Source: an uncultured Lachnospiraceae bacterium (GTDB lineage: Bacteria > Bacillota > Clostridia > Christensenellales > UBA1242). From it: 39,537 nucleotides of DNA. Shown here one piece after another: positions 1 through 39,537 of this stretch (position 1 is the first letter of the stretch; the number at the start of each line of letters is the position of its first letter). Both the position numbers and the translations under genes were made by a program. Under the pieces are notes generated by a model. That model was not told where the DNA came from. It saw only the letters and a list, made by a program, of their open reading frames with translations, and ran no database searches. Location: the NCBI GenBank assembly GCA_964520955.1, contig CAZFPH010000001.1, positions 1 through 39,537 of the forward strand, in the 5' to 3' direction.

Positions 1-258
1 TGTATATGACAAAAATATTTTAACGAGGTGCTTGTATTTTCTCCAAATAATATCACAAAACGATACTTGTTGGAGAAAATATTGAAAATAGAGCAAGATT
101 TATTCGTGTGCTTAAAAAAAACTTGTTAAAGATATGACTGATGATGAGTTTGACGATATGCTACAAAAACTTATGGAAGAACGCCGAGAAAGAAAACGTA
201 AAAAACAAAGTGATATGGAGATGTAATGGCACACAAAGTTGATATTATAGAATTTATA

Positions 259-267
259 TGCTATAAT
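259..267 (+). promoter_or_regulatory. extended -10 promoter element (TGcTATAAT) for the 86-aa ORF
   Basis: TGCTATAAT read at 259-267, shortly upstream of the AGGAGA RBS at 281-286. Confidence 0.4.
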
Positions 268-290
268 TTGTTATACATTAAGGAGAAATT

Positions 291-551
291 ATGAATTATA
301 GTTGGGATAAATCAAGATTGCAAGAATTAAAGAACAAAGTAGAAAATAATGAGTTGGATTATTTTTATACCACATATAAGAATGCGAAATTAAGAAAAGG
401 ACGTTCAATGATAGATGAATGTGAAAATGAAATTATTTCTTCTACTGGATTAAAACAACCAAACCACGGAAGTTACAGAGAAAGGTTTAAAGCAGAATTA
501 AATCAAATTATTGGATATTGGTTATCAATGATAGAAGATACTCAAAAATAA
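291..551 (+). CDS. hypothetical small protein (86 aa), no recognisable family
   Basis: ORF with AGGAGA RBS at 281-286, followed by a strong terminator at 607-643; no motif recognised. Confidence 0.6.
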   Translation: MNYSWDKSRLQELKNKVENNELDYFYTTYKNAKLRKGRSMIDECENEIISSTGLKQPNHGSYRERFKAELNQIIGYWLSMIEDTQK

Positions 552-553
552 TT

Positions 554-687
554 TGACACCTACTGACACCTACGGGAGCAGTTTTTGATAGTTTTAGAAA
601 GAATTAGGCAGGTAGTCCGATTTTGGACTATCTGCCTTTTTTTGTGCAATTTTTTTGACACCTACGACACCCTAATTTGACACCTAA
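554..687. repeat. cluster of five direct copies of a (T)GACACCTA(C/A) motif flanking a terminator
   Basis: TGACACCTAC at 554-563, 564-573 (tandem) and 656-665; GACACCCTAA at 666-675; TGACACCTAA at 678-687. All are in the same orientation. Confidence 0.8.
607..643 (+). terminator. rho-independent terminator of the 86-aa ORF
   Basis: GGCAGGTAGTCC-gatttt-GGACTATCTGCC stem (one G.U pair) followed by TTTTTTT. Confidence 0.8.
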
Positions 688-721
688 TGTTTTTTGAGTG
701 AAAAATCAGTAAGAATTTTGG

Positions 722-771
722 AAAATAAAAAACCTTTGAAAGAGCCTATTTATAAGGGTTTTTCAAGGGTT
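722..771 (-). terminator. terminator downstream of tRNA-Thr
   Basis: On the minus strand AACCCUUGAAA ... UUUCAAAGGUU (11 bp, one mismatch) is followed by UUUUUUAUUUU. Confidence 0.55.
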
Positions 772-778
772 TGATTTG

Positions 779-853
779 TGGAGCTAATGGCGGGGATCGA
801 ACCCGCGACCGCCACCTTACCAAGGTGGTGCTCTACCACTGAGCCACATTAGC
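779..853 (-). tRNA. tRNA-Thr (anticodon GGU), CCA encoded
   Basis: The reverse complement reads GCTAATGTGGCTCAGTGGTAGAGCACCACCTTGGTAAGGTGGCGGTCGCGGGTTCGATCCCCGCCATTAGCTCCA. Acceptor stem is GCTAATG/CATTAGC. Anticodon stem CCACC/GGTGG carries loop TTGGTAA (anticodon GGT). The T-arm contains GGTTCGATCC. Confidence 0.95.
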
Positions 854-984
854 ATTTTTCAAATTTTTTGTCGTTATTTTACTTTTTTCTTTTTATTTAT
901 ATCAAGAATCACTAAATGATAATCTTTCAAAAAATCAAATATATCATCGAGTACTATTTAATTGATTTTTAAAACAACACAATC

Positions 985-1013
985 ATTATAGTTTGCGATT
1001 ACCATTTTGTCAA
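985..1013 (-). promoter_or_regulatory. consensus sigma-A promoter (TTGACA-17-TATAAT) facing tRNA-Thr
   Basis: Minus strand TTGACA (1008-1013), 17-nt spacer, TATAAT (985-990). It lies about 125 nt upstream of the tRNA 5' end. Confidence 0.55.
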
Positions 1014-1050
1014 TAATATTTACAAATTACACCACTATTTTTATCGTGCA

Positions 1051-1081
1051 ACAAAAAGAACCCATAGGCTTATCCTATAGG
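1051..1081 (-). terminator. terminator of the minus-strand glycopolymer operon
   Basis: Minus strand CCUAUAGG-auaag-CCUAUGGG followed by UUCUUUUUG; the stop codon lies in the stem. Confidence 0.5.
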
Positions 1082-2064
1082 TTTTTATTTGCATCTATTT
1101 TACATTTTTTTATTTTATATTCAACGCCACCCATTTGAGTCTTGTAGGTTTCTGTGCCAATTGCGAGGTCTAGAGTGAAAATCTCTTTTTTGATTAGCTC
1201 TTTGATTGTTTCATTAACCAAAATGACACCTGCACTATACCTTGAAAATCTGTCATCAATAGCAAGTCTTGGAACAATCGCCTCTCCGCTTTTAATAACA
1301 CCTGCCATGTAACACGCAATTTTCTCATCAATATAAAGCACTGCAGAAAAACTATTTTTTAAACTGAAGCAAACTTTTGAAATCGGCTCATCAATCATGT
1401 AAACCATTTTCTTTAAAAAATTCATATTGCTGTATTTTTTTGCTCTACGATTCAAATAAAGACTTTTGAGTTGTTTTGCAAGTTTCTTATCGGTTTGCCC
1501 CATAACAAATTCAAATCTATATGATAAGCCGTCGGTTTTCAATCTATTGTATGCTGTCCTCAAATTTTGTCTTGAATGCTTTGTGAGCGACTGATAATAT
1601 GCATCATAATCGGCAGTGTAATCAATTTTTACACAAGATGTATCATCGTCAAACTCGACATATTCACTAAGTTTGCTGTATGCATTTTTGTTTGCTTTCA
1701 ATTTATTTAAAACAATGGGTTTTTGCTCTAGTTTTGAAATTTCTAAAAGAGCTTCATAAATCTCTTTTCCACTAGCGTTTTCATAAGTTACAAGGTCATA
1801 GAAATCAAGGGTGTATAACGATTCAATAACATCACTTTGAACATTTGCTGAAAAAATCATAACTGGCTTATCACCATTAAAAACAACATAATAAACAACA
1901 CTTGATTTTTTGAGCAATCCTTTAATCTTGTTGGTTATTCCTGAAGTGAAAGTCTTCACAAACTCAAAATCTGCCATGGCATCTAAGTTTTGATTATTCT
2001 CTTCCATGTCAGTCCAAATCGATTTCAGTTCGTCTATCTTGTTATACTTTACTACCTTTAGCAT
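1075..2064 (-). CDS. CelD/BioF2-like (FemAB-fold) GNAT-family acyl/aminoacyl-transferase, putative
   Basis: 329 aa. The C-terminal half (AIVPRLAIDDRFSRYSAGVILVNETIKELIKK...LDLAIGTETYKTQMGG) resembles the CelD/BioF2-like acetyltransferase family seen in polysaccharide loci. It overlaps the upstream gene by 23 nt. Confidence 0.55.
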   Translation of the reverse strand: MLKVVKYNKIDELKSIWTDMEENNQNLDAMADFEFVKTFTSGITNKIKGLLKKSSVVYYVVFNGDKPVMIFSANVQSDVIESLYTLDFYDLVTYENASGKEIYEALLEISKLEQKPIVLNKLKANKNAYSKLSEYVEFDDDTSCVKIDYTADYDAYYQSLTKHSRQNLRTAYNRLKTDGLSYRFEFVMGQTDKKLAKQLKSLYLNRRAKKYSNMNFLKKMVYMIDEPISKVCFSLKNSFSAVLYIDEKIACYMAGVIKSGEAIVPRLAIDDRFSRYSAGVILVNETIKELIKKEIFTLDLAIGTETYKTQMGGVEYKIKKCKIDANKNL

Positions 2065-3181
2065 TTTCTTTTAAAATCTCCTTGCACATTTCAGGTGTGC
2101 TCATAAACTCAACATCTTGAAATTCGGCTTTAATCATTGAAAGCAATCTATCCAAAAGCATCAAACATTTTTCTCTGTTTTCAGTGCTTATGCCACCAAT
2201 ATAATTCACTCTGTGTGAGCAAATGACAGCCGGTTTTTTACATTTGAAAGCAAATTTAATTTGCGAAATAATATCGCTCAATATTGCATCTTCTGATACG
2301 CCATTCATTAAATCTTTTGAAGGCTCAAAAAAACAGTTTCTATAAAAATACCTAATGTTTGAAACTTTGCTTTTTTCTCCAAAACGATGAAGTTTCTTTT
2401 TGTATTTTCCGTTTTTTGCTGGAACGTTCTGGAATAATTTTCCTTGCAAAAATTTCACGCCATTTTCTTCAAGAGTTTTTTCGTCAGAGTTTTTCCAGAC
2501 ATAGCATGGAGCAATAAAAGATTCACTAAATTGACCAAATATTCTTTTAAATTCTCTTGTCGCATCATCTATAATCACATTTGACTTTTCACTAGGCACA
2601 TTTAAACAATCCATACCACAATAAAGCGAGTTTTTCACACCTACAATCTTTAAGTTTAATGCATCTTTTTGAAGCTGGTCACCAGTAGAAATATCGGCAA
2701 TTAACTCTTCGGTGTTTATATGCTCACGAGCATGAAGCTGTGGTAAAAAACAGCCCTTATACTCGCCATCAGCAACTTCTGCCAAAACCTTTTTGCTTGA
2801 ACTAGATAGCTTGTAATATTCATCAAGACCTAAAAGCTTAACACTTTTGTAGCCATCATCTTTCATTGCATCATAGTCTAAGTTTTTTGTTGCAAAATTA
2901 AGTGTGAAACACGCAGGGTTTCCATTTTTATCCTTGTGCTTTAAAACAGCTTTCTTTAACTTTTTGACATCTTCATCAGTTTCAGTGCAATCAAACGCCT
3001 GATAGTTATCTGGCTCAAAATTAGCGTGTTTTGACATAAGTTCATCTAACGCTTTTTTAGAAAAACTTCTTTCTGCCCCCCAATCATCACTTTCAAATAC
3101 AACAATCTGTCTGTTAGTTTTTAAACCCTTGCTATAATAAAACTTCTTAATTATTTTTTTTATTTGGCTTTTTATTTGCAT
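2042..3181 (-). CDS. hypothetical polysaccharide-modifying enzyme, possibly NodB/CE4-like metal-dependent deacetylase fold
   Basis: 379 aa with a GAGG RBS. Motifs FESDDWG, LHAREH (HxxxH) and CSHRVN are reminiscent of the NodB motifs. The assignment is tentative. Confidence 0.45.
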   Translation of the reverse strand: MQIKSQIKKIIKKFYYSKGLKTNRQIVVFESDDWGAERSFSKKALDELMSKHANFEPDNYQAFDCTETDEDVKKLKKAVLKHKDKNGNPACFTLNFATKNLDYDAMKDDGYKSVKLLGLDEYYKLSSSSKKVLAEVADGEYKGCFLPQLHAREHINTEELIADISTGDQLQKDALNLKIVGVKNSLYCGMDCLNVPSEKSNVIIDDATREFKRIFGQFSESFIAPCYVWKNSDEKTLEENGVKFLQGKLFQNVPAKNGKYKKKLHRFGEKSKVSNIRYFYRNCFFEPSKDLMNGVSEDAILSDIISQIKFAFKCKKPAVICSHRVNYIGGISTENREKCLMLLDRLLSMIKAEFQDVEFMSTPEMCKEILKENAKGSKV

Positions 3182-4370
3182 TTTTTATTACCTCAAAAAT
3201 ACGTTCGTTGTTTTTGTTGTCAACAAACTCAAAACATTGTTTAACTCTTTCTCTGTCAGGTTTTGCAAAGTTCTTAACTTTTGATTTTAAAATTTCAATA
3301 ACTTCTTCATCTGTGCCAGCCCATTCACCAAGAATTGTGTCTTTATATGAAAAATAGCCTTCTGCATATTGACCAGACCTATATTTCTGTTCATCAAATT
3401 GATAAAAAATTACTGGTTTGCCAAGATAGGCAAAATCAAATAAAACACTTGAATAATCAGTTATCATACACGCTGATTCATTGATTGCTGTTTGCACGTC
3501 ATACTCTGCAGTGTTTGCAAAAGTAATTCTATCTGACGATGAATTGAATGACCCGAGATATTTTTGCATATTTCTATGAGGATAGAAAATTGCTGTTAAG
3601 TCATTCTTTTCTAAAAACTCAATAAACTCCTTGTTGTTTAAAAAGCCGTTCCAATATCTGAAGTATTCAGTTTCTTCAAAAACTTTTGTGCCTTCATATT
3701 TTTCGCACTCAACTTCTCTAGCAATCCAGTTTCTCCAAGTTGGCATAATTAAAACTTGTTTTGGTTTCAAGTTGTCATTTGAAAGGCTATCGTATCTTGA
3801 AAAACCTGCAAGACTAATTTGCTCTGGCTTATAGCCAAAATTTTCAACGATATAGTTATGTTCATCTTTGGTTACGGTGAAAAATCTGTGGTATTTTGAA
3901 TTTTTGTAGTGTAAAAACTCAACAAAGCTCATAGTTACACCATGTTGCAAAAAGTATCTATTCTTTTTGCGGAGTCCTAAGCAAACTTCAAAAACATAAC
4001 ACCACGCAGCATTTGGTTTGCCATTTTTTTGTGATGAAATATTTTTATCAGCAACTAAATACCAAAACCAGTGACTCATTGAACCAAATGAAATCACTTT
4101 TCCAAGGTCTTTAACCTTTGCATAATCTGGTGCCTTTTTGTTGATTGCATAAGCCACCTTAATTTCTGGATGATGCTCTCTTATATACTTAAACAACCAA
4201 TATCCATTATCACGTGCTTCATTTCTGTCTTCACACACAAGCCAAAAGTTGCGAATAAAAATTTTTGCAATCATTGCCGGCACAAAGACAACAGCAAGCA
4301 CAAAAAATGATAAAATATCTTTAAATTTTACAAACTTAAATCTTCCTAAAAGGTAACTTTTTTTCTTCAT
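3147..4370 (-). CDS. CDP-glycerol/ribitol glycerophosphotransferase family protein (TagB/TagF type), membrane anchored
   Basis: 407 aa with an N-terminal hydrophobic helix (ILSFFVLAVVFVPAMIAKIFI). Motifs LQHGV and ITDYSSVLFDFAYLGKPVIFYQFD are typical of the Glyphos_transf family. Confidence 0.85.
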   Translation of the reverse strand: MKKKSYLLGRFKFVKFKDILSFFVLAVVFVPAMIAKIFIRNFWLVCEDRNEARDNGYWLFKYIREHHPEIKVAYAINKKAPDYAKVKDLGKVISFGSMSHWFWYLVADKNISSQKNGKPNAAWCYVFEVCLGLRKKNRYFLQHGVTMSFVEFLHYKNSKYHRFFTVTKDEHNYIVENFGYKPEQISLAGFSRYDSLSNDNLKPKQVLIMPTWRNWIAREVECEKYEGTKVFEETEYFRYWNGFLNNKEFIEFLEKNDLTAIFYPHRNMQKYLGSFNSSSDRITFANTAEYDVQTAINESACMITDYSSVLFDFAYLGKPVIFYQFDEQKYRSGQYAEGYFSYKDTILGEWAGTDEEVIEILKSKVKNFAKPDRERVKQCFEFVDNKNNERIFEVIKNANKKPNKKNN

Positions 4371-4492
4371 AAAAACCTCACTAAAATTATAATAACATAT
4401 TTCTTTAAAGAATAAAATCTAATTTCGACAAATATTCTTTTTTCATTTACTTTAAATAGGTTTTATGTTAACATAAATTCGGAGAAACCATT

Positions 4493-5491
4493 ATGAAAAA
4501 CGATTTAGTGAGCATAATTATCCCAGCATACAAGGCAGAAAAATATATCGAAAGATGTCTTGAAAGCGTCATCAATCAAACCTACACGAATCTTGAAATT
4601 TTGATTATTGATGATGGCAGTCCTGACAAAACCCCTGAAATGCTTGATACTTATGCAAAAAAAGATAAAAGAATAAAAGTTATTCACAAAACAAATGGTG
4701 GTGTTTCTTCTGCTAGAAACGAAGGCATTAAAAAAGCCACAGGCAAATATATTTGTTTTGTTGATATTGATGATGAAGTAAAAACTGATTACGTCAAATG
4801 TATGTACGAAGCAATCACTAAGCATAACACAGACGCTGCAATGTGTTCATTAATTTCTGAACGAAAAAAAGATATCTTTACAATTGAAGGTTCAGAGACC
4901 ACAAAAGTTTTAACCTTTCCTGAAAACCTAGATGATTTTGTTGAAGTTTATTGCAGTGGAGTGTTTATGCCACCATATTGCAAGCTTTACAAAAAAGAAA
5001 TGATTAAAGAAGGCTTCCCTGAAAACACAAACTTTGGCGAAGATGAAATTTTTAACCTCAAATACTTCTGCAATGTTAAAAGTTTGGTTGTTGTTCCTGA
5101 ACCACAATATGTCTACTATTTAAACGACGCATCGCTTAGCCACAAAGACGGAATTTCTTTAATCAATCAAAGAATTAATAATATCCAAACAAGATATTTG
5201 CTACTATCTAAATTATTTGGTGAAAACTCAAAAAACGCAAATTATTTAACCTCTAGGTTCATAATACGTCATATTTTTGGTGTTATTGAAGAAAAAATAA
5301 AATCTAAAACAAAAACAAAAGAGATTGTTAAAATTTTAAAAGAACTAACTAGCAACAAAGAAGTTCAATTTGCATTAAGCATATATCCAGAAATCGACAA
5401 AAAAACTACTCTCATTTGGAAATGTCTTGTTAAAAAACAATTTAGAAAATTGGTACTTTTAAGAAAAATAAAAATGATATTTTCAAAATAA
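4493..5491 (+). CDS. family 2 glycosyltransferase
   Basis: 332 aa; VSIIIPAYKAEKYIERCLESVINQTYTNLEILIIDDGSPD and a VDIDD (DxD) motif; GGAGA RBS. Confidence 0.9.
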   Translation: MKNDLVSIIIPAYKAEKYIERCLESVINQTYTNLEILIIDDGSPDKTPEMLDTYAKKDKRIKVIHKTNGGVSSARNEGIKKATGKYICFVDIDDEVKTDYVKCMYEAITKHNTDAAMCSLISERKKDIFTIEGSETTKVLTFPENLDDFVEVYCSGVFMPPYCKLYKKEMIKEGFPENTNFGEDEIFNLKYFCNVKSLVVVPEPQYVYYLNDASLSHKDGISLINQRINNIQTRYLLLSKLFGENSKNANYLTSRFIIRHIFGVIEEKIKSKTKTKEIVKILKELTSNKEVQFALSIYPEIDKKTTLIWKCLVKKQFRKLVLLRKIKMIFSK

Positions 5492-5499
5492 AGGAAATT

Positions 5500-6447
5500 A
5501 TGAAAAACAAAGAACTAATCAGTGTAATTGTTCCTGTTTACAAAGTTGAACAATACCTAGAAAAATGTGTTAGCACAATAAAAAGTCAGACCTACAACAA
5601 CCTTGAAATCATTTTAGTTGACGACGGCAGTCCTGATGAATGCCCTAAACTTTGCGACGACCTCGCAAAAACAGACAAGAGGATAAAGGTTATTCACAAA
5701 ACAAATGGTGGACTTTCTGACGCAAGAAATGCTGGATTTGAAGCTTCTAAAGGAAACTTTGTTACTTTTATTGATAGCGATGATTACATAAACTCTCACT
5801 TTGTTGAAACACTTTACAAAAATATTGTTGACACAAACGCAGACCTTTCAATAGTTGGTTACAAAGAAGTTGTTGAAAATGAAGAAGTTGACACCACCAA
5901 GGCTGAATCTTCTGAAATTTTATGTTTTGATGCTAAGAACAAATTTGAGCAACTTTTTAAAGAGCATCGATTAAACTTTGTTATTGCATGGGGCAAACTT
6001 TATAAACGCGAAATATTTGATAATTTACGTTTTCCTGTTGGCAAAATCAATGAAGATGAATTTGTGACACATCACGTTATTGATAGATGCCAAAAAATAT
6101 GCTTTGAAAATGTGCCATACTATTATTACTTGCAGAGAGCAAACAGCATCACACACTCTGTTTTCACAGAAAGAAATATGCATATTTTTGAAGCTCTTGA
6201 TGATAGGCTTGCATTTTTTGAAAATATGCCAGAATTTCAAAAAGAAACATTATACTCATATCTTTCATCAATAATTTATAAATACTACCATTTTAAAAAA
6301 GACTTAAGAAAGGAACTTCTCAAAAAATTCAAAATTTTAACTAAAATCTATAAAGACTTTGTAAAGTCTTTCAGCCTAAAAAGAAAAATAAAAATCGCAC
6401 TCTTTAGATACTTCAGAATATTTTATAGATTTTACAGATTCAAATAA
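5500..6447 (+). CDS. family 2 glycosyltransferase (paralog of the preceding gene)
   Basis: 315 aa; ISVIVPVYKVEQYLEKCVSTIKSQTYNNLEIILVDDGSPD and IDSDD. It shares a 23-nt identical stretch with the upstream gene (4679-4701 = 5689-5711). Confidence 0.9.
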   Translation: MKNKELISVIVPVYKVEQYLEKCVSTIKSQTYNNLEIILVDDGSPDECPKLCDDLAKTDKRIKVIHKTNGGLSDARNAGFEASKGNFVTFIDSDDYINSHFVETLYKNIVDTNADLSIVGYKEVVENEEVDTTKAESSEILCFDAKNKFEQLFKEHRLNFVIAWGKLYKREIFDNLRFPVGKINEDEFVTHHVIDRCQKICFENVPYYYYLQRANSITHSVFTERNMHIFEALDDRLAFFENMPEFQKETLYSYLSSIIYKYYHFKKDLRKELLKKFKILTKIYKDFVKSFSLKRKIKIALFRYFRIFYRFYRFK

Positions 6448-6468
6448 AAGACCGAGAGGTCTTTTTTT
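6447..6468 (+). terminator. rho-independent terminator after the GT2 pair
   Basis: AAAGACC-gaga-GGTCTTT followed by TTTTT. Confidence 0.7.
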
Positions 6469-6499
6469 GCCCAAATTTTTATAATTTTTATGTTTTTCC

Positions 6500-6528
6500 T
6501 TCTAATTTATATAGTGTTGTGCTATAAT
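6500..6528 (+). promoter_or_regulatory. extended -10 promoter (TGcTATAAT) for the Wzx::TagF gene
   Basis: TGCTATAAT at 6520-6528 with a weak -35 TTCTAA at 6500-6505 (17-nt spacer). Confidence 0.5.
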
Positions 6529-6561
6529 GAGATAGTAAATTTATGGTAAAAGAAGGACTTT

Positions 6562-9246
6562 ATGAAAATAAACAAAACCAAAAATACACTAAATAATGTT
6601 CTGTTTGGCTCAATAAACAAAATTATTGCCATTCTTTTTCCATTTGTAATTCGAACCATAATTATAAAAACACTGGGCGTGCAATATCTTGGTCTAAACT
6701 CATTATTTTCATCGATATTAAACATTTTAAGTTTGGCTGAACTTGGCTTTGGAACTGCAATGGTCTATAGTATGTATAAGCCAATTGCCGAAGATGATAC
6801 CGAAACCATTAATGCTCTGCTCAATCTTTACAAAAAAATATATCGTGTCATTGGTATTATTGTTTTAACTGTTGGTCTTGCCATTATGCCTTTCTTAAAA
6901 TTCTTTATCAAAGGCTCACACCCGGCAGACATTAATCTCTACACATTATACTTAGTCTTTTTAGCAAACAATGTTATAAGCTACTTCTTCTTTGCTTACA
7001 AGTCATCGCTTCTTTCAGCACATCAAAAAAATGATATAACCAGCAAGATTCATATTTTGACATCAACCTTGATGTACGTTTCACAAATTGTAGTTTTGCT
7101 TTGCTTTAAAAACTACTACGCTTACATTGTTTTCTTGCCTCTTTCAACACTAGCTGTTAACATTTTAACTGCTATCATCACAAAAAAGCAGTATCCTCAG
7201 TACTTCTGCAAAGGTCAAGTTCCAAAAGAACAAAAAAATGCCATCAAAAAACAGATATCGGCTTTGTTCTTGCACAGGATTGGATATGTTGTTCAGTCAT
7301 CAATCGACAACATTTGCATCAGTGCATTTTTGGGACTAACCCTTCTTGGAAAATACAATAACTACTATTACATAATCACAGCAATACAAGGCTTTATCAC
7401 AATAATAAAACAATCAATGGTTGCTGGTGTTGGAAACAGCCTTATTGTTGATTCAAAAGAAGAAAATAAAAAATTCTTCAACAAAACACTGTTTGTTTTT
7501 GCATGGATAGTTGGCTGGTGTTCAATTTGTTTGATGTGCTTATACCAACCATTCATGAACGTTTGGGTTAAACAAACAAATATGCTTCCATTATCCGTTG
7601 TTATTTGCCTGGTTGTTTTGTTCTACTCAAGCGAAATGCGTGGTGTAACAGGAATGTATAAAGACGCTCTTGGAATGTGGCACGAAGATAGGTTTAAGCC
7701 AATGTCCATTTCAGCAGTCAATTTGGTGGGTACACTTATTTCTGCATACTTTGGCTGGTTTGAAGGAATTATTCTTTCAACAATTGCTGGATATGTGCTT
7801 GTTGGCTTTCCATGGGAAACACATATATTTTTCAAAAAGTATATGAAAGAAAAACCAACAAAATATTACCTCAAACAATTATTCTATCTTTGCACAACCA
7901 TAGTGGCAATCTCTGTTACATACTTTATTTGTAGCATAGTGTCACTAGAAGGTATCCCTGAAATTATTGTAAAGGGTTGCATTTGCCTAGTTGTGCCAAA
8001 CATAATATTTATTTTTGTTTACTTTAAAACACCTGAATTTAAAGAAATTTTTAAATCCCTCAAAAAAGGAAAAGTTATGGGAAAAATTATAAACAAAACT
8101 AAAAGAGTGCTAAGAAAAATTAAACAAATCACATTTCACACCATTTCTCTTGTTTTTTATTTATTCCCCATAAAGAAAAATAAAATAACTTTTTGTAATT
8201 TTTCGGGAAAAGGCTATGGTTGCAATCCAAAATATTTAGCTGAAGAGTTCTTAAAAGACGACAAATATGAACTTGTTTGGTTTGTTTCTAACCTTGATGA
8301 TGCAAGCATTCCTGCAAGCATCAAAAAAGTTAAGTATGGTTCGCTTAAACACTACTATCACTTAATCACAGCAAAGCTCTGGATTGACAACATTAGAAAC
8401 AACCCAAAACCACTCTTTAAAAGAAAAAAACAAATTTATATTCAATCTTGGCATGGTGGACTTATGCTTAAGGGCATAGAAAAAGATGCTGAAAGCTCAC
8501 TATCTAAAGATTATATTAAAGCAGCTAAGCATGACGGCAAAATTACAGATTATGTGCTCTCTAACTGCCAAAAAAGAACCGAACTTATAAAACGTTCTTT
8601 CTGGTATGATGGTGAGATTTTAGAATACGGTGTTCCTAGAGACGATGTTATGTTTAAGCCTAATGAAAAAGAAATTGCTGAACTTAAGCAAAAATATAAT
8701 ATCGAAAACAAAAAGATTGTAATATATGCACCTTCTTTTAGAAAGGATAAGTCGTTTTATACTAATTTAACCTTTAATCCAGACAAATTAGTTGACACAC
8801 TTAACAAGAAATTTAATAATGATTTTGTATTCTGTGTGAGATTGCACCCAAACGACACATCAATAACTAGCCTTAAGGGTTTTGAAAATGTTATTAACTT
8901 AACAAAAGAAGCAGACTCTCAGCTAATTTTGTCTGCAGCAGATGTTGTTGTTTCTGACTACTCAAGCATGCTACTTGATTTCACCTTAACAAAAAGACCA
9001 GCTTTCTTCTTTGCACCTGACTATGATGAATACATTAAAAAAGAAAGAGGTTTATACATTGATTTAGCAAAAGCCGGAATACCTTTTTCAAAAACATTTG
9101 ATGAACTGATTTCATCAGTGGAAACGTTTAATTCAAAACAATATATCAAAGATCTTGATAAGTTATTTGATTTTTATGAAGTTTTTGAAAGTGGTGATTC
9201 TGCAAAATTAATCGTTGAACACTTAATGAGTAAAGGAGACATATAA
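6562..9246 (+). CDS. fusion protein: Wzx-type (MOP superfamily) polysaccharide flippase (res 1 to about 500) + TagF-type CDP-alcohol phosphotransferase (res about 506-894)
   Basis: 894-aa uninterrupted ORF. The N-terminal part is multi-TM with Polysacc_synt-like features. The C-terminal part has SWHGG and VSDYSSMLLDFTLTKRPAFFFAPDYDEY. An in-frame ATG at 8077 is preceded by AAGGAAAAG. Confidence 0.8.
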   Translation: MKINKTKNTLNNVLFGSINKIIAILFPFVIRTIIIKTLGVQYLGLNSLFSSILNILSLAELGFGTAMVYSMYKPIAEDDTETINALLNLYKKIYRVIGIIVLTVGLAIMPFLKFFIKGSHPADINLYTLYLVFLANNVISYFFFAYKSSLLSAHQKNDITSKIHILTSTLMYVSQIVVLLCFKNYYAYIVFLPLSTLAVNILTAIITKKQYPQYFCKGQVPKEQKNAIKKQISALFLHRIGYVVQSSIDNICISAFLGLTLLGKYNNYYYIITAIQGFITIIKQSMVAGVGNSLIVDSKEENKKFFNKTLFVFAWIVGWCSICLMCLYQPFMNVWVKQTNMLPLSVVICLVVLFYSSEMRGVTGMYKDALGMWHEDRFKPMSISAVNLVGTLISAYFGWFEGIILSTIAGYVLVGFPWETHIFFKKYMKEKPTKYYLKQLFYLCTTIVAISVTYFICSIVSLEGIPEIIVKGCICLVVPNIIFIFVYFKTPEFKEIFKSLKKGKVMGKIINKTKRVLRKIKQITFHTISLVFYLFPIKKNKITFCNFSGKGYGCNPKYLAEEFLKDDKYELVWFVSNLDDASIPASIKKVKYGSLKHYYHLITAKLWIDNIRNNPKPLFKRKKQIYIQSWHGGLMLKGIEKDAESSLSKDYIKAAKHDGKITDYVLSNCQKRTELIKRSFWYDGEILEYGVPRDDVMFKPNEKEIAELKQKYNIENKKIVIYAPSFRKDKSFYTNLTFNPDKLVDTLNKKFNNDFVFCVRLHPNDTSITSLKGFENVINLTKEADSQLILSAADVVVSDYSSMLLDFTLTKRPAFFFAPDYDEYIKKERGLYIDLAKAGIPFSKTFDELISSVETFNSKQYIKDLDKLFDFYEVFESGDSAKLIVEHLMSKGDI

Positions 9247-9848
9247 TGCCTGACTACAAATTTATATTTGACTTGGATTCAACAATAACAAAAGAGGAAA
9301 TTTTGCCAAAGATTTCTATTGAAGTTGGAAAGCAAGAAGAAATGCGTGCATTAACCGAAGCAACAATGCTTGGTGAAATTCCTTTTGAAGAGAGCTTCAC
9401 ACGAAGAGTTAAAATTTTATCTACCCTTCCAATAAGTAAGGTTCAAGAAATTGTATACAACATAAAACTCAACGAAGAACTTGCTGAGTTTATTGCACAA
9501 AACAAAGAAAAGTGCTATGTCGTGACTGGAAACCTAGATTGTTGGATTTGCAAACTTATGGAAAAACTTGGGCTAGCTGACCACTGTTATTGTTCAAATG
9601 CAAGCACTGATGGTGATGCCTTACTTGGAATAAATAAAATTATTAACAAAAAAGAAACCGTTGAGTCTTTAGGCGAAAACATTATTGTTGTTGGCGATGG
9701 CAACAACGACGCTGAAATGATTAGTGTGGCAAAAATCGGCATAGGTTTTGGAGCTGTTAGAGAAATTGCTCCAGCGGTTTTAAGATGTTGCACACACGCA
9801 ATTTATGATGAACATACACTTGTGGATTTTTTGAAAAAATTTATTTAG
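9246..9848 (+). CDS. HAD-IB superfamily phosphatase (phosphoserine-phosphatase-like)
   Basis: 200 aa; DxDxT motif FIFDLDSTIT and VVGDGNNDAEM. The start overlaps the upstream stop (TAATG), with a GGAG RBS. Confidence 0.8.
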   Translation: MPDYKFIFDLDSTITKEEILPKISIEVGKQEEMRALTEATMLGEIPFEESFTRRVKILSTLPISKVQEIVYNIKLNEELAEFIAQNKEKCYVVTGNLDCWICKLMEKLGLADHCYCSNASTDGDALLGINKIINKKETVESLGENIIVVGDGNNDAEMISVAKIGIGFGAVREIAPAVLRCCTHAIYDEHTLVDFLKKFI

Positions 9849-9857
9849 GAGAAAAAT

Positions 9858-11204
9858 ATGATTACAAACAAAACCGTTATTATTAGTTGTGCTGGAATGG
9901 GAAAGCGTCTTGGTATTGGCACAACAAAAGCACTTGTTAATGTTGGCGGCAAACCACTAATTATTAGAACTCTTGAGCAACTTAATGATGTTAAAGATGT
10001 TAGAGTGGTTGTTGGTTATCAAGCTGAACGTGTTATGGAAGTTGTTAAAAACTACAGAAAAGACGTTACTTTTGCTTTTAATCACGAATATGAACACAAC
10101 GGAACAGCAGCAAGTGTTTGCAAAGCACTTCCTGGTGCAGCAGAGTTTATTTTGACTATTGATGGAGACCTTTTGGTTCACCCTGAAGATATGAAAACTC
10201 TTTTAACTCTTAACTATGAATGCATTTGTGGCACAAAAATCGACTCAGACGGGCCTGTGCTTTTAACTGTTGATGATAATGGTGACGTTGTTTCATTCTC
10301 AAGAGAAACCGGCGATTATGAGTGGACTGGTATTTGTTGCATAAAAACAGAAAACATTATTCCTTCTGAAAAGCACGTTTATCAAATGCTTGAGCCAATT
10401 TTACCAAAAAAACATTTGTTTATTAGAACAAAAGAAATTGACACACCTGATGATTATTACCGTGCTGAAAAGTGGATTGAAAACAACTATAACGACCATA
10501 TAGTCATTGGTGTTTTAGGTGGTATGGGAAGTTACGCAACACTTGAAATGTTTAAAAATATTCTTGAAAAATTTCCTGCAGAAAAAGAATGGGATAGGCC
10601 TAGAATAATCATTGATAATAACTGCACAATGCCAAGCAGAGTACGTTCAATTCTTTATAACGATAAAACTGATGCTCTTTTAACTGAAATGGTTAATAGT
10701 TTAAAACATCTCATCTCTGCGGGTGCAACAGATATTATTCTTGCTTGCAATACATCACACGTATTCCTAGAGAGAATTTATGAGAAGTTACCATCTCTTA
10801 AAAGACACCTTCATCATATCATTGAAATCACAGCAGATTATTGCATGATAAATAATGTTAATAAACCATACTTGCTTGCAAGTGAAGGAACAATCATCTC
10901 AAATATTTTTGAAGACACCTTTAAAAAGAATAATATTTCTTTAAATTACGACACGGCTGATTTTGAAATTGTTAGAGAGTTTATTGAATGTGTAAAACAA
11001 AACAACATAACGGACGAAGTCGTTTCTAAGTTTGTAGATTTTGTGAATGGTAAAACAGAAGAAACAATTATTCTTGGTTGCACAGAACTCCCTATTCTTT
11101 ATAATAACTGTGCAAATAGAATTAATAAATCAATTATTAACCCACTAGACCTAGCTATTGATAAAATTAAAAATAAATTTGATATTTTAAAATCTAACAA
11201 ATAA
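9858..11204 (+). CDS. fusion protein: LicC/IspD/MobA-like nucleotidyltransferase (res 1 to about 205) + PLP-independent Asp/Glu racemase (res about 214-448)
   Basis: 448 aa. N-terminal VIISCAGMGKRLGIGTTKALVNVGGKPLI (GxGxR...K nucleotidyltransferase signature). C-terminal VIGVLGGMGSYAT, ILACNTSH and ILGCTELP (two catalytic-Cys motifs of aspartate/glutamate racemases). Confidence 0.8.
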   Translation: MITNKTVIISCAGMGKRLGIGTTKALVNVGGKPLIIRTLEQLNDVKDVRVVVGYQAERVMEVVKNYRKDVTFAFNHEYEHNGTAASVCKALPGAAEFILTIDGDLLVHPEDMKTLLTLNYECICGTKIDSDGPVLLTVDDNGDVVSFSRETGDYEWTGICCIKTENIIPSEKHVYQMLEPILPKKHLFIRTKEIDTPDDYYRAEKWIENNYNDHIVIGVLGGMGSYATLEMFKNILEKFPAEKEWDRPRIIIDNNCTMPSRVRSILYNDKTDALLTEMVNSLKHLISAGATDIILACNTSHVFLERIYEKLPSLKRHLHHIIEITADYCMINNVNKPYLLASEGTIISNIFEDTFKKNNISLNYDTADFEIVREFIECVKQNNITDEVVSKFVDFVNGKTEETIILGCTELPILYNNCANRINKSIINPLDLAIDKIKNKFDILKSNK

Positions 11205-11230
11205 AAAGCACACTAACAAGTGTGCTTTTT
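11204..11230. terminator. bidirectional terminator between the racemase-fusion gene and tex
   Basis: AAAAGCACAC-taacaa-GTGTGCTTTT, with an A-run on one side and a T-run on the other. Confidence 0.8.
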
Positions 11231-11240
11231 ATTTGTTAAT

Positions 11241-13481
11241 TTATTCTTCGTCGCCAGCTTTTTTAATTGAAAGACCAATACGCTTTTTGGCGAGGTCTAT
11301 TGAAATAACTTTTACTTTCACAATTTGACCAACTGTGAGTTCTTCGCTTGGGTGTTTGATGAATCTATCGCAAATTTCTGAAATATGAACAAGTCCGTCT
11401 TGATGCACACCAATATCAACAAACGCACCAAAGTCGATAACATTGCGGACAGTGCCCTTGAGTGTCATACCTTCTTTTAAGTCTTCCATTCCAAGCACGT
11501 CAGTTCTAAGCTCTAAATGTTCTGCTTCTTCACGAATATCCCTGCCTGGTTTTACAAGTTCGCTAACAATGTCTTGCATTGTTGGAACACCTAAGCCTGC
11601 TTCTTTTGCAACCTTTTCTTCGCCATATTCGGCAACTAATTCTGGAAGTTTTGCAACCTTTCCGTTCTTAACATCTTCTTCAGTCATTTTGAAGACTTTG
11701 AGAAGTTTTCTTGCACCATCATAAGATTCTGGGTGAACAGAGGTGTTATCCAAAATTTCCGCCCCGTCAACAATTCTTAAAAAGCCTGCACATTGCTCGT
11801 AAGCTTTTGCACCAAGTTTTGGCACTTTGAGCATATCTTCTCTTGTTTTGAACGCACCATTCTTTTCTCGGTAGCTAACGATATTTTTTGCAATACCCTC
11901 ATTGAGTCCTGCAACACGTTTAAGCAAACTTGGGCTTGCAGTGTTGATATCTGCACCAACAGCGTTAACGCAGTCTTCAACAACGCCGTCAAGAACTTCA
12001 GTGAGTCTTTTTTGTGGCATATCGTGTTGATATTGACCAACACCTATTGACTTAACGTCAATTTTAATAAGTTCTGCAAGTGGGTCTTGAAGACGCCTTG
12101 CAATTGAAACGGCAGAACGCAAGTTTACATTGAAGTCTGGGAACTCTTCAGCGGCAAGTTTTGATGCTGAGTAAACAGATGCACCAGCCTCAGAAACAAC
12201 AGCGTAGCCAACCTTTCTCTCTAAGTTTTTAATAAGGTCAGCAACAAAAATTTCACTTTCTTTGCTTGCTGTTCCGTTGCCAATTGAAATAACGTCAACT
12301 TTATGCTTTGAAATGAGCATTGTCATAATGCGTTTTGCTTCATCAATCTTTTTGAATGGCTCAGTTGGATAAATCACATTTGTGTCAAGCACTGTTCCGT
12401 TCTCGTCAATAACAGCAAGTTTGCAACCCATTCTGTAGCCAGGGTCAAAACCTAAAATTCTCTTACCTTTTAGTGGAGCTTCCATAAGTAAAGGCTTTAA
12501 GTTAAGTTCAAAATTATGGATTGCTTGCTCATTAGCCATATCAGTAAGGTCTGAGCGAACTTCTCTTTCGATACTTGGGGAGATAAGCCTTTCAAACGAA
12601 TCCGCTTGAACATCTCTTAAAAGGTCAGCAAAAATTGTGTCCTTTATTTTGTAATGGCATTCAATAATTTCCAAGCACTTTTCTTCGCTATAATCAAGAG
12701 CAACTTTCAAAAATCCCTCGTTTTCGCCACGATTGATTGCAAGCACTCTGTGAGATGGGATTTTTGCAACCTCTTGCTTAAATCCATCGTAAACAGCGTA
12801 GGTGTCAGCAGAAGTTGCTTTTTCACTGCCCTCTTTGTCGGCATACTTGTCAGAGTTGTCGATAACTTGTTTTTTAGACTTTTTGGTTTCTTTTTCTTTC
12901 TTGATAACAGAGGTTATAGATGCCGTTTTTTGCATAAATGCACGGAGTTCTTTTCTGAGGTCGCTATCATCACTTATTTTTTCAGCAATAATGTCTTTTG
13001 CACCTTGAATTGCTTCTTCCACGGTTTTAACACCCTTTTCTGCATCAACGTAAGGAGTTGCAATTTCCTCAAGAGTTTTGCCCTCTGGTTTTTGTGCCAT
13101 AATTATATCAGCAAGTGGTTCAAGCCCTTTTGCAATAGCTTCGGTTGCCCTTGTCTTTCTCTTTGGCTTGTATGGGCGGTAGATATCTTCAAGTTCGGTG
13201 AGTGTTTTTGCCTCATCTAACTTTTTAACAATCTCGTCGGTGAGTTTACCCTGCTCGTCGATTTGCTTAACAATAGTCTTTTTTCTGTCCTCAAAATTTC
13301 TGAGGTATGTGAGCCTGTCAGAAAAAGCACGAATAACTTGGTCGTCTAGGCTTCCGTGCATTTCCTTTCTATACCTTGCGATGAATGGAATGGTTGCACC
13401 CTCGTCCAAAAGACTAATTAGGTTTTGCGAATATTCTTCTTTGATATTAAACTCTTTTGCAAGAGCTTCAAAAATTTCCAT
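11241..13481 (-). CDS. tex: Tex-family transcription accessory protein (YqgF/HhH/S1 RNA-binding)
   Basis: 746 aa; N-terminal TIPFIARYRKE, YqgF-like core, C-terminal S1 domain (GTVRNVIDFGAFVDIG...GLVHISE). Confidence 0.9.
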   Translation of the reverse strand: MEIFEALAKEFNIKEEYSQNLISLLDEGATIPFIARYRKEMHGSLDDQVIRAFSDRLTYLRNFEDRKKTIVKQIDEQGKLTDEIVKKLDEAKTLTELEDIYRPYKPKRKTRATEAIAKGLEPLADIIMAQKPEGKTLEEIATPYVDAEKGVKTVEEAIQGAKDIIAEKISDDSDLRKELRAFMQKTASITSVIKKEKETKKSKKQVIDNSDKYADKEGSEKATSADTYAVYDGFKQEVAKIPSHRVLAINRGENEGFLKVALDYSEEKCLEIIECHYKIKDTIFADLLRDVQADSFERLISPSIEREVRSDLTDMANEQAIHNFELNLKPLLMEAPLKGKRILGFDPGYRMGCKLAVIDENGTVLDTNVIYPTEPFKKIDEAKRIMTMLISKHKVDVISIGNGTASKESEIFVADLIKNLERKVGYAVVSEAGASVYSASKLAAEEFPDFNVNLRSAVSIARRLQDPLAELIKIDVKSIGVGQYQHDMPQKRLTEVLDGVVEDCVNAVGADINTASPSLLKRVAGLNEGIAKNIVSYREKNGAFKTREDMLKVPKLGAKAYEQCAGFLRIVDGAEILDNTSVHPESYDGARKLLKVFKMTEEDVKNGKVAKLPELVAEYGEEKVAKEAGLGVPTMQDIVSELVKPGRDIREEAEHLELRTDVLGMEDLKEGMTLKGTVRNVIDFGAFVDIGVHQDGLVHISEICDRFIKHPSEELTVGQIVKVKVISIDLAKKRIGLSIKKAGDEE

Positions 13482-13628
13482 AAAATACTTCCTTGTACAA
13501 ATTTTGCCGTAATTCCAGCATTTTCATTATACCAAAACACCTATAATATTTCAATTAAAAAAACTAATTGCTTTTGTGCAAAAGTCCCAACTTTAACAAA
13601 TCGCGAAAAAAAGTTTAAAAAAAATGTT

Positions 13629-13656
13629 TTGACAACACTTTTTTAAATAGTATAAT
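13629..13656 (+). promoter_or_regulatory. sigma-A promoter for the DegV-family gene
   Basis: TTGACA (13629-13634), 16-nt spacer, TATAAT (13651-13656). Confidence 0.6.
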
Positions 13657-13677
13657 TATATCGTTAGGAGAAAAATT

Positions 13678-14526
13678 ATGAAAATTGCAATTTCAACAGA
13701 ATCAACATGTGACCTCACACAGGAACAAATTGATTCAAATGATATAAAAATTATTCCATACACCGTTATTCTTGGCGATGAAATGGTAACCGACAATGCA
13801 GAAGTTCCTGCAAAAATATTCAAGTTCGTTGAAGAAACAAAACAATTGCCAAAAACAAGTGCCATTAACGAATCTGCCTATAAAGAACACTTTGAAGACC
13901 TTTTGAAAACTCACGATGCAATTGTGCATATTTGCTTGTCTTCTGGGCTATCTTCATCTTGTGCACACGCAAAAACAGTATCAGAAAACTTAAAAAATGT
14001 GTATGTTATCGACTCAATGTCGCTTTCTACAGGCATTGGCTTACTTGCACTATACGCAAAAAAACTCGCAGACGCTGGCGAAGATGCTGAAACAATTTAT
14101 AACAAAGTTTTGGCAAGAGTTGATAGTGTTCAGGCAAGTTTTGTTGTTGAACGCCTTGACTACCTATACAAAGGTGGCAGATGCAGTGCATTATCTTTCT
14201 TTGGAGCAAACCTTTTAAAAATCAGACCTCAACTCGTGCTAAAAGATGGCTTTATTAAGCCAGCAAAAAAATATCGTGGCAAGATGGAAAAAGTTGTTGC
14301 TGATTATTGCAAAGACACGCTTGCGGAGTTTAACACGCCAGATAAATCAATTGGTTTTGTGACCTACACAACAGCCACCCCTGAAATGATTGCAAACGCA
14401 AAAAAAGCGTTACAAGATGCGGGGTTTGAAACAATTTACGAAACTGTTGCTGGCGGAACAATTACATCACACTGCGGAGAACACGTTCTTGGCATATTGT
14501 ATTTAAACGATGGCGACAAAAAATAA
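13678..14526 (+). CDS. DegV family fatty-acid-binding protein
   Basis: 282 aa; MKIAISTESTCDL start, overall DegV length and pattern (SSGLSSS, ERLDYLYKGGR). Confidence 0.85.
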   Translation: MKIAISTESTCDLTQEQIDSNDIKIIPYTVILGDEMVTDNAEVPAKIFKFVEETKQLPKTSAINESAYKEHFEDLLKTHDAIVHICLSSGLSSSCAHAKTVSENLKNVYVIDSMSLSTGIGLLALYAKKLADAGEDAETIYNKVLARVDSVQASFVVERLDYLYKGGRCSALSFFGANLLKIRPQLVLKDGFIKPAKKYRGKMEKVVADYCKDTLAEFNTPDKSIGFVTYTTATPEMIANAKKALQDAGFETIYETVAGGTITSHCGEHVLGILYLNDGDKK

Positions 14527-14590
14527 CAAATAAAAGCAACCGATTATGGTTGTTTTTTTTATTTCCTGTTTTTTTTACATATTGTTTTTG

Positions 14591-14619
14591 TTGACACTAA
14601 ATTTTTAAAATTTTATACT
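14591..14619 (+). promoter_or_regulatory. sigma-A promoter for the small 76-aa gene
   Basis: TTGACA (14591-14596), 17-nt spacer, TATACT (14614-14619). Confidence 0.6.
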
Positions 14620-14638
14620 GGAAAAAATGGAGGTCATT

Positions 14639-14869
14639 ATGATTAAAGAATATATAAACAAACCATGCAAAATCACAATCTCTCTTGCTCAGTACACAAC
14701 ATCAGGCTCTGCCCCACTAAGACTTGCTGGTGTAATCACAAATGTAGATAACGAATATGTTAGTTTTGAGTTCGACGCAAACGACAAAAACGCACCACTC
14801 TTTTTGAAAGGCACAAGTGGAAAAATGCTCATCAAAAGAGACTACCTAATTTCTATCGTGTTAATTTAA
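14639..14869 (+). CDS. hypothetical small protein (76 aa), beta-rich, unknown family
   Basis: The ORF track starts at 14627, but its ATGGAGG is better read as the GGAGG RBS for the in-frame ATG at 14639. The gene has its own promoter and terminator. Confidence 0.6.
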   Translation: MIKEYINKPCKITISLAQYTTSGSAPLRLAGVITNVDNEYVSFEFDANDKNAPLFLKGTSGKMLIKRDYLISIVLI

Positions 14870-14877
14870 CCCACAAG

Positions 14878-14905
14878 CAATCCGCACAATCACGGATTGT
14901 TTTTA
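14878..14905 (+). terminator. rho-independent terminator of the small gene
   Basis: CAATCCG-cacaatca-CGGATTG followed by TTTTTATTTT. Confidence 0.75.
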
Positions 14906-14998
14906 TTTTGGTTTTTTATTACATAATTAGTGGTAATGCCTTGCACTTGCAACGTTTTTTAATTAAAATACTATCAGAAATAGTTATAAGGACACATT

Positions 14999-16999
14999 AT
15001 GCAAATCAAGATTACTGGTGCTAGCTTTGGGTATAACGGCGAAAACTTGCTCGAAAACTTTTCATTTGAAGTTAACACCCACGACAAAATTGCAATCATT
15101 GGCAGAAATGGTAGTGGAAAAACCACACTCCTCAAGATATTAACAGGCAACATTGAACTTCATCAAGAAGACAATGCACCTGTCGTTTTTTCAAGGACAG
15201 GTAGCCCTACTATTGGCACACTTGCCCAAATGACGTTTGATGATGAAGAAATCACGCTTGAAAACGAGCTTTTGAAGTGTTACAAGCAGATAACAGACAT
15301 TGAAGAAAAACTTTCCACCATTCAGCAAAAACTTGAAAGTGAATACACCGAAAAATTAGTAACCCAGTTTTCTAAGCTTCAGGAAGAATTCGAACGATTA
15401 GATGGCTACACCTATAAAAGCGAGCTCGCAAAAGTTATTTCATCATTCGGTTTTTCTGAAAGCGACAAACATAAGAAGCTATGCGAGTTTTCGGGTGGTC
15501 AAAAAACCAAGATTGCTTTCATCAAACTCATTTTGTCAAAGCCCGACCTTTTGCTACTAGACGAACCAACCAATCACCTCGACATTAACGCAGTAAACTT
15601 CCTCGAAGACTTTATTTCTGAGTATAAAAAAGCGGTTGTAATCGTTTCGCACGACCGAGCATTTCTCGATAACACAATCAACGTAGTATACGAAATCTCA
15701 CACAAAAAGCTCACGAAATATGCTGGCAACTACACAAAGTTTTTAGAGACCAAAGAAGCTAACTACGACAGTCAGCTTAAAATGTATGAAGCACAGCAAC
15801 GAGAAATTGCCGACATAAAAGAATTTATCGAACGCTTTAGGTACAAAGCAACAAAAGCCCCTGCAGTGCAGTCTAGAATAAAATATCTTGAAAAGTTAGA
15901 AATAATTCCGCCACCAGAAAAAAATGATAACCGTGCTTTCAAAAGCAAAATCAAACCAGAAACTGAAAGTGGTATGGAAGTTCTTTCTTGCACAAACCTC
16001 AAAATTGGTTATGACAAAAACTCTCCGCTTGCAAAAATTGATTTCAAACTGCTCCGTGGTGAAAGGCTCGGCATTGTTGGTGGAAATGGACTTGGAAAGT
16101 CTACCCTACTCAAAGTCTTGAATGAAAAAATGTTGCCACTTTCTGGGCACTTTAAGTTCGGATACCACGTGGAAATTGGATATTTTGAACAACTTGCGTC
16201 AAAATCGTCAAGTTCAAAGACCATTTACCAGCATTTTAGCGAAACATTCCCAAAACTTAACGACCGTGAAATCCGCAGTTCGCTGGGAGCGTTCCTATTT
16301 TCTGGAAATGAGGTCAACAAAGCCCTCAATTCCCTTTCAGGCGGCGAATTTGTAAGACTTGAACTATGCAAAATACTCGAAAAGAAACCTAATGTTTTGA
16401 TTCTAGACGAACCAACAAACCACTTAGACATAACAAGCAAAGAAACACTTGAAGGTTTGCTTTTATCATACACTGGCACGATAATTTTTGTTTCGCACGA
16501 CAGGTATTTCACCAACAAAATTGCAACCAAACTTTTGATTTTTGAGCCAAATGAAGTGATATTTTTTGATGGAACGTACAACCATTATTTTCATCCTGAC
16601 ACCGCAAAAGTGCAAGAGGTGACCAAGAAAATCGAAGCCAAACCAAAGAAAGAAAAGATTGAGTACCCAATTGATTATGACGAAATTAAAGAATCCGACC
16701 CTCTCCTCTCTCTTTCTGTCTACGAGCTTGGAAAAGAGCACAACCGCACTGATAGCAAAATCAAAAAGCTGGAAACTAGAAGTCTAGAGGCTGAAGAAAA
16801 ACTCAAAAAACTGAACGAGGATTTTGTTGACCCTGAAATTGCCAGCGACTTTGTGAAACTTATGGAAATTCAAGCGGATATGGAAACAACACAAATTTTA
16901 ATCAACAAAACTGCTGAAGAATGGATGCAAGAAAGCGAAAAACTTTCACTTATTGATTCGCTTATTGAAGAAAAAAAGAAACCTAAGGAGGGAGAATAA
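14999..16999 (+). CDS. ABC-F family ATPase (translation-associated type, no TM domain) with coiled-coil C-terminal extension
   Basis: 666 aa with two ABC cassettes (GRNGSGKTT/LSGGQKTK/LLLLDEPTNHLD and GGNGLGKST/LSGGEFVR/VLILDEPTNHLD). It also has an inter-domain linker and a K/E-rich tail. Confidence 0.9.
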   Translation: MQIKITGASFGYNGENLLENFSFEVNTHDKIAIIGRNGSGKTTLLKILTGNIELHQEDNAPVVFSRTGSPTIGTLAQMTFDDEEITLENELLKCYKQITDIEEKLSTIQQKLESEYTEKLVTQFSKLQEEFERLDGYTYKSELAKVISSFGFSESDKHKKLCEFSGGQKTKIAFIKLILSKPDLLLLDEPTNHLDINAVNFLEDFISEYKKAVVIVSHDRAFLDNTINVVYEISHKKLTKYAGNYTKFLETKEANYDSQLKMYEAQQREIADIKEFIERFRYKATKAPAVQSRIKYLEKLEIIPPPEKNDNRAFKSKIKPETESGMEVLSCTNLKIGYDKNSPLAKIDFKLLRGERLGIVGGNGLGKSTLLKVLNEKMLPLSGHFKFGYHVEIGYFEQLASKSSSSKTIYQHFSETFPKLNDREIRSSLGAFLFSGNEVNKALNSLSGGEFVRLELCKILEKKPNVLILDEPTNHLDITSKETLEGLLLSYTGTIIFVSHDRYFTNKIATKLLIFEPNEVIFFDGTYNHYFHPDTAKVQEVTKKIEAKPKKEKIEYPIDYDEIKESDPLLSLSVYELGKEHNRTDSKIKKLETRSLEAEEKLKKLNEDFVDPEIASDFVKLMEIQADMETTQILINKTAEEWMQESEKLSLIDSLIEEKKKPKEGE

Positions 17000-17358
17000 T
17001 GGAAAACGAAATTCAAAACACTAAAGATTTTTGGGCGATTATTGATGATATGGTTGCTAGCCACAAAATAATAATCGACAGACCAAAGGGCACGCCTCAC
17101 CCAAAGTGGCAAAACTGGATTTATGAAGCAAACTATGGCTACCTTGAGGGCACATCTTCCGACGACGGCGACGGCATTGACGTTTGGGTAGGAACTGACG
17201 AAAACCAAACTGCAAACGCAATAATCGTTATCGTTGACACATTTTCAAACGATAGCGAAATCAAAATCCTCATTGGTTGCACCGAAGAAGAAACCAATAA
17301 CATCTACGCAAGGCACAACAAACACGACTCAATGAAAGGTTTGCTTATTAGAAGATAA
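16999..17358 (+). CDS. small inorganic-pyrophosphatase-like protein (119 aa)
   Basis: DRPKGTPHPK...YEANYGYLEGTSSDDGDGIDVWVG resembles family-I PPase motifs (E-x-PKGS, YP-x-NYGFIP-x-T-x3-DGDP-x-DVLV). The start overlaps the ABC-F stop (TAATG), with an AAGGAGGGAG RBS. Confidence 0.55.
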   Translation: MENEIQNTKDFWAIIDDMVASHKIIIDRPKGTPHPKWQNWIYEANYGYLEGTSSDDGDGIDVWVGTDENQTANAIIVIVDTFSNDSEIKILIGCTEEETNNIYARHNKHDSMKGLLIRR

Positions 17359-17381
17359 AAAGACCGATAATGGTCTTTTTA
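17357..17381. terminator. bidirectional terminator between the PPase-like gene and the minus-strand XRE gene
   Basis: AAAAGACC-gataat-GGTCTTTT. Confidence 0.7.
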
Positions 17382-17615
17382 TAATGTGTAAAACTTAGGA
17401 ATCTCTATTTCTTCTTTAATAATTAACTCAGAAATATCAATTTGAAAATACTCAGAAATTCGACAAAGAGTATTGTATAAAAAATCTTTTCTATCCTGCA
17501 TTATTTTTCGTATTTCTTTTTTACTTACACCACATCTTTTAGCCAACTCTTCAATTGTTAATTTATATTCTTTCATAAGATTTTTTATTTTTCTTGTATT
17601 TATATCTCTATCCAT
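17379..17615 (-). CDS. XRE-family helix-turn-helix regulator (78 aa)
   Basis: Internal Met of ORF 17379..17822: MDRDINTRKIKNLMKEYKLTIEELAKRCGVSKKEIRKIMQ... This is an HTH_3-like pattern. The longer N-terminal extension is low-complexity and overlaps the partner gene. Confidence 0.7.
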   Translation of the reverse strand: MDRDINTRKIKNLMKEYKLTIEELAKRCGVSKKEIRKIMQDRKDFLYNTLCRISEYFQIDISELIIKEEIEIPKFYTL

Positions 17616-17638
17616 ACTTACCCCTATATTAAAAATAC

Positions 17639-17681
17639 ACTGCGTTTTCGCAATAGTCAACATTTTTACTGCGTTTTCGCA
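17639..17681. promoter_or_regulatory. two direct 14-bp operator-like boxes (ACTGCGTTTTCGCA) in the divergent XRE intergenic region
   Basis: Identical copies at 17639-17652 and 17668-17681. Each contains the dyad TGCG-N4-CGCA. Box 1 sits beside a minus-strand TTGACT at 17655-17660. Confidence 0.6.
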
Positions 17682-17703
17682 TAAACTATACATAGGTGAA
17701 CTT

Positions 17704-17907
17704 ATGTTAGTATTTGGCGAAAGATTAAGAGAACTTAGAACAGAACACAAATTATCTGCAAAGAGTTTGGGACTGAAAATTGGCGTTAGTGATTCCACTA
17801 TTATTAGATGGGAAAACGACACAATGCTCCCAACAATTGATAATCTTTATAATCTTTGCAAATTTTTCGGCGTTTCAGCCGATTACCTTATTGGTCTTGA
17901 AAACTAA
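17704..17907 (+). CDS. XRE-family helix-turn-helix regulator (67 aa)
   Basis: Internal Met of ORF 17473..17907 with an AGGTGA RBS: MLVFGERLRELRTEHKLSAKSLGLKIGVSDSTIIRWENDTMLPTIDNLYNLCKFFGVSADYLIGLEN. Confidence 0.8.
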   Translation: MLVFGERLRELRTEHKLSAKSLGLKIGVSDSTIIRWENDTMLPTIDNLYNLCKFFGVSADYLIGLEN

Positions 17908-17930
17908 ACCAGCACCTTGCTGGTTTTTAT
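17908..17930 (+). terminator. rho-independent terminator of the plus-strand XRE gene
   Basis: ACCAGC-acctt-GCTGGT followed by TTTTTATTTT. Confidence 0.75.
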
Positions 17931-18090
17931 TTTGCAAATTTTACATTGTGTCTTTTAATCTTTTTAACTACATTTCATAATTTTTAGCATTTATCTTTAA
18001 TGTTGATTTTCTCTGCCACCATTTTCACTATCTCATTAACTCTACATTCTTTTCACAGAAACCCATAATTTATTAAAATATTTAACTACA

Positions 18091-18126
18091 AAAAAGAACT
18101 TTACCTTAAAATGATAAAGTTCTTTT
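18091..18126 (-). terminator. terminator of the MATE-fusion gene (palindromic, could act in both directions)
   Basis: AAGAACTTTA-ccttaaaatga-TAAAGTTCTT flanked by an A-run and a T-run. Confidence 0.7.
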
Positions 18127-18130
18127 CGTT

Positions 18131-20086
18131 TTATTTTCTATTACTGAGATAATTGTAAATTAAATTAACTGTTTCTTCCACACCAATACTTGAATTTATG
18201 CACAAATCATAGTTTTCTTTTGCACCCCAAGCTTGACCAGTTGTTTCATTATAAAATCTTGCTCTATTTTTGTCAGACTTCAGTATGTTTTCATATGCTG
18301 TATTTTTAGCATCTTTATAATTATTCATAATTCTTTGTTGTTTATATTCCATATCTGCATAAATGAAAATTTTATAAGGATTATGTTCTTTTAAAATATA
18401 ATCAGCACATCTTCCAACAATAATGCAAGAACCTTTCTTTGCAATAGCCTCAAGCACATTGTTTTGAGCTTCTCTTGCAATGGCTGTTGGAGTTTTTGTT
18501 AAATATAATTCGTATATTGGTTGAGAAACGTTACTTTCTAACCTGTTTATGTAATCAACTGCTAAACCTGTATCTTTTGCAACCATTGATGTAAGCTCTT
18601 TATCGTAGCAAGGAATATTCAATTTTTTTGCAAGTTCAAAAGCTATTTGTCTACCACCAGCTCCGTGTTCTCTTGAAATAGTTATAATTAAACCAGGCTT
18701 TGATTTTTCAATCTTTACTGATTTTTCCATTGTTTCTGGTTTTTCAGATAATTTGGTAAACTCTTTGAAAACTAAAACCAAAAATACTATTGCTAATATT
18801 GTTGTTAAAATATCGCTTATTGGAGCTGACCATAAGAAAGCATCAACACCAAAGTTATATAGTATGAATGTTATAGGAACTAGAAAAATCAAATCTCTGC
18901 ACATAGCTACAAGTGTTGATTTTACAGGTTTTTCAATAGATTGGAAGAATATTGCTGTTGCCTTTGTAAAGCAAGTAAGTAATATCATATTCATATAAAT
19001 TCTAAAGCATTTCACACCAAATTCAGACACTTGTGAATAACCGAACAGTGCAAATATTTGCTTTGGTAAGAACAAAAACAACCCAGTTGCTACAAGTCCA
19101 ACAATTAAAGATGTTGTCATAACGAGTTTAAATGTTTGTTTAACTCTATCAAATCTTCTTGCTCCATAGTTGTAACCAATAATAGGTTGACCACCACACG
19201 CTATACCAACTATTATACTAACTACAATTCCAAAAACTTTAAATGCAATTGTTAGCATTCCTATTGCACTATTATCTGTTGGCAACAAACCCAAAATCAA
19301 GTTATTGTTAATAACTGAAATAATAACAATAGAAATTTGCGTTAAGAAACTAGAAATTCCAAGCTTAGCAACGCTTCCAAGTATTTTAAAGTTAGGGATA
19401 AAGTCAGATAATTTCAACTTAAAAGTTTTCGCCCTAAACAAGTAAACCGCACTCAATACAAAAGTAACAACTTGTCCTACAAAGGTTGCAAGTGCCGCAC
19501 CTTGCATTCCCATATCAAAACCAAATAAAAATACCGGGTCTAAAATAATGTTTGTGATAGCACCCGCTAGCATAGCAAACATTGCATATTTAGGGCTACC
19601 ATCTGCTCTTATGATTGGATTGATAATTGTTCCAACAATGAAAAATGGAAAACCAATTATTATAAATGTAGAGTATTCTAATGCAAATGGCATAATAACT
19701 CTATTTGCTCCAAAACCTGATAATATTGGTTTAGCAAATATAAGTCCAATAGCCATCATTATTAAACTGATAATTAAACCAAACGAAAGGTTTGATGCAA
19801 CAGTTTTGCTATTATACTTATTATTATTTTGTCCTTGATTGATACTTAATTTTGCAGCAACACCATCACCAATTAAAAGTCCTATTGCCAGTGCAATAAC
19901 TGTCAAGGGGTAAACAATGCCTGTTGCTGTGTTTCCAAGTTCGCCAAGTCCTTTTGTAAATCCAATAAAGATTTGGTCAACAATATTATAAAGTGCTTGA
20001 ACCACTAGTGAAATAACACAAGGGATTGCAAACATTCTAAGCAGTTTTCCAACCTTAACTTCTTCTAAAAATTTATTATTGTTCAT
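18131..20086 (-). CDS. fusion protein: MATE-family efflux transporter (res 1 to about 450) + cytidylate-kinase-like (Cytidylate_kin2-type) domain (res about 465-651)
   Basis: 651 aa. The N-terminal part is a 12-TM MATE pattern (LLRMFAIPCVISLVVQALYNIVDQIFIG). The C-terminal part reads LIITISREHGAGGRQIAFELAKKLNIPCYDKEL...IIVGRCADYIL, typical of cytidylate-kinase-like family proteins. Confidence 0.8.
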   Translation of the reverse strand: MNNNKFLEEVKVGKLLRMFAIPCVISLVVQALYNIVDQIFIGFTKGLGELGNTATGIVYPLTVIALAIGLLIGDGVAAKLSINQGQNNNKYNSKTVASNLSFGLIISLIMMAIGLIFAKPILSGFGANRVIMPFALEYSTFIIIGFPFFIVGTIINPIIRADGSPKYAMFAMLAGAITNIILDPVFLFGFDMGMQGAALATFVGQVVTFVLSAVYLFRAKTFKLKLSDFIPNFKILGSVAKLGISSFLTQISIVIISVINNNLILGLLPTDNSAIGMLTIAFKVFGIVVSIIVGIACGGQPIIGYNYGARRFDRVKQTFKLVMTTSLIVGLVATGLFLFLPKQIFALFGYSQVSEFGVKCFRIYMNMILLTCFTKATAIFFQSIEKPVKSTLVAMCRDLIFLVPITFILYNFGVDAFLWSAPISDILTTILAIVFLVLVFKEFTKLSEKPETMEKSVKIEKSKPGLIITISREHGAGGRQIAFELAKKLNIPCYDKELTSMVAKDTGLAVDYINRLESNVSQPIYELYLTKTPTAIAREAQNNVLEAIAKKGSCIIVGRCADYILKEHNPYKIFIYADMEYKQQRIMNNYKDAKNTAYENILKSDKNRARFYNETTGQAWGAKENYDLCINSSIGVEETVNLIYNYLSNRK

Positions 20087-20246
20087 AATTTCTCCTTTTA
20101 GTCTTTTTATGGACTCTTTATGAAGAAAAGGTGCTCTGAAAACTTATATAAACATAAAAACAGCGTAAAATCCCTTTCTCGAAATTTTACGCTATAACGC
20201 TGTTCGATACGTTAAGTATCCTAACACAAAAAATCAAAAAAGTCAA
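20087..20246 (-). promoter_or_regulatory. promoter plus about 125-nt 5' leader containing an intrinsic terminator (candidate attenuator/riboswitch) upstream of the MATE-fusion gene
   Basis: Minus strand TTGACT (20241-20246), 17 nt, TAGGAT (20218-20223). Terminator AGCGUAAAAU-uucgagaaaggg-AUUUUACGCU plus UUUUUAU lies at 20154-20195. An upstream ACAGCGU (20197-20203) competes for the same 3' arm. Confidence 0.45.
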
Positions 20247-20332
20247 ATTTAAAAATTTTTTAATTCTATATTTAATATAAATAGTTTTTAGTTTAGGTAA
20301 TGTTTTTTGTACAATTTTTATGAGGTTTGAGT

Positions 20333-20362
20333 TTGACTACTAGCCTTGATATTTATTACAAT
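20333..20362 (+). promoter_or_regulatory. sigma-A-like promoter for thyX-folD
   Basis: TTGACT (20333-20338), 18-nt spacer, TACAAT (20357-20362). Confidence 0.5.
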
Positions 20363-20393
20363 AGTAATGATATAAAACATAAGGAGCATACAA

Positions 20394-21734
20394 ATGAAAT
20401 TTAATGAAACAGGTGCATTTATTTTAAGCGAAACCAAAGACGGTGCAAGAATTGTATCTTGCGGTGGAAGAATTTCAACAAGACCAGGCAGTGCTGTTGA
20501 ACTTTACAAAAAAGCAACCGACAAAGAAAAGAATCTTAACCTTATTTCAAAGGTGGTGGCTTCTGGTCACAAAACCGTTCTTGAGCATCATTACTTTAAC
20601 ATTGCGTTCAACAATGTTAGTATTTTTATTGAACAATACTTAATTGAGTTTAGAGTGGCTTCATACACAATCAAGTCAGGCAGATACGTAAACTTTTCTA
20701 ACGCAGGTTTCAATCTTCCAAAAGACTTTAACGACGAACAACAAAAACTTCTCAAAACTCATTACAAAAAGATGTTTAAGCTATACGACAAATTTGTTCA
20801 AGCAGGCATACCTGTTGAAGATGCAAGATTTGTTTTGCCTTATGGTTTAAAGACCAATATTTATATGTCTTGCAACGCTCGTGAACTTATTCACGTAATC
20901 TGCTCAATGATTTACGGCAGAGGCAAGCATTACAGCGAAATCTATGCTCTTGGTATGCAACTAAAAGAACAATTTGACGCAAGATACCCTGGAATGATTG
21001 AGCTGAATGAAAAACTTTACACCGCCGACCTATCAAAGGCAATCACACCAGTGTCAAAAACTGCTGGCAAGCCTGAGTTTGTTAGGCACACCGCAGAGCT
21101 TCTTTCATACACCGCTAATGGTGGCGAAGCTATTGACGAATTTGCAAAATGGTGCGGTTACGACAAGTTTGATTTTGAGACCGCTTTAAAAGACGACAAG
21201 CTTGCAAAAATGCTCGAGCACTTTAACTATACCTTCAAAGTTGAAAACTTTGCACTCATTATTTTGAAACACTACACAAGGCATCGTATGCAGGCTCTTT
21301 CAACTGCTCCTATCTTTGAAATGGCAAACAGCAACAAGTTTGTTATTCCTGAATCAATAGAAGCAAACGCAGAACTCAAGGCAGACTTTGAAAAGGCAAT
21401 CAAAGACAACCGCAAAGTTTATAACAAGCTTGTGGAAATGGGAGTTAGTCCATACCTTATGATTTATGCAACACCTCACGGCACTGCAATCAATTTTGTA
21501 ACAACCGTTAACGCTCGTGAAATGCTTCACCTTTGCAACCTCAGAACCTGCAATCGTGCTCAATGGGAAATCAGATACCTTGTGACAAGTATGCTCCGTG
21601 AAGTTAAAAAAGCTGACCCAAAAATGTTTGAAAAATTTGGTCCTAGCTGTTTCACTTATGGCGTGTGCCCTGAGGGCAGGCTATGCTGTGGAAAACAAAA
21701 AGAAATGAAAGAAAAATTTGAAAATATGGAGTAA
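20394..21734 (+). CDS. thyX: FAD-dependent thymidylate synthase ThyX, double-length (tandem ThyX-like halves)
   Basis: 446 aa. N half: GHKTVLEHH ... EFRVASYTIKSGRY. C half: HYTRHRMQAL ... NAREMLHLCNLRTCNRAQWEIR. Confidence 0.8.
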   Translation: MKFNETGAFILSETKDGARIVSCGGRISTRPGSAVELYKKATDKEKNLNLISKVVASGHKTVLEHHYFNIAFNNVSIFIEQYLIEFRVASYTIKSGRYVNFSNAGFNLPKDFNDEQQKLLKTHYKKMFKLYDKFVQAGIPVEDARFVLPYGLKTNIYMSCNARELIHVICSMIYGRGKHYSEIYALGMQLKEQFDARYPGMIELNEKLYTADLSKAITPVSKTAGKPEFVRHTAELLSYTANGGEAIDEFAKWCGYDKFDFETALKDDKLAKMLEHFNYTFKVENFALIILKHYTRHRMQALSTAPIFEMANSNKFVIPESIEANAELKADFEKAIKDNRKVYNKLVEMGVSPYLMIYATPHGTAINFVTTVNAREMLHLCNLRTCNRAQWEIRYLVTSMLREVKKADPKMFEKFGPSCFTYGVCPEGRLCCGKQKEMKEKFENME

Positions 21735-21736
21735 TT

Positions 21737-22564
21737 ATGGAAAACATAATCCTTGATGGCAAACAGACTTCAAAAGATATTATTGAAGCATTAAAAGAAA
21801 AATTTGAAAAAGAACCAACCGACAAAAAACTAGCTATCGTATCCGTTGGCGACGACTACGGCTCAGCAGTTTATTGCAATATGAAAAAGAAAAAAGCCGA
21901 ATACATTGGTATAGGCTGTGAAGTCTTCCACTTTGAAAACGATGTAACACAAGAAGAAGTTGAAAATAAAATTAAAGAACTTGCAGAAGATGATAGTTTT
22001 GCTGGAATTATGGTTCAGCACCCTCTTCCAAAAAATATCGACGAGCAAAAATGTTTCAACCTTATCCCTGCTTCAAAAGATGTAGACGGACTTTCTGCTG
22101 AAAGTTTTGGACTTATTGCTCAAGGCAGACAAATGTTTGCTCCAGCAACTGCACTTGGCATTATGAAGTTCTTTGAGGCTTACAACATTAACCTTGTTGG
22201 CGAAGAAGTTTTAATGATTGGAAAGAGCCAAATTGTTGGTTTGCCACTTTCTGTTATGCTTATGAAAGCAGGTGCAACTGTGACCGTTGCCCACTCAAGA
22301 ACAAGAAACCTATCAGATATGGTTAAAAACTTTAAAATCGTTATTGTTGCAATCGGTAAGGCTGAACTTGTGAAAGCTGACTGGTTCACTGAAGGTCAAA
22401 TCATTATCGACGCTGGCTACAACGAGGGCAATGTTGGTGACGTTGACCACCTAGCTTATGAAAAAGCTTCCTATTACACCCCAGTACCAGGTGGCGTTGG
22501 ACCTATGACAATCGCTTCACTTATGAGCCAAACCGCACAGGCTATTGATAATATGAAGAAATAA
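21737..22564 (+). CDS. folD: bifunctional methylenetetrahydrofolate dehydrogenase/methenyl-THF cyclohydrolase
   Basis: 275 aa; YTPVPGGVGPMT signature, GKSQIVGLPLSVML NAD(P)-binding region; 2 nt after the thyX stop. Confidence 0.9.
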   Translation: MENIILDGKQTSKDIIEALKEKFEKEPTDKKLAIVSVGDDYGSAVYCNMKKKKAEYIGIGCEVFHFENDVTQEEVENKIKELAEDDSFAGIMVQHPLPKNIDEQKCFNLIPASKDVDGLSAESFGLIAQGRQMFAPATALGIMKFFEAYNINLVGEEVLMIGKSQIVGLPLSVMLMKAGATVTVAHSRTRNLSDMVKNFKIVIVAIGKAELVKADWFTEGQIIIDAGYNEGNVGDVDHLAYEKASYYTPVPGGVGPMTIASLMSQTAQAIDNMKK

Positions 22565-22720
22565 AAAACGCAAAATGCGTAAAAAATACCTGAAAAATCA
22601 ATTGAAAACACAAAAATAATAAAAAGACCGCTTATCTATAGTGAACCTTCAATATTTTCTAACTTTGAGGCACACTGCAAATTAGTGGTCTTTTCATTTA
22701 CTTAAAATGCCAAAATAAAA

Positions 22721-22748
22721 ACGGCAAATATCGTGCCGTTTATTTTTT
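22721..22748. terminator. bidirectional terminator between convergent folD and gmk-like genes
   Basis: ACGGCA-aatatcg-TGCCGT preceded by AAAAA and followed by TTTATTTTTT. Confidence 0.7.
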
Positions 22749-23304
22749 ATTTGTTAACTTCTGCAAGTTTTTCTCTTAAATAATTTTCGATTGTTGCAAC
22801 GGTTTTGTCAAGGTCCAAGTTTTCAATAACAATGTCATAGAATGGAATGTGTTGTCTTTCCATTTTTCCCCTTGAAAGCCTTACAGCAATTCTTTCCTCA
22901 CTTTCACCTCTGCCAATAAGCCTTTCGTGAAGCACATCGTCTGGGGCATCAATAAAAATTAAGATTGCTTTGCCTTTATCCTCAAAATACTCCTTGAGTT
23001 TTGCAGCCCCGTGCACATCTATATCTTTTATGAATATATCTTGTGGATTGTTCACAATTTTATTAAGCTCGCTAAACTGAGTGGCGTACCAAAATCCGTG
23101 AGATTCCTCCACCTCAAAAAAGTCACCATTTATTCTCTTCTGCTCAAACTCTTCTGGCGTAAAGAAATCATAAAGGGTTTCACCAGGTCTTGGAGCTCTG
23201 GTTGTTGCAGATTTGAAAAAGTGCATATTTGGAAATTTTTCTAATAATTTTTGAATTACGGTGTTTTTGCCAACGCCTGACACACCTGAAAGAATTACTA
23301 ACAT
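22747..23304 (-). CDS. gmk: guanylate kinase family protein
   Basis: 185 aa; P-loop LSGVSGVGKNT, SATTRAPRPGE...YDF, YAT motif. Confidence 0.75.
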   Translation of the reverse strand: MLVILSGVSGVGKNTVIQKLLEKFPNMHFFKSATTRAPRPGETLYDFFTPEEFEQKRINGDFFEVEESHGFWYATQFSELNKIVNNPQDIFIKDIDVHGAAKLKEYFEDKGKAILIFIDAPDDVLHERLIGRGESEERIAVRLSRGKMERQHIPFYDIVIENLDLDKTVATIENYLREKLAEVNK

Positions 23305-23310
23305 ATATTC

Positions 23311-23339
23311 ATTATAAGGACTGGCTATATAAAAATCAA
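23311..23339 (-). promoter_or_regulatory. sigma-A promoter placed for a leaderless gmk-like mRNA
   Basis: Minus strand TTGATT (23334-23339), 17 nt, TATAAT (23311-23316). Only 6 nt separate the -10 from the ATG (23302-23304), and no RBS is present. Confidence 0.5.
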
Positions 23340-23470
23340 TCTATTTTTGCTATTTTAAAGAATTTATCAATAATATTTGTGCGATTTTTATGATAAATTA
23401 TATTTATACCCTCTTGACAGAAAAATTATTTTCATTTATAATAAGCACGCTTAGTAATGGAGAATATATT

Positions 23471-24358
23471 ATGCAATTTTCAAATATAAATTACAATCTG
23501 TACAAAAGTTTTTTAGTTGTTTATGAAACACAGAACATTTCAAGAGCAGCCGAACTACTCTATATTTCACAGCCAGCTGTCAGCCACAACATTAAAGAAC
23601 TTGAAAAGCAGTTAAACATTCAATTATTTTACAAAAAGGCAAATGGTATGAGTGCAACAAGCGAAGCGGACATTTTATACAAATATATTTCAAGTGCATT
23701 CAATTCAATTTGGAAAGGTGAACTCACCATTACCGATATGGCAGGGCTAAAAACTGGTGTGGTTAAAATCGGTATCCCATCGTATCTTACTGTGTTGTTC
23801 CTTTCAGAGGTTATCACGGAGTTCAGGCAAAAATATCCAAACATAAAAATTGAAATCGTGAGCAAGCCAATCCCAGAGCTAATCAATATGCTTCAAACTC
23901 AAAATATTGATATCGTGATAGACAGCCAACCAATCCCAACTGAAAAGAACAAAACAGAAATCAAGTACCTAACATCTTACTCACACTGTTTTGTTACAAC
24001 CGATAAGTTTTACACCGATAAAAAGCTTGGCATTGATGGCGTTTCAAACTTGCCACTAATCATTTCTTCACAAAACTCAGAAGAAGTTAAACTCCTCAAA
24101 AACGCCATTGCGGGCTTGAAACTCAACCCAATTATCGAAGCATGGACAACTGAGTCTATGCTAAAGTTTGTTAGAAGCGGAAATGGTGTTGGTTACTGTC
24201 AAGAGGAATATGTTAAAGAAGACCTTGAAAGCGGAAAACTTAAAAAATTAGACTTAACATTCACCCTTCCAAAACTTGATATTTACTGCGGATATATGCC
24301 AGACACACTTGCTTTCGCACCAAAAAAATTCGCTGAATTTTTAACAACAAGGAACTAG
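23471..24358 (+). CDS. LysR-family transcriptional regulator
   Basis: The start is moved to the ATG at 23471 (GGAG RBS). N-terminal wHTH: YKSFLVVYETQNISRAAELLYISQPAVSHNIKELEKQL. The C-terminal part is substrate-binding-like. Confidence 0.85.
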   Translation: MQFSNINYNLYKSFLVVYETQNISRAAELLYISQPAVSHNIKELEKQLNIQLFYKKANGMSATSEADILYKYISSAFNSIWKGELTITDMAGLKTGVVKIGIPSYLTVLFLSEVITEFRQKYPNIKIEIVSKPIPELINMLQTQNIDIVIDSQPIPTEKNKTEIKYLTSYSHCFVTTDKFYTDKKLGIDGVSNLPLIISSQNSEEVKLLKNAIAGLKLNPIIEAWTTESMLKFVRSGNGVGYCQEEYVKEDLESGKLKKLDLTFTLPKLDIYCGYMPDTLAFAPKKFAEFLTTRN

Positions 24359-24381
24359 AAATAACTCTAGTTCTTTTTTTT
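24352..24381 (+). terminator. rho-independent terminator of the LysR gene
   Basis: GAACTAGA-aataac-TCTAGTTC followed by TTTTTTTT. Confidence 0.8.
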
Positions 24382-24459
24382 ATTGCATTTTTTGATTGTT
24401 TTTGGTTATTTTCATTTTAGTTTTAAGGTTTTTTATGCTAAAATGTTAGTAGGTGAATT

Positions 24460-25401
24460 ATGAATATTTATTTTGCAATTGACATTGGCGGAACAACTAT
24501 TAAAGGTGGTGTTGTTGATGAAGATAACAATCTTTTGTGTAAATCTTTTGTTAACACCTGCCCTGTTCCAGAATCTAACTATTTAACAGAAAGCATACTT
24601 GAACTTGTTTCAAAACTTGAACAAGCAAGTGGCTACAAAATCACAGATGCATTAGGGCTTGGTATTGGTGCTCCTGGGCTTATTGACTGCAAAAACGGAA
24701 TCCTCGGATTTTCTGGTAACCTAAAAGTTAAAGATTACCCACTTGTCGAAAACCTAAAAAAGCATATTTCCATTCCAATCAAACTCGCAAATGATGCAGA
24801 TGTTGCAACGCTTGCTGAAATGTATGTTGGTGCAGGCAAGCCTTACGACAACTTTATTATGCTAACGCTTGGCACAGGAATTGGCGGTGGAATTGTTGTT
24901 GGCAAAAAACTGCTTGCAAACAGCTCGCCTTATGGCGGAGAAATTGGTCATATTAAAATTTCCGACAGCGGGGTAAAGTGCACTTGTGGTGACAAAAATT
25001 GTTTTGAGGCATTAGCCAGCACAAAGGCACTAGTTTCACTCACAAAGCAAGCTATGCAAAACAATCCTGACTCAAAAATGTGGAGCAAATTTAACCTTTC
25101 AAACGTTGACGGAAGAACCATTTTTGAATTTTTAAAAACTGACAGAACTGCAAAAGAGGTGTTCAACACATACATAACAAACCTCGGAAACGGCATTGTG
25201 AGCCTTCACAATATTTTCTGTCCAGAAGCAATTATTATTGGTGGTGCAATATCAAACCAAAAAGATGTAATCCTGCCATCACTAACTAAGTATGTAAATA
25301 ACCATATCTACGTTAAAAACATAGACTATAAAGCGAACATAATAGTTGCCGAGCTTCGTGGAGAAGCAGGAATACTTGGTGCAAAATGTTTGTTTAACTA
25401 A
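24460..25401 (+). CDS. glcK: ROK-family glucokinase
   Basis: 313 aa; FAIDIGGTTIKGGVV ATP-binding start, GEIGH, and the zinc motif CTCGDKNCFEALAS. Confidence 0.85.
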   Translation: MNIYFAIDIGGTTIKGGVVDEDNNLLCKSFVNTCPVPESNYLTESILELVSKLEQASGYKITDALGLGIGAPGLIDCKNGILGFSGNLKVKDYPLVENLKKHISIPIKLANDADVATLAEMYVGAGKPYDNFIMLTLGTGIGGGIVVGKKLLANSSPYGGEIGHIKISDSGVKCTCGDKNCFEALASTKALVSLTKQAMQNNPDSKMWSKFNLSNVDGRTIFEFLKTDRTAKEVFNTYITNLGNGIVSLHNIFCPEAIIIGGAISNQKDVILPSLTKYVNNHIYVKNIDYKANIIVAELRGEAGILGAKCLFN

Positions 25402-25409
25402 AGGAGTAA

Positions 25410-26666
25410 ATGATGAATTTAAATTTTGAACATTGTTTAATAAATGAAAAAGAGTTTTACTCTAAAGATTATCAAAAAAGAATAAGTGAAATACACACAT
25501 CGCTTCATTCTGGAACAGTCTATGGAACATCTTGGGTGGACTATCCAATAACTTATGACAAAAAAGAACTTGCAAAAGTGCAAAAACTTGCAAAAGACAT
25601 TGAAAAAACCTCAGATGTTCTGCTTGTTATTGGCATTGGTGGCTCATATCTTGGTGCAAAAGCTGGTATTGATATGCTGGGCAAAAAGAGCAAACTTGAA
25701 GTGGTTTTTGTTGGTATTAACTTTGACTATTCAGACCTTGGCAGTGTACTCGACCAAATTAAGGACAAGGACGTTACCGTGAATGTAATTTCAAAATCTG
25801 GCTCAACGGTTGAGGTTCTCTCGACTCTTAACATTGTTGAACGCTTTATGAAAAATAAGTACAAAAACGATTATAAAAAACGTATGGTTTGCACAACATC
25901 TAAAGACAAGGGATATCTCAGGTCTTACGCCGTTGCAAATGGTCTTGAAACATTATCTGTTCCTGATGGTATGGGTGGCAGATATTCAGTTTTATCATCA
26001 GTTGGCATTTTGCCATTTATTTGTGCAGGTATCAATGTTAAAAAAGTTTTAGAGGGTGCTTACGACGCTTGCAGAGAGTTTGATAACACAAACATCGAAA
26101 CAAACCCTGCATATAAGTACGCTATCTACAGACACCTTGCAAACAAACGCCTTGGCAAAAAGCTAGAACTATTTTCAAGCTTTAACAGCAAACTAACATC
26201 TTTTGGTTATTGGCTACAGCAACTTTTTACTGAAAGTGAGGGCAAGGACGGCAAGGGTATGTTTGTTAGCCCTGTTGCCTACTCAAGAGACCTACATTCT
26301 GTTGGTCAGTTTGTACAAGATGGCACACCTATCTTAATTGAAACATTTATTGATGTTAAAAATCCATTAAAGGATAACACCTTTACAAACATTCCTCTTG
26401 ATAATCCAATCAAATTCCTCGAAGGTAAAACGATGAACGACGTTAATCGTGCAGCATATCAAGGAACAATCCAAGCACACGTTGAAGCAAAAGTTCCAAT
26501 CGTTTCTGTTGAAGTTGACGAGGTGAATGAGTACACATTTGGATACCTTGTATATTTCTTTGAACTCGCTTGTGCAACAAGCGGATATCTTCTTGGAATT
26601 AATCCGTTCGACCAACCAGGTGTTGAAAGCTACAAAGCAAAAATGAAAGCACTTTTAAAAGACTAA
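25410..26666 (+). CDS. pgi: glucose-6-phosphate isomerase
   Basis: 418 aa; VIGIGGSYLGAKA, GGRYSVLSSVG, ESEGK and NPFDQPGVE motifs. The second ATG at 25413 has better RBS spacing. Confidence 0.9.
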   Translation: MMNLNFEHCLINEKEFYSKDYQKRISEIHTSLHSGTVYGTSWVDYPITYDKKELAKVQKLAKDIEKTSDVLLVIGIGGSYLGAKAGIDMLGKKSKLEVVFVGINFDYSDLGSVLDQIKDKDVTVNVISKSGSTVEVLSTLNIVERFMKNKYKNDYKKRMVCTTSKDKGYLRSYAVANGLETLSVPDGMGGRYSVLSSVGILPFICAGINVKKVLEGAYDACREFDNTNIETNPAYKYAIYRHLANKRLGKKLELFSSFNSKLTSFGYWLQQLFTESEGKDGKGMFVSPVAYSRDLHSVGQFVQDGTPILIETFIDVKNPLKDNTFTNIPLDNPIKFLEGKTMNDVNRAAYQGTIQAHVEAKVPIVSVEVDEVNEYTFGYLVYFFELACATSGYLLGINPFDQPGVESYKAKMKALLKD

Positions 26667-26678
26667 AAATTTTAAAAA

Positions 26679-26705
26679 ATCAAGCCACAGCTTGGTTTTT
26701 ATTTT
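26679..26705 (+). terminator. rho-independent terminator after pgi
   Basis: ATCAAGC-caca-GCTTGGT followed by TTTTTATTTT. Confidence 0.6.
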
Positions 26706-26732
26706 GATAGAAATTTGCTATTAGTATATAAT
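26704..26732 (+). promoter_or_regulatory. sigma-A promoter for the alcohol dehydrogenase gene
   Basis: TTGATA (26704-26709), 17 nt, TATAAT (26727-26732). Confidence 0.6.
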
Positions 26733-26754
26733 AAGCGTATAAAGGAGAAAAATT

Positions 26755-27906
26755 ATGAGCAGATTTATCATTAATGAATTTTCATATTTTGGCAGAGGTT
26801 CAAGAGAAAACCTTGTGCCAGAAATCACAAAAAGAAATTTTAAAAATATATTGGTTGTTACCGACAAAGCTCTTGTTGACTGCGGTGTTGTCCAAAAAGT
26901 TACAATCCTTTTGGACACAGCAAAAATCAAGTACCTTATCTATAGCGATGTTAAGCCAAACCCAACAATCAAAAACGTTTTGGACGGCGTTGCTGTTTGC
27001 AAAAAATTCAAAGCCGACGCAATTGTAACCGTTGGCGGTGGTTCAGCTATGGACACAGCAAAAGGTATCTCAATCCTCATCACCAATCCAGATAGAACAA
27101 TGCAGTCGCTAAACGGCGTTTCTGACACAAAGAACAAGGGCTTGCCAATCATTGCCCTTCCAACAACAGCTGGAACAGCTTCTGAGGTAACCATTAACTA
27201 TGTTATCACCGATGAAGAACGTCAAATCAAGATGGTTTGCGTTGACCCTAACGACCTCCCTGTTGTTGCAATTGTTGATAGCGAACTTATGGAAACTATG
27301 CCAAAATCACTCGCTGCCGCAACTGGTCTTGACGCACTCACACACGCTATTGAGGGCTATATCACAAAAGGTGCAAACCTTATGAGCGATATGTTCCATT
27401 TGGAAGCAATCAAACTCATTTTTGCAAACCTTGAAAAAGCAGTTAATCAAAAGGACCCAGAAGCTATCGAAAAAATGAGCTACGCTCAATATATTGCAGG
27501 TATGGGATTTTCAAACGTTGGTCTTGGAATTGTTCACTCAATGGCTCACCAACTTGGTGCGGTTTATGACACACCTCACGGAATTGCAAACGCAATGCTT
27601 TTGCCAGTTGTTATGAAATTTAATGGAGAAACATCTAGTGACCGCTTTGCTGAAATTTTGAAAGCACTTGGCGAAAACGTAAAATGCCCAACCAAAGCAA
27701 AAATTATCGACAGATTAGTTAACAAAATTAAAGAACTTTCTGCATCTGTTGGCGTAACGCAAACAATCGCTGACTATGGTTGCAAGGAAGAAGATATTGT
27801 TATGCTTTCAAAGAAAGCGATGGAAGACCCTTGCAGACCAGGCAACCCAAGAGAAACCAGCCTTGAAGACTTTGTCGCTCTTTACAAAGAAGCTATGCAA
27901 GGCTAA
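26755..27906 (+). CDS. iron-containing (group III) alcohol dehydrogenase, lactaldehyde/propanediol oxidoreductase-like
   Basis: 383 aa; VGGGSAMDTAK, LPTTAGTASEV and the Fe-ligand region GLDALTHAIEGY...HSMAHQLG...HG. Confidence 0.9.
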   Translation: MSRFIINEFSYFGRGSRENLVPEITKRNFKNILVVTDKALVDCGVVQKVTILLDTAKIKYLIYSDVKPNPTIKNVLDGVAVCKKFKADAIVTVGGGSAMDTAKGISILITNPDRTMQSLNGVSDTKNKGLPIIALPTTAGTASEVTINYVITDEERQIKMVCVDPNDLPVVAIVDSELMETMPKSLAAATGLDALTHAIEGYITKGANLMSDMFHLEAIKLIFANLEKAVNQKDPEAIEKMSYAQYIAGMGFSNVGLGIVHSMAHQLGAVYDTPHGIANAMLLPVVMKFNGETSSDRFAEILKALGENVKCPTKAKIIDRLVNKIKELSASVGVTQTIADYGCKEEDIVMLSKKAMEDPCRPGNPRETSLEDFVALYKEAMQG

Positions 27907-27944
27907 AAAACAAGAAAGACCCAGTTCGTTTAAAACTAGCAAAA

Positions 27945-27977
27945 GAGTTAGGAATTTGTTCCTAATTCTTTTTTTAT
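27945..27977 (+). terminator. rho-independent terminator of the ADH gene
   Basis: TTAGGAA-tttg-TTCCTAA followed by TTCTTTTTTTAT. Confidence 0.7.
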
Positions 27978-28222
27978 GGTTATTTTATGCCGTGAAAGGT
28001 GCTTAACAAGAGAAGAAATAAAAAACAACATCTAAAGGCAGAGAAACAGAAAAACAACAAACAATCACAATACTTATTTCTCTATCTTAACTAGCAAAAA
28101 GAAGTTGATTTGTTTTTTTGTTAAAGCGAAATTTTTATATTGCCCCACCTTTTGTGTTTGTAGTTTAGTAATGAGAACAAGCAACAAGTCGCATAATAAT
28201 TTTATTTTCTTTATTAAATAAT

Positions 28223-28252
28223 TTGATACAAGTTTGTTTTGTGATGTATAAT
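28223..28252 (+). promoter_or_regulatory. strong promoter with extended -10 for the LRR gene
   Basis: TTGATA (28223-28228), 18 nt, TGtATAAT... with TATAAT at 28247-28252. Confidence 0.6.
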
Positions 28253-28289
28253 CAAGTAAGATAAATATAAAACTTATAGAGGTGAATAA

Positions 28290-30746
28290 ATGCGTTCAAT
28301 TAAAGAAGAATTTTATTATCAAATGCTAGGATTAATGGCTTCTTACACTTCAAGTGAAGCTGATGAGTTTCTTGAGAAAAAAGGTGTAAAGGCTGCTGCT
28401 GACCTATTGAAACTAGACCCATATATTGATAATTTGAGAATGCTGATTAACAAACATTTTCTAAAAAATGCTCAAATTAGTGAAGAAGATATTTCAACCA
28501 ATATTCCATATTCTAGAGAATTGGAAATCAGTGATGATTTTTATTTTGAAAGTGGCAACTCTGATGACCCACTTTATCACAGCAGGGTTGTTGAATTAGT
28601 TCAAGAGTTTCATAATGATTTTGTTATGAAACACAAGTATCAAGGAGATAAAAAGTTTGCATCTTTCTTTGTTGAAAACAGAAAATTTATTAATCTTGAA
28701 CGAGAAGAGTTTCTGTTTGAACTGACTTTCGTGAATGTTCTGTTTGAAAGAATTGGAGCAAAACTACACTTATCCCTGCACAAGTCAAAGGGTTATGGAA
28801 AAATACTCGACCCTCGCCCTGAACTTTGGAACGAATTTAAATCTGCGTATGAAGATGTTTTTGAATTTGATGTAGATGAAATTAAAAATAAATACACCCA
28901 CATTGACAAAGCAAGTTATGAAGCTTTAGGTCATCACGTCGACAAGGCAGTAGGCGACAGTTTTAACTTAACATTAAATACAAACCAAAAAATATTGTTT
29001 ATTCCAGCAACCATTGATGGAAAACCAATTAATACTGTTAGTTCCTTGTATAGTTCAAGTTCACAAGAAACAACTAAAGCTGTTGTCTTTTTGGGCAATG
29101 TTGAACAACTTCAAAAATTTGCATCAAACAACCCTAATATCTCTTTGTTGTATATTTTTGGAGAAATTAAACAAATTGACGATGAATCTTTTGGTTCGTC
29201 AAGCAAGGTTTTTAATCGCACTAGTGATGCAATATATCTTAAAACTGTTAACAATAATTATTATGCACTACTCAAGATAACCGACAACCGCCTTGAAGAA
29301 CTTGAAATTAACAAAGAATGTTTGGTTGTTGCATCAAGAGCATTTTCGTATTCTGCGGTTAGAAAAATTAATTTGAACAATGTTAAATATATTTCATCAA
29401 GAGCATTTTACAATAGCCTTTTAGAAAGCATTGACCTATCTAATGTTGTATGTGTGAACGATTCGGCTTTTGCGTCTTCTAAAAATCTGAAAAAGATTAT
29501 TTTTGGCAACAATTTAAAAGAAATTCCTTTCTTCTGTTTTATGGATTGCGAATCTTTGGAAACATTGTATTTTCCTATCAACATTAAAGACATTGTTGGT
29601 GATGCATTCAGTGGTTGCAAGTCCTTAAAAAATCTATACTTTGCTAACGCAGACATTTGGGTTTCACCAAATTCATTCCCTAAAGATGTAACAAATCTAA
29701 AAATTTATGGCAATGAGAACTTTAAATCACGCCATTATGAATATAGTGATACTTTTGAAAGCTATCCTCACGAATTTGTTTTGTGTGATGTGGAAAACCT
29801 TGACGAAGAAGATGTTTATAGTTCTAATGACGCTGATTCAAACACTGCAAACAATACTGACGAAGATTTTTATGTTAAAAACATATTATATTATACTGAC
29901 GACTCTTGCAATATGGCATACATTAGTTACAAAGAAGATAGTGTGGGATATAAGCTTGAGAAATTTGTTGCAAGAGAAGAATATAATGGCTACCCTATGG
30001 GATACATTTCATATATATTCAATGAAGAAAACTTACCACTAAAATATCTTCATTTTAAAAACAATGTTGAATTTTTAGATGAATGTTTTGAAAATGCTCC
30101 TAACTTAGAAACAGTTATTGTTGAAAATGGAGAAATTACTAAAATTAAGTCTGACGTATTCAAAAACTCCGAAAAATTGAAAACTGTTGTCGATGGCGTT
30201 GAGTATATAAAAATTAATGACAACCCATATTACATCTGTTCAGGCTATAAAAACGGAAGCAACAAAAACATTACTCTTCACCCAGATTGCGTAATTGTTC
30301 AAAACTATGCGTTTTATAACACTGACATTCGAGGCATCAATTTTAGTAATGTTAAGTATATTGGAGATTATGTCTTAGATTACTGCAAGAATTTACAAAC
30401 TATTATTATGAATGACACCACACTCACTCTAGGAGAATCTTCTTTTGCTAGGGATTGTCCAAATGTTAGAATTCTTAAATTATCTAACTCACTAAAGAAA
30501 CTTGAAGGAATACTTATATCAGATAATGAAATGTTGGAAAATTTGGAAATGCCTGAAAACTTAGAATCAGTTTGGTCTATCGTGGTTAACTGCTCTGGAT
30601 TAAAAGAAGTTAAGTTCCAACCCAAGTGTAAAAAATATGGCTGGTTTGTTTTTAGCGAATGCAAAAACCTTAAAAAAGTTTACATACCAAAAGGCTCAGA
30701 TTGTGATAATGTATCATTTAAAGACATTGAAGTAATTGAATATTAA
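28290..30746 (+). CDS. BspA-type leucine-rich-repeat (LRR_5) protein with unknown N-terminal domain and no signal peptide
   Basis: 818 aa. It has repeated I..I...AF..C..L..I-type units in two blocks (about res 330-480 and 590-810), separated by an acidic linker (DVENLDEEDVYSSNDADSNTANNTDEDF). The N-terminus MRSIKEEFYYQMLG is not hydrophobic. Confidence 0.75.
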   Translation: MRSIKEEFYYQMLGLMASYTSSEADEFLEKKGVKAAADLLKLDPYIDNLRMLINKHFLKNAQISEEDISTNIPYSRELEISDDFYFESGNSDDPLYHSRVVELVQEFHNDFVMKHKYQGDKKFASFFVENRKFINLEREEFLFELTFVNVLFERIGAKLHLSLHKSKGYGKILDPRPELWNEFKSAYEDVFEFDVDEIKNKYTHIDKASYEALGHHVDKAVGDSFNLTLNTNQKILFIPATIDGKPINTVSSLYSSSSQETTKAVVFLGNVEQLQKFASNNPNISLLYIFGEIKQIDDESFGSSSKVFNRTSDAIYLKTVNNNYYALLKITDNRLEELEINKECLVVASRAFSYSAVRKINLNNVKYISSRAFYNSLLESIDLSNVVCVNDSAFASSKNLKKIIFGNNLKEIPFFCFMDCESLETLYFPINIKDIVGDAFSGCKSLKNLYFANADIWVSPNSFPKDVTNLKIYGNENFKSRHYEYSDTFESYPHEFVLCDVENLDEEDVYSSNDADSNTANNTDEDFYVKNILYYTDDSCNMAYISYKEDSVGYKLEKFVAREEYNGYPMGYISYIFNEENLPLKYLHFKNNVEFLDECFENAPNLETVIVENGEITKIKSDVFKNSEKLKTVVDGVEYIKINDNPYYICSGYKNGSNKNITLHPDCVIVQNYAFYNTDIRGINFSNVKYIGDYVLDYCKNLQTIIMNDTTLTLGESSFARDCPNVRILKLSNSLKKLEGILISDNEMLENLEMPENLESVWSIVVNCSGLKEVKFQPKCKKYGWFVFSECKNLKKVYIPKGSDCDNVSFKDIEVIEY

Positions 30747-30874
30747 TTCAAACACAAACACCCGTGTCAAGGCAAGCACACGTCCAAGTGCCATTTATTA
30801 TTTTAATTTCTTAATATTTGTATGAAAAGCAGTTAAACAAAACCTATAATTTTCTTACTTTAAATTTTTTGCAC

Positions 30875-30906
30875 AAAAAAAAAGAGGTATAACCTCTTTT
30901 TTTATT
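30875..30906. terminator. bidirectional terminator between the LRR gene and the 110-aa membrane protein gene
   Basis: AAAGAGGT-ata-ACCTCTTT flanked by A9 and T7 runs. Confidence 0.75.
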
Positions 30907-31234
30907 TGCTAACATTGTTAACAACGCCAACGAATTGTGTCCAAGTACTTGGGAAGAACATAAATATTACAACAAGTGCAATAGCAACGTAGAACACAAT
31001 TTTGATAATTAAGTTCTTGTCTTCAACAAACTCAAGACCGGTGATACCAACAACAACAAGTGGAGCCCAAGTTTTAACAACTATTAAAACGTTGTAGATG
31101 AAAGACGTTTCATCAATAAAGTTCCAAGCTGAATGGATACACAAAATGAGATATGTTAAAATTGTGATAGCAGCAGCAACGCAACCGATGCAACTTAATA
31201 TTTGCTTTCTTACTTCTTTACCATTATCTACCAT
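30902..31234 (-). CDS. small integral membrane protein (110 aa, about 3 TM helices), unknown function
   Basis: AGGAGA RBS and its own TTGACA-17-TATAGT promoter. Hydrophobic segments: CIGCVAAAITILTYLILCI, IVVKTWAPLVVVGITGL, IVFYVAIALVVIFMFF. Confidence 0.7.
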   Translation of the reverse strand: MVDNGKEVRKQILSCIGCVAAAITILTYLILCIHSAWNFIDETSFIYNVLIVVKTWAPLVVVGITGLEFVEDKNLIIKIVFYVAIALVVIFMFFPSTWTQFVGVVNNVSK

Positions 31235-31257
31235 AATATTTCTCCTTTGTTACCATA

Positions 31258-31286
31258 ACTATACCGAAAATTTTAGCCGTTGTCAA
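31258..31286 (-). promoter_or_regulatory. sigma-A promoter of the 110-aa membrane protein gene
   Basis: Minus strand TTGACA (31281-31286), 17 nt, TATAGT (31258-31263). Confidence 0.6.
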
Positions 31287-31364
31287 ACAAGAAGCAACTT
31301 TTTAAAAAATTTATTAAAATTTTATAAAAATTTGCACATTTAAAGATTTGTAACATAAAATATA

Positions 31365-31495
31365 CTAGACCAGCAATAAGACTGGTCGAAACAAATAGCT
31401 TACAAAAAAATTAATTCTTCATATATTTTTCCCTATAAATTATCTTATACTCATAATATTCTCTAATTCCAAGAAGGGCAAGCCCCTTCTTTTTT
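31365..31495 (+). ncRNA. candidate small non-coding RNA (about 125 nt) bounded by a promoter-like element and a strong terminator
   Basis: TTGCAC (31332-31337), 18 nt, TAAAAT (31356-31361). A 5' hairpin GACCAG-N8-CTGGTC lies at 31369-31388. I saw no ATG in this strand of the interval. The terminator is at 31471-31495. Confidence 0.3.
31471..31495 (+). terminator. orphan plus-strand rho-independent terminator
   Basis: AAGAAGGG-caagc-CCCTTCTT followed by TTTTG; there is no plus-strand CDS upstream of it. Confidence 0.75.
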
Positions 31496-31674
31496 GTATA
31501 AAAAATTATATCACGCACACATTAATAGTATGGATAGAACTAATACTGAAGACTACCAAAGATTATACTCAACCGATCCTAAACAAATTGATAAAAATCT
31601 AGACCGCCTTATAAAACGCAAAGAAGAGGCCCTAGAGCGAAAACTTGTAGAAAAAAGTAATATGTAATTGTCTC

Positions 31675-31717
31675 GTAATAATAAAAGAGTATAGATGTTC
31701 TATACTCTTTTATTATT
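31675..31717. terminator. 18-bp perfect palindromic terminator at the 3' end of the transglutaminase-like gene
   Basis: AATAATAAAAGAGTATAG-atgtt-CTATACTCTTTTATTATT; overlaps the stop codon at 31713-31715. Confidence 0.75.
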
Positions 31718-32522
31718 CATCACATTTTTCTTTTCCGAAGTTGCAAGCATTTGCATAAATTCCATATGTTTTAAATGGCTTATCTATCACCAAAGGCTCT
31801 CCTCGTAAAATCTTATCTATGGTGTCATCTGGCAAATGACCATAATTTTCAAGAGCTTGGTCGTATAGTGCAAGTTTCCCCTGCTTGTTTCTAACAATAC
31901 AAAACGCGTGTGCATTATCATTTGTATGCTTAAATTTTGATGAAGTTGAACCCACATAATAACTTTCTCTACCAAAAAGCAACCACATATTGTGAGCAAA
32001 TGCCGCTTTTTCAACGCAGGCTGCACAACCTTTTCCCTTTAAAATCGAAACAGATGGATACTTGAACGTTTCAAAATCTAAAGATGTTAAGTCTAATCTA
32101 AGTTTTGAGTCTCCATTGTATTCACCAAAATAACGCTCTATGGTGTTATGTATTGCATTGTAAAATAAAGAGCCATCTACAAGTGGTTCTTCTTGCTTTT
32201 GATTAAGTTCATATAATTTCTTTAAAATATCAAAAAGCATATAATAAACATTTCTATCATCTAAATGCACGGCATTTGTCCCAATACCAAATGAAATTTT
32301 TAATTCTTCATCTGCACGCCAAAATCCGTTTGCTTTTGCATTTTCTTCCATTTTATCTATAAGGAGATCAACTAATTTATATCTTTCATTTTGGTCTTCT
32401 GTTCCAATTATTTGTTTCCAAATATTATCAACACCATCTTGCTTGCCATACCTGATAGATGAACCATTAATACTCATATTGTCTAAAATAGTCTTCAAAT
32501 TAAAACTATAACTTTTTTCCAT
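31713..32522 (-). CDS. transglutaminase-like (papain-fold Cys-His-Asp) putative cysteine peptidase
   Basis: 269 aa. GKGCAACVEKAAFAHNMWLLFGRESYYVG ... NAHAFCIV ... GKLALYDQA matches the G-x-C..(F/A)A ... HA(W/F) ... D spacing of the transglutaminase-like core. GAGGG RBS. Confidence 0.5.
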   Translation of the reverse strand: MEKSYSFNLKTILDNMSINGSSIRYGKQDGVDNIWKQIIGTEDQNERYKLVDLLIDKMEENAKANGFWRADEELKISFGIGTNAVHLDDRNVYYMLFDILKKLYELNQKQEEPLVDGSLFYNAIHNTIERYFGEYNGDSKLRLDLTSLDFETFKYPSVSILKGKGCAACVEKAAFAHNMWLLFGRESYYVGSTSSKFKHTNDNAHAFCIVRNKQGKLALYDQALENYGHLPDDTIDKILRGEPLVIDKPFKTYGIYANACNFGKEKCDE

Positions 32523-32566
32523 TGTAAAACCCTCTTATACTCAAGTTTTAGCAAATCTACAAAATT

Positions 32567-34306
32567 CTAATCTTCAATGTTTTTAAGAAGTTCGTCTTCA
32601 TACGACTTAGTCATAAACTTGTCGGCAAGTGGAGTGATTAAATATCCATTGAGAGTTTTGCTGTACTCTTTTATTTTTTCAGCAACTCTTGCTATGTCGT
32701 CAGTCCAAACAAACCATTTGTTTATGTACTCCTCGGCTTTTTTCACTTTGCCATCAATTTGAAGCCTAACAACTTCAGCCATCATTTGCTTTGTAACCTT
32801 TTGAATTTTGTCAAAGTTAAACTTGAGCTGAGTGTCTTTAGTCACCTCAATTGCACCCTCGGTTAGCATACGATTGCAAATCATAACCGACCTTGTGCGG
32901 TGTGCTTGCGTTAAATTTGGTTTGCCCTTTAAAAAGCTTTTTGAAAGGCTTGTTACCATAATTTGCTTTGCCTGAGTTTCGGTGAACTCGCCTGCTTTTA
33001 CAAACTCGTCAAGAAAAGCATACATACCCATATCAGCCTTAAACTCCTCAAGTATTGAGCTAAATTTTCCAAGACTGCTTGGTTTTGGTCCAAGTGAGTG
33101 AGTGTTTTCATGACAGATAACTGCCCAGTGGTCGGCGTCAGGGTTATAAAGCTCAAACTGCTCTGACACAATCAAATTCTTGTAAAGTTTTTTGTTTGAA
33201 GACAGCCTAACTTGTCTGTGGTAAACATTTCTTCTACCACCACCAACTTTTAGCGACGGCTTATCGTCGTTTGGCAAGTTTTGAGCAAGAACAATGCTTC
33301 CCCTGTATGCACCCTCGTCACCTGAAAGCAAAATAAGGTCAACATCAACGGCTGTTTGAGGAATTTTGTTTTCCTCAATTTCGTTTTTATACTCGTTTTT
33401 ATAAGGCATAAACTCTGAAGCAATATCCACAAGCCCCTTGAGCTTTTTGAGAAGTTTTGTGCCTCGCTTGTTAACAACACCAACTCTTGCACCAAGATTA
33501 TCTTTGGTGTGAACCTCTATACCCCTTTCTTTGAGCCTAGCAAAAAGCTCTTCGTTTTCGACAACACTCCTTGAAAGTGCCTCATCGTAACATTCTCTTG
33601 TGATGGTGAATTCAAACTTACATTTGCCGTCTAGCTTTGCCCATTGCTTATCGGCTTTAGCGTCAAGTTTTGGGTCGGCTTTTAAGATTGCGTCAATTTG
33701 AAGCGACAAGTACTTACAAAAACTCTTGTTATCGCAAAAAGCTCTAGCTTGGTCAAGTTCGCTAGCAATTTCCTTAAACTCTGGATATGCAATAGTAAAA
33801 TCTACCGCCTCCAGCAAATCGCCATTCCTTTTAACAACGCTACGCTGATTTAAAATCTCAGCAACTTGCCTGTCCATTTTTCTGTCGAGCATAACGTTTA
33901 AAATATCATGAAATTCCTCAACCTCAAGGTCGGCAGGAAAATAATTTAAGCCAGCAGGACGCTTAACGTTTTTTGCAAGGATTGTTTGATTGCCAAGCGT
34001 GTCAGGCGAAAAGATACTCTTTTGAGAATCAAAGAGTTTTTGGGTGAGCACTGCCTTTTGATTGCCTTTTGCACTCTCTTGTTCCAAATATTTTTTAAAG
34101 TCCAAATTAACAGCATTTTCTTGGCGTAAATGAATGGTATCAAACAATTTTGCCGCCCTTGTCAGGTGCAACAAAACGAGCAAATCTTTATTTGAAAGTC
34201 TTCTAATTTCCCTAGATTCTGGGGCTAAAAACTTAATGCCCTTGTAATATCTTTTAGATGTACGTTTTTTGAGTTCTTTTAAACTCATTGCAAGTGTAAA
34301 GTCCAT
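32567..34306 (-). CDS. M49 (dipeptidyl-peptidase III)-like zinc metallopeptidase
   Basis: 579 aa. It has the zincin-like motif CHENTHSLGP (HExxH), with ILEEFKADMG (EExxAD) about 20 residues downstream. This resembles the HExxGH/EECRAD pair of the DPP III family. GGAGA RBS. Confidence 0.5.
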   Translation of the reverse strand: MDFTLAMSLKELKKRTSKRYYKGIKFLAPESREIRRLSNKDLLVLLHLTRAAKLFDTIHLRQENAVNLDFKKYLEQESAKGNQKAVLTQKLFDSQKSIFSPDTLGNQTILAKNVKRPAGLNYFPADLEVEEFHDILNVMLDRKMDRQVAEILNQRSVVKRNGDLLEAVDFTIAYPEFKEIASELDQARAFCDNKSFCKYLSLQIDAILKADPKLDAKADKQWAKLDGKCKFEFTITRECYDEALSRSVVENEELFARLKERGIEVHTKDNLGARVGVVNKRGTKLLKKLKGLVDIASEFMPYKNEYKNEIEENKIPQTAVDVDLILLSGDEGAYRGSIVLAQNLPNDDKPSLKVGGGRRNVYHRQVRLSSNKKLYKNLIVSEQFELYNPDADHWAVICHENTHSLGPKPSSLGKFSSILEEFKADMGMYAFLDEFVKAGEFTETQAKQIMVTSLSKSFLKGKPNLTQAHRTRSVMICNRMLTEGAIEVTKDTQLKFNFDKIQKVTKQMMAEVVRLQIDGKVKKAEEYINKWFVWTDDIARVAEKIKEYSKTLNGYLITPLADKFMTKSYEDELLKNIED

Positions 34307-34402
34307 AATAATCTCCTATGTTCATTTTATAGTCAAAAACCATATTTTACAAATAAATATTGACCAAATTTTAGCAAATTATATATTCTGCCGTCAAATT
34401 TT

Positions 34403-34431
34403 CAAAAATAAAAACACACCAAGCGGTATGT
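34403..34431 (-). terminator. terminator after recR
   Basis: Minus strand ACAUAC-cgcuug-GUGUGU (one G.U pair) followed by UUUUAUUUUUG. Confidence 0.5.
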
Positions 34432-35028
34432 TTAAATTTCTTTTCTGTCAGAAAGTGCTTTTGAAAGCGTAACTTCGTCAGCGTACTCAATGTCGCTACC
34501 CATAGACACGCCTTGTGCAATTCTTGAAACCTTTACGCCAAGAGGCTTTAAAAGCTTTGCAATATACATTGCTGTTGCCTCGCCCTCAACATCTGGGTTG
34601 GTTGCAATGATAACCTCTTCAGTTTCGCCAGTGCTAATTCTTGAAAGGAGCTCTTTAATCCTAATATCATTTGGACCGACACCTGCTAGTGGATTGATTG
34701 TTCCGTGCAGAATGTGGTACTGACCTTTGAAACCGCCAGTTTTTTCGATTGCCATTGCGTCTTTTGGTTCTTTTACCACGCAGAGGATTTTTGCTTCTCT
34801 TGTTCTGCAAACCCTACAAGGAGAAACCTCGGTATAGTTTCCGCAAACTTCGCAAAACTTAATTTTTGATTTTAAGTTTAATATTGCATCTGCGAAGTTT
34901 TTTGCCTGCTCGTCAGTTGCTCTTATTATGTGATAGGCATACCTTTCAGCAGTTTTTCTGCCAACGCTTGGAAGTTTTGAAAACTCGTTAACCAGCCTTG
35001 CGATTGGCTCAATTTGATTAAGGTCCAC
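34432..35028 (-). CDS. recR: recombination protein RecR
   Basis: 198 aa; HhH N-terminus, the C4 zinc finger CEVCGNYTEVSPCRVC and a Toprim domain. Confidence 0.95.
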   Translation of the reverse strand: MDLNQIEPIARLVNEFSKLPSVGRKTAERYAYHIIRATDEQAKNFADAILNLKSKIKFCEVCGNYTEVSPCRVCRTREAKILCVVKEPKDAMAIEKTGGFKGQYHILHGTINPLAGVGPNDIRIKELLSRISTGETEEVIIATNPDVEGEATAMYIAKLLKPLGVKVSRIAQGVSMGSDIEYADEVTLSKALSDRKEI

Positions 35029-35354
35029 TAAATAAGACCTCCGAATGAGCCAAGTTTTTCGCCTTTCATTTTATCTGCTTTTGCTTTTGCATCGTTGTAT
35101 GCCACAACAATCAAGTCCTCAAGCATTTCTGTATCTTCAGCGTCAACAATTGATGGGTCGATTTTAACAGAAACCATTTCAAAAGCACCATTGATTGTGA
35201 TTTTGACAAGTCCACTGCTTGCAACGCCCTCAAACTCGCTGTTTTCAATTTCTTCCTTTGCCTTCATAGCATCTTGTTGCATTTTTTGAGCTTGACGCAT
35301 CATTGCTTGCATATTGCCCATTCCGCCACCAAAGCCACCAAAATTTTTACCCAT
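35028..35354 (-). CDS. ybaB: YbaB/EbfC family nucleoid-associated protein
   Basis: 108 aa; the MQAMMRQAQKMQQDM-like helix then GLVKITINGAFEMVSVKIDPS. Its position between dnaX and recR is typical. Confidence 0.9.
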   Translation of the reverse strand: MGKNFGGFGGGMGNMQAMMRQAQKMQQDAMKAKEEIENSEFEGVASSGLVKITINGAFEMVSVKIDPSIVDAEDTEMLEDLIVVAYNDAKAKADKMKGEKLGSFGGLI

Positions 35355-35409
35355 AATAATCTCCTTTAAACATATTATATAATTTTCAAAATTTTTATCA
35401 AATGATTTT

Positions 35410-35889
35410 TTACTTTATCACAAGTTTTCCGCCGACAAGTTCGTTTAAAACATCAATCGGGCTAATCTTGTGTTCTTTTTCTTTAATTTTAAAGCTTAAG
35501 CCACTCTTCCCAAAAAACTTATCCATCTCAGCCTTGTAGCCCTCGTTTAAAATCAATTCATAAACTTCGTCTTGTTCTGAACTAATTTCTGCCACACCAC
35601 CAGAAATTTCAATCTTTTGAATATTTCTACAAATCATAAGCAGTGGCATAAGCCTGTTTTGCCTAAAGTATCTAAGCATTTCACCAAGAAGCTTAAAGCC
35701 TTGGTCAAGTCCAGAGTTTGGAGCGACCGCAGACTTGACGCTATCAAAGTCAATGACCTCTGCCTGAGGTTCTGCCTTTTGCGTAGCTTGCTCTTGAGGC
35801 TTTTGAACGCCAATTATTTGCTTTTTTTTATTAATCTCGGCTTTTAGAGCACCTAAGCTTTTATCTGGGAAAGTTTTTAACAGTTTCCT
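35410..35889 (-). CDS. dnaX: dnaX C-terminal (tau-specific) segment, open only in the +1 frame relative to 35861..37000
   Basis: This frame is open from 35889 to the stop at 35410 (RKLLKTFPDKSLGALKAEINKKKQIIGVQKPQEQ...LLGEMLRYFRQNRL...VGGKLVIK). It has no ATG/GTG/TTG before the Met at 35679. The content resembles the Firmicutes tau linker plus C-terminal domain. Confidence 0.6.
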   Translation of the reverse strand, partial: RKLLKTFPDKSLGALKAEINKKKQIIGVQKPQEQATQKAEPQAEVIDFDSVKSAVAPNSGLDQGFKLLGEMLRYFRQNRLMPLLMICRNIQKIEISGGVAEISSEQDEVYELILNEGYKAEMDKFFGKSGLSFKIKEKEHKISPIDVLNELVGGKLVIK

Positions 35890-37000
35890 CTAACTTTTCA
35901 ACTCGTTCAAGAAGCGAGCTTTCGCTGATAATCTTTATGATAGCGGTTTCAAGGACAATCCTTGGCTGAACACTGAACCTGAGTTCTTGTTCAATTCCAC
36001 TGAGCACCTCGATAGCCTTAAGCACGCTAGAGTAAGATTTTTCTGTTGCCTGAACTTTCATTTTATCAAACACGTCATCTTTGACAACCACAATCTGCCT
36101 TGAGTCAGCTTTGAGTGTGTAAATAAGGAGCAAATCCCTAAAGTAAGACACCATATCACTTGCAAACACAAGCGGACTTTTTCCAGCAGAAAGAACTTTG
36201 TCAAGTTCCACTAACGCCTCGCCAACATTTTTTTCCAAAATCTTGTCAGTCATATTAATCAGAACCTCTCGCTCTGAAACACCGAGTACTGAAATAACTT
36301 TCGACGCTGTGAGCTCATTACCTGCAAAAGAAACGCACCTATCGGCAATTGAAAGCGTGTCACGAACACTACCCTCACCAGCCCTTGCAATAATGTTTAT
36401 TGCCTGTTCATCAAAGGTGACATTTTCTGACTTTAAAATGTTTTTAAGCAAGTTTGATAAGTCCTCAAGCGAAACGAGCTTGTAGTCAAACCTCAAGCAC
36501 CTTGAAAGAATGGTTGCAGGGAGTTTGTGAACTTCGGTTGTCGCCAAAATAAACACTGTGTGTGCAGGTGGCTCTTCCAAAGTTTTGAGCAGTGCATTAA
36601 ATGCAGAGGTTGAAAGCATATGCACCTCGTCTATAATATAAACTTTATACTTTCCAACAACTGGTGGATACTTTACCTTTTCTCTCAAATCTCTAATTTC
36701 ATCAACACCGTTGTTTGAAGCTGCGTCGATTTCCAAAACGTCGATATTTGTGCCATCGAGCGATTTGCAAACCTCGCGCTCACCACAAGGTGAACCATTT
36801 TGGGGATTTGTGCAATTAATGGCTTTTGCAAAGATTTTTGCTGTGCTGGTTTTTCCTGTACCACGGCTACCCGTGAAAAGATATGCGTGTGAAATTTTGT
36901 CAAGTTTGATTTGGTTGACTAAAGTTTTCACGATATGGTCCTGACCGATAACCTCGTCAAAAGTGCGTGGTCTATACTTTCTATAAAGTGCTAAATACAT
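35861..37000 (-). CDS. dnaX: DNA polymerase III subunit gamma/tau, zero-frame product (379 aa; clamp-loader domains I-III)
   Basis: YRPRTFDEVIGQ, Walker A GSRGTGKTSTAK, IIDEVHMLS and SRC (LSRCLRF) motifs. The stop UAA is at 35861-35863. Confidence 0.9.
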   Translation of the reverse strand: MYLALYRKYRPRTFDEVIGQDHIVKTLVNQIKLDKISHAYLFTGSRGTGKTSTAKIFAKAINCTNPQNGSPCGEREVCKSLDGTNIDVLEIDAASNNGVDEIRDLREKVKYPPVVGKYKVYIIDEVHMLSTSAFNALLKTLEEPPAHTVFILATTEVHKLPATILSRCLRFDYKLVSLEDLSNLLKNILKSENVTFDEQAINIIARAGEGSVRDTLSIADRCVSFAGNELTASKVISVLGVSEREVLINMTDKILEKNVGEALVELDKVLSAGKSPLVFASDMVSYFRDLLLIYTLKADSRQIVVVKDDVFDKMKVQATEKSYSSVLKAIEVLSGIEQELRFSVQPRIVLETAIIKIISESSLLERVEKLEETVKNFPR

Positions 37001-37011
37001 AAACCTTTCTC

Positions 37012-37566
37012 CTATTTTAGTTTAGATTTTATTCTTTGAATAGTGTTGTCAATTGACTTAACATCACGGCTAAGATTTTTTGCAATCTCGCTCTGCTTTT
37101 CGCCAGCAAGATATCTTGAAAGAACTTGCTTTTCAAACTCACTAAGTTCCTTTTCACAAATCTTTTTTCGTTCTGTTATTTTTTCTTTATCAATAAACAT
37201 TTCAAGCGGGTCGTTTGAAGTGTTTCTGTCAGAAAATATATCAAGAATTGTTTGTTCTCCGCCCTCGCCATCAGAAAATAGCAGTGAAACCGACTCGTTT
37301 AGTGCTTTATTCTTTTGAGCGTTGGCTGACTTGATTGCGTCAATAATCTGCCTTTTGATACACATTTTTGCAAATGCTTCAAACCTTGGTTCAAATAAAG
37401 TTTCGCCGTTATAGTTTTTGCAGGCCTCAAGTAGACCAATAACGCCCTCTTCATACAAATCCTCGCTTGTGCCACCCACAATAAAGAATTTTCTGCAAAG
37501 CCCATTGATGTATGGCGAAAACTTTTGCACAATTTTTACAACATCACTTGTGTTAACATTATTCAT
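37012..37566 (-). CDS. sigH: RNA polymerase sigma factor, SigH-like (sigma-70 family)
   Basis: 184 aa. DLYEEGVIGLLEACKNY...FEAFAKMCIKRQIIDAIKSANAQKNKALN resembles SigH region 2. It has a C-terminal region 4 HTH and sits in the conserved position after rlmB. Confidence 0.75.
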   Translation of the reverse strand: MNNVNTSDVVKIVQKFSPYINGLCRKFFIVGGTSEDLYEEGVIGLLEACKNYNGETLFEPRFEAFAKMCIKRQIIDAIKSANAQKNKALNESVSLLFSDGEGGEQTILDIFSDRNTSNDPLEMFIDKEKITERKKICEKELSEFEKQVLSRYLAGEKQSEIAKNLSRDVKSIDNTIQRIKSKLK

Positions 37567-37574
37567 TACGTATC

Positions 37575-38300
37575 CTACTTTAATCTTTGTCTTACTGCTT
37601 CATAAAGCACAATGCCTGCACTAACGCTGGCGTTTAGCGAGTTAACCTTTCCAAACATTGGAATTTGCACAACAGAGTCGCAAAGTTCCTTTGTGAGTCT
37701 TTTTACTCCTGTGCCTTCACCGCCAATAACGAGTGCAATGTCGCCCTTGAGGTTGGTTTTGTACATTTCCTCGCCGTCCATATCAGCAGCATAAACCCAA
37801 ACATTTTGCTTTTTTAGTTCTTCAATTGTTTGGTTTAGGTTTGATACCTTGATTATTGGCATATACGCTGTTGCTCCAGCAGATGTTCTAACAACCGTTT
37901 CGTTAACAGTTGCACTTCTGCGGTTTGGAATAATTACTCCACTAGCCCCTGCACACTCAGCAACCCTTACAACTGAACCAAGATTATGAGGGTCTAAAAC
38001 TTCGTCCAAAATAACAAACAATAAGTCCTTGCCCTTTTCTCTTTCACCAGCAATAACATCTCTAAGCTCAGCGTACTTAAAATCAGAAAAGATTGCAAGA
38101 ATGCCCTGATGATGACCAGTTTCAGAAAGTTTATCTATGGCACGCTTGTCGGCGTACTCAACTCTAATACCTTTGTCTTTTGCCTGTTTTGCAAGAGCTC
38201 TAATCTCTTGGTCGTTAGTTCCATCGACAACCATAATCTTTTCAATGGTTTTGTCGCTATTAAGTAGTTCTTTTACAGGATTTTTACCTTCAATTTTCAT
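37575..38300 (-). CDS. rlmB: TrmH/SpoU-family 23S rRNA (guanosine-2'-O)-methyltransferase RlmB (YacO-like)
   Basis: 241 aa; SpoU_sub_bind N-terminus, DPHNLG, GGEGTG and SLNASV motifs. Confidence 0.85.
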   Translation of the reverse strand: MKIEGKNPVKELLNSDKTIEKIMVVDGTNDQEIRALAKQAKDKGIRVEYADKRAIDKLSETGHHQGILAIFSDFKYAELRDVIAGEREKGKDLLFVILDEVLDPHNLGSVVRVAECAGASGVIIPNRRSATVNETVVRTSAGATAYMPIIKVSNLNQTIEELKKQNVWVYAADMDGEEMYKTNLKGDIALVIGGEGTGVKRLTKELCDSVVQIPMFGKVNSLNASVSAGIVLYEAVRQRLK

Positions 38301-38348
38301 AATTTCTCCATTTTTAATGATTTTTATATGATTTTTGCATATTTATTT

Positions 38349-38774
38349 TTATATTTTTGCGATTTTTTCCGCAGTCATTTCCTCAACCGAAACAGCTAAG
38401 AGTTCGTTTAATCTTTCAAACTTTTTTGTTAAGTACAAATACCCAAAAAGTGCCTCGAGTGCGGTTGCGTGAATATACTCGTTGTAACTAAAATTTTTTG
38501 CCTTTGTGTGAATGTGAGAATTTCTTGCACGTCTTGCAATATCTTGCTCGTCTTCTGCAAGCGAGCCCTCAATTTTTTTAAACGTTACAAACTGAGCACC
38601 TGCAGAAACCACACTTGAAACAAGTTTGTTCATTTTGTTAACCTTAACACCAAATTTTTGGGCAATAAAACTTCTCACATAAAGCGTTTGAACGCTGTCA
38701 CCAATCATTGCAAGAACAAGTGGTTGCACAAGCCTTACATCTTCAGGTTTTTCATAAATATTAAACAAATCCAT
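38349..38774 (-). CDS. mrnC: Mini-ribonuclease 3 (Mini-III)
   Basis: 141 aa; LAMIGDSVQTLYVRSF RNase-III-like signature with no dsRBD; located upstream of rlmB as in Bacillus. Confidence 0.85.
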   Translation of the reverse strand: MDLFNIYEKPEDVRLVQPLVLAMIGDSVQTLYVRSFIAQKFGVKVNKMNKLVSSVVSAGAQFVTFKKIEGSLAEDEQDIARRARNSHIHTKAKNFSYNEYIHATALEALFGYLYLTKKFERLNELLAVSVEEMTAEKIAKI

Positions 38775-38927
38775 AATTTTACCTTACCCCTCAATTATAC
38801 CACCATTTATGCACTTTAGCAAGACAATAAATTCTTATAGCGTTCAAATAAAAAACAAATCCAAGACTTGCAAAATTACATATTTAGCAAAATTAGAAGC
38901 ATACTAAAACTATAAAAAGAGGAATAT

Positions 38928-39537
38928 ATGAAAATATTAAATAAATTAACTATTTTTGCAGTATTATTTTTTATTTTTTGCAGTTTTTGGGGCGGTTTTT
39001 TATTGTCACCCAAAAAATACTCCTTTGCTCTCCACACCGAGCAAGAACAAGCAAAGGAAGCAAGTGAACCTAAAGAAAGCCAAGAAAACGCCACTGAAGC
39101 TGATACCGTTCCAAGCAGAAACTATACCGTTGTGATTGACCCAGGTCACGGAGGTACAGACCCAGGCTCGATTGGATACAAAACAAAAGTTCACGAAGCC
39201 GACCTAAATTTGAAGCTTTCAAAAATGCTCAAAGAAAAACTTGAGGCTTCTGGTATAAACGTTGTTATGACCAGAGAAACCGATAAGGCAATGATTGAGG
39301 GTGCAGGAAAAAAATGGAAAAAAGCCGATATGGAAGCCAGAAAAGAGCTTATCAAAAAAATCCGACCAAATATGGTTATAAGCTTGCATCAAAACAGCTA
39401 CACAAACCATAGCCTTCGTGGGGCACAAGTTTTTTATGATAAAACCAGTGACATAAGCAAACAAATTGCGGAATTTATTCAGGAGCAATTCAAGGCAGAC
39501 CTAGACAAAAGCATAAAAGCAACAAGCCCTGGCGATT
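38928..39537 (+). CDS. N-acetylmuramoyl-L-alanine amidase (Amidase_3, CwlD-like), 3'-truncated by the window edge
   Basis: Not in the ORF track because there is no stop in the window. ATG at 38928 with an AGAGGA RBS. It has an N-terminal TM/signal (LTIFAVLFFIFCSFWGGFLL), then YTVVIDPGHGGTDPGSIGY ... VISLHQNS. It continues to 39537 in frame. Confidence 0.85.
   Translation, partial: MKILNKLTIFAVLFFIFCSFWGGFLLSPKKYSFALHTEQEQAKEASEPKESQENATEADTVPSRNYTVVIDPGHGGTDPGSIGYKTKVHEADLNLKLSKMLKEKLEASGINVVMTRETDKAMIEGAGKKWKKADMEARKELIKKIRPNMVISLHQNSYTNHSLRGAQVFYDKTSDISKQIAEFIQEQFKADLDKSIKATSPGD

Follow-up and report, generated by a model that had tools for sequence, protein, structure and literature searches.

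A predicted CDP-amino-acid activation cassette in a variable surface-glycan block of an uncultured gut bacterium

TagF-type transferases are already known from the Wzx/Wzy-type capsule loci of the pneumococcus, and further capsule loci of this organism contain ribitol-, glycerol- or choline-phosphate. Pseudomonas aeruginosa PA1088-1091 is a system related to FtaABCD of Clostridioides difficile (CD0241-CD0244, type A flagellin glycan), and, to our knowledge, the only documented carrier of a decoration of the Fta type is a glycoprotein, flagellin. In C. difficile, the PSP/ThrH-like HAD enzyme FtaA, the nucleotidyltransferase (NT) FtaB and the TagF-like FtaD are responsible for the synthesis and transfer of CDP-(N-methyl)threonine (PMC10714395; bioRxiv 10.64898/2026.02.12.704994), and table S1 of the preprint records Fta matches in Roseburia and Kineothrix (bioRxiv 10.64898/2026.02.12.704994). 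Pneumococcal Wzx/Wzy-dependent capsule loci, for their part, have their own CDP-2-glycerol genes, gtp1-3, together with the phosphotransferase wchX (PMC1391919).

The locus described here lies in a window of 39,537 nucleotides, which is contig C1 of a MAG with a completeness of 79.6%; the host is a small-genome uncultured gut bacterium of the Clostridia type. A tRNA-Thr (GGT) gene (779..853, minus strand; ARAGORN) marks the left edge of the variable 10-kb block, and a terminator hairpin with a 20-bp stem (11195..11238, plus strand), situated between the cassette discussed below and the convergent Tex gene, marks its right edge. The ORF map places an intergenic region (4371..4492), with a promoter match that is consensus-like only, between two divergent operons. 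The three-gene operon on the minus strand, with a terminator-like hairpin directly 3' of its stop (1059..1083, minus strand), encodes a divergent stand-alone TagF-type phosphotransferase of 407 aa (3147..4370; PF04464 Glyphos_transf, E 1.1e-35), a putative metal-dependent de-N-acetylase of 379 aa with a NodB/CE4-GH57 fold (2042..3181; assigned at fold level from an AlphaFold model) and a CelD/FemAB-like GNAT-fold acyl-/aminoacyl-transferase of 329 aa (1075..2064; PF13480 Acetyltransf_6, E 3.6e-10). On the plus strand follow two GT2 glycosyltransferases of 332 aa (4493..5491; PF00535, E 4.5e-44) and 315 aa (5500..6447; PF00535, E 6e-38) and an 894-aa fusion (6562-9246), in which a Wzx-type (MOP) flippase domain (6562..8099; PF01943 Polysacc_synt, 35.7 bits, cut-off 28.2) continues in frame into a TagF-type CDP-alcohol phosphotransferase domain (8100..9246; PF04464, E 2.6e-71). 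The last two plus-strand genes encode a HAD-IB protein of 200 aa, phosphoserine-phosphatase (SerB)/ThrH-like (9246..9848; TIGR00338 serB, E 1.3e-27; ThrH model, E 1.1e-10), and a LicC/IspD/MobA-type NT domain (9858..10496; PF12804 NTP_transf_3, E 1.1e-12; PF01128, E 6.5e-9) fused to an Asp/Glu-type two-cysteine racemase domain (Asp_Glu_race; 10497..11204; TIGR00035, 112.4 bits, cut-off 93.1).

These profile and fold matches bear out the gene content that an earlier note had read from the bare sequence. Likewise confirmed are the absences which it listed, as Glycos_transf_4, Bac_transf, an HxGH cytidylyltransferase, an ABC-2 exporter, Wzy, the chain-length regulator Wzz and LCP were not found in the 10-kb block. 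Its headline, that the canonical initiation, activation and export genes are lacking, stands for initiation within the block but goes too far for the other two, given the NT and the Wzx flippase found there. Indeed, the HAD and NT::racemase pair is a predicted activation module, of a non-classical form. We consider it reasonably probable that the block represents the variable, horizontally exchanged tailoring and flipping half of a split surface-glycan pathway of the Wzx/Wzy type. The observed basis for this reading comprises domain identities, catalytic residues, gene linkage over ~80 loci, the synteny of C1 with contig C10 and the genus-wide absence of TagO and LCP.

The start of the HAD gene overlaps the stop of the preceding Wzx::TagF gene (TAATG). 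The HAD sequence contains the DxDxT motif, and its best solved relative is the M. jannaschii PSP (1f5s/1j97), the same as that reported for CD0241 (PMC10714395); ThrH (1rku) was also matched. The NT residues GxGxRL...K and DGD are invariant in A1, and the racemase domain matches the Pyrococcus aspartate racemase 1jfl (E 1.7e-27), with cysteines C297 and C408 invariant in 29 homologues. Alignment of the fused TagF domain with 3L7I, the TagF structure from S. epidermidis, spans the entire catalytic region (E 1.9e-43), and both catalytic histidines, in WHG and R(M/L)H, are retained. With these cysteines, histidines and the DxDxT motif kept, the cassette enzymes and the fused TagF look catalytically competent, and the latter is the likely cognate user of the CDP donor from the cassette. 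The stand-alone TagF-type protein matches the structure of TagF only weakly. The block thus has two TagF-type domains to a single precursor cassette.

Both FtaABCD and the block encode a PSP/ThrH-like HAD, a LicC-like NT and a TagF-like enzyme together. In the Fta system a CDP-threonine donor delivers a phospho-amino acid to a sugar hydroxyl, and a counterpart is predicted for the block. The cassette, the one unusual part of the block, probably attaches a mirror-image amino acid to a sugar chain via a phosphate bridge. However, the methyltransferase is absent from the window's locus, the NT is fused to a racemase which Fta lacks, and the acceptor, instead of GlcNAc on flagellin, would be an oligosaccharide on the lipid carrier of a Wzx/Wzy pathway. 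With a methyltransferase missing from the locus and no flagellin recovered in the MAG, the analogy covers the precursor chemistry only. Orthology to FtaA/B/D and to the pneumococcal Gtp2/Gtp3 is drawn via an indirect chain. What the CDP-linked group is, which chirality it has and which TagF domain uses it are inferred. The racemase could alternatively feed another step.

Among 82 fetched loci, a HAD homologue accompanies the NT gene in 75, nearly always directly upstream, and in 41 of 72 loci the immediate neighbours of the cassette include a LicD or TagF gene, suggesting that the cassette is conserved as a functional unit. Cultured carriers include Ruminococcus flavefaciens Y1 and Streptococcus ovis DSM 16829. 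The racemase is fused or adjacent to the NT in 28 of the 82, triple HAD::NT::racemase fusions exist, and 22 loci carry an extra NT fused to a CobD-like (threonine-phosphate-decarboxylase-like) enzyme. In the NT tree, the window's clade has as its sister group (support 93/97) a Lachnospiraceae clade linked to methyltransferases, the loci of which combine HAD, NT and methyltransferase genes, mostly with a TagF-like or LicD gene, and include flagellin genes in three instances (L065, L099, L105), as in islands of the FtaABCD kind. On the same tree the racemase association requires at least seven gains or losses and hence behaves as an add-on. This behaviour, the HAD-NT pair without racemase in most of the 82 loci, and the pneumococcal Wzy-dependent loci with a three-gene CDP-2-glycerol pathway and wchX (PMC1391919) would be consistent with activation of a non-amino-acid phospho-alcohol (glycerol-2-phosphate, as by Gtp3/Gtp2) or a phospho-hydroxy acid (glycerate), with the racemase giving a D-amino acid for some other step, for instance an acylation that the CelD/FemAB-like enzyme of the block would catalyse. 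We regard this as conceivable but doubtful: a Gtp1-like reductase was found neither beside the pair in the window nor consistently in the 82 loci, the covalent NT::racemase and HAD::NT::racemase fusions argue for a racemase acting in the same pathway, and partners of the CobD-like and methyltransferase kinds suggest a Thr/Ser-type substrate that bears an amino group. Further, the CelD-like trio occurs without a racemase in the loci L110 and L111.

The Wzx domain, with at least eight hydrophobic segments in a crude hydropathy scan, is 62% identical to a separate 513-aa flippase (locus L009). No second Wzx-type flippase was recovered in the MAG, whose two remaining MOP proteins are SpoVB/MurJ-like. 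The fusion of Wzx to TagF is an unusual architecture that recurs in four clusters at 56-70% identity. This recurrence and the presence of two TagF-type domains, the fused one scoring 158 bits against the TarF model with its whole catalytic region aligned, might be taken to mean that the block alone, independently of C10, makes a classical TagF-polymerised poly(phosphodiester) chain of the teichoic-acid kind on a lipid carrier and exports it through the fused Wzx. We find this highly improbable. The Bacillus/Staphylococcus wall teichoic acid pathway (TagO-TagA-TagB-TagD-TagF-TagGH-LCP) has TagF-family domains with the two catalytic histidines in common with the block; however, TagO, TagD and LCP are absent, TagO and LCP genus-wide, the TagO/TagA/TagB primer machinery was found nowhere in the genus, and export would be by Wzx, not TagGH. 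Moreover, Wzx flippases are carriers of short units, and in relatives these genes form part of ordinary Wzx/Wzy loci. Both L109 and L009 encode TagF separately, beside a Wzx::GT32 and a Wzx, respectively; therefore, the fusion appears to be a recent 857-bp deletion, equivalent to the loss of the GT32 domain with L109 as reference, and not a designed machine.

The CelD-like, NodB-fold and stand-alone TagF trio is kept in L109, L110 and L111. For its 379-aa member no Pfam match, signal peptide or transmembrane segment was found. It belongs to a family of 1287 representatives (E <= 0.001), with ESDDWG and HxxxH motifs invariant across homologues and invariant residues including D32, D33, H150, H154, H323 and R324. 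Weak GH57 matches occur in 8 of 36 members; the best folds for the AlphaFold model (pLDDT 94.9) are peptidoglycan/polysaccharide deacetylases, ArnD and GH57, the top Foldseek matches being the HP0310 deacetylase, ArnD and CE4 enzymes. On this model the protein is NodB-like at the fold level. It has the fold and an Asp-Asp/His-x3-His type motif in common with the ArnD/CE4 (NodB) de-N-acylases, although with TM-scores of only ~0.45-0.6 and 9-12% sequence identity and, unlike them, as part of a large family devoid of a Pfam model or a characterised member. For ArnD, the substrate is a polyprenyl-linked sugar on the cytoplasmic side of the membrane.

Contig C10 carries the single Bac_transf initiating transferase of the MAG beside a GT4/GT1 glycosyltransferase and two Wzy_C-like membrane proteins, which are adjacent paralogues with 10-11 predicted hydrophobic segments and Wzy_C matches below the Pfam cut-off (E ~1e-4). 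Synteny within the genus places C10 against the right end of C1, ~30 kb past Tex: in two relatives (G009 and G001) the window's right-end genes are followed by those of C10, the adjacency being taken from these genomes and not from an assembled join. Among the 20 other genomes of the genus, Bac_transf is present in 17 and a Wzy_C-like gene in 18, and the two are adjacent wherever both are listed. The starter and polymerase genes are thus probably located ~30 kb away on the next contig. Because of the single Bac_transf and the Wzy_C-like genes there, the synteny with the window end and the sole Wzx in the block, we infer a partnership in which C10 supplies the missing half. This supports the earlier suggestion of a decoration or repeat-unit module whose lipid-linked substrate originates outside the block. 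As to the genome at large, TagO and LCP are absent (0 of 21 genomes of the genus) and TagD was not found in the MAG (about 80% complete), whereas Bac_transf and the Wzy_C-like pair are present on C10, as is a TagGH-like ABC pair in an unrelated locus on C3.

Wzy_C is also a domain of WaaL/PglL-type ligases. Accordingly, the same lipid-linked assembly and Wzx flipping could yield a protein O-glycan on an S-layer or other surface protein, one Wzy_C-family protein being an O-oligosaccharyltransferase and not a polymerase. The side-by-side Wzy_C-like paralogues and the restriction of Fta-type decoration to flagellin favour such a product, as does the absence of LCP and TagO across the genus, on account of which the usual attachment to peptidoglycan is not open. 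Nevertheless, we deem it unlikely, as neither cluster is linked to a target protein or S-layer gene, flagellin was not found in the MAG, and the related loci L008 and L009 resemble standard capsule/EPS loci.

L008 is a single locus with Bac_transf, GT2, Wzy, GT1, GT32, two GT2, a flippase, LicD, HAD and NT::racemase, and L009 one with Wzy::GT2, GT4, two GT2, Wzx, GT32, TagF, HAD, NT::racemase and Bac_transf; by gene content both hold the same precursor cassette inside complete Wzx/Wzy loci. The closest relative, L109 (~85% DNA identity), has Wzx::GT32 and a separate TagF, and L110 has the scaffold of the block with a TarI/J-like cassette in place of its own, a pattern indicative of a modular locus. 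The Tex neighbourhoods of five relatives (G005, G009, G007, G001, G004) contain different glycan genes or none, and 18 of the 20 same-genus genomes yielded no NT::racemase fusion, the other two holding one domain only. Together with a GC content of 0.319, within the lowest 1.7% of the MAG's 10-kb windows, this agrees with the strain variability and atypical composition that had been proposed as checks.

The pneumococcal gtp1-3/wchX loci and the block's pathway are both Wzx/Wzy-dependent, start with an initiating sugar-phosphate transferase, and devote genes to the CDP activation of a non-sugar substituent as well as to its phosphotransferase. The block differs in having a racemase in place of the reductase, a substituent that is probably an amino acid and not a polyol, and a pathway split into two parts ~30 kb apart, for which CpsBCD/Wzz-type regulators and LCP (CpsA) were not found. 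Hence, of the earlier alternatives of a self-contained module or an undescribed hybrid, the tailoring module survives, while the novelty of the hybrid is contradicted by L008 and L009 and by the pneumococcal loci, in which CDP-precursor genes and a phosphotransferase are textbook (PMC1391919).

In the split Wzx/Wzy-type pathway that we favour, Bac_transf and GT4 of C10 would start an undecaprenyl-diphosphate-linked oligosaccharide, which the two GT2 enzymes of the block would extend. The FtaA/ThrH-like HAD would supply a hydroxy-amino acid in O-phosphorylated form, with phosphothreonine or phosphoserine the likeliest candidates, and the NT::racemase would convert it to a CDP-linked amino acid, probably D-configured. 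At the cytoplasmic face, the Wzx-fused TagF, and perhaps the stand-alone TagF-like enzyme too, would then attach the phospho-amino acid to a hydroxyl group of a sugar, and the NodB-fold and CelD/FemAB-like enzymes would probably de-N-acetylate and re-acylate an amino sugar. The finished unit would be flipped by the Wzx domain, and the Wzy_C-like proteins might join such units into a polymer or ligate them to an acceptor. What is new here is that a polysaccharide is predicted to be decorated from a CDP-(D)-amino acid.

The block of glycopolymer genes at 1075-11204 lies on contig C1, which the window spans in full, of a MAG of 1.24 Mb in 205 contigs (79.6% complete, GC 0.34), with same-genus genomes ranging from 0.7 to 2.0 Mb in size. 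The ORF map and profile searches resolve it into two operons: on the minus strand, three mutually overlapping genes for a 407-aa TagF-like protein, a 379-aa protein and a 329-aa CelD/FemAB-like protein; and on the plus strand, genes for two GT2 enzymes, an 894-aa Wzx::TagF fusion, a 200-aa HAD-IB protein (9246-9848), whose start overlaps the stop of the Wzx::TagF gene, and a 448-aa fusion of a LicC/IspD/MobA-type nucleotidyltransferase (NT) domain to an Asp-type racemase (9858-11204). Every gene named in the earlier note is thus recovered, and the absences that it listed from within the block are real, although an activating NT and a flippase are encoded there. The left edge is marked by a tRNA-Thr and a terminator, and the right edge by a strong hairpin ahead of the convergent Tex gene. 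The strain variability and atypical base composition that had been proposed as checks are both evident: the GC of the block (0.319) falls within the lowest 1.7% of the MAG's 10-kb windows; the Tex-adjacent site carries differing glycan genes in three same-genus genomes (G005, G009 and G007) and none in two others (G001 and G004); and the NT::racemase fusion was not found in 18 of the 20 other genus genomes, the remaining two having one domain only. Elsewhere in the window, at 18131-20086, a MATE-like transporter of ~650 aa gives a weak Polysacc_synt/MOP-type match.

The initiation and polymerization functions missing from the block have candidates on another contig of the MAG, C10. The MAG's sole Bac_transf protein is encoded there, outside the block, at C10:6496-7416 (PF02397, 192 bits; TIGR03025, E 5e-63), adjoining a GT4 and a pair of Wzy_C-like paralogues. 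These two have 10-11 hydrophobic segments each and Wzy_C matches (E 2-4e-4) that are under the cut-off, and they share 24-26% identity with the Wzy_C::GT2 proteins of L009, a related locus discussed below. The gene series at the window's right end continues, in G009 and G001, into that of C10, in the order protease, unknown protein, Wzy-like, (GT1) and Bac_transf. By synteny with these two genomes, window 38928-39536 and C10:1-8444 are neighbors. This continuity of gene order places the cluster (Bac_transf, GT1 and the two Wzy_C-like genes) almost certainly within a few kb past the window end, ~30 kb from the block. Across the genus, 17 of the 20 other genomes have a Bac_transf and 18 have a Wzy_C-like gene, the two being adjacent wherever both are listed; PF02706, for a chain-length regulator of the Wzz/CpsCD type, has no match in the 79.6%-complete MAG. 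Hence, the lack of initiation and polymerase genes, while true of the block itself, probably does not extend to the MAG as a whole, and the headline of the earlier note is largely explained by a split locus in a fragmented MAG. The companion suggestion, that the block is a module acting on an intermediate begun elsewhere, is supported by this cluster.

A genome-wide survey for tagO, tagD, tagGH, wzy and lcp, as the earlier note had advised, returned a TagGH-like pair on contig C3 and the Wzy_C-like genes on C10, with tagO, tagD and lcp not found. Each of the 21 genus genomes has exactly one Glycos_transf_4 match, and a TagO/WecA identity for the MAG's single such protein was rejected on account of its MraY motifs. 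The LCP ligase (PF03816) was detected in none of these 21 genomes, completeness being 90% or higher in 11 of them. As the pattern holds across all 21, the lack of TagO and LCP is a lineage trait rather than an assembly gap, and it raises the issue of how surface glycans are anchored in reduced-genome Clostridia. Peptidoglycan synthesis is itself present in these small-genome Clostridia lacking TagO and LCP (G000-G020; C6:12643-13182 in the MAG).

Under a rival reading, the TagF enzymes, of which the block encodes two domains, would make an autonomous polymer. No TagD/TarI-type cytidylyltransferase for CDP-glycerol or CDP-ribitol was recovered in the MAG, at its 79.6% completeness, and the window encodes no ABC exporter of the TagGH type linked to its TagF genes. 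Three CTP_transf_like (HxGH-type) matches were rejected as TagD/TarI, being CoaD-like, NadD-like and a 281-aa protein, none of them TagD-sized. The TagGH-like ABC pair on C3 lies in a separate GT2-rich locus. In this second glycopolymer locus (C3:223-14000) the exporter pair is accompanied by several GT2 enzymes, by a DUF6270 protein and two large proteins without a family match, and by a protein that joins GT2 and HAD domains and is at least 937 aa long (its frame open at the fetched end).

Given these observations, a split Wzx/Wzy-type pathway is the best-supported reading. The physical joining of Wzx to TagF is unusual. The N-terminal domain passes the PF01943 cut-off (35.7 versus 28.2 bits) but reaches just 31 bits against a cut-off of 300 with NF041503 (WZX_like). 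It is the sole Wzx-type flippase recovered in the MAG, the two other MOP proteins, on C43 and C29, having been rejected as alternatives since they are SpoVB/MurJ-like. The C-terminal domain is a Glyphos_transf member (PF04464, 241 bits; cut-off 22.1), and its IQSWHGG and VRLHP align with IQTWHGT and LRMHY of Staphylococcus epidermidis TagF, keeping the WHG and RMH histidines that we take to be the catalytic residues of that enzyme. By the established topology of Wzx, a domain at this C-terminus would be cytoplasmic.

Comparison with L109, a relative locus with ~85% DNA identity and the gene order of the window, points to the origin of the fusion. There, an 808-aa Wzx::GT32 protein is followed by a separate TagF of 385 aa, and relative to it the window is missing 857 bp, corresponding precisely to the GT32 domain; the break sits between two short similar sequences, and Wzx is joined in frame to approximately the fourth codon of TagF. 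TagF proteins that share 90% or more identity with the fused domain stand alone, and four independent clusters of Wzx::TagF proteins exist at 56-70% identity. On this evidence, the fusion appears to be the outcome of a recent and recurrent deletion event and not a special machine. An assembly artefact is unlikely in view of the in-frame join between two short similar sequences and the four independent fused clusters. The closest homologues of the window Wzx (up to 86% identity; P0125-P0144 and L109:2193-4619) are fused to GT32 (Caps_synth/Gly_transf_sug) in proteins of ~800 aa, and this flippase lineage shows repeated fusion to the last cytoplasmic tailoring enzyme.

The HAD and NT::racemase genes make up the precursor cassette. 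The HAD protein has Methanocaldococcus jannaschii PSP (phosphoserine phosphatase) as its best solved relative, with ThrH matched too. The racemase domain scores 112.4 bits with TIGR00035 (cut-off 93.1) and 126 bits with the cysteate-racemase model, under its cut-off of 190; its cysteines C297 (CNTSH) and C408 (GCTELP) are invariant, as are the NT signature residues. Homologues of the fusion are numerous. A scan of one genome per species returned 301 relatives, distributed over Clostridia, Bacilli, Lachnospiraceae, Oscillospiraceae, Coriobacteriia and Saccharibacteria; among the carriers in culture are Ruminococcus flavefaciens Y1 and Streptococcus ovis DSM 16829. Among 82 fetched loci, a HAD homologue adjoins the NT in 75 and a racemase is fused or adjacent in 28, and a LicD-type or TagF-type phosphotransferase directly flanks the cassette in 41 of 72. 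Further recurrent partners are a class-I methyltransferase (18 loci), TagD, TagGH in some Oscillospiraceae, and a second NT fused to a CobD-like (threonine-phosphate-decarboxylase-like) enzyme (22 loci; TIGR01140, 169 bits, under the cut-off). On two long contigs the cassette appears within complete Wzx/Wzy-type loci: L009 encodes Wzy::GT2, GT4, two GT2, Wzx, GT32, TagF, HAD, NT::racemase and Bac_transf, and L008 follows the same logic with LicD replacing TagF. In a phylogeny built on the NT domain, the window shares a clade with L008, L009, one same-genus genome, Saccharibacteria and Coriobacteriia, and the sister of this clade (support 93/97) is formed by methyltransferase-linked Lachnospiraceae loci. 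At least seven changes on this tree are required to account for the racemase association, and the racemase is therefore a mobile add-on.

These features may be compared with the Fta pathway of Clostridioides difficile, in which FtaA, a PSP/ThrH-like HAD, is the proposed phosphothreonine maker, FtaB makes CDP-threonine, FtaC N-methylates it, and the TagF-like FtaD transfers the product to GlcNAc on flagellin (PMC10714395; bioRxiv 10.64898/2026.02.12.704994). The window shares with it the PSP/ThrH-like HAD beside a LicC-like NT and a TagF-like transferase, and the M. jannaschii PSP cited for CD0241 is also the best solved relative of the window HAD. The order TagF domain, HAD, NT, likewise seen in L009, L032, L041 and L028, reproduces the Fta-type adjacency. 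The window HAD and NT share 49-54% identity with their counterparts in Roseburia/Lachnospiraceae loci that have a methyltransferase, HAD, NT and TagF, an indirect chain toward a possible orthology with C. difficile FtaA/FtaB; the preprint tabulates Fta hits in Roseburia and Kineothrix (bioRxiv 10.64898/2026.02.12.704994). Several methyltransferase-containing Lachnospiraceae and Eubacterium loci also carry flagellin genes, an arrangement that, by analogy, appears to be that of ftaABCD. In contrast to Fta, with its FtaC methyltransferase and flagellin target, profile searches found no methyltransferase in the block, and the MAG has no flagellin; instead, the cassette has an added racemase and a polysaccharide context. 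The flagellin target of Fta is the natural precedent for a rival in which the product is a protein O-glycan, to be set beside this lack of flagellin and the Wzx/Wzy-type surroundings of the cassette. Two loci of uncultured Eubacterium sp. (L084 and L088) are GT-rich and resemble flagellin-linked islands, with no flagellin gene seen in either. They bring together methyltransferase, HAD, NT and TagF-like genes with a stand-alone Asp-type racemase and a radical-SAM/SPASM protein, so that the Fta modification may also exist in a D-amino-acid form on such glycans.

A further rival holds that the CDP donor is not an amino acid, and it has to be weighed against the covalent fusion of NT and racemase and against the methyltransferase and CobD-like partners. 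In the wider family, 22 Lachnospiraceae loci (L104:11533-13347 and 21 others, e.g., L062, L072 and L073) have a HAD-NT-LicD operon followed by the NT::CobD-like PLP enzyme, which suggests a decoration of the CDP-aminopropanol type (decarboxylated Thr-P).

The 407-aa TagF-like protein of the minus-strand operon is a PF04464 member (123.7 bits; cut-off 22.1) that aligns with S. epidermidis TagF over its C-terminal part only. The 379-aa protein had been called NodB-like, a description that stands at the level of the fold: its predicted model (pLDDT 94.9) matches peptidoglycan/polysaccharide deacetylases, ArnD and GH57 enzymes in a fold search, but there was no Pfam match, and PDB searches with the single sequence and a profile gave nothing. 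The motifs ESDDWG, HxxxH and HR are invariant in its large family, which numbers 1287 representatives at E <= 0.001. An 87% identical homologue (L109:8001-9140) has a TGA at codon 377, read as Trp in the public gene call; under table 11 it ends three residues early, and the window bears no sign of recoding. In the relative locus L110 the scaffold and these three genes are kept, with the cassette swapped for an IspD-type NT and an SDR in a TarI/J-like arrangement, and in L111 the three genes occur alone; the family of loci is therefore modular, its precursor cassettes being interchangeable.

Thus, in the split Wzx/Wzy-type pathway the cassette would make a CDP donor from which the repeat unit gains a phosphodiester-linked substituent. 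This donor would most likely be a hydroxy-amino acid, Thr or Ser, to which the fused racemase gives the D configuration. The TagF domain encoded next to the cassette would add the substituent at the cytoplasmic face just ahead of flipping, and a role in re-tailoring an amino sugar is probable for the NodB-fold and CelD-like enzymes. The full proposal, that the cassette makes a CDP-linked D-amino acid (e.g., CDP-D-allo-threonine or CDP-D-serine) and the flippase-fused TagF places a phosphodiester-linked D-amino acid on a cell-surface polysaccharide, is read from gene content and is tentative; we consider it somewhat more apt to fail than to hold. Beyond the Fta papers, the literature searched yielded no capsule or teichoic acid bearing a phospho-amino acid and no fusion of a racemase to an NT. 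The earlier idea of an undescribed hybrid pathway finds no support, because pneumococcal Wzx/Wzy capsule loci already combine TagF/LicD-type transferases with private CDP-precursor genes (PMC1391919). What is new is that an Fta-like cassette includes a racemase and occurs in the context of a polysaccharide.

CDP-amino-acid chemistry was shown only in 2023-2026, and for a flagellin glycan only; its cassette now appears widespread and modular in the polysaccharide loci that uncultured bacteria of gut and rumen carry. The proposal, if true, would add a class of metabolite and a type of glycan decoration that are as yet undescribed, spread over at least 300 species-level genomes of gut/rumen Bacillota, Coriobacteriia and Saccharibacteria, and here present in a lineage without TagO and LCP. 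The existence of cultured carriers, R. flavefaciens Y1 and S. ovis DSM 16829, makes the prediction directly testable. The addition of the racemase would yield a D-amino-acid phosphodiester epitope, a decoration that would alter surface charge and could affect recognition by phages and antibodies.

What the first reader, a model, noticed from the sequence alone, without database searches (positions are those of the whole stretch)
35410..37000. dnaX is split between two reading frames: zero frame gives a gamma-like product and full-length tau would need a +1 shift
Seen: the dnaX ORF from 37000 ends at UAA 35861-35863 after 379 codons (…VEKLEETVKNFPR*), just after clamp-loader domains I-III. The remaining about 150 codons resemble the tau linker and C-terminal domain (…KSLGALKAEINKKKQIIGVQKPQEQATQKAEPQAEVIDFDS…LLGEMLRYFRQNRL…GGKLVIK*). 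They are open only in the +1 frame, from 35889 to 35410, with no ATG/GTG/TTG before the Met at 35679. The frames overlap for just 29 nt: 5'-GAG GAA ACU GUU AAA AAC UUU CCC AGA UAA-3' (minus strand). This stretch contains UUU-C and CCC-A contexts, where a P-site tRNA could re-pair one base forward. These lie two to three codons before the zero-frame stop. An AGAGGA Shine-Dalgarno-like element lies at 35886-35891. Established: E. coli makes gamma from dnaX by -1 frameshifting and Thermus by transcriptional slippage, and in both cases the recoding event truncates tau. Inference: here the logic would be inverted, with a default short product and recoding needed for tau. Since dnaX is essential, this is either a programmed +1 event or a 1-nt homopolymer assembly error (A5 at 35874-35878, T3, C3).
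Basis: partly seen in the sequence, partly recalled or inferred. Interest (0 to 1): 0.6.

Follow-up and report, generated by a model that had tools for sequence, protein, structure and literature searches.

The report
Conserved +1 frameshift site in dnaX
In this uncultured gut Clostridia genus, the essential replication gene dnaX is truly split between two reading frames at an invariant UUU-CCC-AG motif. The full-length tau subunit most likely needs a programmed +1 ribosomal frameshift, which I did not find described for this gene.

Summary

- **Layout.** dnaX (minus strand) stops after 379 codons, just after clamp-loader domains I-III. The remaining 150 codons are open only in the +1 frame.
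- **Conservation.** All 19 species of the genus in which dnaX is assembled have this split. So do four independent metagenome assemblies of near-identical strains. The 120 best public protein clusters are all 379-381 aa.
- **Motif.** TTTCCCAG at the junction is the longest invariant nucleotide run in the whole gene.
- **Rare codon.** CCC makes up 2% of proline codons. A near-complete congener has only one tRNA-Pro (UGG) and one tRNA-Phe (GAA).
- **C-terminal part.** It is under purifying selection, has no conserved start codon, and matches the C-terminus of uninterrupted DnaX from sister genera.

Best reading, at about 0.8: a programmed +1 ribosomal frameshift on UUU_CCC_A makes tau, and standard decoding makes a gamma-like product.

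A two-ORF dnaX that needs recoding for tau is already known (Antonov 2013), but only as -1 shifts on poly-A runs. This +1 signal appears new. Four other genera of the family carry a second, prfB-like +1 cassette (GGUG-N3-CCC-stop).

Earlier notes of this scan report +1 dnaX splits with different motifs in other phyla.

The parts
35861..37000 (-). dnaX frame-0 ORF. It gives a 379-aa gamma-like product (clamp-loader domains I-III) ending at TAA 35861-35863.
   Evidence: ORF list and translation. Pfam DNA_pol3_delta2, DNAX_ATPase_lid and DNA_pol3_gamma3 cover residues 19-371. NCBIfam PRK05563 and TIGR02397 match.
35861..35872 (-). Proposed +1 shift cassette TTT CCC AGA TAA. TTTCCCAG is invariant. 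The zero-frame stop lies directly after AGN in 18 of 19 species.
   Evidence: Junction alignments. It is the longest invariant nucleotide run in the gene. The intersected shift window falls here. CCC is 2.1% of Pro codons. G001 has a single tRNA-Pro(UGG) and a single tRNA-Phe(GAA).
35854..35860 (-). Conserved 3' context after the stop (N N G C Y Y A). C at +15 is invariant although it is a third codon position in the +1 frame. Its role is unexplained.
   Evidence: Per-column conservation and the list of invariant third positions. No consistent downstream hairpin was found.
35875..35875 (-). Invariant A, first base of the codon 5' of TTT (ARN/AUU in all 19 species).
35710..35871 (-). +1-frame junction and linker: TTC CCA GAT ... 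coding F-P-D-K-S-L... It is variable, K/E-rich and stop-free in every species, with no conserved start codon.
   Evidence: Linker dN/dS is 0.2-1.1. The junction peptide FPAK in several species matches LPAK at the same position in continuous DnaX of two sister genera.
35413..35709 (-). +1-frame conserved C-terminal domain of tau (LLGELLxxLR...GGKLxIK). The stop is at 35410-35412.
   Evidence: Alignment A1. hhalign against C-termini of continuous DnaX gives prob 94.7%, E 6e-8. Direct BLASTP to the C-termini of sister-genus DnaX gives E down to 1e-18. dN/dS is 0.12-0.44. AF2 pLDDT is 87.7.
35886..35891 (-). It is probably only the Glu-Glu codons of the conserved LEE.
   Evidence: An SD core is present upstream in only 8 of 19 species, 14-18 nt before TTT.

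Best explanation
dnaX of this genus is expressed through a programmed +1 ribosomal frameshift.

Ribosomes that decode normally read ...AAC UUU CCC AGA UAA and release a 379-aa gamma-like clamp-loader subunit. A fraction slip one base forward on UUU_CCC_A and continue as UUC CCA GAU AAA... This yields the 529-aa tau, which carries the linker and the C-terminal domain.

The site suits forward slippage in three ways:
- The only tRNA-Phe (anticodon GAA) pairs better with UUC than with UUU.
- The only tRNA-Pro (anticodon UGG) pairs better with CCA than with CCC.
- CCC is a nearly unused, presumably slowly decoded codon.

Three routes are possible. Peptidyl-tRNA-Phe may slip while the A site waits for CCC. 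tRNA-Pro may slip from CCC to CCA. Or both tRNAs may move together during translocation. All three give the same protein (...K-N-F-P-D-K...).

What is shown: the two-frame layout, its conservation, selection on both parts, the rarity of CCC, and the tRNA set. What is inferred: the frameshift itself, which codon slips, and the efficiency.
For: - **Real and inherited.** All 19 congeneric species with dnaX assembled have the N-part in frame 0 and the C-part in +1. Independent assemblies of near-identical strains show the same. The 120 best protein clusters are all 379-381 aa.
- **Position.** The +1 frame opens 2-62 nt before TTT. The zero frame closes 9 nt after it (27 nt in G014). The only codons common to all shift windows are TTT CCC AGN.
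- **Nucleotide-level selection.** TTTCCC(A)G is the longest invariant run in about 1.6 kb. Only 15 of 588 third codon positions are invariant, and they include those of TTT and CCC.
- **Decoding.** CCC occurs at 0.55 per 1000 codons and is 2.1% of Pro codons, against 61% for CCA. G001 (96% complete) has 39 tRNAs with one Pro(UGG) and one Phe(GAA), all with normal 7-nt anticodon loops.
- **The C-part is the tau C-terminus and is used.**
  - The fused protein aligns end to end (1-529) with continuous DnaX of sister genera.
  - The C-part alone hits their C-termini at E 1e-18.
  - hhalign gives 94.7%.
  - C-domain dN/dS is 0.12-0.44.
- **No independent start.** No start codon is conserved in the +1 ORF. 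Six species have none within 120-190 nt.
- **No other copy.** No second dnaX exists in these genomes.
- **Precedent.**
  - UUU_Ynn is +1-prone in bacteria.
  - Listeria phages use CCC +1 sites where CCC is rare (PMC5009743).
  - UUC_CCC_UGA gives 15% +1 shifting in E. coli, with the Phe contributing (PMC3082878).
  - tRNA-Pro(UGG) is intrinsically +1-prone on CCC (PMC4519876).
- **Parallel case.** Four other genera of the family have GGUG-N3-CCC-(UGA/UAG/AGU UGA) at the same place in dnaX, with the C-domain in +1. This is a prfB-like cassette.
Against: - There is no direct evidence of a trans-frame protein.
- The genus lacks the classical +1 stimulators. It has no conserved SD element and no consistent 3' structure. 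The stop codon is one codon away from the slippery codons, not in the A site.
- The heptamer is probably not strongly shifty on its own. In-frame TTT CCC A occurs in two other long ORFs of this genome and is not depleted.
- EF-P and TrmD, which suppress +1 slips at proline codons, are present.
- The conserved AG, the stop and the 3' GCYYA context are not explained by the model.
Confidence: 0.8

Rival explanations
1. Split gene. The 379-aa clamp-loader subunit and the C-terminal domain are made as two separate proteins. The second would start by termination-reinitiation or at a non-canonical start codon after the UAA.
For: Gene callers annotate a separate 117-139 aa ORF downstream in related contigs. 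Some species have TTG or GTG codons early in the +1 ORF.
Against: - No start codon is conserved in position. Six species have none for 120-190 nt, and in this window the first one lies inside the conserved LLGE motif.
- The linker stays stop-free from the motif onward in all 19 species.
- Separate expression would not explain an invariant rare-codon motif TTTCCCAG.
- A tau C-terminus that is not tethered to the clamp loader would lose its known coupling role (established knowledge of tau).
Confidence: 0.07
2. RNA-level correction. RNA polymerase slippage or editing removes one base at T3C3, or adds two, so that standard translation of a subset of mRNAs gives tau.
For: Thermus and many two-ORF dnaX genes use transcriptional realignment (PMC3711429, PMC5009743). 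Many genera of this very family have A9-A10 runs at the junction.
Against: Known bacterial slippage needs runs of about 8-9 identical bases or more, or T5C5-type tracts (PMC5009743, PMC1088944). Here the tract is only T3C3. The A5 run upstream is not conserved. No RNA data were available.
Confidence: 0.05
3. Assembly or sequencing error (one extra base in a short homopolymer). The real gene would be a continuous 529-codon ORF.
For: The genome is a fragmented MAG with 205 contigs. Raw reads could not be inspected.
Against: The identical frame split is seen in 19 species at 72-84% protein identity, in four independent ENA assemblies, and in contigs up to 577 kb. None of the 120 best protein clusters is continuous.
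Confidence: 0.01
4. Quadruplet decoding. A dedicated tRNA with an 8-nt anticodon loop reads CCCA or UUUC as one codon.
For: The result would be the same protein. Frameshift-suppressor tRNA-Pro variants of this kind are known from genetics (my knowledge).
Against: All 39 tRNAs of the 96%-complete congener G001 have standard loops, with a single tRNA-Pro(UGG). Two other genes carry in-frame TTT CCC A and stay in frame.
Confidence: 0.02
5. Decaying gene. The lineage lives with a gamma-only DnaX, and the downstream frame is a non-functional remnant.
For: None beyond the stop codon itself.
Against: The C-domain is under purifying selection (dN/dS 0.12-0.44). It stays open in every species despite synonymous saturation. 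No second dnaX or other tau source exists.
Confidence: 0.02

Closest known systems
Two-ORF dnaX in which recoding is required for tau (Antonov et al. 2013, NAR 41:6514, PMC3711429; noted in Atkins et al. 2016, PMC5009743)
   Same: The gamma-like product comes from standard decoding, with its stop right after the shift site. The tau C-terminus lies in another frame. The position is the same, at the end of domain III.
   Different: All 17 published genes are -1 at the DNA level, and 12 of them carry poly-A tracts of 7-10 A, read as transcriptional realignment or -1 shifts. Here the shift is +1 on UUU_CCC_A with no homopolymer run. The published type is also common in this family.
E. coli pheL UUC_CCC_UGA incidental +1 frameshift (Gurvich et al., PMC3082878)
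   Same: Phe-Pro(CCC) occupies the E and P sites, and tRNA-Pro slips +1. The Phe contributes, and 15% shifting occurs without an SD element or RNA structure.
   Different: In pheL a stop codon sits in the A site and the shift is not used. Here the A-site codon is AGN, the stop follows one codon later, the Phe codon is always UUU, and the event would be essential.
Listeria phage PSA/A118/A500 +1 frameshifts at CCC (CCC_UGA; ACA_CCC_UCC) as summarised in PMC5009743
   Same: The host is a low-GC Firmicute in which CCC is a rare Pro codon. The +1 slip of tRNA-Pro is used to add a C-terminal extension. [quoted passage not shown]
   Different: Those are phage structural genes. A 3' pseudoknot is reported for one of them (my recollection; the review cites those phage papers for +1 pseudoknot stimulators in bacteria). 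No 3' structure was found here.
prfB (release factor 2) programmed +1 frameshift: SD-N3-CUU_UGA_C
   Same: It is a chromosomal, conserved +1 shift needed for the full-length product of an essential gene. The sister-genus dnaX cassettes GGUG-N3-CCC_UGA copy its architecture.
   Different: The genus studied here has no SD element and no stop in the A site. No autoregulatory logic is evident.
E. coli dnaX -1 frameshift (A_AAA_AAG, SD, stem-loop) and Thermus dnaX A9 transcriptional slippage
   Same: The same gene and the same boundary. Both give two products that share domains I-III.
   Different: The direction and logic are opposite: there, recoding truncates tau. None of their signals is present, and there is no Rfam match.

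Membership tests
Programmed +1 ribosomal frameshift site | One protein is encoded by two overlapping ORFs in a 0/+1 relation, with homology to uninterrupted orthologues running across the junction. | tested here: met
   The fused protein aligns 1-529 with continuous DnaX of sister genera in one HSP. The C-part hits their C-termini at E 1e-18. hhalign gives 94.7%.
Programmed +1 ribosomal frameshift site | A conserved P-site codon whose tRNA can re-pair one base forward. | tested here: met
   UUU_C (tRNA-Phe GAA to UUC) and CCC_A (tRNA-Pro UGG to CCA) are invariant in 19 species. The tRNA set comes from G001.
Programmed +1 ribosomal frameshift site | A slow-to-decode zero-frame A-site codon (stop or rare sense codon). 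| tested here: inconclusive
   If UUU is in the P site, the A-site codon is CCC, which is 2.1% of Pro codons and has no cognate GGG tRNA. If CCC is in the P site, the A-site codon is AGN, which is common. The stop is one codon further on.
Programmed +1 ribosomal frameshift site | Stimulators: a 5' SD-like element about 3 nt upstream, or a 3' structure. | tested here: not met
   An SD core is present in 8 of 19 species and lies 14-18 nt upstream. No consistent hairpin was found. This feature is met in the other +1 genera (GGUG-N3-CCC).
Programmed +1 ribosomal frameshift site | A trans-frame protein is demonstrated. | not testable with these tools
Two-ORF dnaX needing recoding for tau (Antonov 2013) | The gamma-like ORF ends just after domain III and the tau C-terminus lies in another frame. 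| tested here: met
Two-ORF dnaX needing recoding for tau (Antonov 2013) | A -1 frame relation at a poly-A tract. | tested here: not met
   The frame relation is +1 in all 19 species. The junction is T3C3 and the A5 run is not conserved.
E. coli-type dnaX -1 PRF element (Rfam DnaX frameshifting element) | An A_AAA_AAG heptamer with an SD element and a 3' stem-loop at the gamma/tau boundary. | tested here: not met
   No Rfam match at E up to 10. An A_AAA_AAG lies 40 nt downstream in the tau frame of this window only and is not conserved.
DnaX (DNA polymerase III gamma/tau) | AAA+ clamp-loader domains I-III. | tested here: met
   NCBIfam PRK05563 scores 535 bits (cut-off 400) and TIGR02397 scores 451 bits. 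Pfam domains match.

The most novel reading that the evidence does not exclude
UUU_CCC_A is a self-sufficient 'tandem +1' slippery heptamer, the mirror image of the -1 X_XXY_YYZ motif. Both tRNAs would pair better one base forward, and the site would work with no SD element, no stop in the A site and no RNA structure. It would supply an essential replisome subunit and set the gamma:tau ratio.

On this reading, dnaX in this family of roughly 1-Mb gut Clostridia is a hotspot that has recruited at least four different recoding signals at one boundary:
- A9-10 runs
- A_AAA_AAC
- GGUG-N3-CCC_UGA
- UUU_CCC_AGN_UAA

The +1 solution arose at least twice.
Probability: 0.35. Interest if true: 0.8.

Novelty: new variant of a known kind. 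Interest (0 to 1): 0.68.

Why it matters
Apart from prfB, few conserved chromosomal +1 frameshifts are known in bacteria. This would add one in an essential replication gene, using a signal type not catalogued in the papers I could search.

Annotation pipelines currently call these genes as a truncated dnaX plus a hypothetical protein. As a result, tau looks absent from a whole group of gut bacteria.

The family offers a natural comparative series for asking why cells keep making both gamma and tau from one gene, and how easily one recoding signal replaces another. Within related genomes, dnaX is:
- continuous;
- -1 on poly-A;
- -1 on a heptamer;
- +1 with an SD element and CCC-stop;
- +1 on UUU_CCC_A.

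The site is also a compact candidate cassette for studying how a rare codon and a single isoacceptor drive +1 slippage.

Tried and rejected
- **Exact-protein lookup of the window's own product.** Nothing on record. Close relatives were used instead.
- **Family searches of the C-part alone.** Pfam and NCBIfam gave no hit. The PDB profile search gave nothing.
- **Fold search.** The AF2 model of the C-domain was confident (pLDDT 87.7). Foldseek against PDB gave no significant match (best E 0.09). Only weak resemblance to DnaA domain I appeared, and E. coli tau chain 5fku_E ranked 27th. This is inconclusive. Homology was settled by sequence instead.
- **Downstream RNA stimulator.** RNAfold of 70 nt after the site in 19 species gave no shared hairpin, with z-scores mostly between -1.4 and +0.9; only two reached about -2.3 to -2.7. 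Rfam found nothing.
- **Genome-wide rare-codon skipping**, a lead from earlier scan notes. Two scans of G000 found dnaX as the only convincing 0/+1 split, and no other TTTCCCA split. Rejected for this genome.
- **Missing frame-maintenance factors.** efp and trmD are present in 5 of 5 genomes. Rejected.
Not conserved.
- **Pattern scan of TTTCCCAGNTAR over 400 family genomes**. It gave roughly one chance hit per genome. None of the listed hits outside the genus lies at dnaX, but 237 hits were not listed.
- **Genome-contig scan**. Names such as Christensenellaceae, Ca. Coproplasma and Ca. Caccovivens suggest Christensenellales-like Clostridia.
Full report
**Observation.** On the minus strand, an ATG at 37000 opens a 379-codon ORF that ends ...VEKLEETVKNFPR at TAA 35861-35863.
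- The +1 frame is open from 35889 to the TAA at 35410-35412.
- The two frames overlap for 29 nt, reading GAG GAA ACT GTT AAA AAC TTT CCC AGA TAA.
- The first ATG/GTG/TTG of the +1 frame is the ATG at 35679.
- The N-part is an unmistakable DnaX domain I-III module: NCBIfam PRK05563 535 bits, TIGR02397 451 bits, Pfam DNA_pol3_delta2, lid and gamma3.

**Context.** The window is contig 1 of a fragmented MAG: 1.24 Mb, 205 contigs, 80% complete, 34% G+C. The gene order is rlmB-like, sigma factor, dnaX, ybaB, recR. Titles of distant relatives point to small-genome, Christensenellales-like gut Clostridia.

**Not an artefact.**
- A search of 40 relatives showed that every other species of the genus with dnaX assembled (19 of 19; N-part 72-84% identical) has an open frame of only 384-407 codons.
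- tblastn places the N-part in frame 1 and the C-part in frame 2 in all of them.
- The +1 frame is open for 140-193 codons from 2-62 nt before the motif.
- With the fused protein as query, the best 120 public protein clusters (80-100% identical; ENA, Logan, NCBI, JGI; contigs up to 577 kb) are all 379-381 aa and cover 71% of the query. None is continuous.
- Four independent ENA assemblies of near-identical strains read AAC TTT CCC AGA TAA with the same +1 ORF.
This is assembly-level, not read-level, evidence, but it comes from many independent data sets.

**The junction.** TTT CCC AG is invariant in all 19 species. It is followed by N TA[A/G] in 18 of them. In G014 the zero-frame stop is six codons further on.
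- Intersecting the windows in which a shift could occur leaves only [NNT] TTT CCC AGN.
- In a codon-threaded alignment of the whole gene, this is the longest invariant nucleotide run, longer than anything in the ATPase motifs.
- Only 15 of 588 third codon positions are invariant, and they include those of TTT and CCC.
- Also conserved: A at -3, T9 A10 R11 (the stop), and G14 C15 Y16 Y17 A18.
- T9 and C15 are third positions in the +1 frame, so they are constrained at the nucleotide level or by the zero-frame stop.
It is an SD-like core in only 8 of 19 species, 14-18 nt upstream.
- No shared 3' hairpin exists, and there is no Rfam match.

**Decoding environment.**
- In 690 long ORFs of this genome, CCC is used 154 times (0.55 per 1000; 2.1% of Pro codons). 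CCA is used 4427 times. UUU is the major Phe codon.
- The 96%-complete congener G001 has 39 tRNA genes with one tRNA-Pro (UGG, G37) and one tRNA-Phe (GAA). All have standard 7-nt anticodon loops.
- On UUU_CCC_A, both tRNAs therefore pair better one base forward (UUC, CCA), and CCC must be read by U:C wobble.
- efp and trmD are present. The site works, if it does, against normal frame maintenance.

**The downstream frame is tau's C-terminus and is in use.**
- Reading CCCA as one step gives a 529-aa protein.
- It aligns end to end, in a single BLASTP HSP, with the uninterrupted 490-573-aa DnaX of the nearest genera.
- The C-part alone matches their C-termini at E 1e-18 to 1e-9.
- A profile of the genus C-domain matches the C-termini of more distant continuous DnaX (hhalign 94.7%, E 6e-8).
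- The domain carries a conserved LLGELLxxLR...GGKLxIK pattern and folds confidently (pLDDT 87.7). Foldseek found no significant PDB match.
- dN/dS is 0.12-0.44 for the C-domain, 0.2-1.1 for the linker and 0.06-0.15 for the N-part.
- No start codon is conserved in the +1 ORF. In six species there is none for 120-190 nt.
- No second dnaX exists in these genomes.
- In several species the trans-frame junction reads F-P-A-K. Two sister genera with continuous genes have L-P-A-K at the same position (CTT CCA GCA AAA). This fits an origin by a single-base insertion in TTYCCA.

**Scope in the genome and the family.** Two genome-wide scans found no other gene of this MAG split this way. The signal is therefore gene-specific, not a lineage-wide decoding quirk.

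Within the family (about 1-Mb genomes, at least 58 genera sampled), the genera nearest to this one have continuous dnaX. Many others have short ORFs:
- I sampled 32 such junctions outside the genus.
- Of these, 26 have A6-A11 runs (mostly A9-A10, or the heptamer A_AAA_AAC) followed by a stop, with the C-domain in the -1 frame. This is the published type.
- Six sequences from four genera have the C-domain in +1, behind an invariant GGTG-NNN-CCC followed by TGA, TAG or AGT TGA. This architecture copies prfB (SD, 3-nt spacer, slippery codon, stop).

A tree of the N-parts places the 19 sequences of this genus as one clade (SH-aLRT 99) inside a clade of continuous genes (98). The GGTG-CCC group lies elsewhere. 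The +1 layout therefore arose at least twice (gene tree only, quick search).

**Mechanism.** The best-supported reading is a programmed +1 ribosomal frameshift on UUU_CCC_A.

Published work makes each half plausible:
- UUU_Ynn is notably +1-prone in bacteria, and Listeria phages use CCC +1 sites where CCC is rare (PMC5009743).
- UUC_CCC_UGA gives 15% +1 shifting in E. coli without an SD element or structure, and the Phe contributes (PMC3082878).
- tRNA-Pro(UGG) pairs weakly with CCC and shifts during stalling or translocation (PMC4519876).

The invariance of UUU, never UUC, suggests that tRNA-Phe re-pairing matters. The invariance of the 2% codon CCC shows that the codon, not just proline, matters.

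Which tRNA slips is not resolved, because all routes give the same protein.

Points against:
- There are no classical stimulators.
- The stop is not in the A site.
- In-frame TTT CCC A occurs in two other ORFs, so the extended context probably contributes in a way I cannot explain.

**Comparison with the literature.** Antonov et al. (PMC3711429) described dnaX genes in which recoding is needed for tau. All 17 are -1 at the DNA level, and 12 of them have poly-A tracts. Atkins et al. (PMC5009743) repeat this. In four full-text searches I found no report of +1 frameshifting in dnaX or of a UUU_CCC_A signal.

Earlier notes of this scan record +1 dnaX splits with other motifs in Bacteroidales and a Myxococcota-like lineage, and CGG-skipping Clostridia. 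I did not test those. I did test the genome-wide idea here, and it does not apply.

**Verdict.** This is a new variant of a known kind. Confidence in ribosomal +1 frameshifting is about 0.8. It rests on comparative evidence only and awaits reads, a reporter assay or a junction peptide.

Noticed in passing
L184-L188, L179 (G072, G042, G114, G067, G129, G088): Four other genera of the family carry a second kind of +1 dnaX junction: an invariant GGTG-NNN-CCC followed by TGA, TAG or AGT TGA, with the tau C-domain in +1. This prfB-like SD-spacer-slippery codon-stop cassette also seems undescribed for dnaX.
   Followed up: partly
L021, L022, L026, L050, L055, L156-L183: Most short-ORF dnaX genes of the family have A9-A10 runs, or the heptamer A_AAA_AAC, just before the stop, with the C-domain in -1. 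This is the published 'tau needs recoding' type. Continuous, -1 and +1 layouts are interleaved on the gene tree (7 changes at least).
   Followed up: partly
window 35822-35829 (minus strand): An A8 run forms an E. coli-like A_AAA_AAG heptamer in the tau (+1) frame, 40 nt after the junction. It is replaced by GTAAAAACTGAAAAG in a 98%-identical strain (L201) and is absent from other species. It is probably just lysine codons.
   Followed up: yes
G000 whole genome: CGG is even rarer than CCC: 27 uses in about 280,000 codons (0.1 per 1000). Only 11 tRNA genes are assembled in this MAG.
   Followed up: no
window 37012-37566 and 37575-38300 (minus strand): Directly upstream of dnaX lie a 184-aa sigma-70 family (region 2/4) factor and a SpoU/TrmH-type RNA methyltransferase. 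ybaB and recR follow dnaX. The same order is kept in related contigs (L199-L202).
   Followed up: no
L032 (G131) and L039 (G047), DnaX residues about 378-385: Continuous DnaX of two sister genera reads T-L-P-A-K (CTT CCW GCW AAA) at the position where this genus has the trans-frame F-P-A-K. This suggests the split arose by a one-base insertion in a TTYCCA string.
   Followed up: partly
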